DNA from: a virus | DNA length: 64,000 nucleotides | Virus record (IMG/VR): IMGVR_UViG_3300042894_005670 | Strand: one strand, 5' to 3' | In this document: piece after piece, positions 1 to 64,000 of the stretch | Position numbering within the stretch: position 1 is the stretch's first letter | Layout: every line of letters starts with the position of its first letter | Position numbers and translations under genes: made by a program | Notes under the pieces: generated by a model | Database searches by the model: none | Seen by the model: the letters and a program-made list of their open reading frames with translations, nothing else | Told to the model about the DNA's origin: nothing

Positions 1-235
1 GATTTTGTTTTTCAATTTGCGACTCTATTGAGCTTAACGGGTTTACAGTCACTACTTGTTGTTGTGGTTCTAAAACAGGTTCTTTTGGAGGTGATTTGGT
101 AGACAAATTTAATATTAATATTAACGATATTAAAGATAGTATGATAATAAAAGTATAAAGAGGTTTGCTTTTTATCCATAGTAAGATTTGTTGATACCTA
201 GATAGTTCGACTCGCTGTTGTATTTTTCGTGGCAT
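1..235 (-). CDS. Partial membrane-anchored protein running off the window start
   Basis: Manual translation from ATG at 235: MPRKIQQRVELSRYQQILLWIKSKPLYTFIIILSLISLILILNLSTKSPPKEP..., open to the edge; one TM segment; TATAAATA upstream. Confidence 0.7.
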   Translation of the reverse strand, partial: MPRKIQQRVELSRYQQILLWIKSKPLYTFIIILSLISLILILNLSTKSPPKEPVLEPQQQVVTVNPLSSIESQIEKQN

Positions 236-275
236 AATTATTCCTAATTTTAATAAATATTTATAAAAGAACAAC

Positions 276-650
276 ATGATTGATTGGTCAGACATTAATA
301 AAGTACAACTAGGATTGAATGGCATACTAGTTTTAGTTGTAGTTTTTCTTGTTTTTATTCTATATGTTTGGCATAGAGATAGTAAAAGTAACATTGACCT
401 AAAAGATCTTATTTGCGTAGATAACAAAATAGATGAGAAAAAGTTTGTAAGGTTTGGTGCATGGATTGTGTCAACATGGGGATTTGTATATCTGATTGTA
501 GAAGAACGATTTAGTGAATGGTATTTTGCAGGATATATGGCAGCATGGGTTGGTAACGCATTAATTGACAAATACATTACTAATAAAAAAATATATGAAG
601 AACCTATTGAAGAAAAAACTAAAAATTTAAAGTGGAAAAAATATGATTAA
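276..650 (+). CDS. Membrane protein (possible holin-like)
   Basis: 2-3 hydrophobic segments, basic C-terminus, TAAATA upstream. Confidence 0.5.
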   Translation: MIDWSDINKVQLGLNGILVLVVVFLVFILYVWHRDSKSNIDLKDLICVDNKIDEKKFVRFGAWIVSTWGFVYLIVEERFSEWYFAGYMAAWVGNALIDKYITNKKIYEEPIEEKTKNLKWKKYD

Positions 651-828
651 AACAATAATAATATTATTATTTTCATTGGTTATAGTTGGGTGTGAAGCAA
701 GATATCGTTATCCTTGCCAAGATCCTTCTAATTGGGGCACTGAGCGTTGTATTAAACCTGTTTGTGAAGTCAACCATGATTGCCCTGAACAAGTTTTTAA
801 CAAAAAAGTTGTGGAGTGTAAAAAATGA
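643..828 (+). CDS. Small Cys-rich lipoprotein
   Basis: Signal peptide with lipobox VIVG-C; five further Cys; overlaps neighbouring genes. Confidence 0.65.
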   Translation: MIKTIIILLFSLVIVGCEARYRYPCQDPSNWGTERCIKPVCEVNHDCPEQVFNKKVVECKK

Positions 829-1193
829 ACGATATGGACGCACAAAAAGTAAGTAAAAACGGTGAACGTTATACAGAAACAGAATTAATGGTACGTTTGA
901 AAGTATTCATTGGTAGCTGTTTAGCACTTACCTTAATTGGTATTGTGTTTACTGTATTATATAGTATAATGTTTGTTACTCAACCATTAGATGCTATTAG
1001 CCCGATTGATAGTAAATTCTTTGAATTAATCATTCCTGTGGCAACATTCTTGTGTGGTACATTGTCAGGTATCATGTTGGCAGGTACAGGACGTGAAGCA
1101 GCGTTGGCAGGTGCACAACAAGCTAATGCTACTAATGCGGCACAAAAAGAAAAGGATGCTCAAAAAGAGAAAGAAGGTAAATCCGAAAAATAG
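825..1193 (+). CDS. Two-TM membrane protein
   Basis: Two hydrophobic helices, charged tail, ATGA coupling to the upstream gene. Confidence 0.65.
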   Translation: MNDMDAQKVSKNGERYTETELMVRLKVFIGSCLALTLIGIVFTVLYSIMFVTQPLDAISPIDSKFFELIIPVATFLCGTLSGIMLAGTGREAALAGAQQANATNAAQKEKDAQKEKEGKSEK

Positions 1194-1225
1194 GATAAAT
1201 ATTTTATATTACCAAGGGGTTTACC

Positions 1226-1669
1226 ATGAAAATTTGGGACATTGCAGTAGATGATGATATCCGTGAGGGTGACGAATTTGACCTAGAATTAGGTGATATT
1301 TTAGTTGAAACTACTGTATCTGAAGTTGTTGAAGATGGTATTGTCATACACGCTGATGCTGTAACATTGCGTCATATTATGGAATTTGTAAAATTACCTT
1401 TACACGAATCCGAAGATATGGAAGAAGCTAAGTACCAAGGTCGTGAAGTTAGTTTAGGAAAACCATTTTTAACTCCTGATGGTCCTAAAAAAAGATCAGT
1501 TTATGTCAAAAATCCTAAAGGAAATGTTGTCAAAGTAAACTTTGGCGACAAAAAAATGAAAATAAAAAAATCAAACCCAAATAGAAGAAAATCTTTTAGA
1601 GCTAGACATAACTGTTCCACTGCAAAAGATAGAACAAGTGCAAGATATTGGAGTTGTAAATTTTGGTGA
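1226..1669 (+). CDS. Phage protein with acidic N-half and basic C-terminal domain (DUF6321-like)
   Basis: EAKYQGREVSLGKP...KVNFGD...RRKSFRARHNC...ARYWSC motif typical of aquatic T4-like phages. Confidence 0.6.
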   Translation: MKIWDIAVDDDIREGDEFDLELGDILVETTVSEVVEDGIVIHADAVTLRHIMEFVKLPLHESEDMEEAKYQGREVSLGKPFLTPDGPKKRSVYVKNPKGNVVKVNFGDKKMKIKKSNPNRRKSFRARHNCSTAKDRTSARYWSCKFW

Positions 1670-1677
1670 AAAATAAT

Positions 1678-2313
1678 ATGTTTATTGTTTATAAATTTAC
1701 TAATCTTATATCTAATAAGTCTTACATTGGTTATACAAAATTTTCCCTTGAAAAAAGGTGGGATCAACATTGTAAATTAAGTAATAAAAATTTAGATAAT
1801 AGAAAATTTTATAACGCAATTAGAAAATATGGTACTGATTGTTGGAATAAAGAAATTCTTTTTGAAGTTGAAGAACATGGGTGTGCACAAAAAAAAGAAA
1901 TAGAGTTTATTGAAAAATTTGATACATTTAATAATGGATATAATTTAACACTTGGTGGTGATGGCAATAATGGAATTGTAATGTCAGAAGCATCGAACCT
2001 TAAAAGAAGTATAGCTTTGAAAGGTAAACCAAAAAGTAAAGAAACTATTGCTAAGTTTAAATCACGAACTCAAACTTCTGAAACTATAGACAAAATTTCA
2101 ATGTCCCACAAAGGCAAGAAAAAACCTTGGGTAAAGTGGAATTCTGATCAAATTACTAAAAGAGCTTTAACAAGAAGATCATTAAGTAAAGATCAATATG
2201 ATACTATAATTATGATGAAAAAGCAAAACAAGAGCTTAAAAAATATAAGCATTTTGTTAAACATTAATTATGATGTCGTTAAAAAATGGCACAATAAAAG
2301 TTGGGATTTATAA
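1678..2313 (+). CDS. Free-standing GIY-YIG homing endonuclease with NUMOD3-like repeats
   Basis: IVYKFTN..SYIGYT, GYNLTLGGDG, SEASNLKRSIALKGK and SETIDKISMSHKGK repeats; start probably ATG 1678. Confidence 0.85.
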   Translation: MFIVYKFTNLISNKSYIGYTKFSLEKRWDQHCKLSNKNLDNRKFYNAIRKYGTDCWNKEILFEVEEHGCAQKKEIEFIEKFDTFNNGYNLTLGGDGNNGIVMSEASNLKRSIALKGKPKSKETIAKFKSRTQTSETIDKISMSHKGKKKPWVKWNSDQITKRALTRRSLSKDQYDTIIMMKKQNKSLKNISILLNINYDVVKKWHNKSWDL

Positions 2314-2316
2314 ATC

Positions 2317-2616
2317 ATGGATATCCTAGAAATCTTGAAAACAATTCAAGAAGATTGGATGCTGCTGCTTTTCTTTTTTACTTTGGGTGGTGCATGGATT
2401 CAAGGTAAGATGTGGTTTGAGCGTGTTAATACTAATATTAAAAAAGCTAACGATCAACACACCGAACAAAATAGGATACTTTCAGGTGTAAAAACTGACC
2501 TAGACCACTTGAAAAATAAAGTTTCTGATATAGAATATACCGTAAAGAGTATACATGAAGAAGTTCATGATCAAGAAATTAAATTGGCAGTTTTAGAAAG
2601 TAAAAAAAATCGCTGA
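2317..2616 (+). CDS. Membrane-anchored coiled-coil protein
   Basis: N-terminal TM plus heptad-rich C-terminus. Confidence 0.55.
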   Translation: MDILEILKTIQEDWMLLLFFFTLGGAWIQGKMWFERVNTNIKKANDQHTEQNRILSGVKTDLDHLKNKVSDIEYTVKSIHEEVHDQEIKLAVLESKKNR

Positions 2617-2641
2617 TTATATTGTCCTATAAGTAGGGTAT

Positions 2642-2818
2642 ATGTCAAAAAATAAATCTGAACCACGCTTTGAAGTAATTACTCATGAAGATGAAAATGG
2701 GGATTTATTTATGCCCATACCACCTGAATTATTAAACCGTCTAGGTTGGAAAGAAGGTGACACTATTGATTTTAATTTGGATGATAAAGGTAGATGGATA
2801 CTGAAAAAAATACAGTAA
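2642..2818 (+). CDS. AbrB/MazE/SpoVT-type small DNA-binding protein (not in ORF track, 58 aa)
   Basis: Manual translation [58 protein letters not shown]; IP..L...LGWKEGD signature. Confidence 0.8.
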   Translation: MSKNKSEPRFEVITHEDENGDLFMPIPPELLNRLGWKEGDTIDFNLDDKGRWILKKIQ

Positions 2819-3396
2819 CAAATGATGATATAAAAGAACTTATTGATAATTTAGATAAAATATCAATTACTGAAACTTATGAAGATACAATTAGTGTATC
2901 AGCTAATTCTTGGGCTGATTTGTATCCTTGGCTTAATACAGCAAACAGTATAGGATCGTTATCCACTATAACATCTTTAAGTCCATTATCTACATCACAG
3001 TTAAGTTCAATTTTACCTTATCAAAATAGTACTACTACATCACAGACCACTACTTATAATCTTCCTGTCAACGGCGGTGGTGGTTCTAGCGGTGCAGGTT
3101 TACTTGGAAATGCACTTACGGGAGCTATTTTAACAAGTGGCAGTGGTGGTAATTTGTCTTGGAATTCACCTAGCCTTGAGGTTAAAGGTGATGCTAATTT
3201 CGACGGTGATATTAATATAAAAGGTAAAAGTTTAAATAAAACTTTAGAAAGTATTGAAAAGCGTTTGGGTATACTACATGTAAATCCTGATTTGGAAAAA
3301 CGGTGGGAAAAACTCAAACAATTAAGTGAAGAATATCATGCTCTTGAACAAGAACTATTATCAACTGAAGAAATGTTTAAAACATTAAAAAACTAA
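2794..3396 (+). CDS. Hypothetical protein (S/T-rich linker, C-terminal coiled coil)
   Basis: 200-aa ORF coupled to infA. Confidence 0.6.
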
Positions 3397-3611
3397 TGGC
3401 AAAAGAAGAAACCATACCCTTACAGGGATCTGTAGTAGAAGTATTACCTAACGCTATGTTTAGGATTAAATTAGAAAGCGGACAAGTTGTAATAGGTTAT
3501 ATAAGTGGTAAAATGCGTAAAAACGAAATTAAAATTTTACTTGGTGATGCCGTTACACTAGAATTTAGTCCCTATGATTTTACTAAAGGTAGAATAACAA
3601 GGCGACACTAA
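3396..3611 (+). CDS. infA: Translation initiation factor IF-1
   Basis: [57 protein letters not shown]. Confidence 0.95.
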
Positions 3612-3633
3612 ACCCCTCAGGCTAAATAATTAG

Positions 3634-4188
3634 ATGAGGGATTTAATTACATTACTTGAAGCAAAAGCTAAAATCGAACAAATTGAAATTGTTCCGTTAG
3701 CTTTTAAAAATACTCAATTTGCGCCTGTATTATCATCAGACGCAATGAACTTGCATCTAAAACTAGCACATGGTTATACAGAACGCTATAATAAAGATGA
3801 AGGTGATCCTGAATTTAATTATGCAGGTTACTTTTTACATAATACGCTATTTGCACAATATCGTGAACCACGTACCAATAATGTAGCTAATGGACCGATT
3901 GGCGGATTTATTAAAACTAAGTTTAAAAGTTATGAAAACTTTGTAGAACAAATTGCAATAGAAGCAATGAAGCTACAAGGTAGTAATTGGATTTACTTAG
4001 CACGTGATGGTAGCATTAAATCTATCCATAACCATGAAGTACGTGATGATATTTTATTGCTTATTGACATGTGGGAACATGCTTTTATATTAGATTATGG
4101 CACTGATAAGAAAAAATATTTAGAAAATATATTTCGCCTAATCAATTGGAACGTAATCAATGCACGTTGGGGTGAGGCATACAGATGA
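3634..4188 (+). CDS. Fe/Mn superoxide dismutase-like protein
   Basis: Ligand pattern LH...LHN..F...DMWEHAFILDY. Confidence 0.85.
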   Translation: MRDLITLLEAKAKIEQIEIVPLAFKNTQFAPVLSSDAMNLHLKLAHGYTERYNKDEGDPEFNYAGYFLHNTLFAQYREPRTNNVANGPIGGFIKTKFKSYENFVEQIAIEAMKLQGSNWIYLARDGSIKSIHNHEVRDDILLLIDMWEHAFILDYGTDKKKYLENIFRLINWNVINARWGEAYR

Positions 4189-4430
4189 GAGCTAAAGAAT
4201 TTATAACAGAAAAATGGAGCACAAAATATAAACGCTCTATTAATTGTAATAACCCAAAAGGGTTTAGTCAACGTGCTCATTGCCAAGGAAGAAAAAAGAA
4301 TGAAGATGTACAGGTTGATGAGCGTAAGAAAAAACGTAAAAAAGTGAATCGAGCATATGGATATTTTGGTTATCCTTTAGCTATAACTGATATTGGTGGT
4401 GACGGTGGTGGAGATGGTGGGGGCGAATGA
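4185..4430 (+). CDS. Small basic protein, probable internal head protein
   Basis: MRAKEFITE leader; KWSTKYKRSINCNNPKGFSQRAHC motif; Gly-rich tail. Confidence 0.6.
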   Translation: MRAKEFITEKWSTKYKRSINCNNPKGFSQRAHCQGRKKNEDVQVDERKKKRKKVNRAYGYFGYPLAITDIGGDGGGDGGGE

Positions 4431-5245
4431 GAGCAGTTGAATTTATACTTGAAAATAAACATGTCGATGAAGGTTGGCGTGAGGTTGTTGCTGCTGCCAT
4501 ACCTATTGCAGGGCTAGGATTTCATGGTGCTAATTTATATAAAGGTGACAAAACTCCTCCTCAACCTGCAGCACAAGTTATTCAAGTTCAACCTAAACAA
4601 CAAGTAAAAACGTTTCAACCATCAGAACCAATTCGTCAGGTTGCTCCACAGCCAAAAGAAGCACCACAAGTTAAACAAAAACAAGTAAAAAAAGAATATA
4701 AACCACTTACACCAAATGAACATGCGTTGTACACAATAGCAGTTAATTCAGGATTACATGGTATTGAATTGGCTCAATTTTTAGCACAAATGCAGCATGA
4801 AAGTTGGGATTTTAAAAAGTTACGTGAAGTACCACAGGGTAAAGATTATTTTAAAAAATATGATCCAAAACATGCTCCAAAAACAGCAAAAATTTTAGGC
4901 AACAAAGCCCCAGGCGATGGCGAAAAATACAAAGGACGTGGGTTTATACAACTTACAGGACGTGATAATTACAAAGCTGCGGGTGATGCTTTAGGTATCA
5001 TGTTTGTTAACCCTAACCCAAAAGATAAAAAAGCTGAAAAATTAGCAGCACTTAATCGTAAAAAATTAGAAACAGATATGGTGCTATCCGCAAAAGTTGC
5101 CTTGTGGTATTGGTCAACACGTGTAAAACCTTATGTAAAAAATTTCTCTGATACTGCTGCAGTGACTAAATTTATTAATCCTGCTCTATATGGATTAAAA
5201 GATAGACATGAAAACTTTATGGATTACTTACAAAAAATAAAATGA
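4427..5245 (+). CDS. Glycoside hydrolase family 19 (lysozyme/chitinase-like)
   Basis: AQFLAQMQHES and GDGEKYKGRGFIQLTGRDNY. Confidence 0.9.
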   Translation: MRAVEFILENKHVDEGWREVVAAAIPIAGLGFHGANLYKGDKTPPQPAAQVIQVQPKQQVKTFQPSEPIRQVAPQPKEAPQVKQKQVKKEYKPLTPNEHALYTIAVNSGLHGIELAQFLAQMQHESWDFKKLREVPQGKDYFKKYDPKHAPKTAKILGNKAPGDGEKYKGRGFIQLTGRDNYKAAGDALGIMFVNPNPKDKKAEKLAALNRKKLETDMVLSAKVALWYWSTRVKPYVKNFSDTAAVTKFINPALYGLKDRHENFMDYLQKIK

Positions 5246-5568
5246 TTACACTAACAGAATCTGCTATAAAAAAAGTAAAAGAAATATTATCTGAAGAACC
5301 TAAACCAATGAAACTTAGAACTTACGTACAAGGTGGTGGTTGCAGTGGATTTTCATATGGATTTTCACTAGAAGATGACCCTACGCAAGAAGATGATTTT
5401 AGTTTACATTTTGATGGTATTGAAGTTGTGGTTGATGCCATGTCTGCTCAATACTTAGAAGGTGCGGAAATAGATTATCGAAGTAATTTAGAAGGTAGTC
5501 AATTTATTATCAAAAATCCTAATGCTCAAACAACTTGTGGATGTGGGAGTAGTTTCAGTCCATTCTAA
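5242..5568 (+). CDS. erpA: A-type Fe-S carrier, ErpA-like
   Basis: GGGCSGFSY...NPNAQTTCGCGSSF. Confidence 0.88.
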   Translation: MITLTESAIKKVKEILSEEPKPMKLRTYVQGGGCSGFSYGFSLEDDPTQEDDFSLHFDGIEVVVDAMSAQYLEGAEIDYRSNLEGSQFIIKNPNAQTTCGCGSSFSPF

Positions 5569-5608
5569 TCTAATATTGGGATAAATACCTGATATAGGAT
5601 AAAGAATA

Positions 5609-8600
5609 ATGGCAACTTCATCAAATATCACACTATCTAACATTAATGTAGGGCAACCTAATCAAATTGCCAACAGTGATAGTTTGTGGTTAGCATTTAA
5701 TAAAGCACAGAATAACTTCTCTGCGATTTCAAACCAAGCAAGTCAATGGAAAACAATCGACGGAGGTAACGGGGTAAGTGTTACAGCAGTTAGTAACTCA
5801 TCACTTGTCATTGAAAACACAGGGGTAAGGCAGATAATACCTGGGGACAATATATCGGTAAGCAATTTAGGTCTTGGTATTGTACAAATTACCGCTGTAG
5901 GGGGCGGAAACGGTAATGGTGGTAGTTCATTATCAGGTGTAAGTATTACAGCAGCCACAGGAGTCAATGTTAGCCCAAATGTTACACTACAAACAGCAGG
6001 TAATGCAAACTTTATTATTGGTTTAGCTAACAGTGGTGTTACAGCAGGTACCTATCGTTTTCCAAATATAACTATTGACCAATATGGACGTGTCACTAAT
6101 GTAGCCAATGGTAACGCAGGTACAGTAACGAATATTGGGTTTGTCAATGGTAATGGTATTAGCGTAACAGGTGGTCCAATCACCACATCGGGTAATGTTA
6201 CGATAACAAATACAGGAGTCACACGTTTAACCGTGGGTGCAGGTTTAGCAATCGGTAATAGTACTACAGGTATTGGTATTGCTAATACGCTAACAGGTGA
6301 AGTTATATTAACCTTAACAGGTGGCGGTGGTGGTGGAGGTGGTACGGTAACATTAGTAGAAACCATGAGTAATGGTGATATTTTAATGTCAACGACAAAT
6401 CCTGTGCCAAACGGAGCTACTAGCGCACAAATTACAAGTGCAGGTACCATTTATTTTAGATTGGCAAATAATTTACCAAATATTACAGGTGTTGGAACAT
6501 TATCTAATTTAAGTGTTGCGGGTAATGCAGTAATTGGTGGCAACTTAACCGTAATGGGTAACATGAATTATATAAACAGTAATGTTTATTATATTCAAGA
6601 TCCTACGATTGAATTAGGTGGTGGAGCAAACGGTGCACCATTGACAACTAATGATGGCAAAGATCGTGGACTAATCTTACATTATTATAATGGTATACCT
6701 ATCGACGCATTTATGGGTTGGGATACAGGTAACTCTGAGTTTGCTTTGGGTAGTAATGTATCTGAAACTTCAGCTAATAGTGGTGTATACCTGTTTAATA
6801 GTTACGGCAACTTACGTGCTTTAAATTACTTGGGTACAGGTATTGCAGTCAGTGCAAATGTTGTAGCAGGAAACCTTATTGCAAACTCTAACGCAAACAT
6901 CACAGGTATTGCTAACATAGCTAATATGGTTGTGTCAGGTAACGCTAACGTCAATCAACTTAATGCTACTAACGCAAATATCAGTTCAAACTTAACAGTA
7001 TCAGGTAACTTAAGTGGTGGTAATATTACCACGACAGGTGTTGTATTTGCAACAGGAAATATTACAGGTGGCAATTTACAAACTACAGCATCAGTAGTTG
7101 CAGGTAATGTTTTTGCAAATGCCAATGTATGGGCAAATACAGGCACTGTGGGTGGTTCATTACTGCGTGGAGCATTTGATACTAATAGTAGTAGTCAACC
7201 TAACATTACCACACTTGGTAACTCAATTGCTATAGGAAATATTTCATCGGTCAATAATGTAAACGTTAATGTACTTCTTACAACAAGTAACCTAACAATT
7301 ACCGCAACTACGATTGCCAATGGTGTAATACAAGCTAACGCAAACATTGTAAGTAATGCTAACATTTATGCAAACAGTGGTACCATTGGTGCTTCATTAT
7401 TAACAGGAACGTTGACAACAGCAGCACAACCTAACGTAACTAGTGTAGGTAATCTTTCATCATTAACTGTTGTGGGCAATGCTAGCGCAGGTAATTTATC
7501 TACCTCAGGATTCTTGACAGTTACCTCTAATGCAAATATTGGCAATCTGCAAGTCAGTGGTGCAGGTAACATTGTTGGTAATGCTAATGTTGGTAATTTA
7601 GGCACATCAGGATTAATTATAGCCACAGGAAATATTACAGGTGGCAATTTAACTACAGGTGGTGTAGTAGGTGCAACAGGCAATGTAACAGGTGGCAATC
7701 TTACTTCTAACGCAAATATTACTGCAGTAAGTTTTGTCATTGCAAATAACTTCACTGCTAATTCAAATATTGGTGCATCACAAACTATTACAGGTGGTGT
7801 CGTTAACTCAAATAGTTCGATGAGTGCTATAACAACGATAACAGGTGGTAATCTAATTTCCAATGGTTTTGCAAATATAAGTGGTAATTTAATTGCTGCA
7901 AATATTACATCAAACAATGTCATTTTAGCAACAAGCACCATTACAGGTGGCAATATTATATCCAATGGTTTTGCTAATGTAGGTGGTAATCTTATTGCTG
8001 CAAATATTACATCAAATGGTATAGCAAATATTGTTGGTAATGCTAACGTAGGTAACTTAATTTCCGCAGGTATTATTTCAGCAGTTGGTAATGCTAACGT
8101 AGGAAATATTGGTGCTACTACGGGCGTATTTACCGTGGTAACAGGATCATTAACTACTAACGCTCAGCCAAATATTACAAGTGTTGGTACACTATCAAGT
8201 TTAGTTGTTACAGCAAATGCCAATGTAGGTAACCTAATTACAGGTGGGTTTATCACAGCCAATGGCAACATTACAGGTGGCAATGTAAGTAGCTTAGGTA
8301 TATTGTCAGTAACGGGTAATGCAAACGTTGGTAATTTAGGATCTAATATTGCTGTTGTATCTACAGGTAATATTAACATTGTTAATGCTAATTCTATTGT
8401 TGTATCAACATTAGCTAATGTGGTTGCAACAACACCTGCAACAAGTACAACAAGTGGTGCCCTACAGGTTAATGGCGGTATTAGCACTCAGGGCAATATC
8501 TATGCAGGTGGTAATATTGTTGGATCTTTAAACGCTTCATTAACAGGTAATGTATCAGGGCAATATGTAACAGGTAATATTGTTACTGTGAGCGCAACTC

Positions 8601-8710
8601 CTGCTAGCACTGACCCAGGCATCCCAGGGCAAATCGTCTTTGATTCAGGCAATATTTACGTATGTATTGCTAACGGTGCATGGAAACGAGCTGCTCTAAG
8701 CACGTATTAA
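5609..8710 (+). CDS. Long N/G/T/A/V/I-rich fibre-like virion protein
   Basis: 1033 aa with few charged residues; ITIDQYGRVT fibre motif; QPNITSVGxL and GNITGGNL repeats; C-terminal YVCIA...WKR. Confidence 0.7.
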   Translation: MATSSNITLSNINVGQPNQIANSDSLWLAFNKAQNNFSAISNQASQWKTIDGGNGVSVTAVSNSSLVIENTGVRQIIPGDNISVSNLGLGIVQITAVGGGNGNGGSSLSGVSITAATGVNVSPNVTLQTAGNANFIIGLANSGVTAGTYRFPNITIDQYGRVTNVANGNAGTVTNIGFVNGNGISVTGGPITTSGNVTITNTGVTRLTVGAGLAIGNSTTGIGIANTLTGEVILTLTGGGGGGGGTVTLVETMSNGDILMSTTNPVPNGATSAQITSAGTIYFRLANNLPNITGVGTLSNLSVAGNAVIGGNLTVMGNMNYINSNVYYIQDPTIELGGGANGAPLTTNDGKDRGLILHYYNGIPIDAFMGWDTGNSEFALGSNVSETSANSGVYLFNSYGNLRALNYLGTGIAVSANVVAGNLIANSNANITGIANIANMVVSGNANVNQLNATNANISSNLTVSGNLSGGNITTTGVVFATGNITGGNLQTTASVVAGNVFANANVWANTGTVGGSLLRGAFDTNSSSQPNITTLGNSIAIGNISSVNNVNVNVLLTTSNLTITATTIANGVIQANANIVSNANIYANSGTIGASLLTGTLTTAAQPNVTSVGNLSSLTVVGNASAGNLSTSGFLTVTSNANIGNLQVSGAGNIVGNANVGNLGTSGLIIATGNITGGNLTTGGVVGATGNVTGGNLTSNANITAVSFVIANNFTANSNIGASQTITGGVVNSNSSMSAITTITGGNLISNGFANISGNLIAANITSNNVILATSTITGGNIISNGFANVGGNLIAANITSNGIANIVGNANVGNLISAGIISAVGNANVGNIGATTGVFTVVTGSLTTNAQPNITSVGTLSSLVVTANANVGNLITGGFITANGNITGGNVSSLGILSVTGNANVGNLGSNIAVVSTGNINIVNANSIVVSTLANVVATTPATSTTSGALQVNGGISTQGNIYAGGNIVGSLNASLTGNVSGQYVTGNIVTVSATPASTDPGIPGQIVFDSGNIYVCIANGAWKRAALSTY

Positions 8711-8714
8711 AAAT

Positions 8715-8740
8715 AAAAAAGCCACCATAAGGTGGCTTAT
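8715..8740. terminator. Terminator between convergent genes
   Basis: AAAAAAGCCACC-ATAA-GGTGGCTT; U-tract on the minus strand. Confidence 0.75.
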
Positions 8741-8741
8741 A

Positions 8742-8960
8742 TTATTGTGTGTTAGCTAAAAAATGTCGTGTAATTCGATCATCAATCATTCTTGGTATAT
8801 CACTCCAAGGCCATTCATTTTCAAATGGGCACACGGTTTTCCATTTTGAATGTTTTTTAAAATAAATTACTTCTTCAATATGTTTACTATTAGATGGATC
8901 AAACTTTTGACGCTCACGTACTTGTGAACGTGTTTTACTATTGCTATCCCATGTTGACAT
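8742..8960 (-). CDS. Hypothetical protein
   Basis: ORF track; probable start MSTWDS. Confidence 0.6.
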   Translation of the reverse strand: MSTWDSNSKTRSQVRERQKFDPSNSKHIEEVIYFKKHSKWKTVCPFENEWPWSDIPRMIDDRITRHFLANTQ

Positions 8961-9384
8961 GAACTTGATCCTCAATATCAGTAGTTACAGGTTTAAGCAT
9001 ATTAAGAAGTTCTTCGGGAGTCATTTTAATTCTAGGTTTACGATGAGCTTCACGATGTAAACGAGTTTCGATGCTTTCAATCTTTTCTTCAAAAGCAGTA
9101 ACCCATTGCAAATTACTAATAAAATTAGAACGTGGATCATAAGCAGCAAATTTAAATGCTTCAATTTTTGTCATTGGTTGAGGCAACTCTTGCCACTCTG
9201 AAGTAAGTTCTTTTACACTTTTACCCTTACGTAATACATAACCATTTTGTCTTGAGGATTTTATACGTTTAACTATATCTTCACCTACCCTAACACATTC
9301 GTATCGTTCACCACTTTCTTCATCCAAGTGTACAGTGATGCCTACAACTTTTTTCAATCGTTCGCTACGCTTGTCTTTCATCAT
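8944..9384 (-). CDS. Hypothetical protein
   Basis: ORF with AAGGA SD. Confidence 0.6.
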   Translation of the reverse strand: MMKDKRSERLKKVVGITVHLDEESGERYECVRVGEDIVKRIKSSRQNGYVLRKGKSVKELTSEWQELPQPMTKIEAFKFAAYDPRSNFISNLQWVTAFEEKIESIETRLHREAHRKPRIKMTPEELLNMLKPVTTDIEDQVHVNMG

Positions 9385-9390
9385 ATATCC

Positions 9391-9657
9391 TTAATCTTGA
9401 TTATTTGTTTTTACTTGCTTACCAAAAATTTTACTTAACGCAATACTTGCATCATTCACATGATTTACATTGTCTAATATATTAAATTCAGCTAAACTTA
9501 ATCCATTTTCAATGTTAACCAACAACTCATGATATTTTTCAAGTTGTTCTTGAGTAATATCATTAGGATTACAACTTGTCAACTCATTTTGTAAGTTATT
9601 GAGGAAAACACGTAACTCAATAAATTCTTCTGCTGTTTTTGGAAAGTATTCATCCAT
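9391..9657 (-). CDS. Hypothetical protein
   Basis: ORF; probable start MDEYFP. Confidence 0.55.
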   Translation of the reverse strand: MDEYFPKTAEEFIELRVFLNNLQNELTSCNPNDITQEQLEKYHELLVNIENGLSLAEFNILDNVNHVNDASIALSKIFGKQVKTNNQD

Positions 9658-9695
9658 ATTTAAAACCTTTGTAGTAAAGTTAGTGTATAGTAATA

Positions 9696-10136
9696 TTACC
9701 ACATGGTTAAGGCTTTGTCAAGAATTTTTTTCAGTATGGTAGATAAACGACATTGTACGTCTACTTCCCAAGGCAGTTTACTATATTGTTCATAAGGTAA
9801 GCTTTCAGGATCAGCTTTTAAATAAAAGTTTTTTTGCCATATGTGCCACCCATCTTTGGTTATTTCTAATACCCCTGTATATCGTTGATTAATGTGTATT
9901 AACTCATGTGTAAGTATTAATGGTATTTGTTTAACAGGTAAATCATAATTCAATACTAAACGGTTAATTTTTTTACGATCAATACCACCATAGGTTGACT
10001 TTGCAAGCTTGTACAAACATATATCAATGGTATTAGGTAGTTCTAAAATATCTGTTGCATGAGTACAGATATTTTTTATTATGATTTCGCTTTGAGGTAA
10101 TGAATTTAAATTTTTATAAAAAAAATTTACTTGCAT
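9696..10136 (-). CDS. Zincin-like metallopeptidase
   Basis: LTHELIHINQ (HExxH) and downstream PWE. Confidence 0.7.
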   Translation of the reverse strand: MQVNFFYKNLNSLPQSEIIIKNICTHATDILELPNTIDICLYKLAKSTYGGIDRKKINRLVLNYDLPVKQIPLILTHELIHINQRYTGVLEITKDGWHIWQKNFYLKADPESLPYEQYSKLPWEVDVQCRLSTILKKILDKALTMW

Positions 10137-10420
10137 TAATGAACTGTGTCGTTATAGTTCATATCATAATATTGATCAGTTAGTTCTCTTAACTCCTCAA
10201 TACTATAACCTATTTCTTTCATTTTACCTATTAAACGAGTGAATAATACAAAAGTGGCGCACCCTGCTATATATTCTTCATCATCACCTTCTGATTCAAA
10301 ATCATCAAGTTGCGGTATTAATTCTTCGACAACAAACTCATAAGCTACTTCGGTGGAAATGTCAATCAACTTTTGAGATACTTCAATTAATTCTTCTTTG
10401 TCTACTTTTTCCATGACCAT
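10136..10420 (-). CDS. Acidic hypothetical protein
   Basis: ORF with GGAG SD. Confidence 0.6.
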   Translation of the reverse strand: MVMEKVDKEELIEVSQKLIDISTEVAYEFVVEELIPQLDDFESEGDDEEYIAGCATFVLFTRLIGKMKEIGYSIEELRELTDQYYDMNYNDTVH

Positions 10421-10470
10421 CTCCTTCTTAATTATTTATTCTAGGATAGGAAGCCATCTCTAGCAATTTA

Positions 10471-10905
10471 TTAAGTAGTATATTCGTAATTAATAGTATC
10501 AGTATTTTCACGCAAAACAATAGCTCCATTTTTTAAATGAAACTTACGAGCCATTTCAGTCTTAGGGCTTAAGGTAACAAAACGATTGACTGAGGGAAAA
10601 TTTTCTTTAATTTGTGGTACAGCTTTACGCAATAAGTTTGCTCCACTACCTGCTTTATAACTCCATATTGTGTAAAACACAGCAGTAGTAGGTTGTGAAC
10701 TAGTGATATCTAAATCTTTTACTTCAGCAGGTACAAAATCATGAAACGATATACAAACAATTGCTGAAGGTTGTTCATCATCAATTGTAGCGGCAATTAT
10801 TCTATTTGGTGCTACACGATAAGCAATAGGTATCTCAGGACGAACAGGATCATCCTTTATAAAGCTTAATAAACTATCAGTCATGTCTGTTATAAAACGC
10901 ATCAT
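10471..10905 (-). CDS. GNAT-fold protein resembling the malonyl-CoA decarboxylase C-terminal domain
   Basis: TAVFYTIWSY..G.G..L...FVTLSP. Confidence 0.5.
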   Translation of the reverse strand: MMRFITDMTDSLLSFIKDDPVRPEIPIAYRVAPNRIIAATIDDEQPSAIVCISFHDFVPAEVKDLDITSSQPTTAVFYTIWSYKAGSGANLLRKAVPQIKENFPSVNRFVTLSPKTEMARKFHLKNGAIVLRENTDTINYEYTT

Positions 10906-10949
10906 AATATCCGTATTTATTAAATAATTTTAAAAGTATACTTTAATAC

Positions 10950-10984
10950 AAAAAAAAATGCAAGTACTATTGCTAGTACTTGCA
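10950..10984 (-). terminator. Intrinsic terminator after the DUF2828 gene
   Basis: TGCAAGTACTA-GCAA-TAGTACTTGCA plus T9 on the minus strand. Confidence 0.85.
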
Positions 10985-11008
10985 ACATCTCTAAATCAAC
11001 TTTTTTAT

Positions 11009-12391
11009 TTACAATATGTTGTATCGCTCAACGTTCACAGTGTCAAGCATAATACTTAACGGTGTGAAATCTCTTGCTCCTAAGATAGACTTCATGATAG
11101 ATGGTGAAAAACCACTTACCAATGCTGTACCTTGTGTATTAAACTTTACAGGAACATTGTCATGTGAGTTTAAATTCCAAAATACAATCTTAGGCACATC
11201 ATAACCTGCATCAGCATACTTCTTACCAATTGCTTTATATGCGGTATCATCAGCACGTACTGCTTGATTAAACTGCATATCAGAAAGAATCAATAAAAAC
11301 TTAGGCATATCTGCTTCAGGTACTTTATTGATAAGTGCTACAATTAGAATAGCATCAAATGCTGCCATGAGATTAGTTGACATTGACCAATCAGCACGAT
11401 TCATTTGATTCATTTTATCAACAATATTACCTTTTAATATTTCAATCTTGGTGTTTGTAGAAAATGTTAAAAACATATCCTTAAACGCACCACGATTTTT
11501 GTCAGCACAATATAATCCTAAAGCCACTGCAACATTTAAGCAAGTTAAGTTTTTAGCTCCACCTACAGAGCAACCCATTGACCCACTTACATCAACCATA
11601 GGCAACACATTAGCATCACTCATATAGTTAGGTAGTGCATCCCACTGTGCAATGCTCACATCAATAATACCACTTGATAAAGACTTAATTATGTCATGTG
11701 GGTATATGGCTGAAGCATTAATTTTAGTGGTTCCGCTAACTAACCCATCACGATACTCTTTGTAGCGATCATGGTCATTACGATCAAATGCTTTTTTGTA
11801 AATAGATGCAGCAATTGATGGTACATGTGAGTAATTTATTTTATCCCATTCTTTAGCGCACATATTAGTTTCAACAACTTTAGTTGCATTAACTAATAGC
11901 TTACGATATGTTTTAGGTGACAACCCCATAAAATTACGCAACTCTGCGGCAATTTGCCCTTTACGTGGCATCCACTTTGCACATAGTCCATCATTGTTTA
12001 ATAACGCTTCACGAATTGATGTATAAGCAAAGTTTCTCATGGTGCGTGTTGAAAAAATTAACATATCGTCCCAACGCCCAAAAGTAGGGATATGTGGGAT
12101 TACACGTACTAACATACTAGGATGGTTTATTTCCATGTATAAAAGTAAGTCACGTACTAATTGACGTTCACCTGCTCCACCACGCACATCACGTGCCCAT
12201 AGCAAAATTTTTGTAGCAATTTCAGGAGATTCTTGAAACGCTTTTTCAAATAGTGCGCTTATATCTTTACCACGTGATGCTCCAATTTTAAAGAATAAGT
12301 CTACAAGAGCATCACCTGTTCCATTAAACGCAGCCATACCATTTGTCGTAGTAGTATCAACTTCAGTTTCTACTGCTGTTTTAAATTCCAT
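11009..12391 (-). CDS. DUF2828-type helical + vWA protein (putative TROVE/Ro60-like RNA-binding protein)
   Basis: TTNG..A, RDVRGGAGER, GRWDD, AKWMPR, vWA MIDAS DVSGSM, LSDMQF, IVFWNL, VSGFSPS. Confidence 0.8.
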   Translation of the reverse strand: MEFKTAVETEVDTTTTNGMAAFNGTGDALVDLFFKIGASRGKDISALFEKAFQESPEIATKILLWARDVRGGAGERQLVRDLLLYMEINHPSMLVRVIPHIPTFGRWDDMLIFSTRTMRNFAYTSIREALLNNDGLCAKWMPRKGQIAAELRNFMGLSPKTYRKLLVNATKVVETNMCAKEWDKINYSHVPSIAASIYKKAFDRNDHDRYKEYRDGLVSGTTKINASAIYPHDIIKSLSSGIIDVSIAQWDALPNYMSDANVLPMVDVSGSMGCSVGGAKNLTCLNVAVALGLYCADKNRGAFKDMFLTFSTNTKIEILKGNIVDKMNQMNRADWSMSTNLMAAFDAILIVALINKVPEADMPKFLLILSDMQFNQAVRADDTAYKAIGKKYADAGYDVPKIVFWNLNSHDNVPVKFNTQGTALVSGFSPSIMKSILGARDFTPLSIMLDTVNVERYNIL

Positions 12392-12405
12392 TTTAATTTT
12401 CCTTT

Positions 12406-12462
12406 ACAGAATGCATTTATTTCAATTTTCAAGTTTGATTTTTTTAGTTGCTGTTAGCATTC
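12406..12462 (-). ncRNA. Short stem/ACAGCAA-bulge RNA element (copy A)
   Basis: GAAUGC-UAACAGCAA...GCAUUC-UGU enclosing a UCAA-ACUUGAAAA-UUGA hairpin; abuts the SD of the DUF2828 gene. Confidence 0.65.
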
Positions 12463-12470
12463 AAAAACTA

Positions 12471-12636
12471 ACAGGATGGTCGATACGGTAATTTATTTTC
12501 TGCTTGCCCACTACCACAAGGGACTTTGTATCACAAGCCTATCATAGATCTCGCCTATGCCCAAAGTTGGCTTACCCCAACAGGCTGACTGATTACTCAA
12601 TCTTTAGTCATGTAAAAAAGTTGCTGTATCCATCCT
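12471..12636 (-). ncRNA. Multi-hairpin stem/ACAGCAA-bulge RNA element (copy B, Y RNA-like candidate)
   Basis: AGGAUGG-AUACAGCAA...CCAUCCU-GU with internal helices UGACU/AGUCA, GCCUGU/AUAGGC, GUUGG/CCAAC, CAUAG/CUAUG. Confidence 0.7.
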
Positions 12637-12646
12637 TAATGTGTGT

Positions 12647-12675
12647 ATAGTATATAAAAACTTATTTACTGTCAA
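12647..12675 (-). promoter_or_regulatory. sigma70-type promoter for RNA elements B, A and DUF2828
   Basis: TTGACA-N17-TACTAT; predicted start a few nt before element B. Confidence 0.7.
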
Positions 12676-12850
12676 CACGTTTTTTATCTAAATTTGTTAC
12701 GTTCATCCATACTTTTCTTCCGTTTTCAGGTTTATACACTTCAACAAACATCGTACCATCAATATTTTTTTGATTGGTAAAATCTTCACAAAGCCATTCT
12801 TCCTTAGTTCTGCGATTGATAAGTTTTAATGATTTAGATTTTTTGCTCAT
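12662..12850 (-). CDS. Small hypothetical protein
   Basis: ORF with GGAGAGG SD before MSKKSK. Confidence 0.6.
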   Translation of the reverse strand: MSKKSKSLKLINRRTKEEWLCEDFTNQKNIDGTMFVEVYKPENGRKVWMNVTNLDKKRVDSK

Positions 12851-12882
12851 GATCCTCTCCAAAAAGGAGAGGATAACCTCTC

Positions 12883-13365
12883 CTATGCTACTTTACGATG
12901 ACCTACAATTTCCTTGTAACGGTCAGCCGCAGTTGATGCTGCAAAAGCATGTGGTTTTACCATAGGTATAACATTACATGTACCACGAATATAACCTACT
13001 GCTTCTTGTATTGCAATACTGCTGTTATGTTTTTCATCAGGATTAATATCCAAATGTACCTCAATATCAAATTCAACATAAGGTGCAAGTTTTAGATATA
13101 AATCCGCAACCTTGTATGCTTCATTAACTAAACGCATACGTGGCTTATTTGCTTTTTGGTCGAAGTCACGTTCACGTTGTACTGCGCCAAAAATTTTACA
13201 TCCATGTTTACCATCAATATGTACTACTACTGCTAAAATATAGTCAGCGTACCAAACATTATCTATCCTCATACGCTCACTATCGCAACCGATGTATAGT
13301 TTAGTGTTAGGGCCACATTTCTGAAGGAATTCTAGTACTTCTAAAACATCGATTTCTTTTTTCAT
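12883..13365 (-). CDS. RNase H-like YkuK (DUF458) family protein
   Basis: YIGCDS...RL..E....D....EVHLDIN...KP.AFAASTAAD. Confidence 0.85.
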   Translation of the reverse strand: MKKEIDVLEVLEFLQKCGPNTKLYIGCDSERMRIDNVWYADYILAVVVHIDGKHGCKIFGAVQRERDFDQKANKPRMRLVNEAYKVADLYLKLAPYVEFDIEVHLDINPDEKHNSSIAIQEAVGYIRGTCNVIPMVKPHAFAASTAADRYKEIVGHRKVA

Positions 13366-13368
13366 GTT

Positions 13369-13641
13369 TCACCTCAATTTATGTTTTTTTACTCTAGATT
13401 TAATTTTCATAAGGTATTTTTTATCAATAATACCTTCTTCAATTTCACGTAATGCTTGAGATGTTTTTGTCTCATTTTTACGACTAAAAACAGCACGATT
13501 TAATCGTACTGATTCACGTGCTGAAATTTCATCTGCTGCTTTGCGCTCTGCACTTAATTCACGTACACGTTGGGCAGCAATTAACGTAGCCTCAAACAAA
13601 TTACCTGTTTTACTATATATTTTTTGTATATCTGTGTTCAT
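13369..13641 (-). CDS. RNA polymerase omega subunit-like protein
   Basis: GNLFEATLIAAQRVREL and SQALREIEEG match the two conserved RpoZ blocks. Confidence 0.7.
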   Translation of the reverse strand: MNTDIQKIYSKTGNLFEATLIAAQRVRELSAERKAADEISARESVRLNRAVFSRKNETKTSQALREIEEGIIDKKYLMKIKSRVKKHKLR

Positions 13642-13660
13642 ATTACCTTTTCTTATAGTT

Positions 13661-13736
13661 TGGAGCGGATGGTGGGAGTCGAACCCATCTATTGAGGTTT
13701 GGAAGACCGCCGTGTAACCACAAACACTTCACCCGC
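13661..13736 (-). tRNA. tRNA-Gly(TCC)
   Basis: Cloverleaf, loop CTTCCAA, TTCGA T-loop, encoded CCA. Confidence 0.9.
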
Positions 13737-13741
13737 ATATT

Positions 13742-13816
13742 TGGTAGCGGGAGATGGAATTGCACCACCGATCTTCAGCTTATGAGACTGACGAGTTTCT
13801 ACTTCTCTATCCCGCA
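13742..13816 (-). tRNA. tRNA-Met(CAT), initiator-like
   Basis: Loop CTCATAA, unpaired U1:U72, atypical T-loop TGCAATT, CCA. Confidence 0.8.
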
Positions 13817-13834
13817 ATTGTACTTTTATTTAGT

Positions 13835-13924
13835 TGGTGCGAATGGTCGGAGTCGAACCGACATGCCCCTTTCGGAAGCGAGGGATTTTAAGTCCCTTGT
13901 GTCTACCTATTTCACCACACTCGC
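13835..13924 (-). tRNA. tRNA-Leu(TAA)
   Basis: Loop CTTAAAA, long variable arm, CCA. Confidence 0.93.
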
Positions 13925-13950
13925 ATTACTTTACTACTTATAATTTAATT

Positions 13951-14340
13951 TTAACCTACTTCAATTTCTGTGTTTACCATAGCATTTTTAGCTTGTCTAA
14001 GAACACCAATTAAAGTTTCTACATCACCATCAATAAATGCAATATCTGCATCTTCAGTCAATAATTTAACAGCTACATATTGATTGGTGCAGTAATTTTG
14101 TAAGACAAAAATCGCACGTTTAATATCTTTTTGTGCATCAAACATATCATCAGGATCATTTCCAACCATGTGCATCACGTTAACAATCATACTTCTTGCA
14201 ATTTGCTCAGGGTTACACCCTTCATAAATCATTGAAGTTTCAATTGCGTCACATAATGCTTTAATAGTCATTCCATAGGTTTTAATCTCAGCTTTTTCCG
14301 TAACAGTTAAAGTTGTATACATTTCAGAAGTTGGCTTCAT
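13951..14340 (-). CDS. Early hypothetical protein
   Basis: AGGAG SD before MKPTSE; own promoter. Confidence 0.65.
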   Translation of the reverse strand: MKPTSEMYTTLTVTEKAEIKTYGMTIKALCDAIETSMIYEGCNPEQIARSMIVNVMHMVGNDPDDMFDAQKDIKRAIFVLQNYCTNQYVAVKLLTEDADIAFIDGDVETLIGVLRQAKNAMVNTEIEVG

Positions 14341-14367
14341 TAATTTCTCCTTTTTGACAATAAAGTA

Positions 14368-14396
14368 ATCATAACAAAAACTTAATATCTTGTCAA
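14368..14396 (-). promoter_or_regulatory. Early promoter
   Basis: TTGACA-N17-TATGAT. Confidence 0.75.
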
Positions 14397-14413
14397 ACAT
14401 TGTTGTCTCACTT

Positions 14414-14860
14414 TTACAAAATTTCTTTCTTTAACGTATTCCACTCAGTAAATTGTAAGTATTCATTCTGCAAGTTTTCAATTTGTTTAAGAATTTGTTT
14501 ACCTTTAAATTCTCTCCATTCAGATACTATAGTTTGAGTCTTTTCAGTGTTACTTACATCAGCTACAAAGCCATCTATGCTTTCATACTTTACTGCCTTT
14601 TTAATCCATGCATAATCAACTACCATGCTTTTTGAGTAATCAAAGCCCCAATGATCACTATCTACTTCAATACGAGCGTTAATTTCATCCTTGCGGGTAA
14701 AACTGTCAAAACCACCTAAACAACTCAATACCGTGTACTTGTCATTATTGATATCAACAATAATAAAGTACGGACTAAACAGTTCGTGCCAATAATCCCC
14801 TATTCGGGGATTGGCAAATGCTTTTTGATTTGCTTCTAAATATCTATCTACAATTTTCAT
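14414..14860 (-). CDS. Hypothetical protein
   Basis: 148-aa ORF. Confidence 0.6.
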   Translation of the reverse strand: MKIVDRYLEANQKAFANPRIGDYWHELFSPYFIIVDINNDKYTVLSCLGGFDSFTRKDEINARIEVDSDHWGFDYSKSMVVDYAWIKKAVKYESIDGFVADVSNTEKTQTIVSEWREFKGKQILKQIENLQNEYLQFTEWNTLKKEIL

Positions 14861-14863
14861 TAA

Positions 14864-15241
14864 TTAGTACTCACTTGGAACCATAATAACATAACGATTG
14901 CGACCTTGAACTTCAGTTAATACTGCATACAGTTTGCAAGTATCGTAGGGGAAATCTGTGTACTCAATACGCTTGGTAAAGCTTAGGTCATTACCATCAC
15001 TAAAAGTAATCGTAGCACTACCTGTACGTGTTTTCTTTAAGGTAACGACAACAAACGTGCTGAAGTTAATTTTTTTAGCATTACGTGCATTGCGTAGCGC
15101 AAAAGTAATTTCATCCATCAACCAAAATGCACCGCAATTTTCTGCAACGTGCATAGCACCGTCAGTGAGCAAATCACCAAGAAACAATTTGTGATAGGAA
15201 GTGGTTCCGATGAATTCGCTAGTATCAAGAGCAGTAGTCAT
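14864..15241 (-). CDS. DUF6876-like protein
   Basis: F.GT..Y..., LTDG...VAE..GAFWL.D.I, IEYTDFP, M.PSEY. Confidence 0.7.
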   Translation of the reverse strand: MTTALDTSEFIGTTSYHKLFLGDLLTDGAMHVAENCGAFWLMDEITFALRNARNAKKINFSTFVVVTLKKTRTGSATITFSDGNDLSFTKRIEYTDFPYDTCKLYAVLTEVQGRNRYVIMVPSEY

Positions 15242-15271
15242 TTCAGTTCCTTATTAATCAGTACAGAAACA

Positions 15272-15300
15272 ATTATATATAAATTAGGATAGCTTGTCAA
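15272..15300 (-). promoter_or_regulatory. Early promoter
   Basis: TTGACA-N17-TATAAT; spacer contains TATCCTAATT. Confidence 0.85.
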
Positions 15301-15304
15301 TAGG

Positions 15305-15499
15305 TTATTGAAACTCTAGCATATTTGCAACATCGTCACCGTAAAGGTAACTTAAAGTTTTCCAAACTGAATCCGTTACTGAGTTATACTCACGATAATT
15401 AACGTAGAAGTTTTTGAAAAAATTATCATCACCACGAGCTTCAGCATATCGCTCTGCTCGCTGTAAAAAATCAAAGGCTGATACTGAGCGTGAGTCCAT
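15305..15499 (-). CDS. Small hypothetical protein
   Basis: AGGAG SD. Confidence 0.65.
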   Translation of the reverse strand: MDSRSVSAFDFLQRAERYAEARGDDNFFKNFYVNYREYNSVTDSVWKTLSYLYGDDVANMLEFQ

Positions 15500-15508
15500 C
15501 TTATACTC

Positions 15509-15676
15509 CTAGTATGGCTTAACATTGCACAAATGCAACGGATCTTTGTTAGGTTCATTTACCCATATCGCACACTCAAAACCAAGTGCTTTCGCTTGGG
15601 CAATTGCTTCATCAGCAGTAGGAAACGTACCCTTGTTGATACCGAAATTAATCATGTGAACAGTATAGGTTGTCAT
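15509..15676 (-). CDS. Small hypothetical protein (55 aa, not in track)
   Basis: MTTYTVHMINFGINKGTF...CNVKPY; AAGGAG SD. Confidence 0.65.
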   Translation of the reverse strand: MTTYTVHMINFGINKGTFPTADEAIAQAKALGFECAIWVNEPNKDPLHLCNVKPY

Positions 15677-15707
15677 TTCTGCACTCCTTATTAACTCAAC
15701 AGAATCT

Positions 15708-15736
15708 ATTGTAAATCAATTAGGATAAATTGTCAA
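15708..15736 (-). promoter_or_regulatory. Early promoter
   Basis: TTGACA-N17-TACAAT; spacer contains TATCCTAATT. Confidence 0.85.
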
Positions 15737-15741
15737 CTACT

Positions 15742-15942
15742 TTATTCAAACCTACAATCAGCTTGTCTTTCATTTATAAACTTCCAATATTTTTTAAGTT
15801 CTTTTTTAGCTTTAGCTACTGTTTTTGCTTTTGTAAGAACTTCAATATAATCTTCCTCACTATAGGTTTCAACTACCCAATGACCACCTGCTTCGTAATG
15901 ATCTAGCGCAAACTGCTCAAGTTCTTTAATCTGTTCTTCCAT
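15742..15942 (-). CDS. Small hypothetical protein
   Basis: GAGG SD before MEEQIKE. Confidence 0.65.
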   Translation of the reverse strand: MEEQIKELEQFALDHYEAGGHWVVETYSEEDYIEVLTKAKTVAKAKKELKKYWKFINERQADCRFE

Positions 15943-15953
15943 GTCAACCTCGC

Positions 15954-16130
15954 TTAAATCGTAAAAGTAACTTTGCGGCGTGATGCAATATAAACATTGC
16001 AAGCTACCACCACTTGATTAGAATACAGTGTATGACCGTGTTTTTGTATATCATCAATAACGTCTAGCATACCTTTACCTAAAAAGTCACATTCTTTATG
16101 TAGGATTTTAATTGCAGTAGAGATTTCCAT
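15954..16130 (-). CDS. Small hypothetical protein (58 aa, not in track)
   Basis: MEISTAIKILHKECDFLG...; GGAG SD. Confidence 0.65.
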   Translation of the reverse strand: MEISTAIKILHKECDFLGKGMLDVIDDIQKHGHTLYSNQVVVACNVYIASRRKVTFTI

Positions 16131-16143
16131 CTGTTACTCCGTA

Positions 16144-16341
16144 TTAAACAAAGTAAAAGGTAAAACCGTAAGAACCGTCTTTTCCAAGCTTAGCTTTTAG
16201 ATTTAATTCAGTGGTCAACTTCTTAAAAATTTTTTTGGCTTGATATGGAGTACAAATTACAGACAAAACTCCACTTGAGTAAAAAAAGCAATCATCCGTT
16301 ATTTCAGAAACCTTTTTTAACACGGTTTTTTCAAAGTCCAT
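16144..16341 (-). CDS. Small hypothetical protein
   Basis: AAGGAG SD. Confidence 0.65.
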   Translation of the reverse strand: MDFEKTVLKKVSEITDDCFFYSSGVLSVICTPYQAKKIFKKLTTELNLKAKLGKDGSYGFTFYFV

Positions 16342-16371
16342 TTAAAACTCCTTGTTGTTTACTATAGAAGA

Positions 16372-16400
16372 ATTATATATCTAAATAAATTTCTTGTCAA
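16372..16400 (-). promoter_or_regulatory. Early promoter
   Basis: TTGACA-N17-TATAAT. Confidence 0.85.
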
Positions 16401-16646
16401 TTAGGCAGGAACACAAAACCAACCTTCACGCTCGATCTTGCGTTTAGCATTAATCATAGTTTGACGAAGTTTCGTAACTTCTTTAGTATGTGGAGCACTG
16501 ATACCACCCAATGCTTTTAGTTTAAGCAGAGCAGCATCACGCTTTTTATAAGTTGGCACAGCATCAATTGGAACAAGAAAATTTCTGTTAAACATTGGGC
16601 TAGTGTAAAGAACTTTTTCCATCATTTGCTCCGTTTTGTTTACCAT
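16401..16646 (-). CDS. Small hypothetical protein
   Basis: ORF starts 6 nt after a -10 box (leaderless), or at the downstream Met after GGAG. Confidence 0.6.
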   Translation of the reverse strand: MVNKTEQMMEKVLYTSPMFNRNFLVPIDAVPTYKKRDAALLKLKALGGISAPHTKEVTKLRQTMINAKRKIEREGWFCVPA

Positions 16647-16652
16647 TTAAGT

Positions 16653-16681
16653 ATTGTATATCTAAATTAATTTCTTGTCAA
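16653..16681 (-). promoter_or_regulatory. Early promoter
   Basis: TTGACA-N17-TACAAT. Confidence 0.85.
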
Positions 16682-17064
16682 GCAATATTTACTGCTTCAT
16701 CAATCCAATGTAGGCGTTTTTGAATTTCTTCTTGTTGTTTAAAATCATCAGAATTAGTCTCATCAAGACTATCGTACATTTCCATAAGAACCATACGCTC
16801 TTCCATCATGTTACCAACATCAGCACCAACGTATGGATTTGTTGTTTTTTTGACAAAAGTGGTTGGTTCTTTCCAAGAAATTTTGTTGAAGAACCAATCG
16901 GGCACAGTGACTTTTACAGCGTAGTCAGGTCCGATAAACTTGACTGAAGCAATAGAAGTAGGAATCCATGCTTCCTTGTTGGTACGGGTATCAAGGAATA
17001 AGATTGCTTTGGCAGTCTTGGCTTTTGAGGTACCAACTAGTGAGTAGAGAGCTACGGTTTTCAT
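16678..17064 (-). CDS. Hypothetical protein
   Basis: TAKAIL...WIP.S...VPDW motif; AAGGA SD. Confidence 0.65.
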   Translation of the reverse strand: MKTVALYSLVGTSKAKTAKAILFLDTRTNKEAWIPTSIASVKFIGPDYAVKVTVPDWFFNKISWKEPTTFVKKTTNPYVGADVGNMMEERMVLMEMYDSLDETNSDDFKQQEEIQKRLHWIDEAVNIA

Positions 17065-17094
17065 GATTAGTTCCTTATTAACTCAACAGAATCA

Positions 17095-17123
17095 ATTGTA
17101 TATTAATTAGGATATGTTGTCAA
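17095..17123 (-). promoter_or_regulatory. Early promoter
   Basis: TTGACA-N17-TACAAT; spacer contains TATCCTAATT. Confidence 0.85.
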
Positions 17124-17124
17124 G

Positions 17125-17328
17125 CTATTCTTCAGAAAACAATTCACTTAATTCTGCAGGTGTTGCACCTGTCAACAAAAACTCACGCTCATCAGCACTG
17201 AGGTTAGGGAAAGCGTGTTGTATTAATGCGTCACTATTCACCCAATCAGTAATCATAGCTTCAGTAATAGGCAGGTCCATAGTATTAACACACCCTGTAA
17301 TCAAACTAGTCCGAGAAATCAACGTCAT
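17125..17328 (-). CDS. Small conserved phage protein
   Basis: TG..NTMDLPIT...LIQ.AFPNLSADEREFL.TG motif; AGGAG SD. Confidence 0.7.
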   Translation of the reverse strand: MTLISRTSLITGCVNTMDLPITEAMITDWVNSDALIQHAFPNLSADEREFLLTGATPAELSELFSEE

Positions 17329-17360
17329 ATCAAATCTCCTAAATCAATTACCACCATCCA

Positions 17361-17389
17361 ATTATAAGACAGTCATACATTCATGTCAA
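17361..17389 (-). promoter_or_regulatory. Early promoter
   Basis: TTGACA-N17-TATAAT. Confidence 0.85.
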
Positions 17390-17428
17390 GTGCGTTGTCA
17401 TGATGACAATGTAGGTTGGCAACAACCC

Positions 17429-18010
17429 CTACATAATAGGGGCGTTGCCATTGCGAAAACCAACCGTACCCCCTTCATTGTTGATGCGTTTAATCACATC
17501 CTCAAATAAGATAGGGGCAAAGTCAGTTTGTTCTACGCAAACACAATGATATCTAACATCTACGATAGGTGAAGAACTTGCATGTTTGGTAATCATAACA
17601 CGGTTCGCATGCGTATGACCGTGTATGTTGGTACCAAAACGTGCAATACTATCTTCATGAATAGGAACGTGACTTAGAATCATGCCATTCATAACATGGT
17701 ATCCACGAATATCTCTAAAATGCTCTAAGTAATCTTGTAATTTAAAAATATCATGGTTACCACGTATAAGCACCTTATCGCCATTTAGTCTGCGTAGGAT
17801 ATTTAAGGCTTTTCTTTTGATTGCAACATCGCCCAAGTGATATATTTTATCTTTAGGTCTAACACGTTCATTCCATGCTTTGACCATAAACTCATCCATT
17901 TCTTCAGCACTGCTAAACGGTCTAAGTGGTGACCCATCTTCACGTTTAAAAACAGTGCAAGTTTTTTCGTGACCGAAATGTGTGTCACTTACTAGCCAAA
18001 CTGCAGGCAT
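17429..18010 (-). CDS. Calcineurin-like metallophosphoesterase
   Basis: SDTHFGH, HLGD, GNHD, SH.P, HGHTH. Confidence 0.9.
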   Translation of the reverse strand: MPAVWLVSDTHFGHEKTCTVFKREDGSPLRPFSSAEEMDEFMVKAWNERVRPKDKIYHLGDVAIKRKALNILRRLNGDKVLIRGNHDIFKLQDYLEHFRDIRGYHVMNGMILSHVPIHEDSIARFGTNIHGHTHANRVMITKHASSSPIVDVRYHCVCVEQTDFAPILFEDVIKRINNEGGTVGFRNGNAPIM

Positions 18011-18028
18011 TTTTTACTCCTTATGATT

Positions 18029-18102
18029 TGGTACCTCCGACAAGAATTGAACTTGTAATGGTCGATTATCAATCGACTGTTATACCATTTAACTACAGAG
18101 GT
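18029..18102 (-). tRNA. tRNA-Ile(GAT)
   Basis: GTCGA-TTGATAA-TCGAC arm, CCA. Confidence 0.9.
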
Positions 18103-18124
18103 TTTAAATATATTCACCATTTAA

Positions 18125-18158
18125 TTGTTCATGAGAGATTTGAACTCACGACCTACAC
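18125..18158 (-). pseudogene. tRNA 3'-half remnant
   Basis: AGGTC-GTGAG-TTCAAAT-CTCTC with no 5' half or CCA. Confidence 0.45.
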
Positions 18159-18166
18159 TTTAAATT

Positions 18167-18242
18167 TGGTGCTTGGGGACAGACTCGAACTGTCATCGTC
18201 CTCCGTGTAAAGGAGACGTATTACCTCTCTACGCACCCAAGC
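18167..18242 (-). tRNA. tRNA-Val(TAC)
   Basis: Loop TTTACAC, CCA. Confidence 0.9.
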
Positions 18243-18314
18243 CTTTATAGTCTCTCAAATCTAACCACCCTATAAACATTATATATCAACAATTGTATTA
18301 CACTAAATATTTTA

Positions 18315-18932
18315 ATGAATCCTTATGAAATACTTGGTGTGGAAACAACTGCAACAACTGAAGATATTAAAGCAAAATATAAACAACTTGCAAACATACA
18401 TCACCCTGATAAAGGTGGTGATGAAGAAACATTTAAAACTATAAATTTAGCTTATACAATATTGTCTGATCCTATTAAACGTCAAAATTTTGACAATCAA
18501 GGTATATTTTTTACTGATCTTTCTATGTACAGTGAAGCAAAAGATGTAATTCTAAAACTTTTCAATGAAAAAATTCATTCTCATGATCCTGACCATCAAG
18601 ACTTAATAATGTTAATGAGAGTAGAACTTGTTAATAAAAAACGAACTTTAGAAAATCAGCTAGAGCAATGTAACAATATAATTAAAAAAATGAATAAGGT
18701 TAAGAATAAGTTAAGACTAAAGAAAAAGACTGAAAATATAATTGAAGATTTTGTTGATAGTGGTTTAAAAAACTGTAAACACGATTTAATCGTATTTGCT
18801 CGTGGTATACAAATTTATGACTATGTATTAGTCATACTTGACAACTATCATTACAGTGACTTTGATTGGGCAGAAATGCTTAGCGATCAACATGATATGG
18901 TAGGGGCAGAGGGGTTCGAACCCACGACCTAA
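18315..18932 (+). CDS. J-domain (DnaJ-like) protein
   Basis: MNPYEILGV...HHPDKGGD...AY.ILSDP. Confidence 0.9.
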   Translation: MNPYEILGVETTATTEDIKAKYKQLANIHHPDKGGDEETFKTINLAYTILSDPIKRQNFDNQGIFFTDLSMYSEAKDVILKLFNEKIHSHDPDHQDLIMLMRVELVNKKRTLENQLEQCNNIIKKMNKVKNKLRLKKKTENIIEDFVDSGLKNCKHDLIVFARGIQIYDYVLVILDNYHYSDFDWAEMLSDQHDMVGAEGFEPTT

Positions 18933-18973
18933 TGGTTAAAAGCCATTTGCTCTACCTACTGAGCTATACCCCC
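18898..18973 (-). tRNA. tRNA-Lys(TTT)
   Basis: Loop CTTTTAA, CCA; antisense to the end of the J-domain gene. Confidence 0.93.
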
Positions 18974-18991
18974 ATTATCTTTCGCACCTTG

Positions 18992-19414
18992 TCACTGTCC
19001 ATGAGGACTCTCCTTTAAAAAACTTGTGTCAAATGTATCAGGGTCATCAACAAGTTGATTAGCATCAACTTCAACCCACTTACCATCAATTTTTACTTCT
19101 ATCTTTACTTTCTTTAACTCACGCTCTAAAGCACGTTCAGCTTCAATATATTCACCTGTACGTTTCATATACTCTAAATGAACCCACTTTTTAAACTTAT
19201 CAGTATTTGCCATTTTTTCAAAAGCAGTTTTACGATTATCTAACTGACTGCGACTTGACTCACTATAACCATGTGCACCACTTGGTCGATGAGTACAATG
19301 TACTGCTGAACTAGTTTTATTACGTTTTTGTCCACCTGCTCCTGTACCTTTGGTATACGACCAATCACAATCTTTGGCGGTAATACTAAAAAACGGATCT
19401 TTTGTTTGTTTCAT
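18992..19414 (-). CDS. Peptide release factor-like (RF-1/ArfB-type GGQ domain) protein
   Basis: GTGAGGQKRNKTSSAV...H.PSG....ESSRSQLDNRK.A; true start MKQTKD (track ORF extends over tRNAs). Confidence 0.88.
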   Translation of the reverse strand: MKQTKDPFFSITAKDCDWSYTKGTGAGGQKRNKTSSAVHCTHRPSGAHGYSESSRSQLDNRKTAFEKMANTDKFKKWVHLEYMKRTGEYIEAERALERELKKVKIEVKIDGKWVEVDANQLVDDPDTFDTSFLKESPHGQ

Positions 19415-19431
19415 ACTTTGTCCTATATTGT

Positions 19432-19506
19432 TGGCGGTCCCAATGGGAATTGAACCCATCTCTGAGCAGTGACAGTGCTCTATCCTAACCAATAGACGAT
19501 GGAACC
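19432..19506 (-). tRNA. tRNA-Asp(GTC)
   Basis: GAGCA-CTGTCAC-TGCTC arm, G73, CCA. Confidence 0.93.
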
Positions 19507-19512
19507 AAAATT

Positions 19513-19588
19513 TGGGGTGACTGATGAGAGTCGAACTCACACTGTACAGAATCACAATCTGCGGCACTACCATTATGCTACAGTCACC
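19513..19588 (-). tRNA. tRNA-His(GTG)
   Basis: Loop TTGTGAT, G-1:C73, CCA. Confidence 0.93.
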
Positions 19589-19590
19589 AT

Positions 19591-19665
19591 TGGTGGTAAT
19601 GATAGGAGTCGAACCTATACAACGCAGCGTATGAAGCTGTTGCACTACCATTATGCTACATTACC
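19591..19665 (-). tRNA. tRNA-Met(CAT), elongator-type (Met or Ile2 uncertain)
   Basis: Loop TTCATAC, paired acceptor stem, CCA. Confidence 0.82.
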
Positions 19666-19692
19666 TAAATATATTTGTAAAGGAATAACATT

Positions 19693-20157
19693 ATGCAATT
19701 ATCTAAAAACTTTTCCTTGACTGAATTATACAAAAGTACAACTGCTATTAGAAATAATATCAATAATGAACCTACATCTGACATTATAGCAAATCTTGAG
19801 CTATTATGTGTCAACGTTTTACAACCAATTAGAGATTTTTTTAAATATCCTGTAAAAATCAACAGCGGATATCGCTGCGTAAAATTAAATCAACTAGTTG
19901 GTGGTAAGCCTAATAGTGAACATAGTTTAGGAATGGCAGCAGATATTGAGATTAACGGTGTATCAAATTATGATTTAGCATTGTATATTAAAGATAACTT
20001 ACAATATACACAGTTAATACTAGAATTTTATACAATGGGCGATCCAAATAGTGGATGGGTTCATGTAAGTTATAATGTAAATGATTTAAAAAAAGAAAAT
20101 TATACTGCAGTAAACTCAAGTGGTAAGGTTTATTACTTACGTGGCTTAAACCCTTAG
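19693..20157 (+). CDS. Peptidase M15A family (endolysin-like)
   Basis: LSKNFSL.E, INSGYRC..LN..VGG...S.H..G.AADI, WVHVSY. Confidence 0.9.
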   Translation: MQLSKNFSLTELYKSTTAIRNNINNEPTSDIIANLELLCVNVLQPIRDFFKYPVKINSGYRCVKLNQLVGGKPNSEHSLGMAADIEINGVSNYDLALYIKDNLQYTQLILEFYTMGDPNSGWVHVSYNVNDLKKENYTAVNSSGKVYYLRGLNP

Positions 20158-20750
20158 ACAGTCAAACTAACATTAAAAGTAAAACTATTACGTTTGCCTT
20201 TAAAGTAAGGCACTCTATGTGGTAAAGCTGATGAGAATATTACAAGTCTGCCACCTTGTTTTTCAAAATTATAATTTGCGTTTTGTGTTAATAAGGGACT
20301 TGAAGTACTACCGTAAAATGGACTTAATTGAATAACACTACCGTCTTTTTCATTATAATTCCCATCATAATAATACACACCTGACAACACATTTTTTCCA
20401 ACTCCGTTATGACTTGATGTATGAATATGCCAATCTTGCATACCACCTTTAACAAAACTATTAAACCAAGATTCTGAAACATATACAGGATTTTGAAAGT
20501 TTAAATAATTTAAAAAAGAACTAATATGCTCAGTTAAAAAATTCTGCAAATGTTGTAAATTTAATTCAAGTGCAATGTTTCTGCATTGTACAAAAGTTGT
20601 AGTAACTAAATCTCCCCATGTGTGCGTATTACTTAGTTTTTTTATAATTTTTTGATGATTTTGGATTTCTGATTTTATAGTATTAAAAGTATTCTCATCA
20701 GCATCATGAATATAAACAGGTATTGGTAGAATATGTTCTATAGAAGCCAT
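20154..20750 (-). CDS. Putative 2OG-Fe(II) oxygenase
   Basis: SWFN...WHIH...LSGVYY...IFSS.LPHRV....R.SFTFN; start MASIEH. Confidence 0.8.
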   Translation of the reverse strand: MASIEHILPIPVYIHDADENTFNTIKSEIQNHQKIIKKLSNTHTWGDLVTTTFVQCRNIALELNLQHLQNFLTEHISSFLNYLNFQNPVYVSESWFNSFVKGGMQDWHIHTSSHNGVGKNVLSGVYYYDGNYNEKDGSVIQLSPFYGSTSSPLLTQNANYNFEKQGGRLVIFSSALPHRVPYFKGKRNSFTFNVSLTV

Positions 20751-20762
20751 AATTATTTGATA

Positions 20763-20836
20763 TGGAGCGGGTAGCGAGAATCGAACTCGCAAATTTTCCT
20801 TGGCAAGGAAACAGGTTACCTTTACATCATACCCGC
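20763..20836 (-). tRNA. tRNA-Gly(GCC)
   Basis: TTTCC-TTGCCAA-GGAAA arm, U73, CCA. Confidence 0.9.
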
Positions 20837-20895
20837 ATTGTCAACTTATTTATAAACCGTATTCAGTTAATTAATAAATCTTGTTACAATTTGAT

Positions 20896-21219
20896 TTATT
20901 GCTCTCCATGCGGTTTACGCTTCCTATAATGGTCTTCTAAAATTTCAATGGTGGATCTATTCATGTAACGCACACGATCCATTCTATTTTCACTTGGTGT
21001 ACCCCAATATAAATGTTTTGGATTACTACATTTACCATTGTTACATGCATGACATACTAATATCATATGACCATTTGGTATAGTAGTTTCTAGTAAATGA
21101 GCTAATAACCCTTTACAGTAGGTGCTTCCGCCTCCACGTTCAAGACAATAATCATCTAAATCAAGATGTTCTTGGCGTATTTTTTTGGGTAACTTTATAT
21201 AATCATATATATTTTTCAC
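20896..21219 (-). CDS. His-Me finger (HNH / zinc-loop) endonuclease-like protein
   Basis: VCHACNNGKCSNPKHLYWGTPSEN; GTG start after TATAAATA. Confidence 0.75.
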   Translation of the reverse strand: MKNIYDYIKLPKKIRQEHLDLDDYCLERGGGSTYCKGLLAHLLETTIPNGHMILVCHACNNGKCSNPKHLYWGTPSENRMDRVRYMNRSTIEILEDHYRKRKPHGEQ

Positions 21220-21256
21220 TATAATATTTATAGTGGCGATTTGGATAAATAAAATT

Positions 21257-21817
21257 ATGAAATACAATGAAATCATCCAAGAAGCACGTTTATCAGACTT
21301 TCCTTATACAGATGAACCTGATAAAACTACCGTTCAATTACGTAGTCATCAAAGCCAAATTTACACTAATTTAGCTAAGAAGGTTAAACGTATTAATGAG
21401 CTTAAAGTTGAATTAAAAGAACTTGAGGATGAGGTTAAAAAATCTACACGTGAGAATGTTGCCGATCTTTTTGCTGTTGAAGATGCGGTAAAAACTCGTG
21501 TTATTGATACTATATCATTTATAGTAACATTATCAAAAGATCCTAAAGTGACAGTTGCGCCAAAATATAAGGATATTTTAGAAGTATTGGAAAAACAACT
21601 AACTCCTGAACTAATTTCTGTATTAGAGGGTTTAAAGAAGACTATGGTAACTGTAACACAAAAAGCACCCTCACTGAAAATTGAACCGAAAGACAAGTCA
21701 CAACTTAGTGAGGGTAAAATATCCAACTACATTGATAAACTAAAAAGTTGGGTTAGCAGTTGGGGCGCAAAATACGATGCTAAACTTGATCAATTAAAAA
21801 GTATGGCAGGTATGTAA
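21257..21817 (+). CDS. Hypothetical coiled-coil protein, probable head protein
   Basis: MKYNEIIQEA start after GATAAATA. Confidence 0.6.
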   Translation: MKYNEIIQEARLSDFPYTDEPDKTTVQLRSHQSQIYTNLAKKVKRINELKVELKELEDEVKKSTRENVADLFAVEDAVKTRVIDTISFIVTLSKDPKVTVAPKYKDILEVLEKQLTPELISVLEGLKKTMVTVTQKAPSLKIEPKDKSQLSEGKISNYIDKLKSWVSSWGAKYDAKLDQLKSMAGM

Positions 21818-21848
21818 TGCCCACTGCATATTACTGAGGGTTTACTAC

Positions 21849-22028
21849 TTAAAATTTTTCTATGGGACACTTTTTGGTAAGGTCTTCATAGACAGATTTA
21901 GCATAATTCATTGGGCTTAGTTGCTTACAAAAAGTAGCACTATAGTGTTCACATTGCTTACAAACATTCCAACGTTCTTGTACCTCTTTTGACATTATAA
22001 AATCTAAAGCTTGATTATGAGTTGACAT
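21849..22028 (-). CDS. Small Cys-rich protein (59 aa, not in track)
   Basis: ..ERWNVCKQCEH....C....CPIEKF; AGGAG SD. Confidence 0.65.
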   Translation of the reverse strand: MSTHNQALDFIMSKEVQERWNVCKQCEHYSATFCKQLSPMNYAKSVYEDLTKKCPIEKF

Positions 22029-22074
22029 AAAAATCTCCTAACTAAAAAAAATATTTATATCATATTTATCAAAA

Positions 22075-22156
22075 TGGTGCCCATGGAGGGATTCGAACCC
22101 CCACGCTAGGCACTTGCTCCTAAGGCAAGCGTGTCTACCAATTTCACCACATGGGC
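22075..22156 (-). tRNA. tRNA-Leu(TAG)
   Basis: CTTGC-CTTAGGA-GCAAG arm, CCA. Confidence 0.93.
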
Positions 22157-22170
22157 TTTAACTTTTTTGT

Positions 22171-22818
22171 TTAAATTTTCCTACCTCTGTTCCAACCTTT
22201 AGGAATAGATTCATTTTTACATATCTTTTTGTTAACTTCGCCATTTGTAATCCACATTGTATTGTACTGAGAATTTTTTTCTCCTATCTGATTAATTGAA
22301 TTTTTTTCACCGATTATTTTTTTAGTTTGTTCAGAATGTTTTTTACCATAAAATGTACCTAGAGGATTTTTTTCATGCGATATTTTACTAGCATTTAGTG
22401 CATTATTTTTTATTTTCTGAGCAAAATTACTATCAGTATGTAATTTTTCAATATATCTTTTTAAAGTTGTTTCTATTGGCATCAATGAATTTAATCGTTT
22501 TTCTGTAAGAAAGATATTAGGATTTTCATTAATATAATCAAAACCACCATAACCACCTTTTCTTAAATTATAGGTATTTTCATTAATTAAAAAATCTTCA
22601 TTTACAATTTCTGATTCTTTTTTATACATAAGTTCAGGTGTATCAAAAATATGCAAAATTTCTTTTTCAAAATTTTCTAAGCCATACTTTACAATAGCAT
22701 ATTTTAGATACTTACCTGATCCCATATAACCGTCATTAAGATTTTTGGTTTTATGTGAACCAATATAAATTTTACCATTCATCTTATTTGTTATCTTGTA
22801 TATAATATAATAAGTCAT
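22171..22818 (-). CDS. Free-standing GIY-YIG (Seg-like) homing endonuclease with NUMOD3
   Basis: IIYKITN..NGKIYIGSH...DGYMGSG, YNL..GG.GG, FYGKKHSEQTK, WITNG. Confidence 0.9.
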   Translation of the reverse strand: MTYYIIYKITNKMNGKIYIGSHKTKNLNDGYMGSGKYLKYAIVKYGLENFEKEILHIFDTPELMYKKESEIVNEDFLINENTYNLRKGGYGGFDYINENPNIFLTEKRLNSLMPIETTLKRYIEKLHTDSNFAQKIKNNALNASKISHEKNPLGTFYGKKHSEQTKKIIGEKNSINQIGEKNSQYNTMWITNGEVNKKICKNESIPKGWNRGRKI

Positions 22819-22860
22819 ACATATATTTATACAAGTTCAAGCCCTGACACTGCTTTTGTG

Positions 22861-23132
22861 CTCCAATGCGTGGGATCGAACCACGGACCAATTGATTACA
22901 AGTTTGTGTAACTTTCGTTACTCCTTGGACTATACCATAACCTTAGTATTACAACGTTAGGTTCTCACCGTCTAGTCTCTACACCTTCAAGAATATCTCT
23001 ATTCAAGCTTGGCTCGGTATTGCCTTATGCAATGCACTTAGGTTTCACCGAATTTGATGAGTTTTTCAATTAATGTTTCCACTAAAAGCTGCCTTTTGAC
23101 AGTCAACTGCTCTACCTCTGAGCTACATTGGA
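22861..23132 (-). tRNA. tRNA-Asn(GTT) interrupted by a group I intron
   Basis: Exon 1 23132-23099 ends GTTGACTGT; exon 2 22898-22861 starts TAATCAAT; spliced loop CTGTTAA; G73; no encoded CCA. Confidence 0.9.
22899..23098 (-). mobile_element. Group I intron (IC3-like, 200 nt, no ORF)
   Basis: P1 CUGUC/GGCAG with U.G at the 5' splice site; core AAAUUCGGUGAAA, AAUACCGAGCCAAG, GUAGAGACUAGACG, GUAUAGUCC; terminal G. Confidence 0.9.
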
Positions 23133-23173
23133 ATATAATTATTTATAAACTATTCAGATTGTAAAAATAATTA

Positions 23174-23266
23174 TGGTGGAGAGTGTGGGATTCGAACCCA
23201 CGAAGCAGCTTTTGACCACTTGCCTTCTTAGCAGGAAGGTACCTTCAGCCTCTCGGTCAACTCTCC
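23174..23266 (-). tRNA. tRNA-Ser(GCT)
   Basis: Loop CTGCTAA, long variable arm, CCA. Confidence 0.93.
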
Positions 23267-23279
23267 ATAATTTTTTAAT

Positions 23280-23356
23280 TGGCCTGACCGAGAGGATTTG
23301 AACCTCCGACCCACAGCTTAGAAGGCTGTTGTTCTATCCAACTGAACTACGGTCAG
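23280..23356 (-). tRNA. tRNA-Arg(TCT)
   Basis: ACAGC-CTTCTAA-GCTGT arm, CCA. Confidence 0.93.
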
Positions 23357-23362
23357 CTTTAT

Positions 23363-23497
23363 TTAAGCAAAAACAAAGGCATAAACAAATATTGCTAGGA
23401 ATATTAATAATGATACCCACCAATATGTTAACGCACCTACTGCTATAAGTAATGCTAACCAACCACCATGATATAAATGTAATTGCCACATTGTCAT
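23363..23497 (-). CDS. Small hydrophobic membrane peptide (44 aa, not in track)
   Basis: MTMWQLHLYHGGWLALLIAVGALTYWWVSLLIFLAIFVYAFVFA, directly after TATAAATA. Confidence 0.55.
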   Translation of the reverse strand: MTMWQLHLYHGGWLALLIAVGALTYWWVSLLIFLAIFVYAFVFA

Positions 23498-23510
23498 AAC
23501 AGTATTTATA

Positions 23511-23600
23511 TGGTGGAAGCGGTGAGATTCGAACTCACGGACCCATTGCTGAATCGCTAGTTTTCAAGACTAGATCCTTAAACCACTCGGACACACTTCC
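23511..23600 (-). tRNA. tRNA-Ser(TGA)
   Basis: CTAGT-CTTGAAA-ACTAG arm, long variable arm, CCA. Confidence 0.93.
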
Positions 23601-23601
23601 G

Positions 23602-24096
23602 TTATTTTATTTTTGGAACGATTTCACGATCCCAATAGCTTTTCTTGCCTATTCTAGAAGAAACAGCTTTGTCTACACCGACTATTGATTTCCATTTTTC
23701 GGATCGTGCTTTACTTTGTTCAACATCAAACCCACTATAGTCATCCCCGACCCATTCCCACTTATGATGCCATATCCAAGGGTCAGCTAATGGTTTAGTA
23801 ATTTTTACATTACCATCTCTAGTAACTTTAATAGATGTACCTACTGTAGGTTCATCTGCTGTATCAAAGTCAGGTGATGAAATAAATGCGATTGAACCAT
23901 CTTTTAAATCATAACGTACTACTGTATAATCAAAATCAGGTGGTAATTTAGAAACAGCTAACTTATACCATGACAACGGTATTTCACGTTTGAGTAATGG
24001 TGAATCAACATAGTCTTTGTGAACATAGATTTGTCCACCAATAACTTTACCAATTTTACGATTGGTTGATTCTGTTAATAATTCTTTAATTAGCAT
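23602..24096 (-). CDS. Hypothetical protein, probable head-packaged
   Basis: Start MLIKELLTES after AATAAATA; GK..GG.IYVHK...SPDFDTADEP...PWIWHHK. Confidence 0.65.
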   Translation of the reverse strand: MLIKELLTESTNRKIGKVIGGQIYVHKDYVDSPLLKREIPLSWYKLAVSKLPPDFDYTVVRYDLKDGSIAFISSPDFDTADEPTVGTSIKVTRDGNVKITKPLADPWIWHHKWEWVGDDYSGFDVEQSKARSEKWKSIVGVDKAVSSRIGKKSYWDREIVPKIK

Positions 24097-24118
24097 GTTG
24101 TATTTATTCAAACAAAAA

Positions 24119-24192
24119 TGGCACCGACAGAGGGATTCGAACCCCCACAAACAGTTTTGGAGACTGCTATGCTGCCATTACACCATGTCGGC
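24119..24192 (-). tRNA. tRNA-Trp(CCA)
   Basis: Loop CTCCAAA, G73, CCA. Confidence 0.9.
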
Positions 24193-24199
24193 ATATATT

Positions 24200-24275
24200 T
24201 GGAGTAAGCGACAGGAGTTGAACCTGCATAAAACGGGGTTGCAATCCGTTCCCTAGCCATTCGGGTCACGCTTAC
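24200..24275 (-). tRNA. tRNA-Cys(GCA)
   Basis: Loop TTGCAAC, U73, CCA. Confidence 0.9.
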
Positions 24276-24281
24276 ATATAA

Positions 24282-24397
24282 AACAGGATGCATTATCGTT
24301 GCTCTACCATTAAGCTACATATCTTTTACAAGACATGGTAGGATTCGAACCTACAACAGACGGCTCCCGAAGCATCATAACTTGCTGTTAGCATCCT
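24282..24397 (-). ncRNA. YrlA-like RNA: circularly permuted tRNA mimic on a stem/ACAGCAA-bulge base (copy C)
   Basis: AGGAUGC-UAACAGCAA...T-arm GUAGG-UUCGAAU-CCUAC, acceptor CAUGUCUU-GUAA-AAGAUAUG, UA, D-arm GCUU-AAUGGUA-GAGC...GCAUCCU-GU. Confidence 0.85.
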
Positions 24398-24402
24398 AAA
24401 CT

Positions 24403-24480
24403 TGGCACCCCCTGTAGGATTCAAACCCACGACCTTACCGTTCGTAGCGGTACGCTCTAAGTTCACTGAGCTAAGGGGAT
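24403..24480 (-). tRNA. tRNA-Arg(ACG)
   Basis: TACCG-CTACGAA-CGGTA arm, CCA. Confidence 0.9.
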
Positions 24481-24488
24481 ATATTTTT

Positions 24489-24650
24489 ACATTCTTAAAA
24501 CAACTGTATCCAATTATCTTAAGAATGTAGTGGGGCCATCCCCCACTTGCTCATCTTACTCCTGTGTTATCGCCACAGTTTCATACCGAGACTCCGACCG
24601 TTCGTGGCATGTTTATCGTGCACCACTGAGACCTCGTTTCTCACACACGT
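24489..24650 (-). ncRNA. Candidate structured ncRNA of unknown class
   Basis: GC-richer, hairpin-dense: UGAGA/UCUCA, GUGGUG/UGCCAC, CUGUG/CACAG, AGUGGGG/CCCCACU and an 18-bp AU-rich hairpin. Confidence 0.6.
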
Positions 24651-24685
24651 AAAACAAAAAACCCTAGGGGTTTATTCCTAGGGTT
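24651..24685 (-). terminator. Attenuator terminator
   Basis: AACCCTAGG-AATAAACC-CCTAGGGTT-TTTTGTTTT. Confidence 0.9.
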
Positions 24686-24725
24686 CAGTGTAATCTTATG
24701 TACTATCTATGATTAGCCTGAACCC
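24681..24725 (-). promoter_or_regulatory. Antiterminator hairpin
   Basis: GGGTTCAG (24725-24718) pairs with CTGAACCC (24688-24681), which overlaps the terminator 5' arm; inner TAATC/GATTA helix. Confidence 0.8.
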
Positions 24726-24829
24726 CTGCCCCCAATATCCTCAAAATTATATGAGCGAGCATGGGGGATTGCACACCAACTTGGTTGTGTACCCTTTGCT
24801 AAACTCATCGTGTTTCTGAGACTTTTCAT
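24713..24829 (-). CDS. Leader peptide, 38 aa (not in track)
   Basis: MKSLRNTMSLAKGTQPSWCAIPHARSYNFEDIGGRGSG*; ATG lies 7 nt after the -10 box; stop codon inside the antiterminator. Confidence 0.75.
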   Translation of the reverse strand: MKSLRNTMSLAKGTQPSWCAIPHARSYNFEDIGGRGSG

Positions 24830-24836
24830 GTTTGTA

Positions 24837-24865
24837 ACTTTACCTTATAAAATTTACTTTGTCAA
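24837..24865 (-). promoter_or_regulatory. sigma70-type promoter of the leader/tRNA array
   Basis: TTGACA-N17-TAAAGT. Confidence 0.8.
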
Positions 24866-24944
24866 CTACTTTTGTATCTTAATGTAAGGTTATTTATACA
24901 TTGTTGTAAAAACCATACAAAAAAGCCATATTTTTTGCATATTT

Positions 24945-25023
<79 letters not shown>

Positions 25024-25064
25024 ATCATGTTTCGTACGATAGCAGACAATTATTTAGCTGTCAA

Positions 25065-25919
25065 CTACTTTAAACCCATTTCTTTCCTAATTTGTGTTGC
25101 ACTTATACTTGTAATACTTTCGTCGAATGTTTCTTCACCACTTGTATATCCTACACCACGACCCCAACCAATATGTACGATGTTTGGTACTAACATAATT
25201 TCATATTGCCCTTGGTACAATGGGTCTAAATCACGTTTAATATAGCCCTTTACTTGTTCTACGTTAAAGGGGTTACTACCTTGCCATCCTTGAACATCAC
25301 GTATTTGTATAATAACTTGTCCTGTGCGTTCAAGTAATCGTTCAAATAGGGCACGATGACCTGCATGCCAAGGTTGCCAACGTCCTAGCATCTGCACCGT
25401 TTCTTTACGCCAATCAAAAGTTGGTCTACGTTTTTCAGCCATAATATGTTTACCAATAAACTGCACCCAAAAATCAGCATTTTTTTCAGTAATACGGAAA
25501 TCATATATTTCAGGTGGTATGAATGCTTTGTTAGTATCTTCATATCTACCTGCATCAATTGTGTCCATCCATATCGTCCAATCTGCTTTAAAATTGTTAC
25601 GCATTTCAACTAATGGTGCTACAAAATCACAAATAACATAGTCACTACCACTGTTTATTGCAAAATCTGCCATACGTATTGATTGACGTATACGTCCTTC
25701 AGTGCTGAAATCCCAATCATTATACCGTTTACGAACATCATCAGCGTTAAACCATTTTACTGTAGGTTTCCATTGGAGAGGAACTATCTCGTACTCAGCT
25801 AATTTAGACATAGGTATTTCTGTAACACTTCTTGGTTGTTCTAGATAAGCTTTTAGCCGTTCAGCTAGGTATGTCTTGCCCGCCCCAGGCAGTCCCATGA
25901 TAAGAATTTTAGTAGTCAT
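25065..25919 (-). CDS. Adenylylsulfate kinase-like P-loop domain fused to a cytidylyltransferase-like domain
   Basis: MGLPGAGKT, NADDVR, DFVAP, DTNKAF.PP; C-terminal GRWQPWHAGH...ISATQIR. Confidence 0.8.
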   Translation of the reverse strand: MTTKILIMGLPGAGKTYLAERLKAYLEQPRSVTEIPMSKLAEYEIVPLQWKPTVKWFNADDVRKRYNDWDFSTEGRIRQSIRMADFAINSGSDYVICDFVAPLVEMRNNFKADWTIWMDTIDAGRYEDTNKAFIPPEIYDFRITEKNADFWVQFIGKHIMAEKRRPTFDWRKETVQMLGRWQPWHAGHRALFERLLERTGQVIIQIRDVQGWQGSNPFNVEQVKGYIKRDLDPLYQGQYEIMLVPNIVHIGWGRGVGYTSGEETFDESITSISATQIRKEMGLK

Positions 25920-25959
25920 AATTTTATTTAATGTCATTATTAGTATGTAAATAATTTGT

Positions 25960-26523
25960 ATGAACTATGATGCTTTTAGCCACGGACAAATTGAGAGTAA
26001 AATTTGGTTGTGTGAAGAATTAGAACCATTTTTAAAACACAATTCAGTTATTTGGGTGTTAGGAAGTTGGTATAACACTACTGCTCTATTATTACATACA
26101 CGTAAACCATACTTTTACAAAATGATTGTAGGATATGATAATAATCCATTATGCAAGGATATTGCGGATAAAGTATGTGCAGCATGGACAATACATGCTC
26201 CGATACGTGTTAGTAATTTTACAGCAGATGTAAATGAATTAGATTGGTCTAATCCACCTGATTGTGTTATAAACTGTAGTGCAGAACACTTTGACAGTCA
26301 ACAATGGTACAAAGATGTACCCAATGATGTTTTATTGTGTATACAAAGCACCAATATTGATGATCCTGACTTACCATGGTTAATTAAGAACCCTAGCACA
26401 TCATACGTTCATTTTGAGTACAATTATCCTATGCAAGACAAATTATTTCATGGCATACATAGAGTTAAGATGAGAAGTGATTCTAGTGGCTATGATAGAT
26501 TTATGATGATTGGTTATAAGTAA
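25960..26523 (+). CDS. SAM-dependent methyltransferase-like protein
   Basis: SKIWL..EL, LGSWY, VINCSAEH, RFMMIG. Confidence 0.65.
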   Translation: MNYDAFSHGQIESKIWLCEELEPFLKHNSVIWVLGSWYNTTALLLHTRKPYFYKMIVGYDNNPLCKDIADKVCAAWTIHAPIRVSNFTADVNELDWSNPPDCVINCSAEHFDSQQWYKDVPNDVLLCIQSTNIDDPDLPWLIKNPSTSYVHFEYNYPMQDKLFHGIHRVKMRSDSSGYDRFMMIGYK

Positions 26524-26955
26524 CTCACAATAAGCATTAGCGTCACTTGTTTCACTTTTTTCCCAAGTTGATGTTATTGTAAACCCTGCTGCTTCATAAG
26601 TTTTTTGGCTTGTTTGTCTTGGATAACTCCATATTAGCGTAGCATGTTCATTAATACCTTGTTGAATCGTATACAACAATAGTAATGTTCCTATGCCTTG
26701 TTTTCTATAACGATCATCCACCCATAGCCCACGTGAACGATAATGATTATCATTACATAAATGTCCGCTATTGACTGCTATAATTTGTTTATTACAACTA
26801 AATCCAAAAAAAGTGGGTATTGTAGTTTTATTATAATCATTGTATCCGCCTTTATAACACATTGCGCTGTGTGATTCAATAGGTGAATCACGATGAGTCC
26901 ACAATTTAGTAGACCATATATTAAAAATTTCATCAAAAGTGAGTTGAATAATCAT
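26515..26955 (-). CDS. GNAT acetyltransferase
   Basis: RSRGLWVDDRYRKQGIGTLLL...YEAAGF; track ORF extends to 26443 and overlaps the convergent gene. Confidence 0.75.
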
Positions 26956-27008
26956 ACTGATTTATTTACATCATGAAGTTAGAATAAATATAATATAAGG
27001 ATAATCAT

Positions 27009-28268
27009 ATGTACACGCATAGTTTTAATCATGACATAGATCAATATTTTGCAAAGAAAGGTGTAAAAGTTGTTTATAACACCTTAATGGCAGATGAATA
27101 TTTAATGAGGTCATTTGTTAAAGACTATCAACATATTGTAGATCGTATGCCTGATAAAAAATCAAGAACAGCAAAAACTGATATTTACCAAACCATGTAT
27201 CCTATAGAATCAAGAAAAAAACTTACAGGGTTTGAAAATATCCGTAAGCTTGATATGAAAAAACGTTTACAACTTAATAATATTGTACCAAAACCAAATC
27301 GTATGTTACCACTTTTTACTTTAGGTAAAGTACAGAGCAAACAAGATAACCATGAAGTAAAATCTTTAAAATACAAAGAAGCATTAAAGAATAAGTTACA
27401 AACTTATGAAAATCCTATATTATATTTAAGTGGTGGAGCGGATAGTGAATTAGTAGCTTATGCTTTACTTGATAGTGGTATAAAATTTAAAGTAGTAATT
27501 TGTCAATGGATGTTAGAAGATGGTACATGTGCCAATCATGATGACATTAAGTATGCTTTAAACTTTTGCGGTAACCAAAAAATTGTACCCATTATTAAAA
27601 AAATAAACATTGTTGATGTATGGAATTCAAAATTATTTGATCAGATAGCAATTAATACGTACCAACGTAGCCCACAAATGGCATTACATGCTTATATTAT
27701 AGAAATGATGGATGATGAGTTACCAAATCATACGCACTTGATGGGTGGTGAAATTAATTTTGTATCTGACCATGTATATGAAGGTGATGATTTAGAGCGT
27801 AACATTATTTGGTATGATAAAGCTAGCTTCATGGTACCTGCAGGACAAGCATGGGGTGTTGCACAATCTGTCATTTATTCTCCCTTACCATCAGGTGATT
27901 ATAATTTTAGTATTTTTCAAATGGGTTCAACTCAAATTGTTTGGAGTTCACGTGAATTTGGGTCTAATTATCAGACATTTACATGGCTTGAAACTCCCTA
28001 TAATAGTACGCAATGGTATAAAAGAGTAAGTAATTCATTTAATGTATCATCAAACAATCCTACTGCAATACCTGATTGGTATCCTGGAAGTTCATCAACG
28101 TCATATTCAACAGGTAGTTTATCATGTTTAGTACAATTACGTAATGCTACAGCCTCAGGTGCGAATGGTTACTTGGAAAGACAATTTTCTATAGAGGTTT
28201 ACGGCGACCTTAGCCCAGGCGTCATCGGTGGTGGTTTTTTTGTTCAATATGTGTGGAACAACTTCTAG
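27009..28268 (+). CDS. Asparagine synthase-like (PP-loop) protein with variable C-terminal domain, paralog 1
   Basis: LYLSGGADSE PP-loop; RKKLTGFE; S/T/G-rich C-terminus. Confidence 0.7.
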   Translation: MYTHSFNHDIDQYFAKKGVKVVYNTLMADEYLMRSFVKDYQHIVDRMPDKKSRTAKTDIYQTMYPIESRKKLTGFENIRKLDMKKRLQLNNIVPKPNRMLPLFTLGKVQSKQDNHEVKSLKYKEALKNKLQTYENPILYLSGGADSELVAYALLDSGIKFKVVICQWMLEDGTCANHDDIKYALNFCGNQKIVPIIKKINIVDVWNSKLFDQIAINTYQRSPQMALHAYIIEMMDDELPNHTHLMGGEINFVSDHVYEGDDLERNIIWYDKASFMVPAGQAWGVAQSVIYSPLPSGDYNFSIFQMGSTQIVWSSREFGSNYQTFTWLETPYNSTQWYKRVSNSFNVSSNNPTAIPDWYPGSSSTSYSTGSLSCLVQLRNATASGANGYLERQFSIEVYGDLSPGVIGGGFFVQYVWNNF

Positions 28269-28276
28269 GATAAATT

Positions 28277-28726
28277 ATGAAAGAATACTTAATAACAACT
28301 TGCAGAGAACATGAAAACATGGCTTTTATGCATGTTCCACATTTGTTTAATGACATTGTTGCAAGACGTTTGGCACGTATAAAACAGGCATACTCAACTT
28401 ATACAAATGGTGAATACATAATTGAACCATTACCTACTTTAGAATCGTTACAAGCTATGGTAAATAGTGTTACTGATAATAGTAAAGTAGGAGTATTAGG
28501 ATTAACAAATATAAAAACTCAACAGCAATCAAAGGCTGCACAAGATATAGCAAATGGAAATTATGCTGCTGAGGGAAATGAAGCATGGAATTACCGTCAA
28601 AATTACTTACAAAAGCATGAAGAGTTTGCGAATATATTTCCAAATAGTTTAGAAAATACGATAAGAGAACAAGAACGCTTGGAAATATATACTGAATTAC
28701 ATAAATTAGGTTATGCCTTGTATTAA
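28277..28726 (+). CDS. Partner protein, paralog 1
   Basis: DIANGNYAAEGNEAWNY shared with 30019-30456. Confidence 0.65.
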   Translation: MKEYLITTCREHENMAFMHVPHLFNDIVARRLARIKQAYSTYTNGEYIIEPLPTLESLQAMVNSVTDNSKVGVLGLTNIKTQQQSKAAQDIANGNYAAEGNEAWNYRQNYLQKHEEFANIFPNSLENTIREQERLEIYTELHKLGYALY

Positions 28727-28743
28727 AAATTAGGAAAATTAGG

Positions 28744-30009
28744 ATGCAAACTGACAAAAAGATTATCACTTTAACTGAACAACATGTTAAAGATTTTAAA
28801 AATTATAAACATTCTTACGTAGATGATATTGACACATACTTCGCTAAAAAAGGTATAAGGGTTGTTTATAATACGTTAATGGGAAGTGAAATTTTAGCTC
28901 GGTCATTTGTTAAAGATTATCAACATATGGTAGATCGTGCTTATAGTAGACATTTTAAGTTTATCAAAAATGATGTTTACCAAACAATGTATCCTATCGT
29001 ATCAAGAAAAAAATTAACAGGCTTTGAGGGTATTAAAAAGTGGGATCTTAAAAAACGTGCTTATCTAAATGAAATTGTACCTATACGTAATAGAATGTTT
29101 CCTTTATCATCACTTGGCGTAACGCAAACTATTTCTGAAAATAAATGGGTACAAAAGGCAAGTTTTAAAGAGCAATTAAAGTTAAGTGTTCGTGGATATG
29201 AAAATCCATTATTGTATTTAAGTGGTGGTGGCGATAGTGAATTAGTTGCATATTCATTATTAGATGCGGGTGTAAAATTTAAAGTAGTAATATGCAAATT
29301 TATTTTAGATGATGGTTCATGCGCTAACTATGATGACATAAAGTATGCTTTTGCTTTTTGTAAAAAAGAAAATATTATTCCTATCGTAAAAGAAATTAAA
29401 ATTAGTGAAGCATGGAATGATTCATTATTTGATGAAATTGCCTGTGGTACTTATTCACGTAGCCCACAAATAGCAACACATGCATATATGGTTGAAATGT
29501 TAAATGCAGAATATCCTAACCATACTCATTTATTTGGTGGAGAAATTAGGTTTCATTCATGCTCAAAATTTGATTGGGAAAAAGGTGCACCATGGCATAA
29601 TACAATTTATTTTGCAAAGATACCTGGGGTGTTAGGGCATTATACAGCAACAAGAACTTCATCAGGTGGCGGAACTACTTTCGCAATAGTATCATTTGCT
29701 TTTTCAGGTCACTTTGGTGTAAACCGAGTCCCAGGTGGTTCACAGTTTATAATGTACGATGCTGCACCCGCAGGGTCAATACAAGGTCAAACTAACGGAA
29801 ATTACACAATCAATGATTCAGGAACAGGTAATTCTCAAGCGTTTCCTGATTCTCCATTTACTCCATCATGGTCATCTTCTGATGCAAGTGTATTAGCAAG
29901 TGTAAGCGGAGCAACTATATCAAGATATTGGGGATTAGAAATATATTACAGTAGTCCAAGTGTCACAGCCGCAGAGGGACATAGCCTAGAAGTAGTTAAC
30001 GCATTTTAA
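28744..30009 (+). CDS. Asparagine synthase-like (PP-loop) protein with variable C-terminal domain, paralog 2
   Basis: LYLSGGGDSE; aligns with paralog 1 over about 270 aa, then diverges. Confidence 0.7.
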   Translation: MQTDKKIITLTEQHVKDFKNYKHSYVDDIDTYFAKKGIRVVYNTLMGSEILARSFVKDYQHMVDRAYSRHFKFIKNDVYQTMYPIVSRKKLTGFEGIKKWDLKKRAYLNEIVPIRNRMFPLSSLGVTQTISENKWVQKASFKEQLKLSVRGYENPLLYLSGGGDSELVAYSLLDAGVKFKVVICKFILDDGSCANYDDIKYAFAFCKKENIIPIVKEIKISEAWNDSLFDEIACGTYSRSPQIATHAYMVEMLNAEYPNHTHLFGGEIRFHSCSKFDWEKGAPWHNTIYFAKIPGVLGHYTATRTSSGGGTTFAIVSFAFSGHFGVNRVPGGSQFIMYDAAPAGSIQGQTNGNYTINDSGTGNSQAFPDSPFTPSWSSSDASVLASVSGATISRYWGLEIYYSSPSVTAAEGHSLEVVNAF

Positions 30010-30018
30010 AGGATTAGT

Positions 30019-30456
30019 ATGGAATCTAATAATTATATAACTGATGATTTTGAAAATGATAGATTATTAAGAATTAATTTTGGAAAAGAATATTCAACAA
30101 CATTAATGGATAGAGCTAATAGAGAAAAAGAAGCATTTGCCAAATTTTCTAATAATATGTTTCCTCATCAACCCTTAGTAACTTTAGAATGGCTACAAAA
30201 AAGAGCTAAAACTCCTTGGCAAGCTGAATGGCATTATAAACAAAATCAAGATATTGGTGAGATTCGTCAAAAAGCTGAAGAAGATATAGCTAATGGCAAT
30301 TATGCGGCAGAAGGAAATGAACATTGGGAATATAAAAAGAATTATGAAGCAGCCGTTGATCAGTTTAATAACAATTGGCCTGATTTAGTCGAATACAATA
30401 TTCGTAAACAAGAAAAAGATTCACTACTAAAATTACTTAGCCAATTGCAAACATGA
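30019..30456 (+). CDS. Partner protein, paralog 2
   Basis: DIANGNYAAEGNEHWEY. Confidence 0.65.
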   Translation: MESNNYITDDFENDRLLRINFGKEYSTTLMDRANREKEAFAKFSNNMFPHQPLVTLEWLQKRAKTPWQAEWHYKQNQDIGEIRQKAEEDIANGNYAAEGNEHWEYKKNYEAAVDQFNNNWPDLVEYNIRKQEKDSLLKLLSQLQT

Positions 30457-31034
30457 TTTATGTACTTGATAGTTTTGTTGCTACTAATTCTCATAGCCAA
30501 ATACTTTCAAAAATCATTAGAGATCATACAAGTGAAATTATAGAACTTGTTGAATTACCATCATTAACTTCGTCAGTACAATTATCTAAAGTAATATCAA
30601 ATTTAATTCATAAAATCAAACCAAATGATGTTGTATTAGCAGCATGGGGTGTACGTGGTGACCATCATATTGACGAACTATTTTCTGCACTTGCACAAAA
30701 TTGTTTTGTTATTGTTGCAGCGGGAAATAGTAACGAACCTATTGAAAATTATTCGCCCACTAGAGCAGATAATGTTTTTTGTATTGGTGCACTTAATAAA
30801 AATGGTGTAAAAGCTTCACATAGTAATTATAGTGAATTTAAGGATCTTACTTGGATATGTGGAACTAATTATTATGTTGATGGTGTGCCACATAGTGGTA
30901 CAAGTATTAGCGCAGCAATTTATGCAGGTATGCTAGCTGAATCTATAAGAATCAACAATACTGATTACTTATTTACATTGATTGATAATTATCATAAACG
31001 AGTATATGCAGAAGTTAATCATAAGATTTTATAA
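30453..31034 (+). CDS. Minimal subtilisin-like (S8) peptidase
   Basis: YVLDS...H...VIVAAGNS...SGTSISAA. Confidence 0.75.
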   Translation: MIYVLDSFVATNSHSQILSKIIRDHTSEIIELVELPSLTSSVQLSKVISNLIHKIKPNDVVLAAWGVRGDHHIDELFSALAQNCFVIVAAGNSNEPIENYSPTRADNVFCIGALNKNGVKASHSNYSEFKDLTWICGTNYYVDGVPHSGTSISAAIYAGMLAESIRINNTDYLFTLIDNYHKRVYAEVNHKIL

Positions 31035-31389
31035 TCCATCCTAGTTTAAGTATATCCTCACGTACTTCGTCTGTAACAAAACTTTCTTCAACGTATCGTT
31101 CTTTTAGTAAATCGTTTGTTATGTCAAAGTTTATACCGCTACAATAATAATCTAGGTAATCTTCATTGCGATTACGTAATTTAGCAACAATTTGTCCTGC
31201 TGTTCGCCAAGAAGCAGTCCACGGATCATCGGTTAAAATAGCTAATGAATCGCTTGTTTTATAAAACTTATTGTTGCATATTGCAGCGTATATATTTTGT
31301 GCATAGTATTGGTCAGACAATTTTTCCAAGAACCAAGATGCAGACTGCATATCTTGTTCTAAATTATAATTGGCTGCATCGTATTTCAT
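31015..31389 (-). CDS. Conserved hypothetical phage protein
   Basis: YAQNIYAA.CNN, SWRTAG.IVA, DYLDYYCSG. Confidence 0.7.
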   Translation of the reverse strand: MKYDAANYNLEQDMQSASWFLEKLSDQYYAQNIYAAICNNKFYKTSDSLAILTDDPWTASWRTAGQIVAKLRNRNEDYLDYYCSGINFDITNDLLKERYVEESFVTDEVREDILKLGWIIKSYD

Positions 31390-31390
31390 A

Positions 31391-31618
31391 TTAGTATTTA
31401 CTGTCTTTTGTCTTGGTAAAATCTAACTTTAATAATCCAAATGCCCACATGAAAATGGAAACTGCAACCCAATTTTCAAAAGAATATTCAAGAAAATGAA
31501 ATTTTGAAAATAAAGTATTCCATGCCCATACTAAAGCAAAAGGAGAAAAGATTACTACAAAAGCAATAAGCAAAAGCCCAACAATACCAATAATAACATT
31601 TGCATTAAATTTTTGCAT
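31391..31618 (-). CDS. Small membrane protein
   Basis: AAGGAG SD before MQKFNA; two TM segments. Confidence 0.65.
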   Translation of the reverse strand: MQKFNANVIIGIVGLLLIAFVVIFSPFALVWAWNTLFSKFHFLEYSFENWVAVSIFMWAFGLLKLDFTKTKDSKY

Positions 31619-32252
31619 GGTTTGTCTCCTTAATATGGCTATTCTCAATTTCTTTCTCCTTTCCTTTCATATAAAAAATATGATTACCAATACGTTTTAA
31701 TTTCTTATATGTCCATTGTGGATTGACATATGTTGCATGAAAATACAAAACATTGTTTGGTATAATATCGTGTCCATAGTTTTCCAACAATACTTTACGA
31801 GCAATTTCTTCTGCTTTTTGATATTGAGAACTATTTACGTTAGGCGTAGTTTTACCCTCACAAACCCAACTAAATTGGCATAGCCTTTTTAATAGTTCAG
31901 GTTCTTTAGGGTCAGGTACATTATGTTGTGCATAAACAACTTTACATGGTGTACTACCAAAACCATGTAACATGCGGTTTACAACAACACGAGCAACGGC
32001 AACTTGACCCATATAGGGTTCATTAGCTGCTTCATAGTAAATATTTGTTGCCAAACATTTAATTTGATCGGTGCTAAACTGTTTTACAACAGGTGTATGC
32101 TTAACTACTTCAGTTACTTCTTTGATGGTTTCAACGACTGATTCTACAGAATTATCGACTACTACCATATTAATTTTCGGTTGATACATATGAAGCGCAA
32201 TCGCTAGCGGTATCAATAAGGAAATTAGTCTTATATTGCTTAATACAAGCAT
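31605..32252 (-). CDS. Cell wall hydrolase (SleB/Hydrolase_2)
   Basis: CLATNIYYEA..E...GQVAVA.VV.NR, CQFSW, LYFHA.YV.P.W, IGNHIFY. Confidence 0.9.
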   Translation of the reverse strand: MLVLSNIRLISLLIPLAIALHMYQPKINMVVVDNSVESVVETIKEVTEVVKHTPVVKQFSTDQIKCLATNIYYEAANEPYMGQVAVARVVVNRMLHGFGSTPCKVVYAQHNVPDPKEPELLKRLCQFSWVCEGKTTPNVNSSQYQKAEEIARKVLLENYGHDIIPNNVLYFHATYVNPQWTYKKLKRIGNHIFYMKGKEKEIENSHIKETNHAKI

Positions 32253-32313
32253 TTATATACTCCTTTCTTATTAAACCTAGAAATCTAGGATTAATCTGTA
32301 AATCAAGATTGGA

Positions 32314-34710
32314 TTAAAATATCCAACACTCGCAATTACAAATTGTAACATCATCAATAGCTTCCGTTGGTGTAAAGCTTGATGATGGGGAACTAACTAA
32401 CGGCTGTGGAACCGTAAAGATACTCTCCAAGTTTGGTAACACACCTGCAACTTGTGGATAGCCTCCACGTTGTGGCGAAGGTGGATCTTGTACGACTAAA
32501 TCGACAGGATCACTGAGGTTACGGCCTGGGTTATCGATGTTAAGGTTGGTGACTGCGGCACCTACGGTTTGAAGTCCTCCTGTTTGGTTGTTAATTGGGT
32601 CTCCAACTTGGGTCATCGTGGGTCTAAGCACAGGTGCTATGCCACTTGGCGGTAATACACCATTAACATATATTTGTGGTGGTTGAGCTGCATTATATCC
32701 ACTACCAATATTTGTAATGGCTATGCTTGTTATAGCACCATTAGTGACAATTGCAGTTGCACTAGCTGTTGGAGTAACTAGGCTATCACTAACATCATTA
32801 TCAAGCACACCACCTATTAACGCTACTCGATTTGCATTACGAGCTTCACGTAATAATCCTACTATACTTTGTCCTGTTAAATTATCTGTATCAGCAATTG
32901 CTTCTATTGATCTTGCAATTTCTTTATATTCTGTTTCCACTGCCCATGTTTCTAATCGACGTATAAAGTCATATATGTCAGTGCGATTACTATCTTCACT
33001 GACTAACGTAGGAACTGTTATAGCAAATACTATGGCACGTTGTTCTATCGTTAATTGTGAACCTAGCTGATTCCACCAAAAATTTAATTGAGCAGCAACG
33101 GCTGCATTAGCTGCTACAATAGAAGCAATCTCTGCATTAGCAGCATTAATATAACCTTGTAAAACACTGTTGTCAAGATACCCAGGATCGCTTGGTGTTA
33201 ACTGTGTCCAATTCCACATATTTAAATAAGCAGTCGCTAAGGTAGGTGTGGCTAATTGATTTATTAAGTTTACTATATTACCATAAATTGCGTTATAATA
33301 GTCACCACTCATTGCACCAATAAAATCAACCATACAATAAGTATTACTATTACCACTACCTAATGCAACTAATGCTAACGCTTGATTAGCTGCATCCCTT
33401 GACCCAGGCACCCCCTCATCATTATTAATCAATGGCAAATCCTTATTAGTTACTTCTAATTGAGTAACAACTTGTGCAAATTTTTGAAAGGGCATTTGCC
33501 TAATTTTTTTAATTTGTTGCATCGAATAACTAAAAGCAGCAGCAGGTATAGCAATGTCTAAGGGTAAAGAATTACCTAAGTATTCACCATAGTTTGGTAT
33601 GCGATTATTAACACCACCATTAACATATATAAAATCATAAATTTTTACTGATATAGTATCAATACTATAACGTGGCACAGTAATAGTATCATATGAGTTA
33701 GGAAACATTTTCTTTATATTAATTAAATCAGCTAATGTTTCTAAATTTACTGTTTGACAATTGGTAATAGTTTTGATTTCGTCTAAATCTACACCTTTAA
33801 TTAATAATAAAGCATCATATATTTTTTTACGTTGTTGATCAGTAGCAGGTGTTTTACTAATTAAAATACTATTAAGTTCATCTGTTGTTAAACCTTGTGC
33901 TAACAGTGCTAGTTTTAATGAATCAGTTAATGCATTTGCTGCTTGTAGTTGCAATAAAAACTTATCTGTCTGTCCAAAAAACTCAATATCAGCTAAATTA
34001 ATTGTATTACCTAAAGCAATTAAGTCATTACCAAAATACTTAAATGCCAAACTTAAACCTGAAATATCAGCAGTGGTCAAATCATTCATGTTACTATAAG
34101 CATTATCTAAAAACCCTTTAGTGTTTTTAAAACTTGCAATAATTTGATTTGTCTGATCACGCCAATTTTTATACTGACCAATACTTCTTATTAATCTTAA
34201 ATAATGATTGCCACTTGATAAGTTCCAAAATTCATAATAAGCTTGTCTAGCGAATAATGCTATAAAACCTTGACTAAAATAAGAATCACCACTACTTGTA
34301 TTACGCTGTGCAGTATTATATACAGTATCTGTCCATCCTGTAATATATGACCATGTTGGTTCGGCTGAGTAGTTGCCTGGGTAGCCTAGGGGTGGGTAAG
34401 GATCACTTGCCCCCGCATAAGTTTGTTGAAAAGTAGTTGGTCTACTATTACCTAATGCAGCACATACACCACTACCTATGGCAATGGCATTACGATAGGT
34501 TGCATTGTTTGCTAAACTATAAATCAATGGTAATGCACGTGTTAAATTATATAACACAGTATTAGTAGTGACAGATCCCGCAGTATAGGTGGATGGTGTC
34601 CATGTACCTTGGTATGCTTGTGCTGTGGGATTAATACGAAAACCTTCACTTCGCATCAATCCACTCAAAGCATTTAGTTGTAGCGGAGTAAATTTACCTG
34701 ATAAACTCAT
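32314..34710 (-). CDS. Large virion protein (baseplate/tail-associated)
   Basis: 798 aa coupled to the PAAR gene; G.ITSIAITNIGSGY structural motif. Confidence 0.55.
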   Translation of the reverse strand: MSLSGKFTPLQLNALSGLMRSEGFRINPTAQAYQGTWTPSTYTAGSVTTNTVLYNLTRALPLIYSLANNATYRNAIAIGSGVCAALGNSRPTTFQQTYAGASDPYPPLGYPGNYSAEPTWSYITGWTDTVYNTAQRNTSSGDSYFSQGFIALFARQAYYEFWNLSSGNHYLRLIRSIGQYKNWRDQTNQIIASFKNTKGFLDNAYSNMNDLTTADISGLSLAFKYFGNDLIALGNTINLADIEFFGQTDKFLLQLQAANALTDSLKLALLAQGLTTDELNSILISKTPATDQQRKKIYDALLLIKGVDLDEIKTITNCQTVNLETLADLINIKKMFPNSYDTITVPRYSIDTISVKIYDFIYVNGGVNNRIPNYGEYLGNSLPLDIAIPAAAFSYSMQQIKKIRQMPFQKFAQVVTQLEVTNKDLPLINNDEGVPGSRDAANQALALVALGSGNSNTYCMVDFIGAMSGDYYNAIYGNIVNLINQLATPTLATAYLNMWNWTQLTPSDPGYLDNSVLQGYINAANAEIASIVAANAAVAAQLNFWWNQLGSQLTIEQRAIVFAITVPTLVSEDSNRTDIYDFIRRLETWAVETEYKEIARSIEAIADTDNLTGQSIVGLLREARNANRVALIGGVLDNDVSDSLVTPTASATAIVTNGAITSIAITNIGSGYNAAQPPQIYVNGVLPPSGIAPVLRPTMTQVGDPINNQTGGLQTVGAAVTNLNIDNPGRNLSDPVDLVVQDPPSPQRGGYPQVAGVLPNLESIFTVPQPLVSSPSSSFTPTEAIDDVTICNCECWIF

Positions 34711-34976
34711 GGGACAAATACATTATCGCTACCTTGCACTATGCTATGACCACAACTGTTACCACTACCTACTTTAAGTACAGGTGACCCTTCACAAATT
34801 ACAGTGGGCGAAGCAGAAGTAGTGACTGCATTAATATGCTTACCTTTCCTTTTGTGTGGCGTAATTGAACTTACGTGTAATCCAACAGGTTTACCATTAC
34901 AGTAAACATTGGAAGCACCACGTATAATTGCACCACCTTCTTGATTGGTATCACCTTTTCTGCTTAAACTTGGCAT
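34707..34976 (-). CDS. PAAR-repeat baseplate spike tip
   Basis: RKGD, NVYCNGKP, H..H, CGH...GS.NVF. Confidence 0.85.
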   Translation of the reverse strand: MPSLSRKGDTNQEGGAIIRGASNVYCNGKPVGLHVSSITPHKRKGKHINAVTTSASPTVICEGSPVLKVGSGNSCGHSIVQGSDNVFVP

Positions 34977-34981
34977 CGATA

Positions 34982-35287
34982 CTATCCTAAAATAACTTTT
35001 CTCTGTGTTGGGGTAGCAATACCTGTTGTTGCTTCGATATATTTTACCCTAATATTTTCATCTGTAACACCATAAATTGCTACATTATCTATATTTATGA
35101 CTAAATTTTTGTCATGATCTGCGGTGAATAAGCTTGGCACAAGACCCATGCCTTGGGGTCCTGGGGCTACGCTTACAGGTTGTGTCACACTAACACGATC
35201 AACCCCAACTTCTACAACCTTAGCAACTAACTCCTCACCACTATTCATTTTAAAACTATATACTTCATTAATTTCTATGTATTTCAC
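34982..35287 (-). CDS. Sm-like phage protein
   Basis: FKMNSGEELVAKV...Y...TTGI. Confidence 0.6.
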   Translation of the reverse strand: MKYIEINEVYSFKMNSGEELVAKVVEVGVDRVSVTQPVSVAPGPQGMGLVPSLFTADHDKNLVINIDNVAIYGVTDENIRVKYIEATTGIATPTQRKVILG

Positions 35288-35505
35288 GTTAACCTCTTTT
35301 TAAGATCATCATATCCACCAACATATTCCTCATCAATAAAAATCTGAGGAACAGTACGAGCATTAGGTACTACTTCTAATAACTCCTCTTTTGTATAACC
35401 ATCACCTATTTTTCTTTCTTCAAACTCAATGCCATGTTGCTTTAATAGTTGTTTTGCCTGATCACAAAATGTACAATGATATTTGCTCCATATAATAGCT
35501 TTCAT
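35284..35505 (-). CDS. Glutaredoxin
   Basis: CTFC, RTVPQIF, VGGYDDL. Confidence 0.93.
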   Translation of the reverse strand: MKAIIWSKYHCTFCDQAKQLLKQHGIEFEERKIGDGYTKEELLEVVPNARTVPQIFIDEEYVGGYDDLKKRLT

Positions 35506-35531
35506 TTTTTATCCTTTATTGGTATATAGTA

Positions 35532-36638
35532 TTAAAGTTGTGGTAGTAATTCTTTTTCTACCGTATCACTCATTACCCCAATAACATAGCTTGTACTTTC
35601 AGTTTCCTGTAGCGCAGCTTGCTTTTTATTCACGTTCAAATGTTTATTGAACCATGGAATGGGATTACTCTTAGGATGAGTACCACTATACTTTAATCCA
35701 ATATCACGTAGTTTAAGATATGCAGTGTAATCTACAAAATCTTTTAGAATTTCTGCATTCAAACCAATGACAGGACCTTTCTTGAACAAATAGTCTGCCC
35801 ATAGTTTTTCTTCACGTATAACATCTTCATACAAAGTGTATACTTCTTGTTCACACTCAATTTTGGCTTGTGCAAAACGTGGATCGTCTTTAACTACCTG
35901 ATTTATAATCCATGCTGTCCACTCAGTATGCAGTAATTCATCTTGTAAAATTAAACTAATAATGTTGCCATTACCAATAAAGATTTTATTTTCTACCATA
36001 GCTAAGCTTGTAGCAAAAGACACCATAAAACGAAATGCTTCTAAAGCATAACTTGCATTAAGTGCTAACCAAATTGCTTTGATATGCGTTGATTCAAGGA
36101 AAGGAATATAAGGAGGCTCAGAAGTTTCTTTCAAACAATTTAGTTTATGTAACTCATCATAATATTTACCTACACTAGATGCCATATCAATGATTTCTTG
36201 TGTATCATGGATTGTATTGAATACTTCTTTTGGCACACCGTAAATGTTACGTATAATATGACTATAACTTTTACTATGAATGTTGGTTTCAAAGAATGAC
36301 CAATTGTTTACTAATGCTTCTAGTTCAGGCAAACTTACTACAGGCGTAAACACTTGTGATGGTGCACGACCTTGTATACTATCTAACGCAGTTTGTCGTA
36401 ACAAATTACTAGTAAAGATATGCTTGATAGCCTCACTTGCATCTTTCATATCCATCTTATCTTTGGTTAGTGTTACTTCTTCAGGTACCCAAAAGAATCC
36501 ACGTGCAGTTTCTTCGAATTTTGCAATTCTTGGATACTTGACTTCTTCAAAACGTTGAACGGTAATTTCGCCATCCAAAAACATTTTTCTACTTAAATAA
36601 TCAGTTTTTTTTGTTAAATCATATTGTTGTTTGCTCAT
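35532..36638 (-). CDS. nrdB: Ribonucleotide reductase class Ia beta subunit
   Basis: FFWVPEEV, LDSIQGR, ETNIHSKSY, DELLH, QETE.TSY. Confidence 0.95.
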   Translation of the reverse strand: MSKQQYDLTKKTDYLSRKMFLDGEITVQRFEEVKYPRIAKFEETARGFFWVPEEVTLTKDKMDMKDASEAIKHIFTSNLLRQTALDSIQGRAPSQVFTPVVSLPELEALVNNWSFFETNIHSKSYSHIIRNIYGVPKEVFNTIHDTQEIIDMASSVGKYYDELHKLNCLKETSEPPYIPFLESTHIKAIWLALNASYALEAFRFMVSFATSLAMVENKIFIGNGNIISLILQDELLHTEWTAWIINQVVKDDPRFAQAKIECEQEVYTLYEDVIREEKLWADYLFKKGPVIGLNAEILKDFVDYTAYLKLRDIGLKYSGTHPKSNPIPWFNKHLNVNKKQAALQETESTSYVIGVMSDTVEKELLPQL

Positions 36639-37294
36639 TTTTCTACCCATTGTTTAATTCTATTATGTACACCACTTGCTAAAACAATTTTACATATGTG
36701 TTCTAATCGCTCAATATGCTCAAATGCTCTCCAAGGTGTACTATCTACTGCGACTACTCCATGTCCTTTTATACCTACAATATCATACTTAATAAAACCA
36801 CGTTCGTCTAATCCTAGTGCCGCATGACAAGCATCGCCTAGCTCTTTACTAATTGGTGGAACATCACCAACATTAGGCGCAACTTTAGTATAACGACTTA
36901 ACTCAGGAAAATCTTTGACTAAATTTTGTAAAGAAATACCTGCATGCATAGCTGCAATAGTATAGGTAGGATGCACATGAACTACTACACGAATATCATC
37001 AAGGTGTTGCCCTAGTTCTTTTTGCAACCCAAAATGTAATGGTAACTCACCACTTGGTTGTAGGTTACCACTTATATCATCTTGCTCTATGATTTCATGA
37101 TGATAGTCATTTTGTGTTTTTACAATACGAATTTTTTTGAACATATCATATTGCATTTTTTGTTTACGTACACCGCTAGGTGTAATATAAAAATGATTAC
37201 GGTCATGGTATCTGATGCTTATATTACCATCTCTACTTGTAATCCAATTTCTATGATATGCTTCAACTAAAATATCACAACAAGTTTCCAACAT
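36635..37294 (-). CDS. Class II aldolase/adducin family protein
   Basis: DGNIS.R, ITPSG, PSGELPLH, VVHVHP, GHGV. Confidence 0.9.
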   Translation of the reverse strand: MLETCCDILVEAYHRNWITSRDGNISIRYHDRNHFYITPSGVRKQKMQYDMFKKIRIVKTQNDYHHEIIEQDDISGNLQPSGELPLHFGLQKELGQHLDDIRVVVHVHPTYTIAAMHAGISLQNLVKDFPELSRYTKVAPNVGDVPPISKELGDACHAALGLDERGFIKYDIVGIKGHGVVAVDSTPWRAFEHIERLEHICKIVLASGVHNRIKQWVEK

Positions 37295-39618
37295 TATAAC
37301 TTACACCCTTCACAATCTTCCTCAGCAAATTCTTCCTCAATAGGTGGCATAAATGTTATAATGTTATCATCTTTCAACGCAGCTTTTGCGCCCATCTTAT
37401 TGATAAGTGAATAATAATATGTTTTCAATCCCCAATGTACACCAAGCATTAAATTTTTCGCAACGACTGTAGCAGGTACTTTACCCCCACTATAATGTGC
37501 AGGATTGTAAAAGGTATTTGTACTGATACTTTGATCGACATATGCAGCAAGAACAGCAGCAGTTTTTAGATAATCTACGCAATCAGTTTGTTCCCACATA
37601 AGTTGATAACGACTTTTTAATCTACGATATTCAGGAACAACTTGTACAAATGACCCCGCTTTACTTTCTTTTACACTGATTAACTCCATAGGCATCTCAA
37701 TACCATTTGTGCTGTTAAGAACTACACTGCTGCTTTCTACAGGAGCAATTGCCATCAATGTAGCGTTGCGTATGCCATGTTTTTTGATCTTGGCACGAAG
37801 TGGCTCCCAATCAATTGATGGTGTAAAATCGGTCAATTCATTTACACCTTGTGCTCGACGCTCCCAAGGAAATACGCCACGACCATAATAAGTATATTGA
37901 CTGCGAGCGCATGCACCACGTTCTTGTGCTAATTCAACACTCATTTCAGTTAAGTAAAATGCTTGATGTTCCATCCAGCGTTTTACTTCAGCAAGTGCTT
38001 CAGATGTACCATAACGATAATTTCTCCTAGCATGCCAATATGCAAGATTAGTGATACCCACACCAAGTGGTTCAAAATCATCATTGGCTAGTTTACTTTG
38101 TATACTAAGAAAGTCTTGGTAACCAAGTAAATTACTTAAGCTACGTACTAGTACACGACATGCTTTACGCATTTCTTGTGGTGTTCTAAATGACCCCCAA
38201 TTAATACTACCTAATGTACATAATGCGATTCTTCCATTAGCATCTTCAATTCTTTGGAATGGGCGAGTTGGTAATAATATTTCTTGGCAAAGATTACTTT
38301 GGTATATAGGATCTGTTTTAGTATCAAATGATGACTGTGCAATAACGTTATCAATATTTACAAGGTATATTCGCCCTGTATCAGTACGTTCTTTTAAAAT
38401 ACCATTTTTAAATATTTCATCCGCTGATAATACTTTTTTCTTTTTAGTTTTATCATGTTCATACTTGACATACAACTTTTCAAATTCTTCAGTATTACGA
38501 TAAAACGCTTGGTACAAATCAGGTACTTCATGTGGATCAAATAAGGTAATGTTTCCACCTTCACGATATCTGCGCCAAAAGAATTTACTTACCACAACGC
38601 TATAGTCCATTTGACGAACACGTGTTTCTTCCGTACCTTGGTTATTTTTTAGTACAATAAAATCTTCAAATTGTGCATGCCAAATAGGTAATGTAACGGT
38701 ACAACTTGCGTTACGAATACCACCTTGACTACAACTACGTAAATCACTAAACCATTTTTTAAGAAATGGTACTAACCCTGTGTGTTTAATTTCCCCATTG
38801 CGAATAGGTGCACCCAATGGACGAATTCTACCGATTTCTAATCCAATACCTGCACGTTTACTCGCATATTTTGCCATCATTTCTCCTGCAGCGAATATGC
38901 TATCAAGGGTATCATCACTACTGATAAGAACGCAAGAACTGAACTGTTTAGTAGTAGTGCCAAGCCCAGCAAGCACAGGGGTGGCAAGAGTGAAATGACC
39001 ATCTGAAGCGCACTCATAATAATCCTTGACATATTTTAATCTTGTTTCTTTTGGTTCATTGTGGAAAGCTGTAGCTGCCGCAATAGCATATCTTATTTGT
39101 GGAGTTTCATATAATGTATTGGTGGCACGATTTTGTACCAAATATTTTTCGCAAAGTTGTTCAATTGCGCTGTAGGTATATTTTTGATCTTTATCATGAT
39201 CGATAAACAATTCAATAGTATCCCATTCTTGCTCAGTATACCAACTAAGTAAATCCGCCGTATACATACCTAATTCTACATTACGTTTGACAATATCATA
39301 TAAACGATCAGGCTCATACTTGCCATAAACTTCTTTACGTAGCATTGAAACACGTTGGCGACCTGCTACGTATTGGTAATTGACATTATTAATTTCAGGA
39401 TTTTCTGATTCATCAATTAAATCAACCATAGCTTTTAGTAGTAATCCATCAATTGTTTTGGTGGACATACCATCTGTGAATTGTATTTGTGCCCTGATTT
39501 CTATCATACTTGGGCTAACATTATCTATACCCCTACATCCATTTTGTACTTGACGCTGAATTTTGGAAATATCTAGAGGAACACGAGACCCATCTCGCTT
39601 TATAACGTTGATTGTCAT
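37294..39618 (-). CDS. nrdA: Ribonucleotide reductase class Ia alpha subunit
   Basis: ATP cone VIKRDG, QFSSC, SQGGIR, SNLCQEI, KTYYY, C-terminal CEGCKL. Confidence 0.96.
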   Translation of the reverse strand: MTINVIKRDGSRVPLDISKIQRQVQNGCRGIDNVSPSMIEIRAQIQFTDGMSTKTIDGLLLKAMVDLIDESENPEINNVNYQYVAGRQRVSMLRKEVYGKYEPDRLYDIVKRNVELGMYTADLLSWYTEQEWDTIELFIDHDKDQKYTYSAIEQLCEKYLVQNRATNTLYETPQIRYAIAAATAFHNEPKETRLKYVKDYYECASDGHFTLATPVLAGLGTTTKQFSSCVLISSDDTLDSIFAAGEMMAKYASKRAGIGLEIGRIRPLGAPIRNGEIKHTGLVPFLKKWFSDLRSCSQGGIRNASCTVTLPIWHAQFEDFIVLKNNQGTEETRVRQMDYSVVVSKFFWRRYREGGNITLFDPHEVPDLYQAFYRNTEEFEKLYVKYEHDKTKKKKVLSADEIFKNGILKERTDTGRIYLVNIDNVIAQSSFDTKTDPIYQSNLCQEILLPTRPFQRIEDANGRIALCTLGSINWGSFRTPQEMRKACRVLVRSLSNLLGYQDFLSIQSKLANDDFEPLGVGITNLAYWHARRNYRYGTSEALAEVKRWMEHQAFYLTEMSVELAQERGACARSQYTYYGRGVFPWERRAQGVNELTDFTPSIDWEPLRAKIKKHGIRNATLMAIAPVESSSVVLNSTNGIEMPMELISVKESKAGSFVQVVPEYRRLKSRYQLMWEQTDCVDYLKTAAVLAAYVDQSISTNTFYNPAHYSGGKVPATVVAKNLMLGVHWGLKTYYYSLINKMGAKAALKDDNIITFMPPIEEEFAEEDCEGCKL

Positions 39619-39629
39619 TTTTTAATACC

Positions 39630-40067
39630 TTATGTAATTTTGTGTTTTATGAGTTCTAAATCGAAAGTTTTCTTGACCGTAAAGTCGGCAGATTTGATAT
39701 TTAGAACCATGTTAGGCCAATAATTAAGTACATATTTTGCACCGTCAACTAAGACTAAAGGACAGTCTTCGCCTTGGTTATCAGTAGCCATAACAAGTTT
39801 ATTATTTTTAATTCCACACATTTCCACAGTATATAAAATACCTAGTGCACGTGTCAATAAACAATATGTATTTTCAGATAATAAAGTCCATGGATCAGGC
39901 CAATTGTACATATCCGTAGGATGTAAATGTCTGCTAACTAGTGGAGCATATTGCCACCATCTATCTATGTTTAAGCATTGTTCAATTAATAGTAGACTTT
40001 TGGCTTCAACCCGTAGCTGTTTCCAAGATCTTAATCGTTGTTCATACGAACATTGAAAAATATTCAT
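39630..40067 (-). CDS. Hypothetical protein
   Basis: 145-aa ORF with WPDPW.L. Confidence 0.6.
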   Translation of the reverse strand: MNIFQCSYEQRLRSWKQLRVEAKSLLLIEQCLNIDRWWQYAPLVSRHLHPTDMYNWPDPWTLLSENTYCLLTRALGILYTVEMCGIKNNKLVMATDNQGEDCPLVLVDGAKYVLNYWPNMVLNIKSADFTVKKTFDLELIKHKIT

Positions 40068-40070
40068 GTA

Positions 40071-42830
40071 TTATGAGGTTGTTTGTCTTTTACCAATAAC
40101 GAAAAATGTGCTTGCTGCAGTACTAAACACGTTGAATGTATATACATCATATCCATTTGCAACAGGCGTAGGAGCACCTGATACCCAAGAAATGTTTGCG
40201 TTGGAACCATCAATTTGAATAACATTTGCTACAGAAATTGCAGTATTTGGGTTTTTAACGACTGCACTTAATTCCATGGTAGTACCTATTGGCATTACAT
40301 TAGACAAATTAGTAATATTAATTGTAAAGTTTGCGTTACCACCTGATTGAAATAGATAATTAGTTGATGATGCAGCATTGAAAATTAAAGTACCAATTGG
40401 AGCAAGTAAGAATATATTTGCATGTTCAACCGCTGAAGTTGTCACCGTACGATCAAATATACCAAAATCTGATGACAAATTAGGACTAGTAATATTGCCA
40501 ATATTCGCATAATTAGCAGAAATCACATTAGCTGATATGTTTGATACATTAGATAAATTGTTTACCGTTAATGTACCACCAATAGCTAAGTTAGTTAATG
40601 TACCTACGCTTGTAATATTGGGTTGGGCATTGCTATTTGCGCTTAAGGTTGCAGTGAGGAAACTGCCTACAGTTAAATTACTGCTAATTAAACCATTACC
40701 TGTGCTTAAAAAACTACCGTTACTATAAAAGCTAGTTGTACCTGTGTTACCAACAACTAAATTACTTAACTGTCCAATAGCAGTAACATTAGGTTGATTA
40801 GCAGTAATTAATTGACCACTTAAACCATTACTAGCTATAACGACATTAGCAGTTAAATTAGCACCAATATTAGCGTTAGTGTTTACCGTAAGTGATACTA
40901 AGTTACCAATGCTTGTAATATTTGGTTGTGATGCAGTGACTAAAGGTCCAACAATAGCGTTAGCATTAACTACATTAGAAAATACGTTTGTTGCATTTAC
41001 TGTATTGTTTACAGTTAAATCTACATTAGTGGCTATACCTAAATTACCAACTTGTAAAACATTGGCTGTACCACCTACACTAAAAAATATTGTACCATTT
41101 ATTGCAGGAATGCTTATATTGCTATTGCCATTTGCATAAAGACCAACAATGTTAGGTGCACTGAGATTACCTGAAAAGTTACCTGTACCTGCTACGTTAA
41201 CACCTGTGCCTGTAATATTAGCAACCGTATTACCTGCTGATATAAAAGCAATATTACTATTTGATGTTAATTGTATCCTGCTATTACCATTACTTAAATT
41301 ACCAATAAAATTAGCTGCCGTAATGTTTTGTGTAACAGTAACAGAATTTGCTATAGCTGTTGTTGCAGTAAATCCATCTGATGAAATGACTATAATGTCA
41401 GGTTGACCATTACTAGTAAACGTTATTGTAGAATTAGGTTGAATAACAATATTGCTATTACCATTAACCACACTAGAAGTATTAAAATTACCTGATATAG
41501 TATGTGCAACAATGTTTCCACTAAAGTTTGCATTGACACCATTTAAATTACCACCAATTGTCAAATTGGCAGCAATATTAGCTGTATTTGAAGTTATAGT
41601 ATCATTAGTAATTGTGGTAAGATTAGCATTTCCTGCAGTAATACGAGTAACAGTGACGTTACCATTTGATATAGCAACGTTGCCAAATGTTACATTGCCA
41701 TTGGCAGTTAACGCACCACTTAGAGATAAACTATTGCCACTTACGTTACCATTGACCGATAAATTTGCATTACTAATAGCTAAATCATTTGCGTTAGCAG
41801 TAAGTACAGCATCACCCAAAAATATAGATGAGTTACTTAAATAAATGTCTTTCCAACGATTAGTATTATTACCTAAATTATAGGTAACATTGGCGTTAGG
41901 GATTAAGTTTGATACGACATTCGTTACAGCAATTGTATTAACAGTAGTACTATTGGCTATGGTTAAATTACTAGCAGTAACATTTCTTGTGGCAACAACA
42001 TTACCTTCACTGATAAACACATTAACAGTAGCGTTTCCAACATTAGCGTTTGAGCTAAAATTAGCATTTGCTGCTGATACAAAACCTTGTGCAGTAAGAT
42101 TTCCTGTTAGGGCAATGCCTGTTGAATTTGCCCATACATTATAATTTCCTACGATTAAATTACCCGCTGTATTTGATCCTGAACCATCATTGACTTCAAG
42201 TGTTGTAGCTGCACGTAATACTAGATTAGCTACAATAGTATTAGATACAATGTTTGCGTTGACATTAGCTTGATCTACGGTAATTCTTGTGGCAAATATT
42301 TGCCCGTTGGATATATTGGCATTACCTGAAAAGTAAGCATTTGTAATATTTGCATTACCCATAGTTGCGGTATCAGTAACGCTTAAATTAGATGTAACAG
42401 TGCTTCCTGTCACAACTAATGCTGAATTTGAACTATAAAAATTTAAATTTGCGCTAGCATTTAAGGCACCTGCATTATTATATTGTATTTGATTTGTTGA
42501 GCCTGCTACTGTGCCTGCTACTGCGTTAGGTACAGCACTCCATGTTAATACACCGTTACCATTGGTTTGCAAAAAGTAACCATTATTACCCCCACCAAGT
42601 GAAAAGTTTGCCACATTGGATATGGTAACATTGCCACTTAAATCAATAGGGCTATATTTTGTAAGAATTTCTGTATTATTTGGATCAGGATCGCCTACAC
42701 GATTTGCGTCATTGCCAATAAATAGTCTGCGTTCATCGTCTGCCCAACCAAATTCGCCTGGGCTAAGTTGAGGTAAATCAGAGACATTACCCGTTCTTAC
42801 CTGTATTTTGCTTATTTGAATGATTGCCAT
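40071..42830 (-). CDS. Long fibre/baseplate protein
   Basis: IQVRTG...LPQL..GEFGWA.D.RRLFIG N-terminal anchor; QPNITS.G.L repeats; YNLG....RWKDIY. Confidence 0.7.
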   Translation of the reverse strand: MAIIQISKIQVRTGNVSDLPQLSPGEFGWADDERRLFIGNDANRVGDPDPNNTEILTKYSPIDLSGNVTISNVANFSLGGGNNGYFLQTNGNGVLTWSAVPNAVAGTVAGSTNQIQYNNAGALNASANLNFYSSNSALVVTGSTVTSNLSVTDTATMGNANITNAYFSGNANISNGQIFATRITVDQANVNANIVSNTIVANLVLRAATTLEVNDGSGSNTAGNLIVGNYNVWANSTGIALTGNLTAQGFVSAANANFSSNANVGNATVNVFISEGNVVATRNVTASNLTIANSTTVNTIAVTNVVSNLIPNANVTYNLGNNTNRWKDIYLSNSSIFLGDAVLTANANDLAISNANLSVNGNVSGNSLSLSGALTANGNVTFGNVAISNGNVTVTRITAGNANLTTITNDTITSNTANIAANLTIGGNLNGVNANFSGNIVAHTISGNFNTSSVVNGNSNIVIQPNSTITFTSNGQPDIIVISSDGFTATTAIANSVTVTQNITAANFIGNLSNGNSRIQLTSNSNIAFISAGNTVANITGTGVNVAGTGNFSGNLSAPNIVGLYANGNSNISIPAINGTIFFSVGGTANVLQVGNLGIATNVDLTVNNTVNATNVFSNVVNANAIVGPLVTASQPNITSIGNLVSLTVNTNANIGANLTANVVIASNGLSGQLITANQPNVTAIGQLSNLVVGNTGTTSFYSNGSFLSTGNGLISSNLTVGSFLTATLSANSNAQPNITSVGTLTNLAIGGTLTVNNLSNVSNISANVISANYANIGNITSPNLSSDFGIFDRTVTTSAVEHANIFLLAPIGTLIFNAASSTNYLFQSGGNANFTINITNLSNVMPIGTTMELSAVVKNPNTAISVANVIQIDGSNANISWVSGAPTPVANGYDVYTFNVFSTAASTFFVIGKRQTTS

Positions 42831-42862
42831 AGTATATCTTTTATAGTGATATACTTATTTAT

Positions 42863-43573
42863 TCAAATTATCTGTCTTGCTTGTACTAATGAAAAGTATT
42901 GTTCTAAACGATCCCACATTAAACGATTAAATCGCTTCCACTCATCACCCTCTAAAATAAATTCTTGGTAAATTGGTAGAACTGTTTTTTCAGGTTTCAC
43001 ACACATCATAATAACACCTTGTTTAATATCAGTGCCATGTACTTCATTATGTGCATTAGCATAAAACACTAGCTGTAGGAAATAACCATCAATCCATTCA
43101 CGTTTTTTAGGTTTATTCGATTGCTTAAAGTCAATAATACTAGGAATATTTTTATGTACACCAATACAGTCTGTGGTTCCTGCATATAATTCAGGATAAT
43201 AAAGTGGTACTTCTACACCCCAAAATTCTTGACAATTTTTTAAACCTTTTTGGATAACTTCATCAGCCATATGCCAACTATCATGGTGCATAAAATTAGT
43301 TGACTTAGATGGTTGCACACCATCTTTTATGTATCGCTCCAAATACGTGTGCATTTTTGTACCACGATTTGCTGCTTCCGTAGAAATTTGATTTGCTTTG
43401 GCTTCACCAACACGTTTTTTCCACTCAAATAAAGCCTTTTTTTCTTCTTCAGGTTTAGTAGCGTCTAATATGGTTGTAACCGATGGAAGTTTGCCATTTG
43501 GCGTTTCATAGTGACGCTTACCTGATACGTTTACACGGTTAATTGTAGTATATTTAAATTTTGGATTGTACAT
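42863..43573 (-). CDS. PD-(D/E)XK exonuclease
   Basis: LPSVTTIL, RGT.MH, E..L...YAGTTD, IIDFK, QL..YA. Confidence 0.85.
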   Translation of the reverse strand: MYNPKFKYTTINRVNVSGKRHYETPNGKLPSVTTILDATKPEEEKKALFEWKKRVGEAKANQISTEAANRGTKMHTYLERYIKDGVQPSKSTNFMHHDSWHMADEVIQKGLKNCQEFWGVEVPLYYPELYAGTTDCIGVHKNIPSIIDFKQSNKPKKREWIDGYFLQLVFYANAHNEVHGTDIKQGVIMMCVKPEKTVLPIYQEFILEGDEWKRFNRLMWDRLEQYFSLVQARQII

Positions 43574-43625
43574 TTGTGATACATTTTATAGTAGTTTACA
43601 ACTATTAGCAAATATTTTGGATAAA

Positions 43626-43946
43626 TTAAACTGAAAAACTTTCACCGCAACCGCAGCGACTTTTCTCTATTGGATTGATAAACTCAAATCCTTCGTTTAA
43701 TCCTTTTTTCTGATAGTCAACTTGTAAATCATTTAGGTATACATGGTGTTCAGGTTTTGTATAAACATGTATACCATAAGATTCATGTACAGTTAATCCT
43801 ACTTGAATATTATCAACATATTCTAGTGTATAGGCTAAACCACTGCAGCCTGTGGTTTTAACACCTATTTGTATGCCAATACCACGTCCACGATTGGCTA
43901 ATAATGTTTTTATTTTATTTGCTGCTACTTCTGTTAACGTTATCAT
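43626..43946 (-). CDS. iscA: A-type Fe-S carrier, IscA-like
   Basis: GVKTTGCSGLAY...GLNEGFEF.NP....CGCGESF. Confidence 0.88.
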   Translation of the reverse strand: MITLTEVAANKIKTLLANRGRGIGIQIGVKTTGCSGLAYTLEYVDNIQVGLTVHESYGIHVYTKPEHHVYLNDLQVDYQKKGLNEGFEFINPIEKSRCGCGESFSV

Positions 43947-43948
43947 TC

Positions 43949-44296
43949 TTACATTGATTTTGTTGCTTGAATAGCTTTATCCTTGACAATTTTTGCGCTA
44001 TCGTCCGTAGGGCTTGTTTTATCACTGCTATCAGTACCTTTAAAAGTAACTCCTTTATCAAAATCCGAAATAATATTTTTAATAGGATCATCTTGGATAA
44101 TATCGTAAAGGTCATCTTTACTTAAAGTTATACCATCTTTTTTTAAAATGTTTAATACAGAATCTACTGTATACGGCTTTTTAGCACCACTATCTTCATA
44201 ACGTGCACGTAGTTGGCTTAACAAAGATGTTATTTCCACCCTTAGTGGATCATCATCTTTGTTAATATCTTCTACAAAAAACTCTCTAAATCGCAC
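43949..44296 (-). CDS. Hypothetical protein, probable head protein
   Basis: GTG start MRFREFFVE. Confidence 0.6.
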   Translation of the reverse strand: MRFREFFVEDINKDDDPLRVEITSLLSQLRARYEDSGAKKPYTVDSVLNILKKDGITLSKDDLYDIIQDDPIKNIISDFDKGVTFKGTDSSDKTSPTDDSAKIVKDKAIQATKSM

Positions 44297-44298
44297 GA

Positions 44299-45006
44299 TT
44301 AACGCAACTCTCTACCTGCTGCGCCAATTTCTTCTTCGCCTTCATCAGGCTCGGGTAATTCAGGCATAGCTTCAGCGTCTGCACCTAACTCTGCGGCAGG
44401 TGCTGCCATATCAGGTTGGTCACTTACAGGAGCTACTGCACCACCTGCATCAAATCCTGCGGATGCTGCACGACCTAATAATACGTCTTGTGCACCTACA
44501 ATTGATGCTTTAGCTTGTGCTATGGCATCTTGTAATTGTGATAAGGCATCACTTGCACTTTGACTAAATTGATCTGCACCTTGTGCGCTTTGCTCAGTTT
44601 GGCGCATTTGTTCTTCAATAGCAGCTAGATCTTTGACACGCATGTCACTAACACGCTCAACCATTTTTTGCAATTCTTGAATCATGTTTTCTGCTGCCAT
44701 AACATTTGCTGCTGATGTAACAGTTTCATCTTCGACAACAATAGTTGGACGTACATTTAAATCAGTAAAATGATTAGAAAGCATCTGCTCCATCATTAAT
44801 AATTTCAAATATGAATTATTTTTATGACTTTCATGGATTTTACTTGTGGTACGTGCATCTTTTAATAATGTACGCACTTTATCAAGCATACTTTTTGTTG
44901 TACGGAAATCTAGCTTATTCAAATCATAGTTTAAACCATAGTGCTCTTTTAAAGCACGACTTGCAATTTTACTAGCTTTACTTTCGTTTAGTTCTGTTAA
45001 TCTCAT
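44299..45006 (-). CDS. Probable prohead core/scaffold-like protein
   Basis: Start MRLTELNES; helical; acidic P/A-rich tail. Confidence 0.5.
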   Translation of the reverse strand: MRLTELNESKASKIASRALKEHYGLNYDLNKLDFRTTKSMLDKVRTLLKDARTTSKIHESHKNNSYLKLLMMEQMLSNHFTDLNVRPTIVVEDETVTSAANVMAAENMIQELQKMVERVSDMRVKDLAAIEEQMRQTEQSAQGADQFSQSASDALSQLQDAIAQAKASIVGAQDVLLGRAASAGFDAGGAVAPVSDQPDMAAPAAELGADAEAMPELPEPDEGEEEIGAAGRELR

Positions 45007-45457
45007 TTTCAAATCCTTTTTGTTGACATAGTTTAGCAACTTTAATGTATTTATCCAATTCATTATTAAAAGTTAATTGCTTATGAGTAATCATTTGAAC
45101 TTTTGCTGTTTGAATTAGATATTGTTCAATAGTTCCTTTTTTACTAAGTTTTTCATGAACTTTCTTTTCAAAATCAAGACCACAAAGTAAATTATCAATT
45201 TCATGTAGCTTAGTTGCCTCATGCATCATGAACTTATTGTCTAATATAGCCCATGCTATAGCATGTTTTAGTTTAAAAAATTGAAATTCACGTTCATCAC
45301 CACGTCTTAAGACGTTAATATAGTTATTTTTCTTAAAAATAAAATATTGGTTATACAATACATAGCCATCATTTGTATCTACTATAATTCGTTTAAGTAT
45401 TTTTGGTAATACAACTTCAGCAATTTCTTGCAATTTATCATAGGGTATTTTTCTCAT
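44978..45457 (-). CDS. Hypothetical protein
   Basis: 159-aa ORF in operon. Confidence 0.6.
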   Translation of the reverse strand: MRKIPYDKLQEIAEVVLPKILKRIIVDTNDGYVLYNQYFIFKKNNYINVLRRGDEREFQFFKLKHAIAWAILDNKFMMHEATKLHEIDNLLCGLDFEKKVHEKLSKKGTIEQYLIQTAKVQMITHKQLTFNNELDKYIKVAKLCQQKGFENEINRTKRK

Positions 45458-45881
45458 CGATTACTTCAAAATGAATATTTTTAAAATCATTATTAATATT
45501 TAACAAACCTGATAATCCATTCCACTCTTCTAAACCAATAATCATGGGCACATGATCGCAATCTTCATATAACCCACCAAGTTCATCCTCACCAAGTTGG
45601 AAAACACTATGCTGTTGTACTACAAAAGTAAATGACCACATAGGTATAAAATCTTTTGATTTGTATTTTTTACCAAAGGGCTGAGATAACCTTTGGCTAT
45701 CTTTAATAGGCATACTAATGTCTTCAGGTTGTGCTCTTATACCAATACATTGTAAAATTGTTTCGTAATTTGATTGCTGACTACCTTTAAAGTCATCGTC
45801 ATCTTTACGATCTAATTTATTTCGTCTAAAATTTACATCTGTTTTAGTTATGTCGTATAATGTTGTACAGCGTATCTTCAT
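45438..45881 (-). CDS. Hypothetical protein
   Basis: Probable start MKIRCTTLYDIT. Confidence 0.6.
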   Translation of the reverse strand: MKIRCTTLYDITKTDVNFRRNKLDRKDDDDFKGSQQSNYETILQCIGIRAQPEDISMPIKDSQRLSQPFGKKYKSKDFIPMWSFTFVVQQHSVFQLGEDELGGLYEDCDHVPMIIGLEEWNGLSGLLNINNDFKNIHFEVIDEKNTL

Positions 45882-45900
45882 GACTTTATTTAACGACAAT

Positions 45901-45928
45901 AAAAAAGCCCCGAAAAAATCGGGGCTTA
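45901..45928 (-). terminator. Intrinsic terminator
   Basis: AAGCCCCGA-TTTT-TCGGGGCTT plus T-tract. Confidence 0.8.
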
Positions 45929-45957
45929 GTGTGCACAATATATTATATTGTTATATA

Positions 45958-46356
45958 TTACGCAAATGTTGCGCCTGTTGCTACAGAAATATTTGCTGTG
46001 AATGAACTATTTGCTGCTTGAATGCCATTTGTGATAGCTGTATCAAGTGTAGATGTTGTCCATGCACCAACAGGATACACAGCGATTGCTAATGTATCAT
46101 CAGTTGCGTTGTTGTACTGATATAAATGAATGGTAGCTAATTGCTCAATTGACTGAAATACTGCTGTTGCATAATCAGCAATTTGTGAACCATTACCTGT
46201 TACTGTAAACATCTGTAAATCAGGACCTTGTGGTTGTACTGCTACACCACTTGTCATTGCATTGATGTTACCACTATTTGTGTATGCGTTACCTGTACCT
46301 TGATCGTATACGGCTACGGGTTGAAAATCACCATTAACTCTTGTAAAACCTGCCAT
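45958..46356 (-). CDS. Small virion protein (possible capsid decoration)
   Basis: Own late promoter, AAGGAG SD and terminator; A/T/N-rich. Confidence 0.5.
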   Translation of the reverse strand: MAGFTRVNGDFQPVAVYDQGTGNAYTNSGNINAMTSGVAVQPQGPDLQMFTVTGNGSQIADYATAVFQSIEQLATIHLYQYNNATDDTLAIAVYPVGAWTTSTLDTAITNGIQAANSSFTANISVATGATFA

Positions 46357-46441
46357 TTTTTTTCTCCTTAATGTTTTGAACCAAAGGTTCTAATTTTATT
46401 TATCTTATTTGTAAAAAAATAGCTTGTTACCTAAAAACTAC

Positions 46442-47404
46442 CTACTTTTTGGCTTGTGCTTGAAAATTAGCAACACTTGAACGTATATCTTTTACTATTT
46501 CATTATAATCACTTGGATATTTACGTTTCATATAAGTTAAAACGTTTAACATTAGGTTGTTTAACTCATCTGCATTATAATAGTTGCTATTCATGGCACT
46601 GACAACACGATCTAAATGAGTTGATCCTACTGAACTTTGCCCTACACCACTTGAAATACTACCTCTTGATCTACCCATGGCTTTCTGTTTATAGATATAA
46701 TCAAGTAATTTTGCAGCATTTTTATACGCCATGTCACTTTTACCACTTGCAAATTCTTGATCTATTGTGGTAGCTATTTGTTTTAATTCAGGAACCTCAT
46801 TTAAATTAAATTGTATAACTTGATCAATGTAGTTAGTGAAGGAGCCTGGGTCAACGACAGTTTGTTCATATAAAGCTGATTCTAATAAGGTATACAAATC
46901 ATCAAATCTACTTTCTGTCATACCTTGTGCTTGTCTTTTACGAATAATATCAGCAGTTGATGAGGTGTAGTTGCCTTGGGGAGGGCGACCTGGGCGCATG
47001 CTAGCTTGTGCTGCCTGTGCTGCTGCTTTACGTCGATCAGCGTAGCCTGGTAGCTCGGTTGGTGCAGCCTGTAGGTTTGGTGTAGGTAACTGTGTACCTG
47101 TGGGAACTGTTCTTTGTTGTACCGTTGTTTGCTGTGCTTGGCGTTGTTGTACTTTTGGCGTTGGCTGAACAGCAGGTTGTGATGCAGGTTGTGATGATGG
47201 TTCATCTTGTTTTTGTGCTGTCATATAATTTGGATCAGCTTGACGAACTTTAGCTGCCCATGCAGGATAACCTTTTAGTGCAGCACTAATCTTAGACTGT
47301 ATAACTTTTGCATCTAACTGCGAGGTTTTTGGATCTCGATACGCCATTTGCTGACGTATCGGATTAAAAATAGCTTCTAATCCATCTTCAATCAGTTTAC
47401 TCAT
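46442..47404 (-). CDS. Hypothetical Q/P/A-rich protein
   Basis: 320-aa ORF. Confidence 0.6.
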   Translation of the reverse strand: MSKLIEDGLEAIFNPIRQQMAYRDPKTSQLDAKVIQSKISAALKGYPAWAAKVRQADPNYMTAQKQDEPSSQPASQPAVQPTPKVQQRQAQQTTVQQRTVPTGTQLPTPNLQAAPTELPGYADRRKAAAQAAQASMRPGRPPQGNYTSSTADIIRKRQAQGMTESRFDDLYTLLESALYEQTVVDPGSFTNYIDQVIQFNLNEVPELKQIATTIDQEFASGKSDMAYKNAAKLLDYIYKQKAMGRSRGSISSGVGQSSVGSTHLDRVVSAMNSNYYNADELNNLMLNVLTYMKRKYPSDYNEIVKDIRSSVANFQAQAKK

Positions 47405-47645
47405 CAGCAGAATTCTTTCTAAAACTTTTTGAGAATTTTTCGCTATCTCTACTTTTTATAGCAACTAACAGCTTTCGTTCTAAAACTTCAGCCTGTTCAG
47501 GCGTAAAATTACGCTGTATAACCTCTAAAAGGTGTATAGCACTTGTTATAATACTATTGGCACGACTTTCGATTATATACTTAGTATCACGATTTTTTGC
47601 CAATGATTCTAATTCTTCTAATAGGCTACGAGTCTTTTTTTCCAT
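47397..47645 (-). CDS. Conserved hypothetical protein
   Basis: KTRSLLEELE...IESRA..II.SAI. Confidence 0.65.
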   Translation of the reverse strand: MEKKTRSLLEELESLAKNRDTKYIIESRANSIITSAIHLLEVIQRNFTPEQAEVLERKLLVAIKSRDSEKFSKSFRKNSADE

Positions 47646-47678
47646 GATATAGTATTTATCAGAATTATGACAGTTGTA

Positions 47679-49076
47679 TTAACTTCCTTTCTTAAACTGT
47701 GCTAACATTTGTTTTACTTTATTACTTTGAACATCAGCTACTACTTTACTTTCTTCAGGTTCTTCTTCTACTCGATTAATAACCTGACTATTAGTTTTAA
47801 TCTTACTTAGTATTGATGATCCTGTATGTACTTCATGTGTGGTTCCATCCTCGCCATCATCAAAGATTTTCAACGTTTCTTTATTAAATGACAAATCAAT
47901 CTTAGTACCTACTCCTGAACTACTACGAGTTTTCATCAATTGTAATTGATATTTTCCTTTCTCACGCATGTTTCTACTAGTAAAAATACCAAAGACATTG
48001 TCAGCAGTGTTAATTTTACTAATTCCACCACTGATATGACTATGATCAAATTCACTTTCTTCTACCGCACTACGATTTAATTGTGAAGCAGTTACAAATA
48101 ATGCATTTAACTCTTTTGCTAAATTACGTAATTCTTCACTAACGTATTTGTCTTTGACAAATAAATCACTTGGGCTTACTTTAGCAGATACAGGCATCAT
48201 AAGATCTAGGTAGTCAACACAAATAAAGTCTAGTTTAGTGTCAGTTTGAACTTGTAATTCTTTACAATAAGCTCGCAAATCATTGACGGTGCTTTGGGCT
48301 GGCATGTATTTGACACGTAATTGCCCTGCTTTCTTTTGAATCATTTTTACTTTTAATTCAACATCATCAATTTGTTTCCATACATCATTAGTAGGAATGT
48401 CAGTCATCATACCATCCATCCGCCAAGAACATAGTTCTTCACTTAGTTCTAAGGTTACATACACACCATTTAATCCCATAGCAGACCATGTTACTGCTAA
48501 ATTTTGCATGAATAATGACTTACCTGATCCACTACCACCCAAAAACAGTTGTAATTCACCACGATTAAACCCACCATATAATTTACGATCAAGAACAGGC
48601 CATCCTGTGGTTACTTGCCCATTTTTTGCCTTAATAGCCATCAATCTGCCACGTGGGTCATCATAATAATCAATGCCCATATCTTTTGTTAAGCTAATCT
48701 GTACCGCATCTTTAACAAGTTTTTCAACAGGATCATAGTTTCCTTTTTCAAGTAATTCTGCACTTTTTAAAATAGCACGTTCTAATTCTTGTTTACGTGT
48801 AAATTTTTCAAATTCATCTAAAAACCATTCTATATCATGATCACGCAAATCATGTATTTTATCTAATTCGATATTTGTAGTTACACGAATTGTTTCCGCA
48901 TCAGGTATACCATTGTACTTTTGTGAATACTCTTGTAAAAATTTTACAGCAGGACGCAACCTTTTAGTAAAATTGTCAGCGTTTAAAATGTTCTGAACAC
49001 GTGTGAATAAATGATGTTCAGTTAACATCATATTTAAAAACAATGTTTGTACTTCGTCGGTATACTCTATTTTCAC
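47679..49076 (-). CDS. DnaB-like replicative helicase (gp41-like)
   Basis: GGSGSGKS, TLELSE, VDYLDL, TASQLNR, KTRSS. Confidence 0.93.
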   Translation of the reverse strand: MKIEYTDEVQTLFLNMMLTEHHLFTRVQNILNADNFTKRLRPAVKFLQEYSQKYNGIPDAETIRVTTNIELDKIHDLRDHDIEWFLDEFEKFTRKQELERAILKSAELLEKGNYDPVEKLVKDAVQISLTKDMGIDYYDDPRGRLMAIKAKNGQVTTGWPVLDRKLYGGFNRGELQLFLGGSGSGKSLFMQNLAVTWSAMGLNGVYVTLELSEELCSWRMDGMMTDIPTNDVWKQIDDVELKVKMIQKKAGQLRVKYMPAQSTVNDLRAYCKELQVQTDTKLDFICVDYLDLMMPVSAKVSPSDLFVKDKYVSEELRNLAKELNALFVTASQLNRSAVEESEFDHSHISGGISKINTADNVFGIFTSRNMREKGKYQLQLMKTRSSSGVGTKIDLSFNKETLKIFDDGEDGTTHEVHTGSSILSKIKTNSQVINRVEEEPEESKVVADVQSNKVKQMLAQFKKGS

Positions 49077-50056
49077 AATACTTTATCTTTATAAATTTTA
49101 ATCTTTGCTTTACTGATTGTTGCGTGTTGAATAATACTTAGTAATGTAGCTAATTTACCATACTTTAAAACCGCATCATTAACATCCTTAATTGTACTAT
49201 CCCATGTTGGAGGTATGCTTACACTATACCCATAGTCTAATGCTCGCTCAATACCTTTAAATCCCGCAAGATCACGATCAGGTACGTAAATAATTCTACG
49301 CTTTAACTTAGATATTAACCAAGATTGTTTTTCACTGACTTCATTGGACATGATAGCACAACCACCAATAGCCAATGCGTCAAACTGTCCTTCAACCAAT
49401 ATACAAATTTCCCAACTTGGATCCTGCCTATCTAAATTAAAAACATAACCTGATTGTTGCTCGGATATGTACTTAGGTTTTATATCATCGTAATATCTAC
49501 TTGTATATCCCACAGTCCTACCATTTAAAAAATATGGGATAATTATACGATGGGCATCACGACCTTCACCCTTAGGTGTCACCATGAACTGATAATCATC
49601 ATACATAAACCCACGTGCAGCTAAAATATTAACAAATCGTATGTGCTGTGGATTATTTGGGTTTATAATTTCAGCATCTTTTGGCAATGCTATATCTTTA
49701 AAAATTAACTCATGCTGTACTTTAGTTTTGACTAACAATGACGTATCACGCAATCGCAATGCTTCCATTGATAATGCTGCTACCTCATCATCAGACATTC
49801 CCATCCATGATAATAATTTTCTAAAGTGGTCACTTAATAATTTTCCCGTTGAATAACCACATTTGAAATTACAATTGAAACAGGAATAATTGATTTTATC
49901 ATCACCTGTTACTATTAGTCCACCACGCATACGAGTATCTACACGATGCCCACGATGATGACAACATACAGCATTGGCAGATATCCATCCACCACCCGTA
50001 CGTTTATGCTTGCGGTTACACCAAAAATGTAGTGTTTTATCAATAATAGTATTCAT
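49073..50056 (-). CDS. DNA primase (Zn finger + Toprim)
   Basis: CC...CFNC, VEGQFDA, PDRD.AG, KDVND. Confidence 0.9.
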   Translation of the reverse strand: MNTIIDKTLHFWCNRKHKRTGGGWISANAVCCHHRGHRVDTRMRGGLIVTGDDKINYSCFNCNFKCGYSTGKLLSDHFRKLLSWMGMSDDEVAALSMEALRLRDTSLLVKTKVQHELIFKDIALPKDAEIINPNNPQHIRFVNILAARGFMYDDYQFMVTPKGEGRDAHRIIIPYFLNGRTVGYTSRYYDDIKPKYISEQQSGYVFNLDRQDPSWEICILVEGQFDALAIGGCAIMSNEVSEKQSWLISKLKRRIIYVPDRDLAGFKGIERALDYGYSVSIPPTWDSTIKDVNDAVLKYGKLATLLSIIQHATISKAKIKIYKDKVL

Positions 50057-50108
50057 GTGCCACCATAGTATAGCACAACGATTGCATCTTCATCAAATAT
50101 TAGATAAT

Positions 50109-50990
50109 TTATCTAGCGTATATAGCAACAACATCACCTTTTAAGTACTGTTGATTTGTTTCAGGAGGACCACTACCATAATTCTGTATAGCTAAACGTA
50201 CATAAGGATGATAGCCTGTTATGGTAGTGCCCACGGTCAATGTTTCGCCTGTAGGGTATGGTAAAGCATTTGCGTTACCATAAACAACCACATTACCAAT
50301 ATTGTAAGCACGACTAAAATCAGCGATGTTGCTACCTTCAATAGTTATATTACCACAAAATTCTTCTATTCTATATTGAATAGTCAAATATTGTGCATCT
50401 TCATTTTTAATTTCACTGCTGTAGTACATCTTGGGTTGAGGTTGGGTACTATTACCACCTTGCATAGCATTGCCTTGTGTAGGTCTTGGATGTGTTGGTA
50501 TGGTTACATCAAGTGCAGGAATTACCCTAGGGAAAATACTATCAACAACAATTAAGTTACCTCTAGCTGATCCGCTTGCATTGACAAAAACAGCCATACC
50601 TGCAGTTTGAGGATTTACTTCAGGTACATCACTTATTTCAACGGAATAGTAACAATATTGAGGTTGAATTAAATCTACTTCAGAGGCAGTTAATTCTAAA
50701 TTAAAAATCCCTGTAATAGGTAAGTTAGCAGTTAATGCTTTAGTAAGAATTAGTTCAGTGCCGTTATTATTGATAACACGGAAATATAAATATTTTCCAA
50801 CTAAATTTACAGGTTTTTGATCTTGATTAATAAACGCAAATTCTAGTAAATTATCAACACCACGATTTAACATTAAGTCTTTAGCGTACACGATACTATA
50901 TCTCCTTGTAGCAATATTTCCTGCGGCACTTAATAAAACCACATATTGTCTTTGATTATATAAATACATTTGCGTTTGGTATGCAGCCAC
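50109..50990 (-). CDS. Virion structural protein (BppU-like N-terminus)
   Basis: RGVDN...F...NQDQKPVNL. Confidence 0.5.
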   Translation of the reverse strand: MAAYQTQMYLYNQRQYVVLLSAAGNIATRRYSIVYAKDLMLNRGVDNLLEFAFINQDQKPVNLVGKYLYFRVINNNGTELILTKALTANLPITGIFNLELTASEVDLIQPQYCYYSVEISDVPEVNPQTAGMAVFVNASGSARGNLIVVDSIFPRVIPALDVTIPTHPRPTQGNAMQGGNSTQPQPKMYYSSEIKNEDAQYLTIQYRIEEFCGNITIEGSNIADFSRAYNIGNVVVYGNANALPYPTGETLTVGTTITGYHPYVRLAIQNYGSGPPETNQQYLKGDVVAIYAR

Positions 50991-51014
50991 GTGAATATCC
51001 TTTATTTTGTATTT

Positions 51015-51389
51015 ATGTCATCAGAATTTTTAAAAAAGTTGAGTTCAAATCATCCGTTTATAACCGTATGCTCCTATGCAGGTCAAGAGTATATTGGTGT
51101 TGTGCAAAACCGTGATGATGATGTTACAACATTCTATGATTATGGTGCTATCATTGAACACGAATTAAAACAATTATTTTTAGAATTAGGTGATGTATGG
51201 TGGTGGGAAAGTAATCGTCTTATACCTATCAACATCTTTTTAAAAGATGAATGGCATGTATTTAAACAATATCTTAGAACATTTAATAATAAATCTCTAG
51301 TGATTATTCACGGACCAACCACCTCGATTAGTGAACTAAGCAAAAGACGTGTTAAGCGTAAAAGCATTACGTTGGTCAAGCGCATGTAA
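51015..51389 (+). CDS. Conserved hypothetical phage protein
   Basis: FLELGDVWWWESNRLIPINIFL; probable start MSSEFL. Confidence 0.7.
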   Translation: MSSEFLKKLSSNHPFITVCSYAGQEYIGVVQNRDDDVTTFYDYGAIIEHELKQLFLELGDVWWWESNRLIPINIFLKDEWHVFKQYLRTFNNKSLVIIHGPTTSISELSKRRVKRKSITLVKRM

Positions 51390-51962
51390 TCCTAATTCTT
51401 CAATCAAGTTCATATGTACAACCACCAAGTGTGCATAACTTATTGAATGACTTTTCTTAAACGAATACCCATCATGATCAGTTTTGTCCCATACAGTTTG
51501 ATTAACTTCACTCCATGTCTTACCAATCAAATGCCTTTTAGCAGGACGAATTACAGCTAAAAACATTGCCATACGTGGTATGGTATTGATAGGTTCAGGC
51601 ATTTTTCTCATCGTATCATAATGTTCACCAATATGAATCAATGACTGAAAGAATTCTTTATCATATAATTTTGACCAATTAGGCTCGGCCATTAATTTGA
51701 TAAGATGATTTTCGTCCCGAACATGCTTGTATACCCAAACATTTAAAAAATCTAGCTTGATATAGTTTCTATCTTCGGCTTGTTTATATTCAAGTGCCGC
51801 CCAATCATGTATAGGGTCATAAGGAATGTTAGTCACGTATACGCCTGTAGGATGTTTTTTTACGCCATCCGTAGTTTTCATGTGAGCAGCAACGTATTTG
51901 ATATGCTGTAAAATATCATTGCGGTCAGCAAAGTCAATATCAATGTCACTATTGAAAGTCAT
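51336..51962 (-). CDS. Compact DNA polymerase III alpha (DnaE)-like protein
   Basis: DIDIDFADR, KHPTGVYV, IKLDFLN, AVIRPA, GYSFKKSHSISYA. Confidence 0.8.
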   Translation of the reverse strand: MTFNSDIDIDFADRNDILQHIKYVAAHMKTTDGVKKHPTGVYVTNIPYDPIHDWAALEYKQAEDRNYIKLDFLNVWVYKHVRDENHLIKLMAEPNWSKLYDKEFFQSLIHIGEHYDTMRKMPEPINTIPRMAMFLAVIRPAKRHLIGKTWSEVNQTVWDKTDHDGYSFKKSHSISYAHLVVVHMNLIEELGLHALDQRNAFTLNTSFA

Positions 51963-52657
51963 AAATCCATTTGCTCAATAATTCGCTTAATTGATTCGAC
52001 TGTATCTTTTTCACGATACAATTTTATACCCCATACGTCAGGATTAATATAATCAAAAATTAATTTGATTTGATCTTGGTTAAGATTTTCAATAAATGCT
52101 CTACCATGTGTAGAGTTGTACAAAAACCATGGACTAATTTGCCCATTAATTACTGAATAACATAGTTTATTATGATTTAAAAATTTAAAGGCATCACGTA
52201 CTTGTATATTTTGTTCATGACATAATATTTTTAACGATTCAATACTACGTTTAACAGCATCATACGCATCTTCTAATTTTAAATAGTCGATAAGAAACTT
52301 GGTATAGTATACATCACTATTCCAACTATCAATGATAACCTTGTGTGATACAAGATAATCAATGTAACGAGCAATGTTAATAACTTTATTAGCTAGGCAG
52401 TAACTAGCAAACTTAATAAATGCGCTATAAAATGGACTATAGATAAAATCTATGTACTCAAGTTTTGATTTAGTAGGATGATTTTTTTGGTGATACATTT
52501 TAAAAGCACCGTGTGCAAAACGATTGACTTGGTTATCACGTTCATTCCATCGACGTTTTGATTCACACAAATGTGTTAATAATGTACTCTCACGTATAAA
52601 TGATCGTTTACAAAACTCACATTGATTAGTAATTTCCGTTTTCTTTTTCGTAGTCAT
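51959..52657 (-). CDS. Zinc-finger protein
   Basis: CEFC..SF......LTHLC. Confidence 0.65.
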   Translation of the reverse strand: MTTKKKTEITNQCEFCKRSFIRESTLLTHLCESKRRWNERDNQVNRFAHGAFKMYHQKNHPTKSKLEYIDFIYSPFYSAFIKFASYCLANKVINIARYIDYLVSHKVIIDSWNSDVYYTKFLIDYLKLEDAYDAVKRSIESLKILCHEQNIQVRDAFKFLNHNKLCYSVINGQISPWFLYNSTHGRAFIENLNQDQIKLIFDYINPDVWGIKLYREKDTVESIKRIIEQMDL

Positions 52658-53201
52658 TAATATCTTGTTCATTGACAATTGTACTCAAATATTCTATATC
52701 ACAAAGTTTCATACTAGGAAATAATTTAGCTAAACGATACCTTAGGTTTTGTAATTGCACAAACTCTACGCTAGTTTCATTAATAACTTTATCGTTAGCA
52801 TTGCTAATTTTCTTAAAATACTCTGCTACTTCTTTTTTTGTAGCCGCAACTTTTAACTCACCAATTTTGTGATTTAAATGTGGTATCCATTGATGAAATT
52901 GCACTCCTGAATTTGGGCTAGCTACACACAGCATATACCAAATTAATTTAGGATGACGTTGAATATATTCATTAAAGAAGTGTTTATTAACAAACTCATT
53001 AGCTGCAATGACGTAATATTTTGATAACTCACCTTGTTTTTTAATTGAACTCATCCAATGCAGCATCATAAATGGAACAAATTTCTTTTGTTGTTCTTCG
53101 GTAAGTCGATCATAATAATCATAATCCTTACGATCTAATGCTTCAAGCGCACCAAATAAATCAAAGTCAACGTTTTGTAATTTAAGATCAGATTGTTTCA
53201 T
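52626..53201 (-). CDS. Possible clamp loader small subunit (gp62-like)
   Basis: KKFVPFMM..W.S...N......HPKL.W; replication context. Confidence 0.5.
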   Translation of the reverse strand: MKQSDLKLQNVDFDLFGALEALDRKDYDYYDRLTEEQQKKFVPFMMLHWMSSIKKQGELSKYYVIAANEFVNKHFFNEYIQRHPKLIWYMLCVASPNSGVQFHQWIPHLNHKIGELKVAATKKEVAEYFKKISNANDKVINETSVEFVQLQNLRYRLAKLFPSMKLCDIEYLSTIVNEQDINDYEKENGNY

Positions 53202-53439
53202 TACTGTCCAATGACAATATTAGTAAACTGAGTTCTTCATCGTTACTAACTTGATAATAGTGTGTAGTTAAATAAAAATCATCTTCTAATTTGTAGACAG
53301 GGATAATTTGTTTGCCTGTTTTACTTTTATACCATTCTCTAGCATTTGGAAAAGTTAAAAATAAATTTTGATCATTGATGCAAGCTATCTCAAAATCTTT
53401 TTTAATTTGATGAAATTCATGTCTTGGTATTTCAAACAT
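53188..53439 (-). CDS. Hypothetical protein
   Basis: Probable start MFEIPR. Confidence 0.55.
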   Translation of the reverse strand: MFEIPRHEFHQIKKDFEIACINDQNLFLTFPNAREWYKSKTGKQIIPVYKLEDDFYLTTHYYQVSNDEELSLLILSLDSNETI

Positions 53440-53635
53440 CTTTACATAAATCTTTAAACATCTTTTTTCGACCATCAACTGTAAGTATATGATCAAATAT
53501 TTCAGTAGTACGTTGTAGCATTGCACATGCTAGCATGAGTTGATCATTATGATTCTCAGTCATAGCAAGGGCTGTATCAATAATAACCATCATATTACTC
53601 ATTTTCATTTCAGTAGGATCAATTAATTTACTCAT
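53432..53635 (-). CDS. Small hypothetical protein
   Basis: Coupled ORF. Confidence 0.6.
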   Translation of the reverse strand: MSKLIDPTEMKMSNMMVIIDTALAMTENHNDQLMLACAMLQRTTEIFDHILTVDGRKKMFKDLCKDV

Positions 53636-54135
53636 TAGAACACCTGTTTATAATCTACAATTTCACAATTACGACTGATTTCTTTGACAAAATAGATACA
53701 ACGTGGTTTTTCATTGTTATCTATAGGTACACAAAGAAACTGTCCGTTTTTTAGCCTAGGGGCATACCATGTTACATCATGATATATGTCAATGATTTCA
53801 ATGTCAAGAAAAGTTGGTCTAAAACCACTTAATGGATTAAATTGAAACGCTTTAAATCCACGATCATTAATACTAGTAAGTGGCACAGTTTCTAGGTCAC
53901 CAAATTCAGGTTCGCCTATCAGTATTTGCCAATCTAGAGGCATCTTGATAATTTCATCTTGGATACGTAATACTAGCGCAGGACTGTTAAATGATTCTAA
54001 AAATATAAGTGGTATAAAAAAGTAATCAACTGCATTGGGATTACTATTATCTAATATAGCAAATCGTAAGTCATCAATTTCTTCAGGTAGATTCTCTAAA
54101 TTAAATTTTGTATCATCCAATAATAATATGTTCAT
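53635..54135 (-). CDS. Conserved hypothetical protein
   Basis: DYFFIPLIFLESFNSPA; coupled to UvsW. Confidence 0.7.
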   Translation of the reverse strand: MNILLLDDTKFNLENLPEEIDDLRFAILDNSNPNAVDYFFIPLIFLESFNSPALVLRIQDEIIKMPLDWQILIGEPEFGDLETVPLTSINDRGFKAFQFNPLSGFRPTFLDIEIIDIYHDVTWYAPRLKNGQFLCVPIDNNEKPRCIYFVKEISRNCEIVDYKQVF

Positions 54136-55589
54136 TTATAGTTCAACTTTTCCATTGTAAATGGATAATTCGCTTCTTTGTAAAATGACTTTCTCTGTGT
54201 CAAGTGACGTTTTGAAAATTTACAACTTGAAGTAATATCCCAAATTTGCACAAAGTCCTTATCCTCAGCTTTACGCAAACCACGTCCTATACTCTGTATA
54301 ACACGTACAAAACTCTTCCCAGGCTCAATAAACACCAAATTAAAAATCCTTGGTATATTAATACCCACTGCTGCTACACCATACGTTGCAATAATTATCT
54401 TTTCATCCTGTATAGCAACATCTTCATATTCTTCTTTACGCTTTTTATTACTTGTATTACCACTGACAAATACTGCGTTAGATAATCGTTTGGCTAATTC
54501 TTTTCCTGCAGTAATACGATCAACCAAGACTAGAGTATTACCACTTTCCACAATATTGTCAATAAGTTTAGCTATCATGTTTAAACGATCTTCTTGCTCT
54601 AGCAAATATTTTAATTCACTTTGGTAGGTTTTAAATTCAGCAAAATCTTGTAACTGCACGACATTGACATGACATGTTGCAAGAACGCCACGATCTTGCA
54701 AATCTGTTGCTGCTAACCTATTGATGACAGGACCGATACACGTAAACAATGCCTCTGACGCAAACTTTTCTTTTGGTATCGTACCTGTTAAACCCCATCG
54801 TATACATATTTTTGATAACGACCCACTTAACATTGCCTTTAAAATATCTGCTTTAGCCATGTGGCATTCATCAATCACTAACGCCACAACATCTTGTATG
54901 AACTCTTCTATGGTGATATCACCAACACCATCTTGAGTGTTTTTAATAATATTGTTCAAGCTTTGCCATGTAACAATAGTATGTTTATGTCCAAGCTCTT
55001 TTCTATCACCAAAGTATACACCAACATCTAAACTTAAATTTTTATAATCGTCTTCTGTTTGTGTAACTAATGATTTATTAGGAACGATAACAATGGTTCT
55101 ACCATATGGTTCGCAACGATTACTCAATGTTGCTGTGATAAGTGTTTTACCTGCGCCTGTAGCAACTTCCTGTACACATTGTGGATTGGATAAAAACTGA
55201 TTGGTAATGTCAATTTGATAATCACGTAAAATAACAGGCTCACCTGCCTTAGGATGACCTGTAGGCCATGTTGCACTTGAAAAAGTATGCTCATCAACCT
55301 TTTCAAAAGTAAACGATTGCCCATAATCACGTATATCGTCTAATTCAATGTCATAACCATTTTGCTCAAGATAGGGAACAATTTGATCTAATAAATTGAT
55401 GTAAGTAGCACCACCCAAAGTAAAGTATGATGTTTTACCATTCCATCGACCAAGCTTAACCATAGGCATAAACCTAGCCCCAGGTATCTCATACTCAAAT
55501 TGTTTCACTAGGTATTTTCGGTCATCAAGATGAAGTCCTTCTATTTTTGCATTGACTTCATCTTTTACAATAATTTTTGCAGTAGGCAT
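54132..55589 (-). CDS. uvsW: UvsW-like SF2 helicase
   Basis: LRDYQ, ATGAGKT, DECH, GLTGT, QSIGRGLR. Confidence 0.9.
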   Translation of the reverse strand: MPTAKIIVKDEVNAKIEGLHLDDRKYLVKQFEYEIPGARFMPMVKLGRWNGKTSYFTLGGATYINLLDQIVPYLEQNGYDIELDDIRDYGQSFTFEKVDEHTFSSATWPTGHPKAGEPVILRDYQIDITNQFLSNPQCVQEVATGAGKTLITATLSNRCEPYGRTIVIVPNKSLVTQTEDDYKNLSLDVGVYFGDRKELGHKHTIVTWQSLNNIIKNTQDGVGDITIEEFIQDVVALVIDECHMAKADILKAMLSGSLSKICIRWGLTGTIPKEKFASEALFTCIGPVINRLAATDLQDRGVLATCHVNVVQLQDFAEFKTYQSELKYLLEQEDRLNMIAKLIDNIVESGNTLVLVDRITAGKELAKRLSNAVFVSGNTSNKKRKEEYEDVAIQDEKIIIATYGVAAVGINIPRIFNLVFIEPGKSFVRVIQSIGRGLRKAEDKDFVQIWDITSSCKFSKRHLTQRKSFYKEANYPFTMEKLNYK

Positions 55590-55690
55590 GGGTCTATATA
55601 TTTATAAGTAGTATACCAATATTTTAAATACTGTCAATAAAAAAGGAGTAATTGGTTACCCAATTACCCCAAGTTACTACAGGAGATAAC

Positions 55691-56764
55691 TTAACGATCC
55701 TTGTACATTAGTGTACGTTCAACAACTTGCTTCCAACGATCACCCTTACGTACCATATAATCAGCTACATATACAAAGGTACGTAAACTAAAACTTTTAA
55801 ATCTAGTAGCATTAGTTTCAACATAGTCAAACAATTGATTAACTTGTTCAGTGGTTAAGTCAAAGTTAGCAAAGAACCCACCATCATCTTGCAAATCTTC
55901 ATGCAACTGCTTTGCACGTAGCACAATGTGTCTAGCTGAGGAACACTGTACTTCAATGGATTTCCAACGTGTTTCCATAGCTTGTAAGTGGTTCTTTAAA
56001 TTTGAGTCACGCATCTTATTTAAATCAAGGTTAGTGATAAAAATTAAACTACCCTTGAACACAAAACTCTCAGGAATATCTTCCCTACGTAATTGAGCAC
56101 TGTTTGAACGAATGTTAATTCGACGTTCACCCGTAGTGGCTAGTGCTGCTTTCAACAAGTTTAGCATCTCAGGGTTAAAAAAGATTGCATCACAGTCATC
56201 AAACACCGTGATATAATTTGCATCACTACCTTCGTACAAGATTTTATACAAATGCACAGGTGAATCACCTAATGAACCACGTATGATTTGAAACTTATCA
56301 CGTGAACCACCGACATTAGTAAATGTTGCGTAACGGTCAAGCACTGATTCTACGATATATGTTTTACCGCTACCACCTCCACCACAAATAAACAATCCAC
56401 CTTTTTCCTCACCACGTAGCATATCTTCAATATGCTCCTCAAGGTTTTCAAAATCTTCTCTAAACCACTGCTTGATTTGTTCATCAGTAGGTTCAGGCTT
56501 AGTTACAACAGGTTCGTCTGCTGTAAATTTTACAGGTGCTTTTTTAGGCACTGTAACAGTATTATTATCAGTTATTTCACAATTAGTTACCACAATAGTA
56601 GGTTTCTCCGAAATTTTTCCGCTTGGTTTCACCAACAAGCGATCTTTGTTTAGTACAACATATTCGTTAGGACGGGTACCTGGTTGGTGAATTTGAAACT
56701 TAGTACCGCTAGGAATAGGCTTATCAAAATACTGACCTTCAAACACAGTAATAAACTTGGGCAT
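55691..56764 (-). CDS. P-loop (AAA-type) ATPase
   Basis: GGGGSGKT, VFDDCD, NLLKAAL, IFITN. Confidence 0.8.
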   Translation of the reverse strand: MPKFITVFEGQYFDKPIPSGTKFQIHQPGTRPNEYVVLNKDRLLVKPSGKISEKPTIVVTNCEITDNNTVTVPKKAPVKFTADEPVVTKPEPTDEQIKQWFREDFENLEEHIEDMLRGEEKGGLFICGGGGSGKTYIVESVLDRYATFTNVGGSRDKFQIIRGSLGDSPVHLYKILYEGSDANYITVFDDCDAIFFNPEMLNLLKAALATTGERRINIRSNSAQLRREDIPESFVFKGSLIFITNLDLNKMRDSNLKNHLQAMETRWKSIEVQCSSARHIVLRAKQLHEDLQDDGGFFANFDLTTEQVNQLFDYVETNATRFKSFSLRTFVYVADYMVRKGDRWKQVVERTLMYKDR

Positions 56765-56797
56765 CTTTAGCTCCGTTGTTTGTCAATCGATTTGAGT

Positions 56798-56826
56798 AGT
56801 ATAGCAGGGTGTTGAAACTTTGTCAA
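56798..56826 (-). promoter_or_regulatory. Early promoter
   Basis: TTGACA-N17-TATACT. Confidence 0.8.
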
Positions 56827-57159
56827 CTAACGAATACTGTAAGGGTCAAGAAACACTCGTCCATCGTTAGTAACATACAAATACTCTACATTAGGAACAT
56901 TACCTATAGGGCGATAATAAGCGATTTCACCATCATGTCCATCTTCATCATAAAGTACATCGTAGCAATCAACTTGCTTAAAACGTACTTCTTTACCTGT
57001 ATGATGACTAGTTACAAAAAACTGTTGCGGGAATCTACCACCAAAATACGTATTAGATAAACTTAAAACTTTATTTGTTTTATCAAAGTCACAATATTGA
57101 AGGGGTATACGTTGAAGTTCCATACTTGCGTCCTTTGTTAAGATATAAGTATGATACAT
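56827..57159 (-). CDS. Hypothetical protein
   Basis: ORF; start may be 57123. Confidence 0.55.
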   Translation of the reverse strand: MYHTYILTKDASMELQRIPLQYCDFDKTNKVLSLSNTYFGGRFPQQFFVTSHHTGKEVRFKQVDCYDVLYDEDGHDGEIAYYRPIGNVPNVEYLYVTNDGRVFLDPYSIR

Positions 57160-57441
57160 CTAAATAAACACTTTTGTCAATACTTTCTTTTTCTGTGGTT
57201 TTAATGATACACTAAAATGTGTTGCTTGTTCTTTAGTCACAACTTTTTCGGCAAGATACTGATATTTTACTTTAACTTCAGCTTCTTTAAAAATCTGTCG
57301 CACCGTGTCTAATTTATCCACTGACACACGATAAAAACCATGTTGTAATAGATAATCAGCTAATTCTTTATCACCTGACAAACCAACTGCTTGCCATAAC
57401 GTAAAATTGTTTTTAATAGTTGATGCCTCAATATGTGCCAT
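57160..57441 (-). CDS. Hypothetical protein
   Basis: AGGAG SD. Confidence 0.6.
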   Translation of the reverse strand: MAHIEASTIKNNFTLWQAVGLSGDKELADYLLQHGFYRVSVDKLDTVRQIFKEAEVKVKYQYLAEKVVTKEQATHFSVSLKPQKKKVLTKVFI

Positions 57442-57442
57442 T

Positions 57443-58099
57443 TTATGCTCCTGCCTTAGGTTTTAATAGTGAAAGTTCTTGATCCATGCTACGGTTGTGC
57501 TCGTTGCGTGGTCCTGTCCACACATTAGTCTTAGCTTCACCTGTTACACGATTAGCCCATAGTTCACAAAATGCGCTATGTGGGCTAGTATCGTACGTTT
57601 TACCGTTTTCATGACAGGTAAAAGTTCCATCTGCATTGACAGTAAAACTTACCCTAATAGGATTACAATTAGTATCATTTTTAGATTGGCTAAAGGTTTG
57701 TCCTGCTAATTCTGCCACACGATCACGTGATTTATTACTAGCAATAAATTTTACAGCAGCAGGTTCAAGCTCAGTTTGGTTAACATTTTGTTCACTTGCT
57801 CCGTATACTTCCATAAATTTTGATACACGCTCAACTAACATACCATCAGTATCTTCAAACCATTCACCTTGCATTCGTTCAGGCAATATAGCATGTAACA
57901 TTTTTTCAACTCTGCTCATACTATCCACTTGCCAATACTTAATCATGGTATAACCAATGGTAAACTTAGTACTGTTTAGTGCATTTTCTCTGCTTGGTAC
58001 GTTAATACTTTTGCCAACTTTTTTTTCAGTAAGTGAACTGATATCCTTACCGCTATAGTGATAATAGCCACCAACGTAAATATAACCTGAATCAGTCAT
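57443..58099 (-). CDS. GIY-YIG/T5orf172-domain protein
   Basis: GYIYV...KVGKS....RE..LN...EK.LH......GEWF. Confidence 0.75.
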   Translation of the reverse strand: MTDSGYIYVGGYYHYSGKDISSLTEKKVGKSINVPSRENALNSTKFTIGYTMIKYWQVDSMSRVEKMLHAILPERMQGEWFEDTDGMLVERVSKFMEVYGASEQNVNQTELEPAAVKFIASNKSRDRVAELAGQTFSQSKNDTNCNPIRVSFTVNADGTFTCHENGKTYDTSPHSAFCELWANRVTGEAKTNVWTGPRNEHNRSMDQELSLLKPKAGA

Positions 58100-58145
58100 A
58101 TGGGTAATCTCCATGTAAATTTTCGCTATTGTAGCAAAAAGATAA

Positions 58146-58172
58146 TAAAAAAGCACAGACTAGCTGTGCTTT
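58146..58172 (-). terminator. Intrinsic terminator
   Basis: AAAGCACAG-CTAGT-CTGTGCTTT plus T-tract. Confidence 0.8.
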
Positions 58173-58194
58173 AATAGATTGAAATTATCCTAAA

Positions 58195-58473
58195 TTACTT
58201 TGTTTTGGTCATGCTTTGTGAAGCGTGGTTTACAAAGTTGTACATGGTTTCTGCAGTTTTAAGAACTTGCTCGATACCTGGAAACTGTGGCATACCAAGG
58301 GTTGTTGTAACAACACCTTTATCATCACGTTGTACGCTCATTTCCCAACCGTGAAATTTACTATGGTATTCCTCGCTGATAAGGTCTTTAGCCATTTTGA
58401 GGATTTCTGTACGGATTTCATAACCGTTTTTGTTGAATTTAACTTCAGTTTTTGGTAAATCAAAATTTGACAT
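58195..58473 (-). CDS. Conserved hypothetical phage protein
   Basis: KNGYEIRTEIL.MAK...FP....VL..AE..Y.FV. Confidence 0.7.
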   Translation of the reverse strand: MSNFDLPKTEVKFNKNGYEIRTEILKMAKDLISEEYHSKFHGWEMSVQRDDKGVVTTTLGMPQFPGIEQVLKTAETMYNFVNHASQSMTKTK

Positions 58474-58502
58474 AATTTTCTCCTTGTGTGTGTATGTCTA
58501 TG

Positions 58503-58793
58503 TTAGGCTTTTTGTTCTGCACGATTTTGTGCAGTCCAGGCATCCCAACCTGCCTTATACCAATCAATACTAAACGGATTCATTATTTTTTCAATTTTTG
58601 TATGTAAAAACTCTCTATTACAAGTAGTGATAATATTTGTAGTAGTTTCTAGTGCAGTATTTAAAAATTTACTTTGAGCCTCAATGTAAATTAACATATT
58701 ATTTTTGAGGTCAGTGTGCTTGACATATTTTTCAACAAATTGCTTTTTAGCATTTTGTACACTGTCAATAAAAAGTGAAGGTTGATTAATCAT
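58503..58793 (-). CDS. Amphipathic helical, possibly phasin-like protein
   Basis: FIDSVQNAKKQFV...IEAQSKF helical pattern. Confidence 0.45.
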   Translation of the reverse strand: MINQPSLFIDSVQNAKKQFVEKYVKHTDLKNNMLIYIEAQSKFLNTALETTTNIITTCNREFLHTKIEKIMNPFSIDWYKAGWDAWTAQNRAEQKA

Positions 58794-58876
58794 ATTGCAT
58801 TCCTTTCTGTGTATGTGTCTAAATTGAATACACCTAATGTGTACTCATATGTATTTATACAATAAAAGTTATTGTA

Positions 58877-59005
58877 TTACAATTTTTTAGGATGATGTGG
58901 GGTTAAGAAATCCCATTCTTCGCCAAGTACATATTGATGATTTAACTTTTCATCAATATAAGCAACAAGTGCTAACGAACCAAGTATAAAATAAGCTAAC
59001 ATCAT
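58877..59005 (-). CDS. Small peptide, 42 aa (not in track)
   Basis: MMLAYFILGSLALVAYIDEKL... Confidence 0.5.
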   Translation of the reverse strand: MMLAYFILGSLALVAYIDEKLNHQYVLGEEWDFLTPHHPKKL

Positions 59006-59006
59006 A

Positions 59007-59114
59007 TTACTTACCCATTAATTTTACTGCACTTTGCCATTTACCCCTACGTGTTAAATGACTAGCCAATAACCCTTCACACCAAACTTGGTACATTATT
59101 CTTAAAAAAGTCAT
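59007..59114 (-). CDS. Small peptide, 35 aa (not in track)
   Basis: MTFLRIMYQVWCEGLLASHLTRRGKWQSAVKIMGK; GGAG SD, ATGA coupling. Confidence 0.55.
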   Translation of the reverse strand: MTFLRIMYQVWCEGLLASHLTRRGKWQSAVKLMGK

Positions 59115-59221
59115 TGCCATTCTCCACGATGTAAATGAAAGTATCTGCGAGCACGTGCTTTTCCACTTGCTTCTAACGCTTTAAATATTTTATAACCTAT
59201 ACTTGTTAAAAAACTAAACAT
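59111..59221 (-). CDS. Small peptide, 36 aa (not in track)
   Basis: MFSFLTSIGYKIFKALEASGKARARRYFHLHRGEWQ; AAGGA SD. Confidence 0.6.
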   Translation of the reverse strand: MFSFLTSIGYKIFKALEASGKARARRYFHLHRGEWQ

Positions 59222-59225
59222 TTTG

Positions 59226-59396
59226 TTATTCCTTATGAGAACTATATTCAAACTCTTTGATGTAATTGTCAAGAGTAGCAGCATCTGTAATGCTTTTTGT
59301 GCTTAGGTAACGCTCCAAACGAGTTTGGTAACCATCTTTTGGAAACATTTCTGCTAAACGCTCAAGGATATTGAGCATAAACTGTGTAATAAACAT
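59226..59396 (-). CDS. Small protein, 56 aa, DUF3563-like (not in track)
   Basis: ..RLERYLSTKSITDAATLDNYIKEFE; GGAG SD. Confidence 0.6.
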   Translation of the reverse strand: MFITQFMLNILERLAEMFPKDGYQTRLERYLSTKSITDAATLDNYIKEFEYSSHKE

Positions 59397-59462
59397 TTTC
59401 AATCTCCATGTGTATGTGTATCTATTTTATTTATATGCTGCAGTGCGTCAAAGACTTGGGAT

Positions 59463-59485
59463 AAAAAAGGCACCGAAGTGCCTTT
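59463..59485 (-). terminator. Intrinsic terminator
   Basis: AAAGGCAC-TTCG-GTGCCTTT-TTT. Confidence 0.9.
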
Positions 59486-59702
59486 ATACTGTTTGATATA
59501 CTTCATCAAACTTATTCAACGCTAACTGTCTAGCTAACCATAACCTAAATTTAATTCTTGGTGATAATTCATTATTTTCTGTAACTATTTTAATTCTAGT
59601 AAGATTACGTCCTACACTATCATCAAATACAAAAATTTCATAATCTTCATCAAAGTCACTTTTAGGCGTAAGCGGTACGTCTTTTCGACGTGCTAGAATT
59701 AT
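59484..59702 (-). CDS. Start-less ORF, probable -1 frameshift extension of 59699-59836
   Basis: 72 sense codons IILARRKD...RLWLARQLALNKFDEVYQTV with no in-frame ATG/GTG; ends at a terminator. Confidence 0.55.
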   Translation of the reverse strand: MILARRKDVPLTPKSDFDEDYEIFVFDDSVGRNLTRIKIVTENNELSPRIKFRLWLARQLALNKFDEVYQTV

Positions 59703-59836
59703 TTTTTTGCGTCTTTTTTATCGTCTTTCTTAGCTTCTGCTTTAGGAGCGTCTTTCTTTTCTTCTTTCTTTGCATCTGCTGCAAATGCGCTTACTGCAAA
59801 AAGTGCAGCAAATAAGGTTGCGAATAATTGTTTCAT
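59699..59836 (-). CDS. Secreted K/D/E/A-rich peptide, 45 aa (not in track)
   Basis: MKQLFATLFAALFAVSAFA signal peptide, then ADAKKEEKKDAPKAEAKKDDKKDAKK. Confidence 0.75.
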   Translation of the reverse strand: MKQLFATLFAALFAVSAFAADAKKEEKKDAPKAEAKKDDKKDAKK

Positions 59837-59970
59837 GATATTTCTTTATAAAAAAATGCTCTCTAATCCTTACGGACTAAGTTAATATTTCGCAGAGCAA
59901 CTTAATATTAACTATACTATTACTATTAACGCATGAGTAAACAAAAGGTTTACACAATAATTATTTATTT

Positions 59971-60135
59971 TTATCCACCACGACCACTTCTACGTACTAC
60001 AGTGGCATTACCAAATCCTTTACTTGGTTTGGTTGATGGTGGTTTAAACCCACCTTTTTGTGGAAATGGTTGTTTAGCCTTAGCTTCGTTAGCCATATTA
60101 ATAAATGGGTTTTTTGATTTTTTAGTCTCAGTCAT
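59971..60135 (-). CDS. Small basic protein, 54 aa (not in track)
   Basis: MTETKKSKNPF...VRRSGRGG; AAGGAG SD. Confidence 0.65.
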   Translation of the reverse strand: MTETKKSKNPFINMANEAKAKQPFPQKGGFKPPSTKPSKGFGNATVVRRSGRGG

Positions 60136-60547
60136 TGTTCTCTCCTTTAACAGATTTTAAGTATTCAGCAACACTACCATATAATAACATCATCGTACCA
60201 ATACGCTCATCATAAAATTTCACTTGAATATGGAATCTTTTAAGTAAAGTACCACTTAAAAATTCTATATAATATGGGCTTAAAATATACTTGTCTAAGT
60301 CAAGTAATGTTTTAGCATCTACCGCAGTGCGATAAGTTTTTATTCTATTATCTAAGTCCCACATTTTCACTGTAGTGCTGCTTATGTTAGCTTCGTTAAA
60401 GCACTTTTCACCATAATCAGACAGTCGCCACCCACCTTGAATACGTTGATCCATATACAATTTAATTGGGTGATATTGTTTTAAATTCGTGTCAATTAAT
60501 TGCAGAATTTTTTCTGCTACAGCTTCTCTATCAGTAGCTAGTGTCAT
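60128..60547 (-). CDS. Hypothetical protein
   Basis: GGWRLSDYG...LDK....PYY. Confidence 0.65.
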   Translation of the reverse strand: MTLATDREAVAEKILQLIDTNLKQYHPIKLYMDQRIQGGWRLSDYGEKCFNEANISSTTVKMWDLDNRIKTYRTAVDAKTLLDLDKYILSPYYIEFLSGTLLKRFHIQVKFYDERIGTMMLLYGSVAEYLKSVKGENND

Positions 60548-60837
60548 TCGTCAGGATAAACTTTAGTTCCCTGATTCATAAACACCACTGAAAATTTAGT
60601 AGTCATAAATTGTTTATTTAATTTTCTGCAAAGATTTCTTGCATGGCCTGGGTTACTAAAGCTTGTTTTTTTGTATTTTGGCACAGCATTACTATCGTAA
60701 TGGTGGCTATTTTTTAAATTGATTGGTTGACCATCAAAGAAAATTGCCCAAATACCTGCTGCTTCTAATACTTGGTCAACTTTGTATGTTTTTTTGTCAA
60801 CCATTTCAACAAGAACTTTTGGTTGAGATCTAGACAT
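60544..60837 (-). CDS. Conserved hypothetical protein
   Basis: PKYKKTSFSNPGHA.NL..KLN. Confidence 0.7.
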   Translation of the reverse strand: MSRSQPKVLVEMVDKKTYKVDQVLEAAGIWAIFFDGQPINLKNSHHYDSNAVPKYKKTSFSNPGHARNLCRKLNKQFMTTKFSVVFMNQGTKVYPDE

Positions 60838-61028
60838 TAAAATTTACCCCCTGAAACTTGAACTTCAATAATTTCAAGACTATTATTTTTTTGTTCAAGT
60901 TTGTCTACAAGGAGTTTTGCTATTTCATCACGCAACAATTTTGCTTCACTTACAGGCATGATAAAATCACGTTTGCTAGTTGAATCAATAGAACTTACCT
61001 TGTCAATAAATCTTTTTATATTAACCAT
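60837..61028 (-). CDS. Small hypothetical protein
   Basis: Follows TAAATA; ends GGKF. Confidence 0.65.
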   Translation of the reverse strand: MVNIKRFIDKVSSIDSTSKRDFIMPVSEAKLLRDEIAKLLVDKLEQKNNSLEIIEVQVSGGKF

Positions 61029-61036
61029 ACTAGTAT

Positions 61037-61483
61037 TTATGCCTTTTTTGCCTCATCTTCAGTTAAAAAAGGTCCACTATACTCGTAGCGTTGTATAAAA
61101 ATATACTTTGGACAAAAAACTGTTTGCCAAACATCGTTCATTTTAATTTTAAAATATCCCGCAGCATGGTAACATTTACTCTTTTTTGATGTTGTATAAA
61201 CGTGTAACTTTCGTTTAACATCATACATATCATTGTATGTTTTTCCCTCAGTAGGCCATTTCGCAAAAGAAATATTATTATGGTGTTGTTTACGCTGTGG
61301 ACGTTCAAACTCAATTAATTTTGTTTTTTCAATAGATTTAAAATCATCAAAATGTGTGATTGAACCATCAATTTTTCTGAAATCAAAACCTGTACCACTT
61401 GCTTCTACATTACCGATTTTAGTAGTACCGTCTGTAACAACCCAAAACTGATTTTTAATAATTGGTTTAGCTTTTAGTATCAT
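61037..61483 (-). CDS. Conserved hypothetical protein
   Basis: SKC..AAGY...FCPK.I.IQRY.Y.GPF. Confidence 0.7.
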   Translation of the reverse strand: MILKAKPIIKNQFWVVTDGTTKIGNVEASGTGFDFRKIDGSITHFDDFKSIEKTKLIEFERPQRKQHHNNISFAKWPTEGKTYNDMYDVKRKLHVYTTSKKSKCYHAAGYFKIKMNDVWQTVFCPKYIFIQRYEYSGPFLTEDEAKKA

Positions 61484-61546
61484 GAGTAGAATGTACCTTA
61501 ACCTATATATTTGGTCAAGTTATTTAGATAAAGTATAAATTATTCG

Positions 61547-61741
61547 TTAATTTTGTTCTAGATATTTACGTGCTTCTGCACTGATCTGTATCTTAACTGC
61601 AGGTTCAACAATAGGAACATGTACAGGATTATTAACATCTCGGTAGCTTTTATTGAAACGAACTGCACCAATACTGTTAACCATAATATCTTGACTAATT
61701 GAATAATAAGGGTTGATTGATGTAATTGGATGTATTTTCAT
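61547..61741 (-). CDS. Small hypothetical protein
   Basis: Follows TATAAATA; ISAEAR end motif. Confidence 0.55.
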   Translation of the reverse strand: MKIHPITSINPYYSISQDIMVNSIGAVRFNKSYRDVNNPVHVPIVEPAVKIQISAEARKYLEQN

Positions 61742-61749
61742 CCATCTAT

Positions 61750-62346
61750 TTATAACACTTTTATATTCAACTCATATAAACCAAAACCTATTTTGCCCTC
61801 TACAAAAGAATTAAATGATAAACTAATTCGTTGCTTATCACCGTTTACAGGATCTACCCCATGCACAGTGCTTGATGGAAAAATATATAATGTCCCATTT
61901 TTTGCAGGTACAGGTGTAGCTAGCGAATTATGTACATCATTGGTCTTTGAAGGTAAATTTAATGTTCTATAAGTTGAATCATAAAAAACAATTTTATCAT
62001 CTTCATTGGTATCAAAATAAAATACTGCACTTAGATAGGAATTAGGATGAGCATGAACATGATGTGATTGCCCACGTTCAGTAAGATTCAACCACGATTG
62101 AGTAATTTTACATTTTAAATCGTTATATGGTCTGATAACATTGTTAACATATTCATCTAAAGAATTCTGACAAAAACTTTTAATTCGTGATAAAGGTTTT
62201 TCAGATAATATATAAGTATTTTCTGATTGTAAATTAGCTATATTTGGTAAGAATTTGCACTTTTTAATATATGCAATTTCTTTAGTCAATGATTCTGTAT
62301 ATTCAAAATGACCTACTACAACGGGAAATAAATGTAGTACATTCAT
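61750..62346 (-). CDS. Putative 2OG-Fe(II) oxygenase
   Basis: SWLN...HHVHAHPNSYLSAVFY...IFPS...HGV....RISLSFN. Confidence 0.85.
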   Translation of the reverse strand: MNVLHLFPVVVGHFEYTESLTKEIAYIKKCKFLPNIANLQSENTYILSEKPLSRIKSFCQNSLDEYVNNVIRPYNDLKCKITQSWLNLTERGQSHHVHAHPNSYLSAVFYFDTNEDDKIVFYDSTYRTLNLPSKTNDVHNSLATPVPAKNGTLYIFPSSTVHGVDPVNGDKQRISLSFNSFVEGKIGFGLYELNIKVL

Positions 62347-62585
62347 GCTAATTCACCAAAATTAGTTATATAGCGTTGTCGTAATTCATCAGTTACATTA
62401 GTACAATTTGTTTCTATTAACTTAAGAAAAACATCATTAATTGGCATACCTATAAAGTTTTTGTTAGCAATAACAGGTAAAATCTCATTATTTTCAAGTT
62501 TCATGTGTCCTATAACATAGGCTACACCATAACAATCATCTACATCATATTTAACAAAATCACCAAGTTTAAACATTTTCTTCAT
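62343..62585 (-). CDS. Hypothetical protein
   Basis: Coupled ORF. Confidence 0.55.
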   Translation of the reverse strand: MKKMFKLGDFVKYDVDDCYGVAYVIGHMKLENNEILPVIANKNFIGMPINDVFLKLIETNCTNVTDELRQRYITNFGELA

Positions 62586-62961
62586 CCTTTGCTATACGTG
62601 CGTTTTTTAAATCAAACCAAGCTAATACTTCTTTTGATTCTAAATCTCTAACTAAATTTATAATATGTAAGGTTAATTTATGTTTTTGATAGTCATAAGC
62701 AGGTTGGTTGTTTATTGCTTCATCCCAATCACGTGTATTAAATGCACCACAATAGTAAAGTTTTTCAAACATTTGCTGTAAACATGTTTTCATTTGTGGA
62801 GTGCAATATACACCTGATGATATTTCCATAGCTAAACACAAAGCTTGTGCATGTGTCATCACTAAACCATTCCAATAAACAATATACTCATCATATTTTG
62901 GAAGATATACTAAAACAGGTTTAGCATCAAGTATACTCCAACTATGTTCAGGTCTATTCAT
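62569..62961 (-). CDS. Hypothetical protein
   Basis: Probable start MNRPEH. Confidence 0.55.
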   Translation of the reverse strand: MNRPEHSWSILDAKPVLVYLPKYDEYIVYWNGLVMTHAQALCLAMEISSGVYCTPQMKTCLQQMFEKLYYCGAFNTRDWDEAINNQPAYDYQKHKLTLHIINLVRDLESKEVLAWFDLKNARIAKDEENV

Positions 62962-63577
62962 ATTCTTCCATTGAAGTAAATTTCCAAGCACTGATATCAT
63001 TCTGTACAATATTTTCAATCAACCCATCAACAGGGCGATACCCATAGGTACAATATTTTACTAAACGTTTTGCAGCTTGTGGTTGTAGCGGATAATTCAT
63101 ACGTAAAACTTTATTACGAATATCGCTTGCTGTATGTTCACCGATAACCCAATTTGTGCCATCTGTGCCTATTTGACACACACTAATATCAAAACTATTA
63201 ACTACATCCTGTAAACTATCATAAAAACGTTTAGTGATAATTTGTACAGTCCAATACCGTCTAATCTTTGATTTGGAAACATAAGCGTAAGTTAAAGCAT
63301 TTTCTGTATGATATTTTTCTTGTACAGTAGCCTGAGCATGTAATCTTTGTTTTAACTCTTTTACTTGATTACTATCAACACAAAAAATATCAATATCAGC
63401 TTGATCTATGGGTTTATGTTGATACCATTGTAAACATGACCCACCCGCAATAAAAGGACCTTGTGGTGTGGGACATATTACCCTAACAGGTTCTTGATCA
63501 TCTGCATGAACTAAAGGATAATCCTTCTTAGGTTCTTCAGGTTTACCAAATAAATCATCAAAAGAAAAGCGACTCAT
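62954..63577 (-). CDS. Nucleotidyltransferase-like protein (poly(A) polymerase/CCA head domain-like)
   Basis: FIAGGS...DIDIF...FDISVCQIG...RLVKY..YGY. Confidence 0.65.
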   Translation of the reverse strand: MSRFSFDDLFGKPEEPKKDYPLVHADDQEPVRVICPTPQGPFIAGGSCLQWYQHKPIDQADIDIFCVDSNQVKELKQRLHAQATVQEKYHTENALTYAYVSKSKIRRYWTVQIITKRFYDSLQDVVNSFDISVCQIGTDGTNWVIGEHTASDIRNKVLRMNYPLQPQAAKRLVKYCTYGYRPVDGLIENIVQNDISAWKFTSMEEYE

Positions 63578-63792
63578 ACAATTTTTTTATCTTGGAGCAA
63601 AGTTTCAAAAGTGCCAAACAATTGTTCAAATTTTACAGCATAAATTGTTTCCAACCCTAGCAAATAGTTTGAAATTTGATCTTTAGTAAAGTTATCATTT
63701 TCAAGAACTTGCTCGTTTAACAATTTAATTTCATCAGTAATACCCCAACAACCTAAAATTTGTTGCTCTAAGTCAAAACGATCTGCCATCAT
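63574..63792 (-). CDS. Conserved small phage protein
   Basis: DRFDLEQQIL.CW.ITD. Confidence 0.65.
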   Translation of the reverse strand: MMADRFDLEQQILGCWGITDEIKLLNEQVLENDNFTKDQISNYLLGLETIYAVKFEQLFGTFETLLQDKKIV

Positions 63793-63958
63793 ATTCTCCT
63801 ATACCAAAACGTTGTTGTATAACTTGTTTTACTGCAATAAGTGCTGCGTTCCAACTTGGTGTATCGTAGGGGTCACCATCAGTGCCAACTCCACTATAAC
63901 CACGCAAATCATCGCATACATTGAAACATTCTGCAAGCACTAATTCAGTTAAATTCAT
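63773..63958 (-). CDS. Small hypothetical protein
   Basis: ORF track; ELVLAEC...QRFGI. Confidence 0.5.
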   Translation of the reverse strand: MNLTELVLAECFNVCDDLRGYSGVGTDGDPYDTPSWNAALIAVKQVIQQRFGIGEYDGRSF

Positions 63959-64000
63959 TAAATCTGCTAATGCAGGTTCACTATGTACACCATATTTTGG

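Follow-up and report, generated by a model that had tools for sequence, protein, structure and literature searches.

A leader open reading frame, a conserved antiterminator hairpin and an intrinsic terminator upstream of phage tRNA genes form a candidate ribosome-mediated transcription attenuator

In the pyrBI operon of E. coli, the 44-codon leader (pyrL) has no amino-acid-specific codon runs, and the outcome is set by the distance between ribosome and polymerase. The leaders trpL, hisL, pheL, thrL, leuL and ilvL are leader-peptide transcription attenuators of amino-acid operons (reviewed in PMC1183508). Slowed translation in general is sensed by BmrB, the 53-codon leader ORF of bmrCD in Bacillus subtilis (PMC4191407); similar antibiotic-sensing leaders are known for vmlR (PMC9226507) and msrD (PMC10314930). 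In the literature searched, leader logic based on slow decoding was encountered solely for amino-acid genes, synthetase genes and genes for drug resistance. Accounts of attenuated phage tRNA genes were not found there either, in line with the preliminary description of the locus considered here, which knew of no earlier account of such a design. To our knowledge, hardly anything has been described of the control of expression of phage tRNA genes. The genes themselves are viewed as counter-measures to codon mismatch and to tRNA-cleaving defences (PMC10264068, PMC11555353).

The locus described here lies on the minus strand of a viral DNA stretch of 64,000 nucleotides (IMG/VR record IMGVR_UViG_3300042894_005670, hereafter the window). 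It resembles the trp/his type in having a short ORF, followed by an antiterminator and an intrinsic terminator with a sequence segment in common; in both cases a ribosome at the stop codon would block the antiterminator, and a slowed ribosome would lead to read-through. We propose that the element is a ribosome-mediated transcription attenuator placed before a structured RNA and tRNA genes, a reading to which we give a little better than an even chance. The leader has no tandem repeats of one amino acid except Gly-Gly, and no regulatory codon run was seen. The source phage is a freshwater phage, and the leader unit, with defined promoter, ORF, antiterminator and terminator, measures 215 nt.

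A total of 27 loci, corresponding to 10 distinct versions of a 430-nt region, were collected from metagenomes by pattern scans and exact-protein look-ups, the latter contributing the L115 and L116 types. The peptide occurs in three variants, namely the window type (with K2R in L001), that of L115 (G13V) and that of L003, in which 16 of 38 residues are different. The genome around the element is about 82% identical across all copies, and the tRNA block is 93-97% identical within the close clade. Pattern and peptide scans of IMG/VR for further copies, together with one metagenome scan and two genome scans, returned the same narrow clade only; cultured phages showed no similarity beyond tRNA-Met, and GenBank phages no peptide match. 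A neighbouring gene for a kinase-like protein of 290 residues has 264 relatives in IMG/VR. The tRNA array and the element accompany only the three closest of these, and most relatives have no adjoining tRNA array at all. Distant homologues of a neighbouring 164-residue gene belong to T4-like structural regions that have no tRNAs. Three unrelated phage tRNA regions, those of Merlin, PM135 and Hallingskeid, showed no module of this kind. The leader product has no match in PHROGs, Pfam or NCBIfam at E values up to 10. A search of 1.8 billion representative proteins with the leader peptide returned three matches: P0001 (E = 4.4e-8) and P0003 were not accepted as relatives, being longer than 2,000 residues and matching only short repeated stretches, and P0002 (93 residues, GC-rich) looks spurious. 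Weak tblastn matches of the type 'MQHLRSLE...' (about 11 loci) were likewise rejected as peptide homologues, as they are internal to a large structural protein.

A sigma-70-type promoter, TTGACA-17 nt-TAAAGT, occupies positions 24837..24865 of the minus strand (TTGACA at 24865-24860, TAAAGT at 24842-24837). Among the 10 distinct copies its -35 hexamer is invariant and its spacer variable; the -10 box reads TAAGGT in L003. The leader ORF (24713..24829, read on the minus strand) consists of 38 codons and a TAA, with the ATG at 24829 and the stop codon at 24715-24713. Seven nucleotides (tacaaac) separate the -10 box from the ATG, a spacing that is invariant in all copies, and the only word upstream of the ATG that resembles a Shine-Dalgarno (SD) site is AAGG, 13 nt away. 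The minus strand of the window carries 17 promoters of the TTGACA type, and its early genes have leaders of 27-33 nt with TAAGGAG; among the early promoters of the window, the leader ORF is the only one to begin 7 nt past the -10 box. The simplest reading of this spacing is that the leader is probably translated leaderless, the promoter behind this reading being of consensus type with a weak -10. The same 'aaacATGA' also follows a paralogous promoter at 25064, which runs directly into tRNA-Met and where a start codon is impossible; the leader ATG may therefore in part be a feature of promoter context. Two other promoters, at 25069 and 15741, have the core AAAGTAGTTGACA in common with the leader promoter. 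A word resembling a T4 late promoter (TATAAATA, 24891..24898, minus strand) precedes the sigma-70-type promoter; it is invariant in all relatives and could be the source of a second, longer transcript.

The ORF is open and of the same length (38 codons) in all 10 distinct copies. Within the close clade (7 distinct sequences) it has accumulated 13 nucleotide changes, 11 of them synonymous and 2 non-synonymous. The 11 synonymous changes are those at third codon positions (p = 2e-4 for the third position), and their excess corresponds to a binomial p of 2.4e-6, given that 21.6% of the possible single changes are synonymous. Of the two non-synonymous changes, one is K2R and the other is the G-to-T step within the replacement of GGT by GTA in L115; this codon replacement reflects either two substitutions or a -1/+1 indel pair, and the frame is kept either way. 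The close-clade omega of about 0.05 indicates strong purifying selection on the peptide. As the close-clade changes are mostly synonymous, we conclude from the substitution pattern that the leader ORF is under coding selection and translated. Two further frames, an antisense ORF (24709-24819) and an overlapping +1 ORF (leader nt 68-127), were rejected, since the variable sites fall at their second codon positions. The comparison with L003 gives a different picture: the 25-26 differences are distributed as 8/10/7 over the codon positions, omega is 0.6-0.8, and the replacements correspond to the neutral expectation. The two regimes differ with p of roughly 0.001 (hand calculation, 2:11 versus about 19:7). 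The L003 branch may have gone through a burst of change, adaptive or relaxed; the change coincides with the loss of the downstream tRNA-Arg(ACG) and of the downstream Y-RNA-like gene.

The fold of the leader is structured (z = -3.0) and includes two hairpins of particular relevance. The first, H3, lies within the ORF (24729..24767, minus strand; leader nt 63-101) and pairs CCCCCA with UGGGGG and, further in, CUCA with UGAG; 100% of its alignment cells are paired, and one compensatory change, C-G to U-A, is found in L003. H3 does not sequester the 5' arm of the hairpin that follows, and may act in the predicted fold as a pause or 'region 1:2' element. This second hairpin, A, is the putative antiterminator. 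It spans 47 nt (24680..24726, minus strand; leader nt 104-150) and has two stems, GGGGUUCAG/CUGAACCCU on the outside and UAAUC/GAUUA on the inside; the predicted energy is -18.0 kcal/mol for the window sequence, against -15.8 for L003. Codons 35-38 and the stop codon (nt 115-117) lie in the 5' arm (nt 104-119), and in every copy the stop codon supplies the first three bases of the inner stem. The intrinsic terminator (24649..24686, minus strand; stem 24686-24659, nt 144-171) has 10 pairs, 5 of them G-C, an 8-nt loop and a U-rich tail, UUUUUUGUUUU; its energy is -15.3 kcal/mol, and its sequence is 100% identical throughout the copies. Codons 35-38 include GGGTTCAG, whose exact 8-nt complement, CTGAACCC, overlaps the terminator in its 5' arm, and CUGAACCC of hairpin A doubles as a terminator arm. 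Seven nucleotides, GAACCCU, are common to hairpin A and the 5' arm of the terminator, and the two structures are therefore mutually exclusive.

The minimum-energy fold of the full-length leader holds hairpin A, and imposing the terminator costs about 5 kcal/mol; once the bases that a ribosome at the stop codon would occupy are removed, the terminator is the only fold left. The predicted fold in the absence of a ribosome is thus the antiterminator, so that control would need efficient loading of ribosomes onto the leaderless RNA. Across 8 aligned sequences, 98.6% of the cells of H2, H3 and hairpin A are paired. Variable columns in the region of hairpin A comprise 2 of 28 paired versus 11 of 21 unpaired positions (Fisher, 7e-4), and in the whole leader 8 of 60 paired versus 34 of 87 unpaired positions (7e-4). 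Hairpin A shows one G-C to G.U change in the relatives, and formal covariation is sparse (71 of 500 shuffles) and not countable as proof. Comparison with Rfam gave no T-box match and nothing above the gathering threshold; the best matches were SpF51 (19.1 bits) and His_leader (16.9 bits, E = 2.2), at thresholds of 49-50.

The first product of read-through would be a structured RNA (24481..24648, minus strand) with a fold z-score of -5.3 and no Rfam match. Together with the terminator, this RNA is nearly invariant even in L003, whose leader is 79% identical. It is followed on the same strand, at 24119..24480, by tRNA-Arg(ACG), a YrlA-like permuted tRNA-like RNA (24394-24285), tRNA-Cys and tRNA-Trp. 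No promoter was seen in the window between the terminator and these downstream RNA genes. An internal TATAAT at codons 27-28 was considered as a promoter of the downstream RNAs and rejected, as it is destroyed in L003. The leader terminator is the sole strong terminator on this strand in the upper part of the tRNA island. The layout given in the preliminary description is borne out by these data. The promoter TTGACA-N17-TAAAGT and an ATG 7 nt after the -10 box without an SD site are all present on the minus strand; the complementarity of GGGTTCAG and CTGAACCC and the antiterminator/terminator geometry are real, mutually exclusive and conserved, and the 5' arm of the antiterminator would lie beneath a ribosome positioned on the stop codon. 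The order of an RNA, tRNA-Arg, a tRNA mimic, tRNA-Cys and tRNA-Trp is as claimed, the tRNA-Arg having the anticodon ACG and the mimic being the permuted tRNA-like RNA.

The attenuator reading follows from two of these properties, namely that the ORF is under coding selection and that the stems of hairpin A are conserved and exclude the terminator. Transcription would start at or beside the ATG at 24829, and a ribosome would translate the leader behind the advancing RNA polymerase. By the size of its footprint, a ribosome at the stop codon would occupy about leader nt 100-128. It would cover the 5' arm of hairpin A (nt 104-119) and leave GAACCCU free, the terminator would form, and transcription would end at about 24650. 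With no ribosome, or with one slowed anywhere within about the first 29 codons, hairpin A would form first and remove the 5' arm of the terminator, resulting in read-through. A ribosome that has decoded up to about codon 29 has its leading edge short of nt 104, and hairpin A is free. This limit agrees with the earlier observation that nearly all residue types of the peptide occur early; the last seven codons, which are Gly-rich and form the G-rich arm, add no residue type. Read-through would reach the structured RNA, tRNA-Arg, the Y-RNA-like RNA, tRNA-Cys, tRNA-Trp and the genes beyond, and the output of tRNAs would feed back on the input, that is, the speed of decoding. Slow translation would in this way probably switch on tRNA production via the leader. 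What we infer is that the start is leaderless, that ribosome and polymerase are coupled, and which codons are limiting. Among the observations that count against an attenuator are the confinement of the element to a single narrow clade with three peptide variants, the lack of a regulatory codon run, the fold predicted without a ribosome and the lack of an evident trp-style 1:2 'protector'.

The element might instead be a self-contained gene, promoter and terminator included, whose product is a phage protein of 38 residues that acts in trans, hairpin A being a mere 3' structure of its mRNA. The purifying selection at the level of amino acids (2 non-synonymous versus 11 synonymous changes) would be expected of such a gene, and it goes beyond a rule based on diversity only: if the rule were simply that no residue type be lost, 27% of the changes should be synonymous, versus the 11 of 13 seen (p = 3e-5). 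Tiny ORFs are, moreover, commonly interspersed in phage tRNA islands, and the burst of replacements in L003 would suit an arms-race protein. The gene would, however, have no SD site, though the neighbouring early genes all have a strong one; it would give no role to a conserved hairpin that destroys its own terminator, and it would leave the downstream RNA genes without a promoter. The peptide itself has neither a hydrophobic core nor a membrane segment and belongs to no family found in Pfam, NCBIfam, PHROGs or the 1.8 billion representative proteins. We regard a small-protein gene as unlikely overall, but with enough in its favour to be taken seriously.

Amino-acid conservation together with a conserved switch geometry would also be accounted for by an arrest-peptide attenuator (TnaC, SecM or Erm type), in which the nascent peptide stalls the ribosome on a ligand or host factor and tRNA supply is not what is sensed. 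A core, K-G-T-Q-P-x-W-C-A-x-P, is indeed conserved and common to L003. Against this, L003 differs at 16 of 38 residues, some of them near the C-terminus, and the critical residues of known arrest peptides are usually those closest to the peptidyl-transferase centre. A stall at or near the stop codon would here favour termination and not read-through, and the peptide has no similarity to known arrest peptides or leader families, which together make this explanation improbable. Finally, the stretch from promoter to terminator could be a small non-coding RNA of about 175 nt, with the ORF as a chance product of balanced base composition. This reading would suit the structured fold (z = -3.0), the conserved stems and the even spread of the 25 L003 differences over codon positions (8/10/7, with the ORF open by chance in 40%), and a stop-free frame arises in 10% of shuffles, with 19 amino acids in 7% of those, but we consider it very improbable, as the three-base periodicity and synonymy of the close clade (2.4e-6) have no RNA-only explanation and the GGT to GTA change of L115 keeps the frame.

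If the element is an attenuator, the signal that it senses may be decoding in general or may be specific to the adjoining tRNA block. The leader peptide contains 19 amino-acid types, all within the first 31 codons and without Val, encoded by 31 distinct codons. These counts, and the synonymous codons listed for repeated residues, had been given correctly in the preliminary description. That description called the use of different codons for repeated residues unexpected in an AT-rich genome. The diversity of the leader is unusual against the genome and ordinary against the composition of the leader itself. Among stop-free 38-codon windows of the whole stretch (34% GC), at least 19 amino acids occur in 1.7% and at least 31 codons in 0.3%, and of the 43 ATG ORFs of 35-41 codons only one, the leader ORF, which had been selected for its diversity in the first place, has at least 19 amino acids. 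The leader ORF has 45% GC, like the surrounding RNA genes, and stop-free shuffles of its own bases reach the two values in 7.4% and 13% of cases. The diversity of the single window sequence is therefore not significant when composition is matched, and unremarkable by itself. Departures from chance emerge only from the relatives, in the coding pattern of their substitutions and in the conserved stems of the hairpin that competes with the terminator.

A comparison of lineages is more informative for amino acids than for codons. The number of distinct codons ranges from 29 to 32 (window 31, L003 32, others 29-30), and codon diversity is not conserved. In L003, 16 replacements have left a peptide with 20 of 20 amino acids: Val arose twice, and His, Tyr and Phe disappeared from their original positions but returned at others. 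Under neutral drift from the clade consensus with the frame kept open, 20 types arise in 1.3% of trials (p = 0.013) and at least 19 in 10%. In L115, Gly13 is replaced by Val, the one missing residue, so that this lineage also has 20 of 20; single non-synonymous changes that raise diversity make up 5.3%, which amounts to 10% for at least one of the two observed events. The L003 and L115 tests combined by Fisher's method give p of about 0.01, from two lineages only. Most lineages have no Val, although the array encodes tRNA-Val(UAC). The proposal that diversity is kept while the peptide drifts is thus mildly supported for amino acids, by L003 and by the Val of L115, and does not extend to codons.

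That the leader is kept maximally diverse as a universal sensor of decoding capacity, and not as an attenuator for one amino acid, is in our view doubtful. Shortage or cleavage of nearly any tRNA would then stall a ribosome upstream of the antiterminator and turn on the phage tRNA island. The independent arrival of two lineages at 20 of 20 amino acids fits such a sensor. Anticodon classes are added by two changes only: CTC to CTA in L001 brings in a codon of the phage tRNA-Leu(UAG), and GGT to GTA in L115 one of the phage tRNA-Val(UAC). Compared with composition-matched shuffles, the leader touches 15 of the 17 anticodon classes of the array (p = 0.19), and 25 of 37 codons match where 23.6 are expected (p = 0.37), in a test that is low in power because the array covers very many codons. 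A plain speed sensor also does not explain the strong purifying selection in the close clade versus the near-neutral L003 branch. The sampling of codons for all tRNAs, as put forward in the preliminary description, finds mild support in that diversity was kept in two lineages (p about 0.01); it is weakened by the ordinary diversity for this composition and by purifying selection beyond a sampling rule. A link of the leader to anticodon nucleases is pure conjecture.

With respect to the adjoining tRNA block, we note that codons 18-26 include Trp, Cys, Arg-CGC (25) and Ser-UCA (26), which are read by the four tRNAs that immediately follow the terminator. The Trp-Cys pair (codons 18-19; 24773..24778, minus strand) is conserved in L003 as W18 and C19. 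The segment is situated just before the 5' arm of H3, where the regulatory codons of a trp-type leader would sit, and the minimal span of nine codons for Trp, Cys, Arg-CGC and Ser-UCA has a composition-matched p of 0.021, post hoc. A specific Trp/Cys/Arg sensor was nevertheless rejected, as these codons are not enriched overall and only their clustering in codons 18-26 is mildly unusual. A change of CGC to TGC is found in the lineage without tRNA-Arg(ACG), a coincidence expected by chance in roughly 10%.

If the attenuator reading is true, the locus would constitute a direct feedback loop, in which the phage gauges the speed of decoding by means of a test message and makes tRNAs when decoding is slow. 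Limitation of valine or tRNA-Val is predicted to act differently on the natural variants with 19 amino acids and on those with 20.

The known systems differ in how closely they approach this arrangement. Unlike leaders of the trp/his type, the phage leader has no tandem codons, is probably leaderless, without an SD site, and shows no 1:2 hairpin that would clearly enforce termination when untranslated; it would also regulate RNA genes, whereas attenuators of the trp/his type regulate biosynthetic enzymes. In pyrBI the ribosome blocks the terminator hairpin, and close coupling leads to read-through; in the window leader, with 27 nt between the stop codon and the terminator stem, close coupling should have the opposite outcome, termination. 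A predicted mini-ORF and terminator before a tRNA block are present in at least one unrelated cultured phage, phiCbK (JX100813), which shares with the window the succession of promoter, mini-ORF, intrinsic terminator and tRNA block. In phiCbK, a 45-codon ORF in which 31 of 44 residues are Pro, Lys, Leu, Ala or Ser (composition-matched p = 4.5e-4) is followed by a strong terminator and precedes the tRNA block Pro-Pro-Lys-Lys-Leu-Leu-Leu-Ala-Ser-Ser; a 32-codon ORF with QFVRQIQVV and a terminator stand before the block Phe-Val-Ile-Ile-Val-Gln-Gln-Ile-Gly (p = 0.056). The phiCbK leaders, which have no sequence similarity to the window leader, are strongly skewed to the few amino acids of the block behind them, whereas the window leader has maximal diversity. 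The leaders BmrB, vmlR and msrD have no sequence relation to the phage leader and differ from it in sensing ribosome-targeting drugs, in controlling resistance proteins, in the presence of an SD site and in a terminator located inside the ORF. The nearest published logic is nonetheless that of BmrB, which, like the proposed phage attenuator, has no codon run and senses slowed translation in general by means of alternative terminator and antiterminator structures.

Directly behind the terminator of the proposed attenuator, a structured RNA occupies positions 24481-24648 of the minus strand (fold z = -5.3). Its 3' end is an 18-pair hairpin located 8 nt ahead of tRNA-Arg. The element is nearly invariant across the lineages, with flanks that are only about 80% identical, and has no match in Rfam, GenBank phages or GTDB genomes.

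A second RNA (24285-24394, minus strand) is found between tRNA-Arg and tRNA-Cys and has the layout of a circularly permuted tRNA: a T-arm, followed by a loop-closed acceptor stem and a D-arm, with a closing stem around the whole molecule (AGGAUGC/GCAUCCU). The tRNA-like part of the Rfam YrlA model scores 36.5 bits on this RNA, which is below the threshold of 69. A possible Ro60-like partner is the 460-residue protein encoded at 11009-12391 (minus strand), which matches phrog_850, annotated as 'RNA-binding protein', with E = 5e-146. The L003 lineage, a relative whose leader peptide differs at 16 of 38 residues, lacks the permuted RNA at the corresponding position. In one other relative, L115, an additional structured stretch of about 105 nt with complementary ends (GCTATGTCGCAG ... 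CTGCGACGCCA; 1791-1895 of L115) is inserted behind tRNA-Arg(ACG) and ahead of the Y-RNA-like gene. The window has no counterpart.

The tRNA island also harbors protein genes. A 164-residue gene (23605-24096, minus strand) is situated between tRNA-Trp and tRNA-Ser. Members of its family in T4-like phages adjoin T4 gp13-like, dNMP-kinase and sheath genes or, alternatively, genes for an ADP-ribosyltransferase and an RNA ligase; a location within a tRNA island is found only in the clade of the window. Between tRNA-Asp and tRNA-Lys, an ORF with a GGQ motif (…GTGAGGQKRN…; 18992-19651, minus strand) resembles a minimal domain of the peptidyl-tRNA hydrolase or release-factor type.

Further along the minus strand, positions 14368-17389 contain a series of near-perfect sigma-70 promoters (TTGACA, 17 nt, TATAAT), each in front of a small early gene. 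Three of the promoters match the consensus at 12 of 12 positions, four others at 11 of 12. The early-gene leaders are of near-uniform length (27-33 nt) with TAAGGAG or TAAGGAA.

With respect to known systems, the Rfam His_leader model aligns over its full length to 24653-24771 (minus strand), spanning the terminator and the second half of the leader. The match is at noise level (16.9 bits, E = 2.2) and has no evidential value, yet reflects an attenuator-like layout. The unrelated cultured phage phiCbK (JX100813) has two mini-ORFs, each with a strong terminator behind it, at 2741-2878 ahead of tRNA block 2 and at 4542-4640 ahead of tRNA block 3; their composition matches the downstream tRNA block with p = 4.5e-4 and p = 0.056, respectively.
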